Positions 1 to 16,860 of a stretch of DNA of 16,860 nucleotides are shown here, in pieces. The stretch spans positions 1 to 16,860 of the forward strand of contig JBMYPC010000062.1 of NCBI GenBank assembly GCA_049599895.1, given 5' to 3'. The notes beneath the pieces are model-generated. The model saw nothing but the letters and a program-made list of their open reading frames with translations, searched no databases and was not told the DNA's origin. Position numbers and translations under genes: made by a program. The stretch comes from Bacteriovoracaceae bacterium. GTDB lineage: Bacteria > Bdellovibrionota > Bacteriovoracia > Bacteriovoracales > Bacteriovoracaceae. Each line of letters begins with the position of its first letter. Within the stretch, counting starts at the first letter, position 1.

Positions 1-13
1 ACTTGGGATTGAT

Positions 14-55
14 TGTGGCCATGGAGGAAAATGGTTCGACTAAAAAATGGGGTGG
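14..55 (+). repeat. Junction/att-like motif copy 1 (element-end arm plus tRNA-His 3'-end core AATGGGGTGG)
   Basis: tgtggccatggaggaaaatggttcgactaaaaaatggggtgg aligns without gaps to 2942-2982. AAAAAATGGGGTGG (42-55) is identical to 10567-10580, which spans the tRNA-His CCA end. Confidence 0.85.
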
Positions 56-506
56 TGACCCCAACTGGAAGCAAACTTCTTTTCCTCGCTTCCAACTTAC
101 TAAAAACATTAAATTTGTAGCTCATCCAGCATACCTAGACAAGCAGTTCCTCCAGCAAAAATACCTTGAAGAAAAGCTCGGGGCGACGGAAATTGCCCAG
201 CTAATTGGTTCCTCCAAAACGACGGTTTTAAAATACTTGAAGCGATTTGGCATCCCCACAAGAAAGGTTGGGGCCAATCTTAGAAATCATAAAAATGGTG
301 TTGCTTATGGTCAGAAGATGGAGAAGCGAGAACTTCAGAATCATAAGAGGGAACAGGCCAATATTGATAAGATGAAGGAACTTCGTGCAAATGGCTTCAG
401 CTACTGGAAAATTGCTGAAGTCTTCAACTCTATGAAAATCCCCACCAAAACAGGGAAAGGGAAGTGGCATGCGAAGACTGTTCAGCAGATACTAGAGCGT
501 TTTTAG
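15..506 (+). CDS. Small protein with N-terminal HTH and stand-alone serine-recombinase DNA-binding (Recombinase/RD-like) domain; no catalytic domain
   Basis: HTH-like YLEEKLGATEIAQLIGSSKTTVLKYLKRFGI. RD-like AYG..L..HKREQANIDKMKELRANGFSYWKIAEVFNSMKIPTKTGKGKWHAKTVQQIL. Paralog at 2943-3437. Start is uncertain (TTG 3, GTG 15, ATG 21, all upstream of the att core). Confidence 0.8.
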   Translation: MAMEENGSTKKWGGDPNWKQTSFPRFQLTKNIKFVAHPAYLDKQFLQQKYLEEKLGATEIAQLIGSSKTTVLKYLKRFGIPTRKVGANLRNHKNGVAYGQKMEKRELQNHKREQANIDKMKELRANGFSYWKIAEVFNSMKIPTKTGKGKWHAKTVQQILERF

Positions 507-541
507 TGAGTATAAAGTTATATAAGTATTTACAGGGAGTT

Positions 542-614
542 AAATAGGGTAATCATGCTTTTAATGGGTTAATTTGGTGTTTATATTACCCTATTTCTAT
601 GATATTACCTTATT
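542..614. promoter_or_regulatory. Operator-like repeat cluster upstream of the Fic gene
   Basis: Perfect 12-bp inverted repeat AAATAGGGTAAT (542-553) / ATTACCCTATTT (585-596), plus a 12/13 direct copy ATATTACCTTATT (602-614) abutting the GTG start. Confidence 0.6.
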
Positions 615-1667
615 GTGAACTCTTTGAATCATAGCTATTTAGAAAGGCTCAAATTTGGTCAAACAGAATTAGGTACTCTAAGAAGTTTAGGTGAGTATAG
701 AGGCAAGCAAATTCTTTACTCGAAACAATCTCCAGAGGTTTTGAAGGGACTACAACAAGTGGCCGCCATAGAGTCAAGCGAGTCGTCAAATCGTTTGGAA
801 GGTATTGAGGTTCCTCACAAAAGAATTGAAAAACTTGTTTTAGAAAATACCAAACCAAAAGATCGCTCTGAGCAAAAAGTGGCTGGGTATAGAGATGCTT
901 TGTCTTTAATTCATGAGTCCCATGAGGAAATCCCATTCAGCTTGAATGTCGTACTACAGTTTCATAGTTTTATTTATAAATATATGCCCAACCCTGGTGG
1001 AAAATGGAAAAGCACAAATAATGAGATCATAGAAAAATATCCTGATGGTAAAACAAGGGTGCGATTTATACCTATTTCATCATTAGAAACGCCACAATAC
1101 ATGGAAGGGTTGGTAAAGAACTATGGTTTGTCTCTTGATAAGAATCTGGCGGATCCATTAGTTATTATTCCTTTGGCTATTCTTGATTTTTTATGTATCC
1201 ACCCTTTTTCAGATGGTAATGGGAGAGTTGCACGCTTACTAACTTTATTACTCCTTTATCATTTTGATTATAAAGTTGGACGGTATATAAGCCTTGAGCG
1301 AATTTTTGAGCAAACAAAAGAAGATTACTATCGAACACTTGAAGAAAGTTCTCAAGGTTGGCATGAAGGCAAACACGATATCATGCCTTGGGTAAATTAT
1401 TTTTGGGTTGCTTTAATGAAAGCCTACCAGGAGTTTGAAGAAAGAGTAGGAACTATAACTCCTGGGAAAGGGTCAAAAAGTAATCAAGTTCGTCAATATG
1501 TTAAAAAACAATTAAGGGCTTTTTCTATATCAGATGTTGAAAAGGAACTTCCTTGGATCAGCCGAGATATGATTAGGATAGTGCTTAGAGAAATGAGAGA
1601 TGAAAAAATAATCACATCAAAAGGAAAGGGCCGAGGGGCCAAGTGGGTTTTGGTTAACAAGAAATGA
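615..1667 (+). CDS. Fic-domain protein (putative AMPylase) with C-terminal winged-HTH-like region
   Basis: Canonical Fic motif HPFSDGNGRVAR. N-terminal inhibitory-type motif SNRLEG ((S/T)xxxE(G/N)). C-terminal FSISDVEKELPWISRDMIRIVLREMRDEKIITSKGKGRGAKW. Confidence 0.95.
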   Translation: MNSLNHSYLERLKFGQTELGTLRSLGEYRGKQILYSKQSPEVLKGLQQVAAIESSESSNRLEGIEVPHKRIEKLVLENTKPKDRSEQKVAGYRDALSLIHESHEEIPFSLNVVLQFHSFIYKYMPNPGGKWKSTNNEIIEKYPDGKTRVRFIPISSLETPQYMEGLVKNYGLSLDKNLADPLVIIPLAILDFLCIHPFSDGNGRVARLLTLLLLYHFDYKVGRYISLERIFEQTKEDYYRTLEESSQGWHEGKHDIMPWVNYFWVALMKAYQEFEERVGTITPGKGSKSNQVRQYVKKQLRAFSISDVEKELPWISRDMIRIVLREMRDEKIITSKGKGRGAKWVLVNKK

Positions 1668-2389
1668 TCATGATAAAGATAATGAAATTTAAACCAATCG
1701 CTCTTTTAATCTTGGGTTTCATTGGAGAGACCTACGCGTCATCTTGTCCCGAGGGAATGTATAGAGTTCAGGGGCATTATAGGCAGGCTCATTATAGAAA
1801 TGGGAAATATGTTAAGGGGGCAAATGTTTCACCCCACTGTAAACACTATAGGAGTGATGGCCCACTAAAACCTGAATTCAAGTTGAGGATGCCGAAGGGT
1901 TGGCCGCAGAAAAAAGAAAAGTTTAAAAAGTGTTCTAAAAAAAATCAAAAGAAAATAAATAAAGCATTATCTACTCTTCCAAAGATTTTAACAAATATAG
2001 GCAAATTAAAAATTCATTGTGCAGATAGGTCTGTGTACTTAGGTAATCCGGCGTCATCGGCTCCGAATGTGAAGATTATTGTTCTGTATGACTCAGCTTT
2101 CTCTGGAGATGTAAAGAGGTACATAGCACATGAACTAGCTCATATTCTTTATACAAGATTATCAGATGAAGAAAAAAAGATTTTGCATAAAGTGAGTTCT
2201 TGGACAGAAGATAAAAATGGAAGATTCAAGACAAAGAGGAAAAAGTTTTCTGAGCCTGATGGTGCAATCGATCCAGATGAGGACTTCTCGAACAATGTAG
2301 AGCACTACTTGTTTAATAAACGACATTTTAGAAGGGATTATCCTGAAATTTTTAAATGGCTAAAAAATCTATTTGGAGATAAAAAATGA
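1664..2389 (+). CDS. Secreted basic protein, putative zinc metallopeptidase (HExxH)
   Basis: Signal-peptide-like N-terminus (MKFKPIALLILGFIGETYA-S). YIAHELAHI motif and a downstream PDEDFSNNVEHYLF helix. ATGA overlap with the Fic stop. Confidence 0.75.
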   Translation: MIMIKIMKFKPIALLILGFIGETYASSCPEGMYRVQGHYRQAHYRNGKYVKGANVSPHCKHYRSDGPLKPEFKLRMPKGWPQKKEKFKKCSKKNQKKINKALSTLPKILTNIGKLKIHCADRSVYLGNPASSAPNVKIIVLYDSAFSGDVKRYIAHELAHILYTRLSDEEKKILHKVSSWTEDKNGRFKTKRKKFSEPDGAIDPDEDFSNNVEHYLFNKRHFRRDYPEIFKWLKNLFGDKK

Positions 2390-2868
2390 AATGGATGTTA
2401 ATGGCAACTATTTTTTTTAGTTGCAGTACTTATCAGAGTACACGAAAAAAAGAGATAGAAAGAAGATGGTTAATATTAGAACGTGCTATTGAAGATAGAT
2501 GGACACAAAAAGAAATTGTCAATTTATTAGGTAGTCCTGAAAGTAAAGATAGGGATAAAGAAGATGAGTCTTGGTCCTATAGCTCTGAAGAGAGTGGTGT
2601 TCAGGAGTGGTCAATTAGTTTTAATTTGAAGAGCAAAATAGTTTCATATATTAGTTATGGGCCTACAGGATCGCTAGATAATGATTTTACCTTGGATAAA
2701 ATTTTAAAACGTTGGGAAAGCCTGAACTGCAAGAAGAAGAAATCTAAAATGTATACAAGAGGGCACACTGTCTACCAGGATCAATATTACCTTTGTGATG
2801 GGAATAAAAGAATCGACTATAATCGTTACAATGAAGTGTCTTGGATTCGAGTGAGTAGTGGGAGATAG
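2386..2868 (+). CDS. Lipoprotein with SmpA/BamE-like motif
   Basis: Short signal peptide with lipobox MKWMLMATIFFS-C. WTQKEIVNLLGSPESK...ESWSY pattern. ATGA overlap with the upstream gene. Confidence 0.75.
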   Translation: MKWMLMATIFFSCSTYQSTRKKEIERRWLILERAIEDRWTQKEIVNLLGSPESKDRDKEDESWSYSSEESGVQEWSISFNLKSKIVSYISYGPTGSLDNDFTLDKILKRWESLNCKKKKSKMYTRGHTVYQDQYYLCDGNKRIDYNRYNEVSWIRVSSGR

Positions 2869-2941
2869 TTTAAGTCTTGTGTGGATCATCAAGCGGGGAT
2901 GGAAGTAAACAGGTTTCCTCCAGTTTAACTCTTTGAAATTT

Positions 2942-2982
2942 TGTGGTTCAGGAGGACAAAAGTTCGAGTAAGGAATGGGGTG
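2942..2982 (+). repeat. Junction/att-like motif copy 2
   Basis: tgtggttcaggaggacaaaagttcgagtaaggaatggggtg has the same 34-nt spacing from TGTGG to TGGGG as copy 1, and conserves GGAGGA, GTTCGA, TAA and AATGGGGTG. Confidence 0.8.
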
Positions 2983-3437
2983 ATCCAGTTTTTTCTTGGA
3001 GCTCTAGGTACCGCCAACTCCAAATGACTAATATCATTCAATTACCAGTCAAAAATGAGTGGAGAAATAAGGAGCTTTTATATCAAAAATACGTCGTTGA
3101 AAGGCGAAGTTTAAACGAGCTGGCGGTAGAATTTAAAGTTGCCAGACAGACAATTTCTAAGCAAATGAAGGAGTTTGGGATTTCTGTAAGGAAAAGCGGG
3201 GCAAATGTAGAAAGAAAGAGGGGACTTGCTTATGGTGAAAAGTGTCGAGATAGAAAACTAAAAGTACATAAAAGAGAAATGGAGAATATTCAAAAAATGA
3301 AAGACCTTCGAGATAAAGGTTTCAGTTATTGGAAGATTGCAGATATCTTCAATTCTATGGCGGTTCCTACAAAGACTCGTAAAGGTAAGTGGCATGCTAA
3401 GACAATTCATCAGATTTTACTAAGTAGTACTTATTAA
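2943..3437 (+). CDS. Small HTH + stand-alone recombinase DNA-binding domain protein (paralog of 15-506)
   Basis: 32 of 42 residues identical to the first copy over KMKDLRDKGFSYWKIADIFNSMAVPTKTRKGKWHAKTIHQIL. GTG start at the same offset from the att core. An internal ATG (MTNII) is an alternative start. Confidence 0.85.
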   Translation: MVQEDKSSSKEWGDPVFSWSSRYRQLQMTNIIQLPVKNEWRNKELLYQKYVVERRSLNELAVEFKVARQTISKQMKEFGISVRKSGANVERKRGLAYGEKCRDRKLKVHKREMENIQKMKDLRDKGFSYWKIADIFNSMAVPTKTRKGKWHAKTIHQILLSSTY

Positions 3438-4876
3438 TAAACTGTGTGCTTAGCATTTAGGTAGTTTAAAATATTAGTTAGGTCATCACTAGAAATATTG
3501 TTGTCATAAACAATCATTTCGATTAAGTCATAGTTTGCTCGAAATCTCTTGTCTGCATTAGTGACTGTCATGCAGCCTATCATTGCCCAGGTCGAAAGAG
3601 ATGAAGTATACTTCATCGTAAGGATTTGTAGTGAACTTGTAACATTAGAAGCACCAACATCCTCGCCTGTAGAACTAAAGCTTCCATTGTTTATAGCAAC
3701 CTGACCTGTTGTCGAACCAGTTCCATTAAAGCTTACAGTATACCCTCTATTGGTACTCAGAAAAAGGAATTCATTAAAGTCAGTAAAACCAAGGACAGCA
3801 TGTGCGCCATCTAAAACAGTTATTGCATTTTCGATAACAATAATAATTGTTTGAGCTGTGGATATGCTATTTAGGTCCATGCAGTTTCCGGTTGTATTAG
3901 CACCAGCATCTCCGGAAAACTGGATAGTACTTGAGCTCAAAGTAGGTCTGTCGCCGCCTGAGGCGGTTACATGATTATTATTGCCACTTTTATCTTGCCA
4001 ACATCCAACAGGGTCCGAGTTTGTACTTGCAACCGTACAGCCGGTGTCTTGAAAGATGGTGGAGCTGTCTGAAGCGTCAAGCCATATTGTATTTCCACCA
4101 ACCAAAGTAGGAATAATGTTTACTGTTAGATTAAAAGTGTCTTGGGCAGTTAAACTTCCATCCGATACTTCCAAGGTAATTGTAGCGCTACCATATTCAT
4201 TAGTGTTGGGAGTGAGTGTTGCTGTACAGTTTGGAGCTGTTCCTCCAAATGCAACATCTGAGTCGTTAATAAGGGTTGCGTTGGATGAACTCATTGTAAC
4301 ACTTGTTGCACAACTAAGACTTGACTCGGAGTCGTTAATTGTAAATGATAGTGCTGATGTTGAGTTATTTGCATTAATTGTTTGGTTCGATACATCTGAA
4401 ATCGTCGGTGCTGTATTTGGTGATGTTACCGTTAGTGTAAAGGTATCGCTTGAAGATAAGACTTCATCTGAAACTGTTAGGGTAATCGTTGATGTCCCAG
4501 ATTGCCCTGCTTTTGGGGTTAAGGTTACTGTGCAGTTTGGAGCTGTTCCAGCTAAAGTAATATCTGAAGAGTCAATCAATGTTGTATTTGAAGAAGAAGC
4601 AGATACACTAGTTGTACATCCTATAGTTGAATCTGTGTCAAGGATTACAAAACTTATGGCTCCTGTGCTTGTATTCATGACCGTTGATTGATCAGAAATG
4701 TCAGATATGTCTGGAATATCACCATCCACAGAACCGCTACCTGATGACCCTCCGTTATCAGTTGGTGTATAACCTTCATCTACGAATCCTTTATCCCCAT
4801 AGGGGTTATTACAAGCTGTTTGCAGCATAAGTACAAAGGTCATGATAAAAATTGTTAGACACCTTTTAAATATCAA
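3434..4876 (-). CDS. Surface lipoprotein / putative adhesin with two Ig/cadherin-like repeats and a C-terminal LamG/concanavalin-like domain
   Basis: TTG 4876 is preceded by GGAGG. Lipobox LQTA-C. Two ~102-aa T/S-rich repeats (shared GTAPNCT.TLTP and TITL.VSD). WLDASD...WQDKSGNNNH motif is typical of LamG-like domains. Confidence 0.8.
   Translation of the reverse strand: MIFKRCLTIFIMTFVLMLQTACNNPYGDKGFVDEGYTPTDNGGSSGSGSVDGDIPDISDISDQSTVMNTSTGAISFVILDTDSTIGCTTSVSASSSNTTLIDSSDITLAGTAPNCTVTLTPKAGQSGTSTITLTVSDEVLSSSDTFTLTVTSPNTAPTISDVSNQTINANNSTSALSFTINDSESSLSCATSVTMSSSNATLINDSDVAFGGTAPNCTATLTPNTNEYGSATITLEVSDGSLTAQDTFNLTVNIIPTLVGGNTIWLDASDSSTIFQDTGCTVASTNSDPVGCWQDKSGNNNHVTASGGDRPTLSSSTIQFSGDAGANTTGNCMDLNSISTAQTIIIVIENAITVLDGAHAVLGFTDFNEFLFLSTNRGYTVSFNGTGSTTGQVAINNGSFSSTGEDVGASNVTSSLQILTMKYTSSLSTWAMIGCMTVTNADKRFRANYDLIEMIVYDNNISSDDLTNILNYLNAKHTVY
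4120..4715 (-). repeat. Intragenic tandem duplication (two Ig-like units, 306-nt period)
   Basis: CAGTTTGGAGCTGTTCC occurs at 4227-4243 and 4533-4549. The protein repeats align. Boundaries are approximate. Confidence 0.85.
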
Positions 4877-4877
4877 A

Positions 4878-5723
4878 TTAAAGACCTCCAAAGCTAACTC
4901 CAAGTTTCACAGTTACCGACTCAAAGCTTTGCTTAAAACCAAAAACATTCACATCACCAGACTGAGCTTCGGCTTCCAAAGAATATCGGTCTGTGCTGGA
5001 ATCGATGTTTATTCCCGCAAAAACTTTCTTTGTATATGCACTCTCTATATTAACAGAAGGATTATTTTGTACGTGATATTGCCTATATCCGAGACCAACT
5101 TTAATACTTATATTATTTTTGCCCATAATAATGGGCATTTCTAGTGATGATCCTAGTTCAATATATAGAAGCTGGTCAGAGTCTATCTCTGCCACACCAT
5201 CAGCCAGTGTTTTTACATATGGAAGGGATTCAGTTCCAAGCTCTAGCTTCAGGCCAGTAAAACGAAAAAGTTTGAGTTTGATATTGGTACTCACACCAAA
5301 AATATTAGAAAATTTATTGTTAAGTTCATTGCTATCAGGATCTTGAAATATTAGTCTCTGAGAGTATCCAGTAATACCTACTCTTGTATCTTTTGAAAAA
5401 TAATAGTTATAAGACAACTTAAGACCAGGTGAGATATCACTGAAAACTGTTGTTTGTCTTCCTGATGCATTTTTTGATTCTATATTGCTGAAGCTCCATA
5501 TACTATTAAGACCCCAAGCATGAGGTGTTTTGCTTTTTGTTTTTGAGTATTGTGGCAATTTACTAATCACTCCTTCATCCTGAAACTGAATGTTATTTAG
5601 GTAAATTTGGTGTTCTGGCATATCAAGATTTTCGTTTTGAAACTTAATATCTTTAAAGTCCTCTTCATTTGCAAAAGAATTTATCGATAGAGAAAATATA
5701 AAAATCATCATAATGGACTTCAC
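4878..5723 (-). CDS. Exported protein, probable outer-membrane beta-barrel
   Basis: Signal peptide MKSIMMIFIFSLSINSFA. Alternating amphipathic strands (GLKLSYNYYF, KVGLGYRQY). C-terminal VKLGVSFGGL. Confidence 0.65.
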   Translation of the reverse strand: MKSIMMIFIFSLSINSFANEEDFKDIKFQNENLDMPEHQIYLNNIQFQDEGVISKLPQYSKTKSKTPHAWGLNSIWSFSNIESKNASGRQTTVFSDISPGLKLSYNYYFSKDTRVGITGYSQRLIFQDPDSNELNNKFSNIFGVSTNIKLKLFRFTGLKLELGTESLPYVKTLADGVAEIDSDQLLYIELGSSLEMPIIMGKNNISIKVGLGYRQYHVQNNPSVNIESAYTKKVFAGINIDSSTDRYSLEAEAQSGDVNVFGFKQSFESVTVKLGVSFGGL

Positions 5724-5779
5724 CTTGCCTCGCTTTGATTAGCATTCTTGATTCTTTCTTTTCTTATCTTTTTCCATGT

Positions 5780-6574
5780 TTAAAAAAACAATCCTATATT
5801 ATAATAATCATTACTTTCTTTTGATTTTAAAGTCATAGAAATGAGAGAAAGCAGTGCTTGCTCAAGGTGCTCTTTTTCAAAATCCCTACAAACCTCAAGA
5901 GCCTGTTTTAAACCTTTAATAACATCTGTTCTTGTATTTGAATCAACGATAAATCTAAACTTTTCAACTAGCTCTTTGGCAATTCTTCCATCAAGGTAGT
6001 AGATTTCTTCCTCAAGAAGGAAATTAGATTGAAAGAGTCTTGGTGGAATCATTTTTTGCTGAGCTGAACTTGGAATTCTTTTTTGTTCAACTTTTTTAAG
6101 AGAGGATAGGTATTCATGAGTTGGGATGATAAGTTTATCACCTTGCTTTATTAAGTTGATATCTTTTACTAGGGGATTTAGATGTTTAATTACAGAGATT
6201 AAGTTCCAAGGATTTTCATTTTTTAAAATATCTTTTAATATTCCAGATACAGTGTCTCCATATTTAACTTCATAGCTTGTAACTATATTTGAAGCATTTT
6301 TGCCAAACTCTAAAGGAATATTTATTTCATCATCAATATTAAGGATATTTAAATCTTTAATATGAGGATTTAAAGCCTCGAAACTCTTAAAGGCCGCTTT
6401 AAAAGGTCTAGATGAATAACTTACTTTTTTCCCATTTTGTTGTATGTACTGCATAATTATCTTGGAAAGTGATTCACCTTCTTGAACCTTGTGCTTTTGA
6501 ACATAATCCGCAGATGCAAACGAATCTAGACTTGCAAAAGTAGATATTGTTAATGGTAAAACTAGCTTCTTCAT
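5780..6574 (-). CDS. Exported protein with two LysM domains (possibly prematurely terminated)
   Basis: Signal peptide. LysM motifs HKVQEGESLSKI...LNPHIKDLNILNIDDEINIP and YEVKYGDTVSGI...LNPLVKDINLIKQGDKLIIP. Confidence 0.9.
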   Translation of the reverse strand: MKKLVLPLTISTFASLDSFASADYVQKHKVQEGESLSKIIMQYIQQNGKKVSYSSRPFKAAFKSFEALNPHIKDLNILNIDDEINIPLEFGKNASNIVTSYEVKYGDTVSGILKDILKNENPWNLISVIKHLNPLVKDINLIKQGDKLIIPTHEYLSSLKKVEQKRIPSSAQQKMIPPRLFQSNFLLEEEIYYLDGRIAKELVEKFRFIVDSNTRTDVIKGLKQALEVCRDFEKEHLEQALLSLISMTLKSKESNDYYNIGLFF

Positions 6575-6660
6575 AATCTAATCATCGAGATATAAAGACT
6601 AGAACTTAAACAAAGGTGTTGAAATGTAGCAGTTTAGAAAAATTTGCCTAGTATATGATA

Positions 6661-7398
6661 CTAGTTACCGAAACTGACACCCAGGTATAACTGGAGAGAT
6701 TTATTTTCTTGATCTATGTCGTCGACTTTTTGTGTATACGAGGAGTTTTTAATTCGAAAGTCGATACTTGAGCTTGAGAAATAATAGTTAAGCTCTGCGC
6801 CGAGTTCCATTTCTCCTGTTGAGGGTAGGGATTTCCCCTCATCTGTAGCTAGGAAAAAGTAGCGATAGCCTAAATCAAGCTTTGCTGTTAACCCAGATTT
6901 CTTTTTTCCTGTTATAGATGGCGTGAAAAATAATCCAAGATTAGTGCGATTAACTGATTTGATTTTAGCAATACTAAGCTCATCATTATTTATGTATATT
7001 CTAGAGTCCTTTCCTATTCTCAGCTCAGGTCTTAACCAGTATTTATAAAAGCTAATAATTGCATTAATACCATTAAGCTCAACTTCCGAATTATCGAGAG
7101 AGCCTGTAATTGGATTATTAAATCTAACTACTTCTGAGTAACCCTTAAGTCCTACCACAATACCTGAACTTGCCATATATAAATTTGAAAACTCAAATCC
7201 GCTCGAAGACTGTCCGGGTAAGGATGTTTTCGTAGAGTTCTCTGAGTCAGTAAAACTGATTAAGTAATAACTTTGCCTAAGGCCAAAAGAGAACTTATAG
7301 TTGGAGTAACCCTTTTGCACAAAAAGAGTATTTATTAATACTGTTAGTATTATGTATTTACTCATTTTTAATGTTAGTGTTTTGGCCATTCTTGGCAA
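6661..7398 (-). CDS. Exported protein, probable outer-membrane beta-barrel
   Basis: AGGAGG before TTG 7398. Hydrophobic signal segment. Amphipathic strands (KLDLGYRYFF, ELGAELNYYF). C-terminal LYLGVSFGN. Confidence 0.65.
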   Translation of the reverse strand: MPRMAKTLTLKMSKYIILTVLINTLFVQKGYSNYKFSFGLRQSYYLISFTDSENSTKTSLPGQSSSGFEFSNLYMASSGIVVGLKGYSEVVRFNNPITGSLDNSEVELNGINAIISFYKYWLRPELRIGKDSRIYINNDELSIAKIKSVNRTNLGLFFTPSITGKKKSGLTAKLDLGYRYFFLATDEGKSLPSTGEMELGAELNYYFSSSSIDFRIKNSSYTQKVDDIDQENKSLQLYLGVSFGN

Positions 7399-7573
7399 AT
7401 TACCTCCTTGAGAATAAACTTCTACCTTCTCATAATAATCAATCGGTAAACTAAGGCTTTTTAAAAAACTGACTTCTTAAGTTTGGAAAATCTTTCCTGT
7501 CTTTTTGTGGTTCTTTAGACAAAAAGAAAGGCACTACCTGGATGACTAAGTACCTAAGTGGGACTCCTAGATG

Positions 7574-7603
7574 AGACCCTTGTTCGAGGTACCGGGGTCT
7601 TTT
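7574..7603 (+). terminator. Possible intrinsic terminator/attenuator hairpin in the leader of the 333-aa gene
   Basis: AGACCCT (7574-7580) pairs with GGGGTCT (7594-7600), followed by a short T run. Confidence 0.4.
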
Positions 7604-7637
7604 CCTATAAACATTTCTTTTAACCAGGAGGATTGCG

Positions 7638-8639
7638 ATGCAAACCAAGAAAGAAAACTGTCTAGTTCAAACAAACGTAATTTTTAACGAGGAGGTCGAA
7701 ATGAAAGATTACAAACTTGAACAACTGGATGAAAACTATGGATCTTTAGTTGAAGAGATTCTGTGTGAAGTATTTCACATCGAAGATCAGGATGATTCTT
7801 TAGAAAGCATGCATGAAGCAGCAATTTATGATTTAAGAAGTGATAGTGAGCTTGAGATCTCTAAAGAAAGAGAACTTAGGAGTCTAGATGGTGACTCGGC
7901 ACCAACAGAGGACTTGAAGCTGTTGGAAGAGCAAGCTACTAGTTACTTTAAGAATCCTACAAAAGTCTTTACGCCATCAGAAGACGTTATTACAGATGAT
8001 GTTATTACTGGATTTATCCAAATTAATGCGGGGTTGAAATTCGATAAAGATGGAAAGCCGATAGAGATTTGGAAAAGCTATGGGCAGAAGTTAGTTGTAT
8101 CGCTTGATAGGCTCTACAACCCAGAGTCTATTAATTCTCAAGTAGAGTCATTGGGGTTTGAGTTATCAGATATGGTTAGAGTCGTATTCTATGGAGCACC
8201 TCTTTCGAAGATAGTCGGTTCTAGAGAATATGTAAAAGGTGAAAAGAAAACCCTAGAGCCTCTTTCAGATATCTACTCTAATATTCTATTAGCCATCCCG
8301 GCTGAAGAAAGAGGTGGTACTGATGATTCTATATTCTCTTTTGTTGATAGGTTAGTGAAGGACTCTATTCAAACAGGAGCAGAGTTGGGGCTTGATCGTT
8401 GCACTATCGGTCATTGGGAAATGACTCGTATTAGGTTGGATGAATTAAAGCAAGAAGAGGTTGAACTAAAAGAATTGAGAAGGATTGAAAAGATTCAAGC
8501 TGGATTTTCTCAAAGAAGGAAAAGTTATGTTGATAACTTTAAAGAAGCGAAGCAAGTAATCAAAGGACTGAATGATATGAGTCTTAAGGTTAGAGATCTA
8601 GTAGATGTCGATTCAAAGCTTATCTATCAGTTGCAATAA
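7638..8639 (+). CDS. Hypothetical acidic protein (element backbone); 3' end may be a deletion junction
   Basis: 333-aa ORF. Strong SD before both ATG 7638 (AGGAGG) and ATG 7701 (GAGGAGG). No recognisable family. Confidence 0.7.
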   Translation: MQTKKENCLVQTNVIFNEEVEMKDYKLEQLDENYGSLVEEILCEVFHIEDQDDSLESMHEAAIYDLRSDSELEISKERELRSLDGDSAPTEDLKLLEEQATSYFKNPTKVFTPSEDVITDDVITGFIQINAGLKFDKDGKPIEIWKSYGQKLVVSLDRLYNPESINSQVESLGFELSDMVRVVFYGAPLSKIVGSREYVKGEKKTLEPLSDIYSNILLAIPAEERGGTDDSIFSFVDRLVKDSIQTGAELGLDRCTIGHWEMTRIRLDELKQEEVELKELRRIEKIQAGFSQRRKSYVDNFKEAKQVIKGLNDMSLKVRDLVDVDSKLIYQLQ

Positions 8640-8881
8640 GTGGATCATGGTTAGATAGTGAAGGAGCTAAGAATGAAAAAACAACTTGGCACTCCGTAGC
8701 TGTATGGAAAAAGCTAGCAGACTTATGTCGTGATCATCTTAAGAAAGGTGATCTTGTGTTTGTTGAAGGTGAAATTACAAATTCATCTTGGACAGATGAG
8801 AATGGTAAAAAACACCAAACAAGTGAAATAAAAGCTAAACGTATTTTGTTTTTCGATTCATTTAAATTTACGAACAAGTAA
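8618..8881 (+). pseudogene. ssb: 5'-truncated single-stranded DNA-binding protein (OB fold), not in the ORF track
   Basis: Frame reads AYLSVAISGSWLDSEGAKNEKTTWHSVAVWKKLADLCRDHLKKGDLVFVEGEITNSSWTDENGKKHQTSEIKAKRILF, the SSB consensus. No start codon precedes it, there is an in-frame TAG at 8591, and the first beta-strand is missing. Confidence 0.88.
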
Positions 8882-8939
8882 AAAGCTGGAAGGTTACTAT
8901 AAATCGCTTGGTATTCCTAAGCTAAAAAGGAGACCGTCC

Positions 8940-9168
8940 ATGGACAAAAATACAAATGCTAACCCACGATCAATTTGATGAATACTATTCAGATGAAATT
9001 ACTTTAGAAAAGGCACTAATTAGAGTTGCCCCATTATTTGTAAATTCATTGATTAGGAAACACCCATCGCTGATGTTAGCGATTGTACTTGCTGACGTTG
9101 CATTAGAAGTTAGAAATAACAGGAAAGCGAAACGAAAGTTTGGCGAGTTAGTTCTAATAAAAAGTTAA
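8940..9168 (+). CDS. Small hypothetical protein, probably frameshifted near its start
   Basis: AAGGAG precedes ATG 8940, which is out of frame with the 70-aa ORF 8956-9168 unless one A is removed from the A5 run at 8946-8950. Confidence 0.5.
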
Positions 9169-9191
9169 ACAACAATACCTATTTCCAGCTT

Positions 9192-9221
9192 CCCTAGGGG
9201 AATTAATCCTCTGGGGTTTTT
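9192..9221 (+). terminator. Intrinsic terminator
   Basis: CCCTAGGGGA / TCCTCTGGGG stem (with G-U pairs) followed by TTTTT, just after the stop at 9168. Confidence 0.65.
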
Positions 9222-9248
9222 ATTAACCACTTACTATAGGAGTTAAGT

Positions 9249-9545
9249 ATGATTGAGCAAAGAGCTGAGCAAGCACAACAAAGTTATGAACCAGAAGTAG
9301 AAAAAGGCTTTTTAAGTGATGGAATCCTTTCACTAGGTGGAAGTGTATTCAGTACTGTTGGAAAAGTAGCACTCGCTATCGGAACAACGGGAATCCTAAT
9401 GTATCTGTTCTACCAACTTGAAGTAATTGTTGGATTAGGGACAGTACTTACAGGAGCTATTGCCATTTGTGGTGGTGTCGCCTCAATGGCCTTAGGTAAC
9501 AAAATGTCCACAGGAAGTTTCCTTGATGGATTATTAGGTGCCTAA
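9249..9545 (+). CDS. Small Gly-rich membrane protein
   Basis: AGGAG SD. 98 aa with two hydrophobic segments. Followed by a terminator. Confidence 0.7.
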   Translation: MIEQRAEQAQQSYEPEVEKGFLSDGILSLGGSVFSTVGKVALAIGTTGILMYLFYQLEVIVGLGTVLTGAIAICGGVASMALGNKMSTGSFLDGLLGA

Positions 9546-9551
9546 CTCACT

Positions 9552-9574
9552 AAGGGGCCTAGAGCCCCTTTTTT
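9552..9574 (+). terminator. Intrinsic terminator
   Basis: AAGGGGC-ctaga-GCCCCTT followed by TTTT. Confidence 0.8.
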
Positions 9575-9579
9575 ACTAA

Positions 9580-10584
9580 GCATGGTTAAAAAATAATAAA
9601 GAAATCGAACAAGTTAAAATTATCATGCAAAAATTTAATGAGCATCTTTCTTATAAGTCTCTTTTGGTTGAGCTAAGTGAGATGGGTGTAAAAAACAAAA
9701 CAGGAAAAGAATTTAATGTCCCATCATTGAAGAGACTTCTTACTAATAAAAAATATATTGGTAAGCTTCATGTTCCTACTGATTCCGATAATGAAGAAGT
9801 ATATGTTGATCTTCCATTTGGTGCTGTCATAGATAAGGAACTTTTTGATAAAACACAGGCCAACGTAGCTGTCGTAGAAAAATTAAGAGGATTTAATAAA
9901 AAGCGGTCTCGCTTATATGCCCTAACAGGTATTTTACACTTTGAGGATGGATCTCGTTTTACTGGTAATTCAGGTACTGCTCGAAATGGTGCACCAAAGT
10001 ATTATTACTACAACGCCAAAAACAAGGTTCGGGTTTCCGCTGATGAGATTGAATCTGCTGTATTTAACTCTTTAAGAGTCTTTGAAGACAACGAAAAAAT
10101 GATTGAGCATGCTAAGAAGGTTAAAAAAGAAACATTTTCGAAATTAGACTTCGTGAAAAATGAGATCTCTAAGAGAAAAAAAGAATTAAAAGAAATATCC
10201 AAGGAAGAAGACTCTCTAATGGAGACATTGAGAACTGCTGAAGGTGGAAAGTCTGGCCAAAGAGTACTTCGTTGGCTGGATGAACAGCTTGAAGGACTTG
10301 AAGAAAGGAAAAGATTAACTAAGGAGGCGATCTCAAGTCTTAAAAATGAGCAGCTAGATTTATCGGAAGCCAAAGTAGATGCAAATTCATTAAAGAAGTC
10401 ATTGAAAGTTGTTTTTGACCGCCTGGAGGCTTCAGATCCTGCAGTAAAAAGAGGAATAGCTCGTCAGTTATTTAAATCAGTTAAGTTATGTATGGGGAAT
10501 CGTCTTGAGGTTTCTTGGAATCTTCCGCTGAGCCGTGGCTCTGGCGGTAAGTATTCCTCGAATAAAAAAAAATGGGGTGGCTGA
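9580..10584 (+). pseudogene. Large serine recombinase (integrase), missing the N-terminal catalytic resolvase domain
   Basis: Frame is open from 9580 (TAA at 9577) and reads NKEIEQVKIIMQKF...SLKRLLTNKKYIG...AVIDKELFDKTQ (recombinase domain), YALTGIL...KYYYY (zinc-ribbon position), a coiled coil, then KRGIARQLFKSVKL. It ends inside the tRNA-His 3' end. Confidence 0.9.
10534..10580 (+). repeat. Junction/att motif copy 3 (tRNA-proximal att site)
   Basis: cgtggctctggcggtaagtattcctcgaataaaaaaaaatggggtgg aligns to copies 1 and 2 with a 2-nt and a 3-nt insertion. Confidence 0.8.
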
Positions 10585-10649
10585 CGGGGCTCGAACCCGC
10601 GACACCTAGAATCACAATCTAGTGCTCTACCAACTGAACTACAGCCACC
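10573..10649 (-). tRNA. tRNA-His (GTG)
   Basis: Minus strand reads GGTGGCTGTAGTTCAGTTGGTAGAGCACTAGATTGTGATTCTAGGTGTCGCGGGTTCGAGCCCCGTCAGCCACCCCA: G-1:C73 pair, GTG anticodon, T-loop GTTCGA and encoded CCA. Confidence 0.98.
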
Positions 10650-10670
10650 ACAAGTCTTGTTCGAGTGAAC

Positions 10671-10699
10671 TTTATACTTACGCGGTAGGGTGAAGTCAA
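10671..10699 (-). promoter_or_regulatory. Sigma70-type promoter of tRNA-His
   Basis: TTGACT (10699-10694), 17-nt spacer, TATAAA (10676-10671). Confidence 0.8.
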
Positions 10700-10795
10700 G
10701 AGACCCTTGGCAAAAATGCAGGGGATTTCAGGGGCTTAGAGTTGAATTTTTGGAGCGAAATTGGGGACTTTTATAAAGATCTGGCCCGAGATTCT

Positions 10796-10824
10796 TTGAC
10801 GTGAGCGCAGTTAGCGAATAAAAT
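10796..10824 (+). promoter_or_regulatory. Sigma70-type promoter for the 10873-12610 operon
   Basis: TTGACG (10796-10801), 17-nt spacer, TAAAAT (10819-10824). Confidence 0.7.
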
Positions 10825-10872
10825 TTTAAGTAGTTATATTTAATTTTATAACGCATCTTGTTGGAGAATTAT

Positions 10873-11478
10873 ATGAAATCAATTGTTTTACTCGCATCTC
10901 TTATCGCCTCATCAAGCCTTTGGGCCTATGGAACAGGTCTTTCAACTGCACCAATGGTGAAAAGTAAAAAGTATGTTTCTGCTGAACTTACGGGAGTAAC
11001 TTCAACTGGTGGTGGTGTAGGGCTTCAAGCGCGTTTTACACAGCAGGCCACTCGAAACGTTGTTTTTGATGCTGGTATTGGGATGAGTGGTGGCGACTAT
11101 GACAATCGCCTCTTTGTTGGCGCTGATTATCTTATCTTTCCAGATTATCAAAAGCAGCCACGTTTTTCTGTAAAGGCCACTCTTGAAAATGCTGAAGAGC
11201 TTGATTCAAGAAGAAACATTGTTGGTCTTGCACCAACTGTTTCAAAAGGATTTAACTTTTGGGGAACGGAAGCATATCCATTCTTAGCTCTTCCTATAAA
11301 TCTTAACCTCAACACTGATTCAAAGAATTACGAAACAACGATTGCTGCAAACCTTGGTATTCTGGGACAACTTCCCATTCAAGGTTATGAGCATCTCACT
11401 TACTCAGTTGAAGGAACGATTAAACTGAAAGATTCTCTTTCAGGGATTTTTCTTTCAATCGGTTATCCGATCGATTAA
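10873..11478 (+). CDS. Exported hypothetical protein, probable small outer-membrane beta-barrel
   Basis: GGAG SD before ATG 10873. Signal peptide MKSIVLLASLIASSSLWA. Gly/aromatic-rich strands, ending IFLSIGYPID. Confidence 0.7.
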   Translation: MKSIVLLASLIASSSLWAYGTGLSTAPMVKSKKYVSAELTGVTSTGGGVGLQARFTQQATRNVVFDAGIGMSGGDYDNRLFVGADYLIFPDYQKQPRFSVKATLENAEELDSRRNIVGLAPTVSKGFNFWGTEAYPFLALPINLNLNTDSKNYETTIAANLGILGQLPIQGYEHLTYSVEGTIKLKDSLSGIFLSIGYPID

Positions 11479-12225
11479 TTGAAAGTGAACTTTAAAAAAC
11501 CGAAAGTCGTATTCAGTGACTTTGATGGAACCCTCACTCAGGGGCATGTGATTACCCCTGAGCTCTTTGAAATTTTAAATCATTGTCATTACCAAGACGC
11601 AGACTTTGTTATTCATACAGGGAGATCTCTATCTTGGGGACATTGTCTGCTTTCTCATCTTCCTCATCTGAAATCAGTGATTACAGAAGGGGGAGGAGTT
11701 TATGTCACCAGAGATCCAAAGAATGGCTTAATGACTGAACATTTTCTTGTTGAAAAAGAAAGTTATGAGAAGCTTGAAGTGGTTACTCAAGAGCTTTTAA
11801 AGAAGTTTCCCATTCTTGAACTCTCAAGAGATTCGATTGGAAGAATCACTGATCGAGCGATTGAAAAAAAAGACTTATTAGATCTTTCAGTTCTTAAAGA
11901 CGTTAAGGCTTTTTTAGATGAACATGAAGTGACTTATTCTGTTTCAAATGTTCACCTCAATTTTTGGTGTGGTGAAGTTGATAAGTATAAGGCCTTACTA
12001 AAGTTTATTGATCGCGAATATGACAATGTCTCTGAAGATGACTGTTGGTTCTTTGGGGATAGCCTCAATGACGAACCCGTCTTTAAAGACCTTAAACACA
12101 CCGTAGGGGTTCACAACCTTAATCTTATCAAAGAAGAATTTAAAGATCTTCCAAGTGTGATCTTAGAAGACCCTGAACATACCGGTCCCACGGGAGTTCT
12201 GGCGTTTTTAAAAGACAATCTTTAA
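11479..12225 (+). CDS. HAD-superfamily hydrolase, subfamily IIB-like
   Basis: Motif I FSDFDGTL, motif II HTGRS, motif III K (VDKYKA), motif IV GDSLND. Confidence 0.92.
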   Translation: MKVNFKKPKVVFSDFDGTLTQGHVITPELFEILNHCHYQDADFVIHTGRSLSWGHCLLSHLPHLKSVITEGGGVYVTRDPKNGLMTEHFLVEKESYEKLEVVTQELLKKFPILELSRDSIGRITDRAIEKKDLLDLSVLKDVKAFLDEHEVTYSVSNVHLNFWCGEVDKYKALLKFIDREYDNVSEDDCWFFGDSLNDEPVFKDLKHTVGVHNLNLIKEEFKDLPSVILEDPEHTGPTGVLAFLKDNL

Positions 12226-12226
12226 T

Positions 12227-12610
12227 ATGAAGTCGAAGTTTCTTAAGAAGTTCACTCATCAAGTGGTCAGTTGCCCAAGCTGCTATCAAAAGCTTCGAGT
12301 TCCAGCAAGGCCTGGAAAAACTTTAGAGATTAAATGCCAAAAATGTGGATATGTCTTTCAGATAAATTTTAAATCACCTCTTGATGGGCCTTTTCAATAT
12401 AATCGAAATCAGAACCCTCTTCAGAATCTAAAAGGGTTTATGACTCGTTATACAAGGCTTCCTATTCAAGGAAAGAGAGTCATTCGAATCTTTCTGATTT
12501 TCTTTCTTTTTATGATTTTTATGCTTGCTGGAAGATATGCTTTTGAAAACTCGTCTCGATTTGATCGAGTGTCACCGGATGAGTCCTCTTCTGTTATTGA
12601 AGTTCTTTAG
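12227..12610 (+). CDS. Zinc-ribbon membrane protein
   Basis: CPSC...CQKC and one C-terminal transmembrane segment (IFLIFFLFMIFMLAG). Confidence 0.8.
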   Translation: MKSKFLKKFTHQVVSCPSCYQKLRVPARPGKTLEIKCQKCGYVFQINFKSPLDGPFQYNRNQNPLQNLKGFMTRYTRLPIQGKRVIRIFLIFFLFMIFMLAGRYAFENSSRFDRVSPDESSSVIEVL

Positions 12611-13677
12611 GCCAATGTTTCTTTGATTGTCATTTGAATTTGTTCTCGAAGTTGATCGAGACTTTTTTTGTCCATTAGTGTCCCAAGATATTCCAAAAGG
12701 TCCTTTGGTATAGTTGAAATAAAAGTTTTAGGCTGATCTTTAAAGGGAACGCGAATTCCAATCGCATGGAGAGCATGTCTGGGGAGAATCATTGCTTCAA
12801 AGTCTTCAGGCTCAGCGTATCCATCCTTAAATCTTTGAAACATCGGATAACTTCCAAGATAAAGCTTATCCCCAATGAGAGGGTAGCCTAAGTCTTTAGC
12901 ATGAACTCGAATCTGATGCTGTCTTCCGGTTTTAGGAAAAGCAAGACCAATAACGATGTCTCCAATCTTTTCAATGATTTTAAAATGAGTTTCAGCGTGC
13001 TTTCCTCTTGAGTCATCCTCAGGATAGCTTTCAATATAGACTCTTTTAAGTCCTTCTTCTTCTGTGCCTAGTCGGTTTTTATTGAGAGCTTCATTGGGAA
13101 GTTCTTTATTTTCAACGTTTTTTCCAATGAAAAAGTAGGCCTTCTTAACTTGAGAGTGTTCAAAGAACTTCGTGATTTCCATGGCCTTTTTTGAGTTTTT
13201 CCCTAGAACGAGAATCCCTGAAGTCTCACGATCGATTCTGTGTACGGATTGAACAGGCATATTAAGTTCAGCTTCAAGATAAACTGTCACGCAGTGAAAA
13301 AGATGTTTCCCTGTTGGGTGTGTGGCCATAAAAGCAGGTTTTGTGACGACAATATAATCTTTTTCCTGATGAACGATCGGGAGTTCATTTTCAAGTTTTA
13401 AGACTTCTCCTTTCCAGGTTTCACCGTCCTCTGCCTTGAAAGGTGTCGTGACTTGGACAATGTCATGATTTCGAACTTTTGATGAAGGTCTTTGTTTTCC
13501 TTCACGAGTTTCAATGAAAATCTCTGAAGCGTCGATTTTCTTTTTAATGATTTGTCTGGACCAGTTCTCAAAACGGAGCATCACGAATTGATCAAGTCTT
13601 AAACCATCTTCTTCTTCTTGTGCTCTAAAGCGAGCTTTATAAAGATCTTTAGTGAAACTTTTTTCAAGAAGGATCAT
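12607..13677 (-). CDS. RluA-family 23S rRNA pseudouridine synthase (RluC/RluD-like, with S4-like domain)
   Basis: GLRLDQF...SRQIIKKKI S4-like start, KPAFMATHP, catalytic HRIDRETSG, TGRQHQIRVH, GDKLY and RHALHA. Confidence 0.95.
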   Translation of the reverse strand: MILLEKSFTKDLYKARFRAQEEEDGLRLDQFVMLRFENWSRQIIKKKIDASEIFIETREGKQRPSSKVRNHDIVQVTTPFKAEDGETWKGEVLKLENELPIVHQEKDYIVVTKPAFMATHPTGKHLFHCVTVYLEAELNMPVQSVHRIDRETSGILVLGKNSKKAMEITKFFEHSQVKKAYFFIGKNVENKELPNEALNKNRLGTEEEGLKRVYIESYPEDDSRGKHAETHFKIIEKIGDIVIGLAFPKTGRQHQIRVHAKDLGYPLIGDKLYLGSYPMFQRFKDGYAEPEDFEAMILPRHALHAIGIRVPFKDQPKTFISTIPKDLLEYLGTLMDKKSLDQLREQIQMTIKETLA

Positions 13678-13689
13678 AGGATAAAGATT

Positions 13690-15876
13690 TTAATAACGCT
13701 CTTTAATAGTGAACTTTAAAAGATTGAGTGCACCATCCTCACTGTAACCATAAGCCTCTGTCAGATTTTGGATAACCTGCTCAATAATCTCACGAGATTC
13801 CTTGGTAAGAGAAGTCTTAGCGTCCCCAGTGTTTTTCTCAGCTTCATAAAAGACAATGTTTTTTGCAATCTCTTGAATGGTCTTTTTTTGCTCAACTCGA
13901 AAAGACTCTTTGAGCTTACTGATAAGATCTGGGAAGACATCAGGGTAGTGAATTTCTTTTCCTGGATTATCTAAAGAAAAGGCCCCAAGCCTTGAGATGA
14001 GATGTGAGCGAAATTTTTTGGCATCTTCCTTGAGATCAATATTGCTTTCAAATTCTTTCATAAAGTACTCATCAGGAGCTTCAAACTTATCGGTAATTGG
14101 GTTTTTAAGTTTTTCACCCTTAATAAGTGCGCTGACATTAAGAATGTATTTTTCAATAAAAGACTCGTATGAACGATTATCAATAAGCCCTAGAGAATCA
14201 CGAAGCTCTTTATCAAACTGATCAAGAGAATGTGATTGGATTAATGAAAGAAACCTTGCGGGATGATGATAATCTCCTTGAGGTGTCATATTTAGAAAAT
14301 CGTATTCGCTCTTTTTCAAGATAAGCTTTCCAAGATATTCAATAACCTCAGCAAATGAGATGTTTTTATTTCTATTGGCAAGCTTATAGATTACCGCTTT
14401 CATGTCTCTTGGAGAGAGTCCAAACTTTCCTTCATAGAGATTGTCGAGATCATACTCTGCTTGAATTTCAGAAATTCCTTGAGTTAAGATTTGAGCACTT
14501 TCACTATCAAGTCTTTCAGGAACTTCTCCAGAAGAAAGGAGTGTTGCCTTTTCAAGTGGATTGAGTGTGGCAACAATCGATCCAAGTTTTTTGTCTTTAT
14601 AATTTTTTGACTGGCAAGCTCGAATACGACTCATGATCGCAAATAAGCAAAGGGCCTGCATTGCATGAGGCTCAAACTTTGTTTGTTTCGAGAGTCCTTC
14701 AATTTGTTTTTCATAAATCTTTTCTTCTGATTTATGATCAAGAAGATAGGGGACGCGGATGAAGTTAAACCTACCTTTAAAGCTATTAAAGTCGGGATGT
14801 TGTCTAAATGCCGCTTGATGGATTTCATTTGAAGTTCCAATAAAAAAGATATCAAGATGAGTCACGATCCCTTGAAGATTAAGATTAGATGTCTCCATAG
14901 TTTGCAGAAGATATTTAAAAGCATCGAGAGGTCTTTTTAAAAGATCTGAAAATTCAAGAACTCCACGGTTTGCCATGATGGCCTCACCTTGCAGAGTAAA
15001 GAGATTTAAACTCTGAAGACTTGGAGGAAGACTGGCAAGCCTTTTATCCATGGTGATCTGTTGCATTTTGGCATCAACATGCATTTGAGGTTCAATAGTT
15101 ACCGCACTTGAAGAATAGCGTTTTGAAATAATAAATCTCTCAACTCGAATGTGTTTGAGAACATCTTTATGATCACCCTTATAGTTTTTAAGAAGGGCCT
15201 CATAAATCATTCGGTTTCTTTTTGAAAGATCTCCTCGATAAAGATAGGACTTCTTTACGGCTTCAAGTTGTTCAGGATCATCAGCGAGGGCTTCTTTAAT
15301 GATTTTTTGCCTTGCCTTTAAAGGAATTAAAAGAAGAGGATGATCTTTTAAATCAGAGTTTAAAATGGCACTGATTTCTTTGTCTGCAAGATGCGCGTAG
15401 GTACTTAAGTTGGTTCCAGTAGGGGTTGAAGTTAAGCCTAGAGTTCCTTTAATATAGTTATCAATAGGGAAGATCCAGCTAAAAGTAAAAAGTTTTCCTT
15501 GGTCTGATGATGAATAGTCTTCGGCTCCCATCATAATTTTTCGAACCAGAGAAGACTTCGCTGAACCGTTAGGCCCAACAAGGAGAATAAATTTATTGTT
15601 AAAACCTTCTTCTTTAAAATTTAAAAGGTTTTGAATGATTTGTTCCTCGGGCTTTTTTTGACCGTAGACTGCGGGGACTTCTTCATGTTCGGTTTGAAAA
15701 AGTGTGTACTCGCCATCTTCGGTTTTTCCAAAATGCTCAAGCATATCTTTGAGATAGAGTGAGGTTGGCCTTGTTTCTCTATTAGGATGAGCTTCAAATT
15801 GTTCCATGTATTCATGAAATGAGAGAACTTCATTGGGACGATCAGATTCTTCAGAGATTTGTTCTAACCAATTCAT
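13690..15876 (-). CDS. prkA: PrkA-family serine protein kinase (AAA+)
   Basis: Walker A ILLVGPNGSAKSS, ANRGVLEFSDLLKRP, VPYLLD..EEKIY, YEGKFGLSPR and YGYSEDGA. ATG 15876 has an AAGGA SD. Confidence 0.9.
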   Translation of the reverse strand: MNWLEQISEESDRPNEVLSFHEYMEQFEAHPNRETRPTSLYLKDMLEHFGKTEDGEYTLFQTEHEEVPAVYGQKKPEEQIIQNLLNFKEEGFNNKFILLVGPNGSAKSSLVRKIMMGAEDYSSSDQGKLFTFSWIFPIDNYIKGTLGLTSTPTGTNLSTYAHLADKEISAILNSDLKDHPLLLIPLKARQKIIKEALADDPEQLEAVKKSYLYRGDLSKRNRMIYEALLKNYKGDHKDVLKHIRVERFIISKRYSSSAVTIEPQMHVDAKMQQITMDKRLASLPPSLQSLNLFTLQGEAIMANRGVLEFSDLLKRPLDAFKYLLQTMETSNLNLQGIVTHLDIFFIGTSNEIHQAAFRQHPDFNSFKGRFNFIRVPYLLDHKSEEKIYEKQIEGLSKQTKFEPHAMQALCLFAIMSRIRACQSKNYKDKKLGSIVATLNPLEKATLLSSGEVPERLDSESAQILTQGISEIQAEYDLDNLYEGKFGLSPRDMKAVIYKLANRNKNISFAEVIEYLGKLILKKSEYDFLNMTPQGDYHHPARFLSLIQSHSLDQFDKELRDSLGLIDNRSYESFIEKYILNVSALIKGEKLKNPITDKFEAPDEYFMKEFESNIDLKEDAKKFRSHLISRLGAFSLDNPGKEIHYPDVFPDLISKLKESFRVEQKKTIQEIAKNIVFYEAEKNTGDAKTSLTKESREIIEQVIQNLTEAYGYSEDGALNLLKFTIKERY

Positions 15877-15946
15877 ATTTTTCCTTTTCGCCTTAAAAAT
15901 CAAAGTGGGGAATTGTTTATATTCCCTATCTTTATTATAGTATCTT

Positions 15947-16860
15947 ATGCTTAATTTTCGCTCTAAGGGTCTAATTTTTTTCGTATTTTTATTAGTCTCA
16001 GTCTTTTTTGCGAGGCATTTTCACGGGATCTATGAGGAAAACCAAAAAGATCAGATAGAAAAGGCCTTATTTAACTCGAATTTGAATAAAGAAACGAAAA
16101 AACTGATTAATAAGATCAATCAAATATGGCGTTCTCCGAAAATAACTGAGTATTTTGCTGCACCTGAGTTTCAATGTTCAGAGTTCAAAAAAGATCATCA
16201 AAAGATCCCTAAGTTTTACTTTGAATGCAACCCTGATTTTTTTCGATGCGCCCTCAATTACGAGATTTCAAAAAAGAGTTTATCTGGAGAGATTTTCCAA
16301 AGGAATTATTTTCAAATCCGTTCAGATGAATTGGGGTGGCGTCTTGAGCTTCCTTTAAAAGATATGTTCGTGCTTCGAATAGAAGACTCTTGTCGTGATG
16401 TTCTCATTCCCAAAGAAAAATATCTCGATAGGCCAAGGAATTATTCAAGTCAAATTGATTTCGAAATCAAAAAAGAAGTTTGGGAAGTAAAAAATGATCT
16501 ATTTCTTGATAAGTATCTTGTCACTAACAGAGACATTCGAGAATGGGCGAAATTTCAAAAAATTCCAGTGAAGGTCAAAAGCGGAGAGTGGTATCTTCCT
16601 GCACTCAATTTAAAGCAAAAACAAATGCAAGATTATTGTGCTTATCGAGGAAAGAAAGTTGCGGAGTCCCGAGTTCTCGATGCCGCGAGTTTTCTGCCTA
16701 AAAGTTTCTATGGTGATCATCAAAATGAATTTCGAGGAAAATTTCCTCAATCTCATAGTAAAGACATCAAAAAGAACTTTAAAAATGACAGCTGCTTTGG
16801 AGCATTCACCAAGGAATGCCTTGTGGACAACGAAAAAAAATATTTTGCTCATTCTCAGAT
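15947..16860 (+). CDS. Membrane-anchored protein with FGE-sulfatase/SUMF1-like domain (runs off the window; not in the ORF track)
   Basis: Frame is open from ATG 15947 to the window end. N-terminal TM segment (GLIFFVFLLVSVFFA). LFLDKYLVTNRD and MQDYCAYRGKKV resemble the FGE-sulfatase motifs. Confidence 0.7.
   Translation, partial: MLNFRSKGLIFFVFLLVSVFFARHFHGIYEENQKDQIEKALFNSNLNKETKKLINKINQIWRSPKITEYFAAPEFQCSEFKKDHQKIPKFYFECNPDFFRCALNYEISKKSLSGEIFQRNYFQIRSDELGWRLELPLKDMFVLRIEDSCRDVLIPKEKYLDRPRNYSSQIDFEIKKEVWEVKNDLFLDKYLVTNRDIREWAKFQKIPVKVKSGEWYLPALNLKQKQMQDYCAYRGKKVAESRVLDAASFLPKSFYGDHQNEFRGKFPQSHSKDIKKNFKNDSCFGAFTKECLVDNEKKYFAHSQ

Follow-up and report, generated by a model that had tools for sequence, protein, structure and literature searches.

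Genomic islands of Bdellovibrionota with an attachment site inside a serine integrase gene, and a conserved tail that the excised circle would add to the enzyme

In several described mobile elements, the attachment site lies inside the gene of the recombinase that uses it. The ssrA islands of Dehalococcoides, arranged in tandem at the 3' end of the tmRNA gene, carry a large serine recombinase, DsiB, whose gene always overlaps att with its 3' end and meets a stop codon only beyond att. Full function was proposed for DsiB only on the circle or beside an island with the 'requisite 3' gene fragment', and islands of this type hold a six-gene module that includes a small second serine recombinase, DsiA (PMC3146451). 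Streptococcal ICEs in rumA also have att inside a serine integrase gene (Ambroset 2016; PMC4701971). The attP of the Myxococcus phage Mx8 lies inside int, and integration swaps a 112-residue C terminus for one of 13 residues, with which the integrase is less active (PMC4701971, PMC4383910). The 'suicidal' integrase genes of SSV1/pT26-2 are split when the element inserts at a tRNA gene, and orphan fragments accumulate (PMC7253208). These descriptions follow the accessible text of the papers; that of PMC12884075 contains nothing on att sites within genes. The original prediction for the locus described below named no precedent of this arrangement for a large serine recombinase, yet it was already in print (PMC3146451, PMC4701971). 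For a conserved tail made of an HTH and a recombinase domain, no description was found in the open-access literature.

We analysed a stretch of 16,860 nt (the window) from a Bacteriovoracaceae bacterium (GCA_049599895.1, contig JBMYPC010000062.1, forward strand), which holds two elements, A and B, next to a tRNA-His gene (Table 1). The islands concerned are mobile islands of predatory bacteria (Bdellovibrionota). All three att cores lie, as proposed, in a common Trp-Gly frame, and both small ORFs downstream of cores 1 and 2 (tails A and B) cross their cores in-frame. ORF 15-506, which had been described as startless, indeed has no ATG, GTG or TTG in the 60 codons past the core, and tail B has a single ATG, at codon 17 after the core. 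For both small ORFs the match to Pfam Recombinase passes the cut-off (E 7.7e-6 and 3.4e-5); their matches to HTH families all stay below it. Tail B is laid out as a linker that doubles as the P' arm, an HTH at about residues 32-67 and an RD-like domain at about residues 79-153. Joining core 3 to core 2 in silico gives a stop-free frame of 484 codons with a gain of 153 residues.

Table 1. Features of the window (positions on the forward strand).
Feature	Position	Strand	Evidence
Junction 1 left arm; remnant like an integrase 3' end, attB-type spacing; also at contig C183 end	1..47	+	
att core 1 at left junction of element A; crossover predicted at 52/53	46..54	+	
Tail A, orphan 3' end of integrase gene with HTH + recombinase domain; first 60 codons startless	48..506	+	
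Element A cargo: Fic-domain gene	615..1667	+	PF02661, E 1.4e-13
Element A cargo: two ORFs without Pfam match	1664..2868	+	
Junction 2 left arm; ~35-nt integrase 3' end remnant, T-loop-like motif at attB spacing	2940..2975	+	
att core 2 at attL of element B; crossover predicted at 2980/2981	2974..2982	+	
Tail B, 153-codon 3' fragment of element B integrase gene	2976..3437	+	
P' arm distal repeat, 8 bp, at 29-36 bp; exact inverse of 10542-10549 about crossover	3009..3016	+	sequence
Element B cargo: cadherin/Ig-like protein, LysM protein, two ORFs without Pfam match	3434..7398	-	
Element B backbone ORFs, including SSB frame without start (8633-8881)	7638..9545	+	
Deletion joint; relative's contig (run X4) has 11,330 extra bases, integrase 5' part missing here	9574..9580		
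Large serine recombinase lacking its 5' part and catalytic domain; RD present, ZD and coiled coil predicted	9580..10584	+	
P arm distal repeat, 8 bp, within integrase frame	10542..10549	+	sequence
att core 3 at attR; crossover predicted at 10577/10578, in tRNA acceptor stem	10571..10579	+	
tRNA-His (GTG), integration target	10573..10648	-	

Both elements in the window are relics: A has no integrase gene remaining, and B has lost the catalytic domain of its integrase. ORF 9625-10584 (319 aa) runs across core 3 to a stop codon in the tRNA antisense. Upstream its frame extends no further than about 9579, and its alignment begins at about residue 185 of an intact 514-aa relative. No Pfam Resolvase (catalytic) domain was matched in 9625-10581, no remnant of that domain was found by tblastn in 1-9630, and the window has no ORF consisting of a catalytic domain only, a kind of ORF that does occur inside three paired elements (G048:C66, G246:C1, G337:C3). 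The element B copy is taken as a relic because a relative's contig has 11.3 kb more at 9574/9580. The idea that excision of element B fuses its integrase to the tail therefore stands as an in-frame join; a working fusion by itself does not, the catalytic domain being deleted. The stop codons before cores 1 and 2, raised earlier as a caveat, are explained by the left arms, which have attB-type spacing and fall 5 nt short of every intact integrase arm in the comparison. No circle junction over 1-11500 was found in Logan contigs of runs X1-X4, nor over 2700-3700 in those of X1, X3, X4 and X5, and such contigs lose rare forms, so that this result does not argue against circles; sequencing depth stays even in the run that is probably the source. 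The core 9-mer by itself has 21 matches genome-wide and is not rare. The significance of the cores comes from homologs, not from the window, which is of low value itself because both of its elements are relics.

Tail matches occur in 107 of the 251 genomes of the phylum, and the family targets tmRNA and seven tRNA types. When attP was rebuilt from an integrase and a tail on the same contig, the frame was open and matching in 27 of 28 pairs. The single-contig genome pairs gave 27/27, over three frames and eight target RNAs, nine of them belonging to a second sample drawn once the idea was fixed; one metagenome pair (L232), with a truncated or decayed tail and arms that are not symmetric, is out of frame. 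Left out of the 27 were outer non-cognate tails (5/7 matching), three cross-contig pairs and two own-genome guesses (all matching). The anchor used to locate the core matters here: at +/-8 nt the core was missed in three of nine pairs (G359, G268, G223), two of which then appeared mismatched, and at +/-40 nt the same nine all showed a 6/6 core and a frame match. The frame co-varies with the cognate integrase over 13 target/frame classes (within-target permutation 75/200,000, kin not being independent), and a single tRNA-Pro array holds two elements in different frames, each agreeing with its own tail. Among integrase ORFs adjoining a tRNA or tmRNA gene, tmRNA-targeting members included, 52/54 cross the core. 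As with DsiB, the 3' end of a serine integrase gene lies over att and the stop codon falls in the RNA-gene antisense or in the next island. The proposal that the HTH-RD ORF is complete only in the joined (attP) state is supported for the family, and so is its identity as the cut-off 3' end of the integrase gene. Judged from these sequences, a split gene with the att core inside the large serine integrase gene is very probably the layout.

The att sites themselves have the dyad form of classical large serine integrases. The centre of symmetry lies inside the core rather than outside it, after core base 5 (326 matches versus 181-234; best in 13/16), and we infer that crossover takes place at the fifth and sixth core bases; two in-frame pairs, G196 (score 6) and G337:C3 (score 7), have background-level symmetry only. 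A T-loop motif stands at position 15 in attB' (27/28) and mostly at 20 in P (10/28) and P' (34/88), and in silico identity between P and B' is 0.40 at a shift of 5 and 0.21-0.30 at other shifts. This is the 5-bp offset in motif position between attP and attB that the accessible text of PMC3783163 describes for serine integrases, together with their dyad att sites. The zinc-ribbon-type domain presumably recognizes the T-loop sequence of the tRNA or tmRNA gene. Shortening of the P arm to attB spacing as a general route to tandem arrays was considered and is unsupported (88 left arms, motif at 15 in four and at 20 in five).

Integrase and tail also occur naturally as one protein of 665-700 aa. 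Full-length fusions with Resolvase and Recombinase domains are P0001, P0002, P0130, P0142 and L075; L120, L122 and L204 are partial fused frames; and L041, which lies about 0.7 kb away from tRNA-His, and L042 are fused with the core absent at the joint. Among intact homologs, both domains exceed the Pfam cut-offs in L033, L041, P0001, P0002, P0130 and P0142. Circles and tandem arrays are both possible sources of P0001 and P0002. Plasmid records gave 3293 partial matches to P0001, none of which reached 80% coverage, phage records gave one weak RD match only, in two records, and of 18 IMG/VR loci two have true tails (L156, L157) and none the fused form. Weak Firmicutes matches (L138-L155) were rejected as tails, being ordinary integrase RDs. 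The P0001 model (mean pLDDT 87.9) matches serine integrase structures (9dxh, E 1.6e-18), with a ZD and coiled coil predicted after the RD and long helices at 356-448, and its att-encoded stretch at 504-529 is disordered; a Pfam zinc-ribbon match is weak and found in P0002 only. Tail residues 79-153 match integrase RDs in structure comparison (Z 8.7, rmsd 2.2, 75 aligned), and Foldseek with the tail alone gave no match at E <= 0.001, the best being a serine integrase at E 0.044. The domain order up to the coiled coil is that of A118/LI, SPbeta, Bxb1 and phiC31 (catalytic domain, RD, ZD-type domain, coiled coil). The present family differs from classical integrases in its extra C-terminal HTH and second RD-like domain, in having att inside the gene, and in arms whose similarity extends to a distance of about 35 bp from the centre, against 25 bp.

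On balance, a split gene with a tail that favours integration is, as a whole, slightly more likely than not to be the explanation. The island's large serine integrase gene holds the att core within its reading frame, the inserted form encodes an integrase ending in tRNA-antisense codons, and the excised circle would encode an integrase with a 150-residue predicted DNA-binding tail. We lean towards the fused, circle-encoded form being the integration-active one: by analogy with Mx8, the tail would add DNA contacts that raise attP x attB activity, and insertion would turn the enzyme down. The Mx8 integrase is the best functional analogue, as its attP also lies within int and integration exchanges the C terminus, whereas it is a tyrosine recombinase with an unrelated tail and the proteins here have serine recombinase domains. 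It is very unlikely that the tail is instead a small gene of its own, whose start varies or is non-standard and whose frame match is inherited or a by-product of symmetric att DNA. Some ATG, GTG or TTG is present in 47/92 linkers, third-position bias is absent from codons 3-16 (230/220/220), and orphan tails are frequently intact. Against this, 45/92 linkers have no such codon at all, and the internal ATG (MTNII) that had been named as a possible conserved start is found at that codon in 10/92 tails; the tails share no conserved start. Stops are avoided from the core onward in the tail frame only: codons 3-14 have an in-frame stop in 1/88 tails (0/60 after clustering), whereas the other frames give 30 and 36, and the stretch immediately before the core gives 41. 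The co-variation of frame and the full-length fusions also speak against a separate gene. The core lies at -1, 0 or +1 nt from a fixed point 34 codons ahead of an invariant Leu in 88/92 tails with a core, and 19/111 tails have no core within 12 nt of the expected position.

What the tail does once it is joined admits two other readings. It is rather unlikely that the tail is essential and the inserted gene dead, so that excision would need a fused enzyme, supplied by an incoming circle or encoded at a tandem junction, as in SSV-type integrases (PMC7253208) and as suggested for DsiB (McMurdie 2011; PMC3146451). Integrase loss is frequent, this window included (an integrase stands at the tRNA in just 3/27 tail-plus-tRNA loci of up to ~20 kb, a set with duplicates and a short-island bias), and the tail has a conserved hydrophobic strand (P0001 532-536) that is predicted to be ordered and might complete a fold. 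The archaeal tyrosine recombinases are, however, cut into two inactive pieces (PMC7253208, accessible text), whereas here the catalytic domain is kept in one piece with the classical DNA-binding domains, and the extra tail alone is removed. At 510-600 aa, the inserted form has the size of working integrases, and the tail may be dispensable, which also weighs against the preferred reading, because the tail-less integrase retains every classical domain. We also consider it improbable that the logic is reversed, the fused tail acting as a built-in directionality factor or an autorepressor that keeps the circle excised, and the integrase being more active without it. Engineered integrase-RDF fusions favour excision, the structure comparison of the tail includes entry 9teh, which we take to be such a fusion, and the tail consists of two predicted DNA-binding modules with an HTH that resembles repressor HTHs (rank 6, Z 6.6, a likeness common by chance). 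On the other hand, some chromosomal integrases carry the tail as a permanent fusion (L041, L042), and the protein that an incoming circle encodes, and with which it must integrate, is the fused one. A wider version of the preferred reading, in which a phylum-wide family reads the T-loop, universal in tRNA and tmRNA genes, as its binding motif and sets direction without a separate factor as recombination adds or removes a two-domain DNA-binding tail, is put forward tentatively.

With the missing 3' fragment named, the 2011 suggestion for DsiB becomes directly testable. The accessible text of PMC3146451 leaves that fragment without an identity and a trivial explanation open, whereas here it is a conserved 150-aa HTH and RD module in matched frames; the rumA ICEs differ in their protein-gene target and reciprocal, frame-changing 3' exchange, with no conserved appended domain described in the accessible text of PMC4701971. 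Integrases mined from such islands for genome engineering would be tail-less, with a junk C terminus, and might be scored as weak or dead. If the T-loop and tail-switch reading is true, every annotation made in the inserted state would be of a truncated form. If the tail sets activity or direction, these islands would control serine integrase directionality without a separate factor such as the RDF of classical large serine integrases. The cut-off tail would also account for the small 'recombinase family' ORF that is frequent at island edges.

The window, which makes up all of contig G000:C62, holds two tandem elements bounded by three copies of a short att core. Element A comprises tail A (a helix-turn-helix, HTH, and recombinase-domain 3' fragment), Fic and two ORFs; element B comprises tail B, cargo, backbone and an integrase whose frame reads across core 3 and terminates within the tRNA antisense. 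The original prediction held that a tail is joined in frame to the serine integrase only when the element arms meet, and its sequence claims were all borne out when the window was re-read. At their own cores the two small ORFs are read in the integrase frame, tail A has no ATG, GTG or TTG across 60 codons, and an in-silico junction of core 3 with core 2 yields an open frame that gains 153 residues.

Positions of the tRNA gene, att cores and tails in the window
Feature	Position	Strand
tRNA-His	10573-10648	-
att core copy 1	46-54	
att core copy 2	2974-2982	
att core copy 3	10571-10579	
tail A	48-506	
tail B	2976-3437	

What had been overlooked is that the integrase ORF, 9625-10584 (319 aa), has its Recombinase domain at the extreme start and lacks a catalytic domain; its alignment to a 514-aa relative begins only near residue 185 of that protein. 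No catalytic-domain remnant was found upstream of it in the window, and a contig from sequencing run X4 tracks the window either side of 9574/9580 with 11,330 bases in between. Because of the missing domain and these additional bases, element B is most simply read as a deletion relic. The element A integrase is wholly lost and, judged from sequence, the window's integrase copy is dead. At 8633-8881 there is an SSB frame without a start, and a relative carries ~560 extra bases near 8624-8634, making this a second deletion in element B. Elsewhere in this genome (G000), contig C183 matches window 1-55 at 5196-5250, diverges directly past the core and carries a third tail, interrupted by a stop; this points to strain variation or to an additional element here. 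On C73 of the same genome a full-length integrase lies at tRNA-Met, and C105, C112, C214 and C220 give four other tail matches, those on C105 and C112 sharing the C73 frame.

Related genomes provide the main evidence for a split gene. Among named genomes, those with the nearest relatives of tail B (≤82% identity) carry the labels Halobacteriovoraceae and Bacteriovoracaceae, which makes a host from this part of Bdellovibrionota probable; the sequencing run that matches best is a seawater metagenome and may be where the window comes from. Within the family, tail B has matches in 75 and the integrase in 46 of 201 genomes. Each tail was paired with the nearest downstream integrase on the same contig and strand, and frames were read at the core. 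All 15 pairs of the first set were in frame and stop-free, as were, in frame, three further pairs from tRNA-Pro arrays. In genome G084, two adjacent elements share a core but read it in different frames; each agrees with its own tail, and the junction between the two is out of frame. A phylum-wide search gave tail matches in 107 of 251 genomes, and integrases sought in 40 of the 107 added nine pairs. A narrow anchor missed three cores here and made two pairs seem mismatched; with a wider anchor, 9/9 showed a perfect 6-base core and frame agreement. Overall, 27 of 27 same-contig genome pairs are in frame, covering three frames, 13 target/frame classes and His, Met, Asp, Pro, Ala, Ser, Val, Asn and tmRNA targets. 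Within-target permutation reached complete agreement in 75 of 200,000 trials, a significance inflated by kinship. The single mismatch is a metagenome locus (L232) with a truncated tail and an arm symmetry of 5 (cognate mean 14.1, non-cognate mean 9.4); low scores (6 and 7) also make the pairing uncertain for two in-frame cases. Among integrase ORFs adjoining a tRNA or tmRNA 3' end, 52 of 54 cross the core.

Two side observations concern these loci. In L049 (~2380-2460, minus strand) a tail read in a different frame comes straight after the integrase; their overlap contains an A-run, a clear core is missing, and the join may be a frameshift, programmed or accidental. Small catalytic-domain-only serine recombinase ORFs lie within paired elements (G048:C66 125209, G246:C1 59090, G337:C3 404326), placed like DsiA or CcrA in theirs.

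Could the tail instead be an independent small gene? The core hexamer lies near its expected place in 92 of 111 unique tails; for 88 of the 92, it is offset by at most one base from the point 34 codons ahead of an invariant Leu. The start proposed at codon 17 falls on a hydrophobic codon that is ATG in 10 of the 92, and 45 of the 92 linkers lack ATG, GTG and TTG altogether. Of 88 tails, 1 has an in-frame stop in codons 3-14; the two alternative frames have stops in 30 and 36, and the tail frame immediately before the core in 41 (0 of 60 versus 24, 26 and 32 once clustered). The open frame therefore starts at the core. On the side of a separate gene, third-position bias is absent from codons 3-16, although this might suit a flexible linker doubling as a DNA site. 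Orphan tails, too, are often intact, and an integrase stands at the tRNA in just 3 of 27 tail-plus-tRNA loci (duplicates included, length up to about 20 kb).

Tails also occur in other settings. In L064 (929-1678) and L217 (3837-5363) an unrelated upstream ORF enters the tail in frame at attL, giving chimeric ORFs of 250 and 509 aa. The tail's first HTH recurs as 7-14 tandem repeats within unrelated long proteins (P0003-P0020), and a 67.5-kb IMG/VR contig (L156) has two oppositely oriented tails separated by ~10 kb, one of which has a core frame of the tRNA-Asn type.

The joined product exists in nature. Of 141 candidates from a search for longer relatives, two are fused proteins: P0001 has 665 aa and P0002 700 aa, and each is a complete integrase that continues through the Lys-Trp-Gly motif seen in the window and on into a tail. 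Two more (P0130, P0142) are among the best 150 profile matches, and fused frames are present in L075, L077, L120, L122 and L204. In L041 (868-2847) and L042 (880-2853) integrase and tail are permanently fused at a joint without a core; the L041 fusion lies ~0.7 kb from tRNA-His, and no second att site was found. No circle junction was found in the contigs of the runs searched, an absence that does not bear on the mechanism. In the tail model (pLDDT 81), residues ~32-67 form an HTH and residues 79-153 a second domain, which aligns with serine integrase recombinase domains (Z 8.7 and 8.3, rmsd ~2, 75 residues), Z near 8 being only moderately over background. In the P0001 model (pLDDT 87.9, pTM 0.50) a classical large serine integrase fold is followed by the att-encoded stretch (504-529), which is disordered, by a strand (532-536) and by both domains of the tail. 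The tail is predicted to bind DNA.

Across 16 rebuilt attP sites, dyad symmetry is strongest about the point following core base 5, with 326 matches compared with 181-234 and the best score in 13/16, which would place the crossover inside the core. The element B arms contain an exact 8-bp inverse repeat (10542-10549 and 3009-3016). In 27 of 28 cases the tRNA-side arm (B') carries a T-loop-like motif at position 15, whereas the commonest position of this motif in either attP arm is 20 (10/28 and 34/88); P and B' agree best at a 5-base shift (51 ends), which is the shift of the ZD motif between attP and attB described for LI integrase in PMC3783163. These integrases thus appear to recognise the conserved T-loop, which would explain the variety of RNA targets. 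The stops ahead of cores 1 and 2, a caveat of the original prediction, are accounted for by the same spacing: the arms 5' of these cores (13-47 and 2940-2975) resemble the integrase 3' end shortened by exactly 5 nt, with attB spacing mirroring the tRNA T-loop. Shortened outer arms could have re-created attB for the next insertion; as a general rule, such shortening was not upheld in other arrays. In L043, L046, L059, L068 and L079 the final integrase codons before the core hold, by eye, a hairpin and A-run that would terminate the opposite-strand tRNA or tmRNA, one stretch thus serving as codons, att arm and terminator.

An att site within a serine integrase gene is already published. Passages of McMurdie 2011 (PMC3146451) state that the 3' end of dsiB, a Dehalococcoides island recombinase gene, always overlaps att, and that dsiB may be fully functional solely in the circular form or where a neighbouring island has the 3' fragment it requires; Ambroset 2016 (PMC4701971), in the portion consulted, describes rumA ICE serine integrase genes that contain att, citing Mx8. 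Islander 2015 gives Mx8 and SSV as examples of integrases that span attP, and states that tRNA genes were not a known target of serine integrases. Neither the conserved tail nor frame co-variation was found described in the open-access literature searched.

The split serine integrase gene and its conserved tail are real and well supported, with the layout, frame co-variation and fused proteins directly observed. As for its role, the tail might be an attached excision or repressor function, the integrase might be suicidal, or the tail might be a small gene in its own right. We favour the fused integrase as the integration-active form, because the incoming circle encodes it and permanently fused chromosomal copies exist. 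By analogy with Mx8, whose integrase is described as less active in its inserted form (PMC4701971), the tail-less inserted form would be the weaker enzyme.

Follow-up and report, generated by a model that had tools for sequence, protein, structure and literature searches.

A decayed tandem stack of islands at a tRNA-His gene of a Bacteriovoracaceae bacterium, probably left by large serine recombinases with attP inside their own reading frame

Canonical large serine integrases, such as those of phiC31, Bxb1 and A118/LI and SprA of SPbeta, combine a resolvase with a recombinase domain and act on short att sites, in which inverted half-site motifs surround a central crossover and the identity between attP and attB is small. 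To our knowledge, the canonical members keep attP outside the int reading frame, target protein genes or intergenic sequence and carry no C-terminal bipartite helix-turn-helix (HTH) tail. What has been described, then, of recombinases that are cut by their own integration? The closest published case, judging from the parts of the report drawn on here, is that of the ssrA islands of Dehalococcoides with their recombinase DsiB, whose authors supposed that dsiB might be complete only on the circle or beside an island carrying the 3' fragment, and called the overlapped part of dsiB divergent and probably non-functional (McMurdie et al., 2011; PMC3146451). Self-disrupting recombinases are stated, in the portion of a further paper considered here, to be found only in archaea (PMC8371274). 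The tycheposons of Prochlorococcus, according to the excerpted text, are mostly tyrosine-recombinase elements flanked by partial tRNAs of ~40 nt, with 27 of 937 carrying a large serine recombinase (LSR; 10.1101/2020.12.28.424599).

The window analysed here, a stretch of 16,860 nt from a Bacteriovoracaceae bacterium, probably represents the tRNA-side end of a tandem stack of integrative islands, now decayed, that belong to one LSR family. In this family the recombinase tail would be severed at integration because the attP core lies inside the recombinase ORF, and loss of the tail would likely change or abolish activity. The first-pass annotation had noted three motif copies at the tRNA-His gene, and the pattern GTGG-N4-GGMGG-N8-10-TCGA-N-TAA-N3-6-ATGGGGTG has exactly three matches in the window, at 15-54, 2943-2982 and 10535-10579; none occurred in 200 shuffles, a figure that is weak on its own because the pattern was composed from these very copies. 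Across the 266-contig assembly, a looser motif recovered the window's three copies and the end of contig C183, and no others; the C183 match is the same 55-mer as the window start, reverse-complemented at the start of that contig. The bare core, AATGGGGTG, occurs 21 times genome-wide. The repeated part of the tRNA is confined in the window to the 7 nt TGGGGTG, and the 9-bp crossover core consists of the last 7 nt of the tRNA plus AA. To its left, the motif arm corresponds to the last ~13 codons of an LSR gene, and the third copy, as had been claimed, is followed by the body of the tRNA (Table 1).

Table 1. Features of the array and their coordinates in the window
Feature	Position	Strand	Details
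Junction 1, decayed recombinase 3' end (CGHGGKWFD-stop, frame differs from that of the tail)	1..54	+	core AATGGGGTG at 46-54; contig start
Tail ORF 1 ('HTH-RD 1'), bipartite HTH tail, left end of unit 2	48..506	+	frame open from TGG of core
Unit 2 cargo	615..2868	+	Fic-domain protein 615-1667, secreted HExxH protein 1664-2389, lipoprotein-like ORF 2386-2868
Junction 2, frameshifted 3' remnant of unit 2 recombinase (EILW ... CGSGGQKFE-stop)	2925..2982	+	GGAGGAC at 2951; core 2974-2982
Tail ORF 2 ('HTH-RD 2'), left end of unit 3	2976..3437	+	right-arm repeat TACCGCCA at 3009-3016
Unit 3 cargo	3434..9545	.	cadherin-like surface protein, LysM protein, unknown ORFs (Pfam, frame translations)
SSB remnant without start codon, in unit 3 cargo	about 8603-8880		Pfam, frame translations
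Recombinase remnant, recombinase domain and coiled-coil region only	9625..10584	+	PF07508; ends KKWGG-stop inside tRNA
Junction 3 (attR), left attP arm	10535..10579	+	TGGCGGTA at 10542-10549; core 10571-10579
tRNA-His (gtg), intact	10573..10648	-	last 7 nt including CCA within core; ARAGORN; Rfam RF00005, 63 bits

The same arm (TGTGG-N4-GGAGGAC ... AAATGGGGTG) is also present next to tRNA-His in G015, G021, G041, G136 and G156, which belong to other genera of the family. Exact inverted repeats flank the core in 9 of 11 elements and co-vary by class; they lie 23-24 nt to the left and 26-28 nt to the right in four matching tRNA-His elements and one tRNA-Met element, at 34/28 nt in the other tRNA-Met element and at 8-13 nt at the tmRNA. 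In unit 3 of the window, the core is flanked by TGGCGGTA at a distance of 23 nt on the left and by TACCGCCA at 26 nt on the right. The motif arm is recombinase coding sequence that also contains an attP half-site. Junction 2 combines arms of two classes and of two different units, with GGAGGAC on its left and, on its right, ACCGCCA, which pairs with TGGCGGTA at 10542. The proposal of a tandem stack of distinct units that share a short core at the 3' end of tRNA-His is borne out. GGAGGA and the core are separated by 18 nt in copies 1 and 2, and by 23-24 nt in copy 3 and the relatives. That the 5-nt-shorter arm mimics an attB-type half-site, the spacing of which in LSRs Rutherford and colleagues are said to have described in 2013, was considered but not adopted, as in G156 the internal junction still has a spacing of 23 nt.

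What are the two ORFs that follow copies 1 and 2? Extending over 3-506 and 2943-3437, they are 48% identical, in line with the earlier claim of paralogy; they appear not to be separate HTH-RD genes travelling with the motif, as had been thought, but the 3' ~150 codons of the LSR ORF, severed by integration. Tail ORF 1 matches PF07508 over profile positions 3-50 of 102 (E 7.7e-6), with weak Pfam matches to HTH_7 and HTH_23, and is 56% identical to the C-terminus of a fused protein, P0001 (also seen in alignment A1). The predicted structure of the tail (pLDDT 73, pTM 0.40) comprises two three-helix modules. In a fold search against the PDB, no structure matched this model at E<=0.001; the highest-ranking weak matches were the bipartite HTHs of paired-domain and mariner proteins. 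The term bipartite HTH is therefore based on Pfam and secondary structure.

Related elements in the family allow the split gene to be followed in less decayed form. Matches to the fused protein occur in 115 of 237 family genomes. Recombinase bodies adjoin the 3' ends of opposite-strand tRNA-His, tRNA-Met, tRNA-Asn and tRNA-Val genes as well as of tmRNA, the tails are encoded on the same strand, 7-40 kb upstream, and the attL/attR direct repeats measure 7-17 bp with up to 12 nt of tRNA. G015 carries a single 14-kb island at tRNA-His, in which a full 541-aa recombinase, aligning to P0001 from residue 49, adjoins the tRNA and the tail ORF begins right after the attL core in the frame of the recombinase; in G122, three tails accompany one recombinase at tmRNA. 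After simulated excision, 10 of the 11 elements had body and tail in a single ORF without interruption (7/7, 3/3 and 0/1 by set), at sites including tRNA-His, tRNA-Met and tmRNA. The joined ORFs span 667-728 aa in nine relatives and only 484 aa in unit 3 of the window, because the body there lacks its N-terminus. In the exception, L142 at tRNA-Asp, the simulated join is off by one base and the tail is frameshifted again further on. A pairing of the intact tRNA-Met recombinase of contig C73 with the tail of contig C105 would be in frame, but has a core of only 6 nt and spans different contigs, and was left uncounted.

Fused ORFs also exist naturally (P0001, 730 aa; P0002, 665 aa; L103, 693 aa; and also L034, L035 and L036). 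Both P0001 and P0002 carry the PF00239 catalytic domain, and P0002 has the same junction residues (CGRGG...EKWGG). As the body and the tail of P0002 have different nearest relatives, this protein may derive from a tandem junction and not from a circle. In L033, body and tail are adjacent yet do not form one ORF. Metagenomes scanned with P0002 as query yielded no relative. A scan of viral contigs returned only one weak partial match, giving no sign of a phage-borne family.

In the window, the remnant beside the tRNA matches PF07508 (E 1.9e-10, profile positions 13-98 of 102) and aligns to P0002 only from residue 187; it has no match to the PF00239 catalytic domain, and no catalytic remnant was found upstream in any frame. 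A search for a zinc ribbon in it gave no PF13408 match at E<=0.01, only coiled-coil-like chance matches, and there are no Cys pairs in the zinc-ribbon region of the window or G015 proteins. With ~60 nt left of the recombinase of unit 2 and a body without catalytic domain in unit 3, the array is a fossil in which neither unit has a working recombinase. The earlier assignment of a serine recombinase as the driver is supported. The cargo differs between the units, which are multigene with genes on both strands. The Fic-domain protein of unit 2 (Pfam Fic, E 1.4e-13) is 79% identical to one in the metagenome locus L093, where it is encoded on the opposite strand; two cargo ORFs of unit 3 have, in our reading of the translations, the look of beta-barrel outer-membrane proteins.

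The same locus locates a breakpoint. From the first base of the core, 2974, rightwards, L093 and the window share 84% nucleotide identity, and to the left they are unrelated, placing the breakpoint exactly at the core, as the first-pass annotation had anticipated for its motif. Its claim that the array continues leftwards is likewise upheld by the C183 55-mer and by a 419-nt unitig from sequencing run X1, the likely source of the window, which ends in window positions 1-55 and has a depth of 22, compared with ~9 for the window. The contigs of run X1 contain no joints, with only this unitig, at about 2.4-fold depth, preceding the window; run X2 holds the window as scattered low-depth pieces only and reveals nothing on variants. 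Among the left-flank genes of four relatives, no syntenic match placed the left boundary of the array in the assembly.

Could the tail instead be an independent accessory gene beside attL, for a directionality factor, a repressor or an att-binding helper, its shared frame being a by-product of an attP that overlaps two genes? Tails indeed stay intact in units without a recombinase (G177, G013 and seven metagenome loci at tRNA-His), and in the group of G177, G013, L087 and L089 the tail ORF opens with an ATG that lies within the core, for which reason a stand-alone role may remain. Moreover, tail ORF 2 and the L093 tail, copies now residing in recombinase-dead units, differ with a dN/dS of about 0.2, as for tails evolving as coding sequence, and the best 150 representatives include 31 tail-only proteins as opposed to at least 8 fused ones. 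However, an accessory gene is hard to reconcile with in-frame, stop-free joins in all elements but one and with naturally fused proteins in several lineages. Of 48 distinct tail loci, 3 are fused, and 25 of the 45 unfused ones lack an ATG in the stretch from the upstream stop to the conserved domain; several unfused frames open exactly at the core, the tail of G015 offers no ATG, GTG or TTG before its conserved segment, and the residues directly C-terminal to the core are conserved among the tails. We therefore regard an accessory gene as unlikely and favor a severed recombinase 3' end. The split-gene model does not explain the 32-110 bp repeats that bound the recombinase-less units, which consist of tRNA trailer and terminator and not of a recombinase 3' end.

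Far less probable still are two further explanations. The first-pass annotation had likened the locus to an integron-like accumulator, in which cassettes without promoters are taken up by a recombinase residing at the tRNA, always at a site that the previous insertion has regenerated; with junctions that repeat in one orientation, variable cargo and several units per site, the comparison is understandable. Yet Pfam detects no tyrosine recombinase among the window's 19 ORFs, all recombinase families being serine-type, the sole remnant has lost its catalytic domain, and in the relatives each island has its own recombinase at the tRNA-side end. The multigene units with genes on both strands also speak against cassettes, as does a junction arm that forms half of an inverted repeat with its partner across the core, and we consider such a platform very improbable. 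Just as improbable is an origin of the motif copies by local duplication, or as shared 5' regions of paralogues, with no site-specific recombination: although copies 1 and 2 share the shorter spacing and the TAA, copy 3 precedes the tRNA and not a paralogue, the tails have diverged to less than half identity, the units differ in cargo, and the same ends recur in other genera, with breakpoints at the core as in L093.

How would a severed LSR gene give rise to such a stack? In the scenario we prefer, islands would insert at the 3' end of tRNA-His, and integration would leave the enzyme body beside the tRNA and the ~150-residue two-HTH tail at the far end of the island. As to the function of the severed tail, we infer that its loss would likely change or abolish the activity of the enzyme, providing a built-in switch. 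Production of the whole ~670-aa enzyme, presumably the integrating form, would require the free circle or a tandem junction. The truncated recombinase would then trap the island, so that islands pile up and decay, with later arrivals inserting on the tRNA side. We know of no canonical LSR that integrates into attR, which we count against stacking by this recombinase. A more tentative possibility, which we hold to be somewhat doubtful, is that the split serves as a state sensor, where the full enzyme integrates and the chromosomal tailless form cannot excise, or works in the opposite direction, trapping islands at tRNA and tmRNA genes. If so, the archaeal 'suicidal' integrases would have a counterpart among bacterial serine recombinases, and the family would exemplify natural control of LSR directionality without a separate factor.

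Serine integrases are major tools of genome engineering, for which the control of direction is a central question; a family that loses a whole DNA-binding domain on insertion would provide a switch that can be tested directly and needs no separate factor. In the predatory Bacteriovoracaceae, it would represent a main way in which islands are acquired at tRNA and tmRNA genes. Programs that search for tRNA-fragment repeats and whole integrases miss such islands, because the repeat is only 7-17 bp long in the recombinase-type elements and annotation lists the tail as a small 'recombinase family' ORF.

The elements described here share the canonical LSR architecture, the inverted half-site repeats and the small identity between attP and attB. 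In the parts of the DsiB report considered, the islands likewise lie in tandem downstream of a small RNA gene, are bounded by short repeats of its 3' end, carry an LSR gene at the island edge with an ORF overlapping the repeat, and include units without integration genes, termed 'accretion' (PMC3146451). The two systems are likened by architecture; they differ in that the severed part here, of ~150 aa, is a conserved two-HTH domain that also occurs in natural fused ORFs, and in the host, Bacteriovoracaceae, and the targets, the extreme 3' ends of tRNA-His, Met, Asn, Val and Asp genes and tmRNA. None of the window's 19 ORFs corresponds to the six-gene module given for the DsiB islands in that portion of the text (DsiA small recombinase, RecF-like, ParB, Mom). 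Like the tycheposons, as far as the excerpted account of these goes, the islands accumulate in stacks at tRNA genes through repeated site-specific insertion and leave degenerate remnants; unlike them, they repeat 7 nt of tRNA in the window and have the recombinase gene itself split. With the SSV-type 'suicidal' integrases, as presented in the portion considered, they share an attP inside the integrase ORF, a gene split by integration and the accumulation of captured elements at tRNA genes (PMC8371274). While those enzymes are archaeal tyrosine recombinases that lose their catalytic part, the serine recombinase here keeps its catalytic and core DNA-binding parts together and loses only a C-terminal domain, a bacterial split that counters the archaea-only statement in that part of the literature (PMC8371274).

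What are the paralogous 'HTH-RD' genes that the first-pass annotation placed behind the junctions of the tRNA-His stack? Among the tRNA-His loci of ten relatives, that of the genome G015 has the same arm beside the tRNA gene and a single 14-kb island, in which a complete 541-aa large serine recombinase (LSR) abuts tRNA-His. At the far end of this island, an 'HTH-RD' ORF directly follows a copy of the core, the 9-bp crossover segment holding the last 7 nt of the tRNA; it lies in the frame of the recombinase, with no start codon ahead of its conserved part. A search for longer proteins containing such an ORF yielded P0001 (730 aa, from a 2.5-kb contig), with resolvase and recombinase domains and the ORF product as its C-terminus, and a second search yielded another fused protein, P0002 (665 aa, from a 14.6-kb contig), whose joint CGRGG...EKWGG consists of residues encoded by the arm in G015. 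Thus, rather than genes in their own right, these ORFs are the severed 3' ~150 codons (the tail) of a recombinase gene, the N-terminal and recombinase part of which (the body) stands at the tRNA-side end, attR. Just outside the G015 island, left of its tail end, attL, the A+T-rich genome has a G+C-rich stretch of ~240 nt (L019:840-1080), a possible structured RNA or repeat.

Searching 237 family genomes with P0001 gave matches in 115. Bodies directly adjoin the 3' end of a tRNA gene (His, Met, Asn or Val) or of tmRNA on the opposite strand, with the tails upstream on the same strand as the body. Fused ORFs are also found in the genomes L034, L035 and L036 and in L103; in L033 body and tail are adjacent, yet not a single ORF. 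The best 150 representatives include at least 8 fused and 31 tail-only proteins, and the closest bodies terminate at the body-tail joint. Body and tail are fused at 3 of the 48 distinct tail loci; at 25 of the 45 others, no ATG precedes the conserved domain. Excision was simulated by a script that connects the recombinase half of attR with the tail half of attL; the two ends share direct repeats of 7-17 bp. The join gave one uninterrupted ORF in seven of seven elements, including unit 3, the island adjoining tRNA-His in the window, and in all three further elements at tRNA-His and tmRNA; the joined ORFs measure 667-728 aa in nine relatives and 484 aa in unit 3. In L142, a metagenome element at tRNA-Asp, the join is off-frame by one base, and the tail is itself frameshifted. 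The total of 10 out of 11 spans at least four target classes and two core frames, and is not readable as a probability because the elements are mutually related.

Features of the island stack, the related tRNA-Met island and the inverted repeats around the core
Feature	Position	Strand	Remarks
Tail ORF after motif copy 1	3-506		partial Recombinase (PF07508), weak HTH_7
Tail ORF after motif copy 2	2943-3437		partial Recombinase (PF07508), weak HTH_7
Recombinase remnant	9625-10584		PF07508; runs into tRNA-His; motif copy 3 is its end
tRNA-His (gtg)	10573-10648	minus	
Junction motif copies 1-3	15-54, 2943-2982, 10535-10579		pattern match
Unit 2	55-2973		a frameshifted piece of the recombinase 3' end (~60 nt) remains
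Unit 3	2983-10570		recombinase kept, without catalytic domain
Intact LSR, 524 aa, same layout	C73:11995-13569	minus	reads into 3' end of tRNA-Met (11940-12016)
Inverted repeat, unit 3	10542 and 3009		TGGCGGTA pairs with TACCGCCA
Inverted repeat, G021, G041, G136			GGAGGAC pairs with GTCCTCC
Inverted repeat, G156			CTGGCGGT pairs with its own complement

The two tail ORFs of the window are 48% identical to each other. The recombinase remnant has no resolvase domain by Pfam search and is alignable to a full-length relative solely from residue 187 on; a remnant of the catalytic domain was looked for upstream and none was found. At 8603-8880, an SSB-like OB-fold frame (TWHSVAVWKKLAD ...) without a usable start codon is probably a leftover of island replication or transfer genes.

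The junction pattern has three matches in the window versus none in 200 shuffles, a weak control, as the pattern was derived from those same copies. The better control is a whole-genome scan: across the assembly (266 contigs, 37.7% G+C, the window being the entire contig C62) a looser form occurs at the three window sites and at the end of contig C183, and nowhere else, which substantiates the three copies. From GGAGGA to the core the distance is 18 nt in copies 1 and 2 (23-54 and 2951-2982), as opposed to 23-24 nt in copy 3 and in relatives; copies 1 and 2 each have a TAA closing the recombinase frame ahead of the core.

Together with a partner within the first codons of the tail, the GG(A/C)GG of the motif forms an inverted repeat, the midpoint of which falls within the core. 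The repeat is exact in 9 of 11 elements. Its distance from the core is 23-24 nt on the left and 26-28 nt on the right in five tRNA-His elements (G021, G041, G136, G156 and unit 3) and one tRNA-Met element; it is 34/28 nt in the second tRNA-Met element, where the repeat is 8 nt long, and 8-13 nt in two tmRNA elements, where it is 12 nt long. On sequence grounds, the arms are the predicted sites of the recombinase. They co-vary, in that the left arm of unit 3 has its pairing partner in the right arm past junction 2, not in the one past junction 1. At junction 2, therefore, a class GGAGGAC unit ends and a class ACCGCCA unit starts, a hybrid just as predicted by the proposed tandem insertion. The same boundary emerges from comparison with the metagenome locus L093, where host genes right of tRNA-His share ~35-57% protein identity with the window (mostly 42-47%). 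Its island, in which the gene order differs, has a tail with 84% DNA identity, a 195-nt recombinase fragment with 92% identity and a Fic gene with 79% protein identity. The similarity sets in with the opening base of the core (2974), with nothing to the left, and on the tRNA side at the A-run just ahead of the core; the breakpoint thus falls on the motif, in keeping with the first-pass annotation.

As that annotation also proposed, the array extends leftwards beyond the window: reverse-complemented, C183 opens with the 55-mer of the window start and then diverges, and a 419-nt unitig ending in window 1-55 has a depth of 22 versus 9 for the window. Beyond the shared 55-mer, C183 in this orientation resembles neither tail nor tRNA at 55-130, and ~4.2 kb further on there is a tail ORF that contains a TAA in frame and has no core ahead. 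The recombinase at tRNA-Met on C73 is the only other LSR in this genome, and its island continues past the contig end. On C112 (~1482-1916, minus), TTGGTGGAGG stands ahead of a tmRNA-class tail ORF and repeats the 3' end of tmRNA as found in G122; therefore, the LSR family has at least three target sites here. Two more tail ORFs, on C105 (~1740-1930) and C214 (~3300-3540), are preceded by a common repeat (GTTGTTAAGAATTC.GAG.TGTTTAATTCGCTT.GCTCA ...).

Does the tail act only as part of the recombinase? A stand-alone role is possible, since many tails are kept in units that lack a recombinase and are delimited by 32-110 bp repeats of tRNA trailer and terminator, where some tail ORFs begin at an ATG within the core, and since the tails are under constraint (dN/dS ~0.2). 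A minimal unit of 1.5 kb in a metagenome (L087:8200-9872) has a lone tail ORF flanked by identical 83-bp segments, each comprising trailer, terminator and core of tRNA-His. As for the stacks, LSRs are not known to use attR as a target; recombination of attL with attR between two chromosomes would be one possible route to them.

Overall, the initial observation is confirmed and tandem insertion supported, and the gene model is corrected, as is the analogy to an integron. At the level of result listings, our literature search found no description of a serine integrase gene with such a split, and a review states, in a passage on self-splitting integrases, that these are confined to archaea (PMC8371274). 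The tandem ssrA islands of Dehalococcoides are described, in passages of McMurdie et al. (2011; PMC3146451), as having an LSR gene that overlaps the repeat, with the guess that this gene is complete on the circle only.
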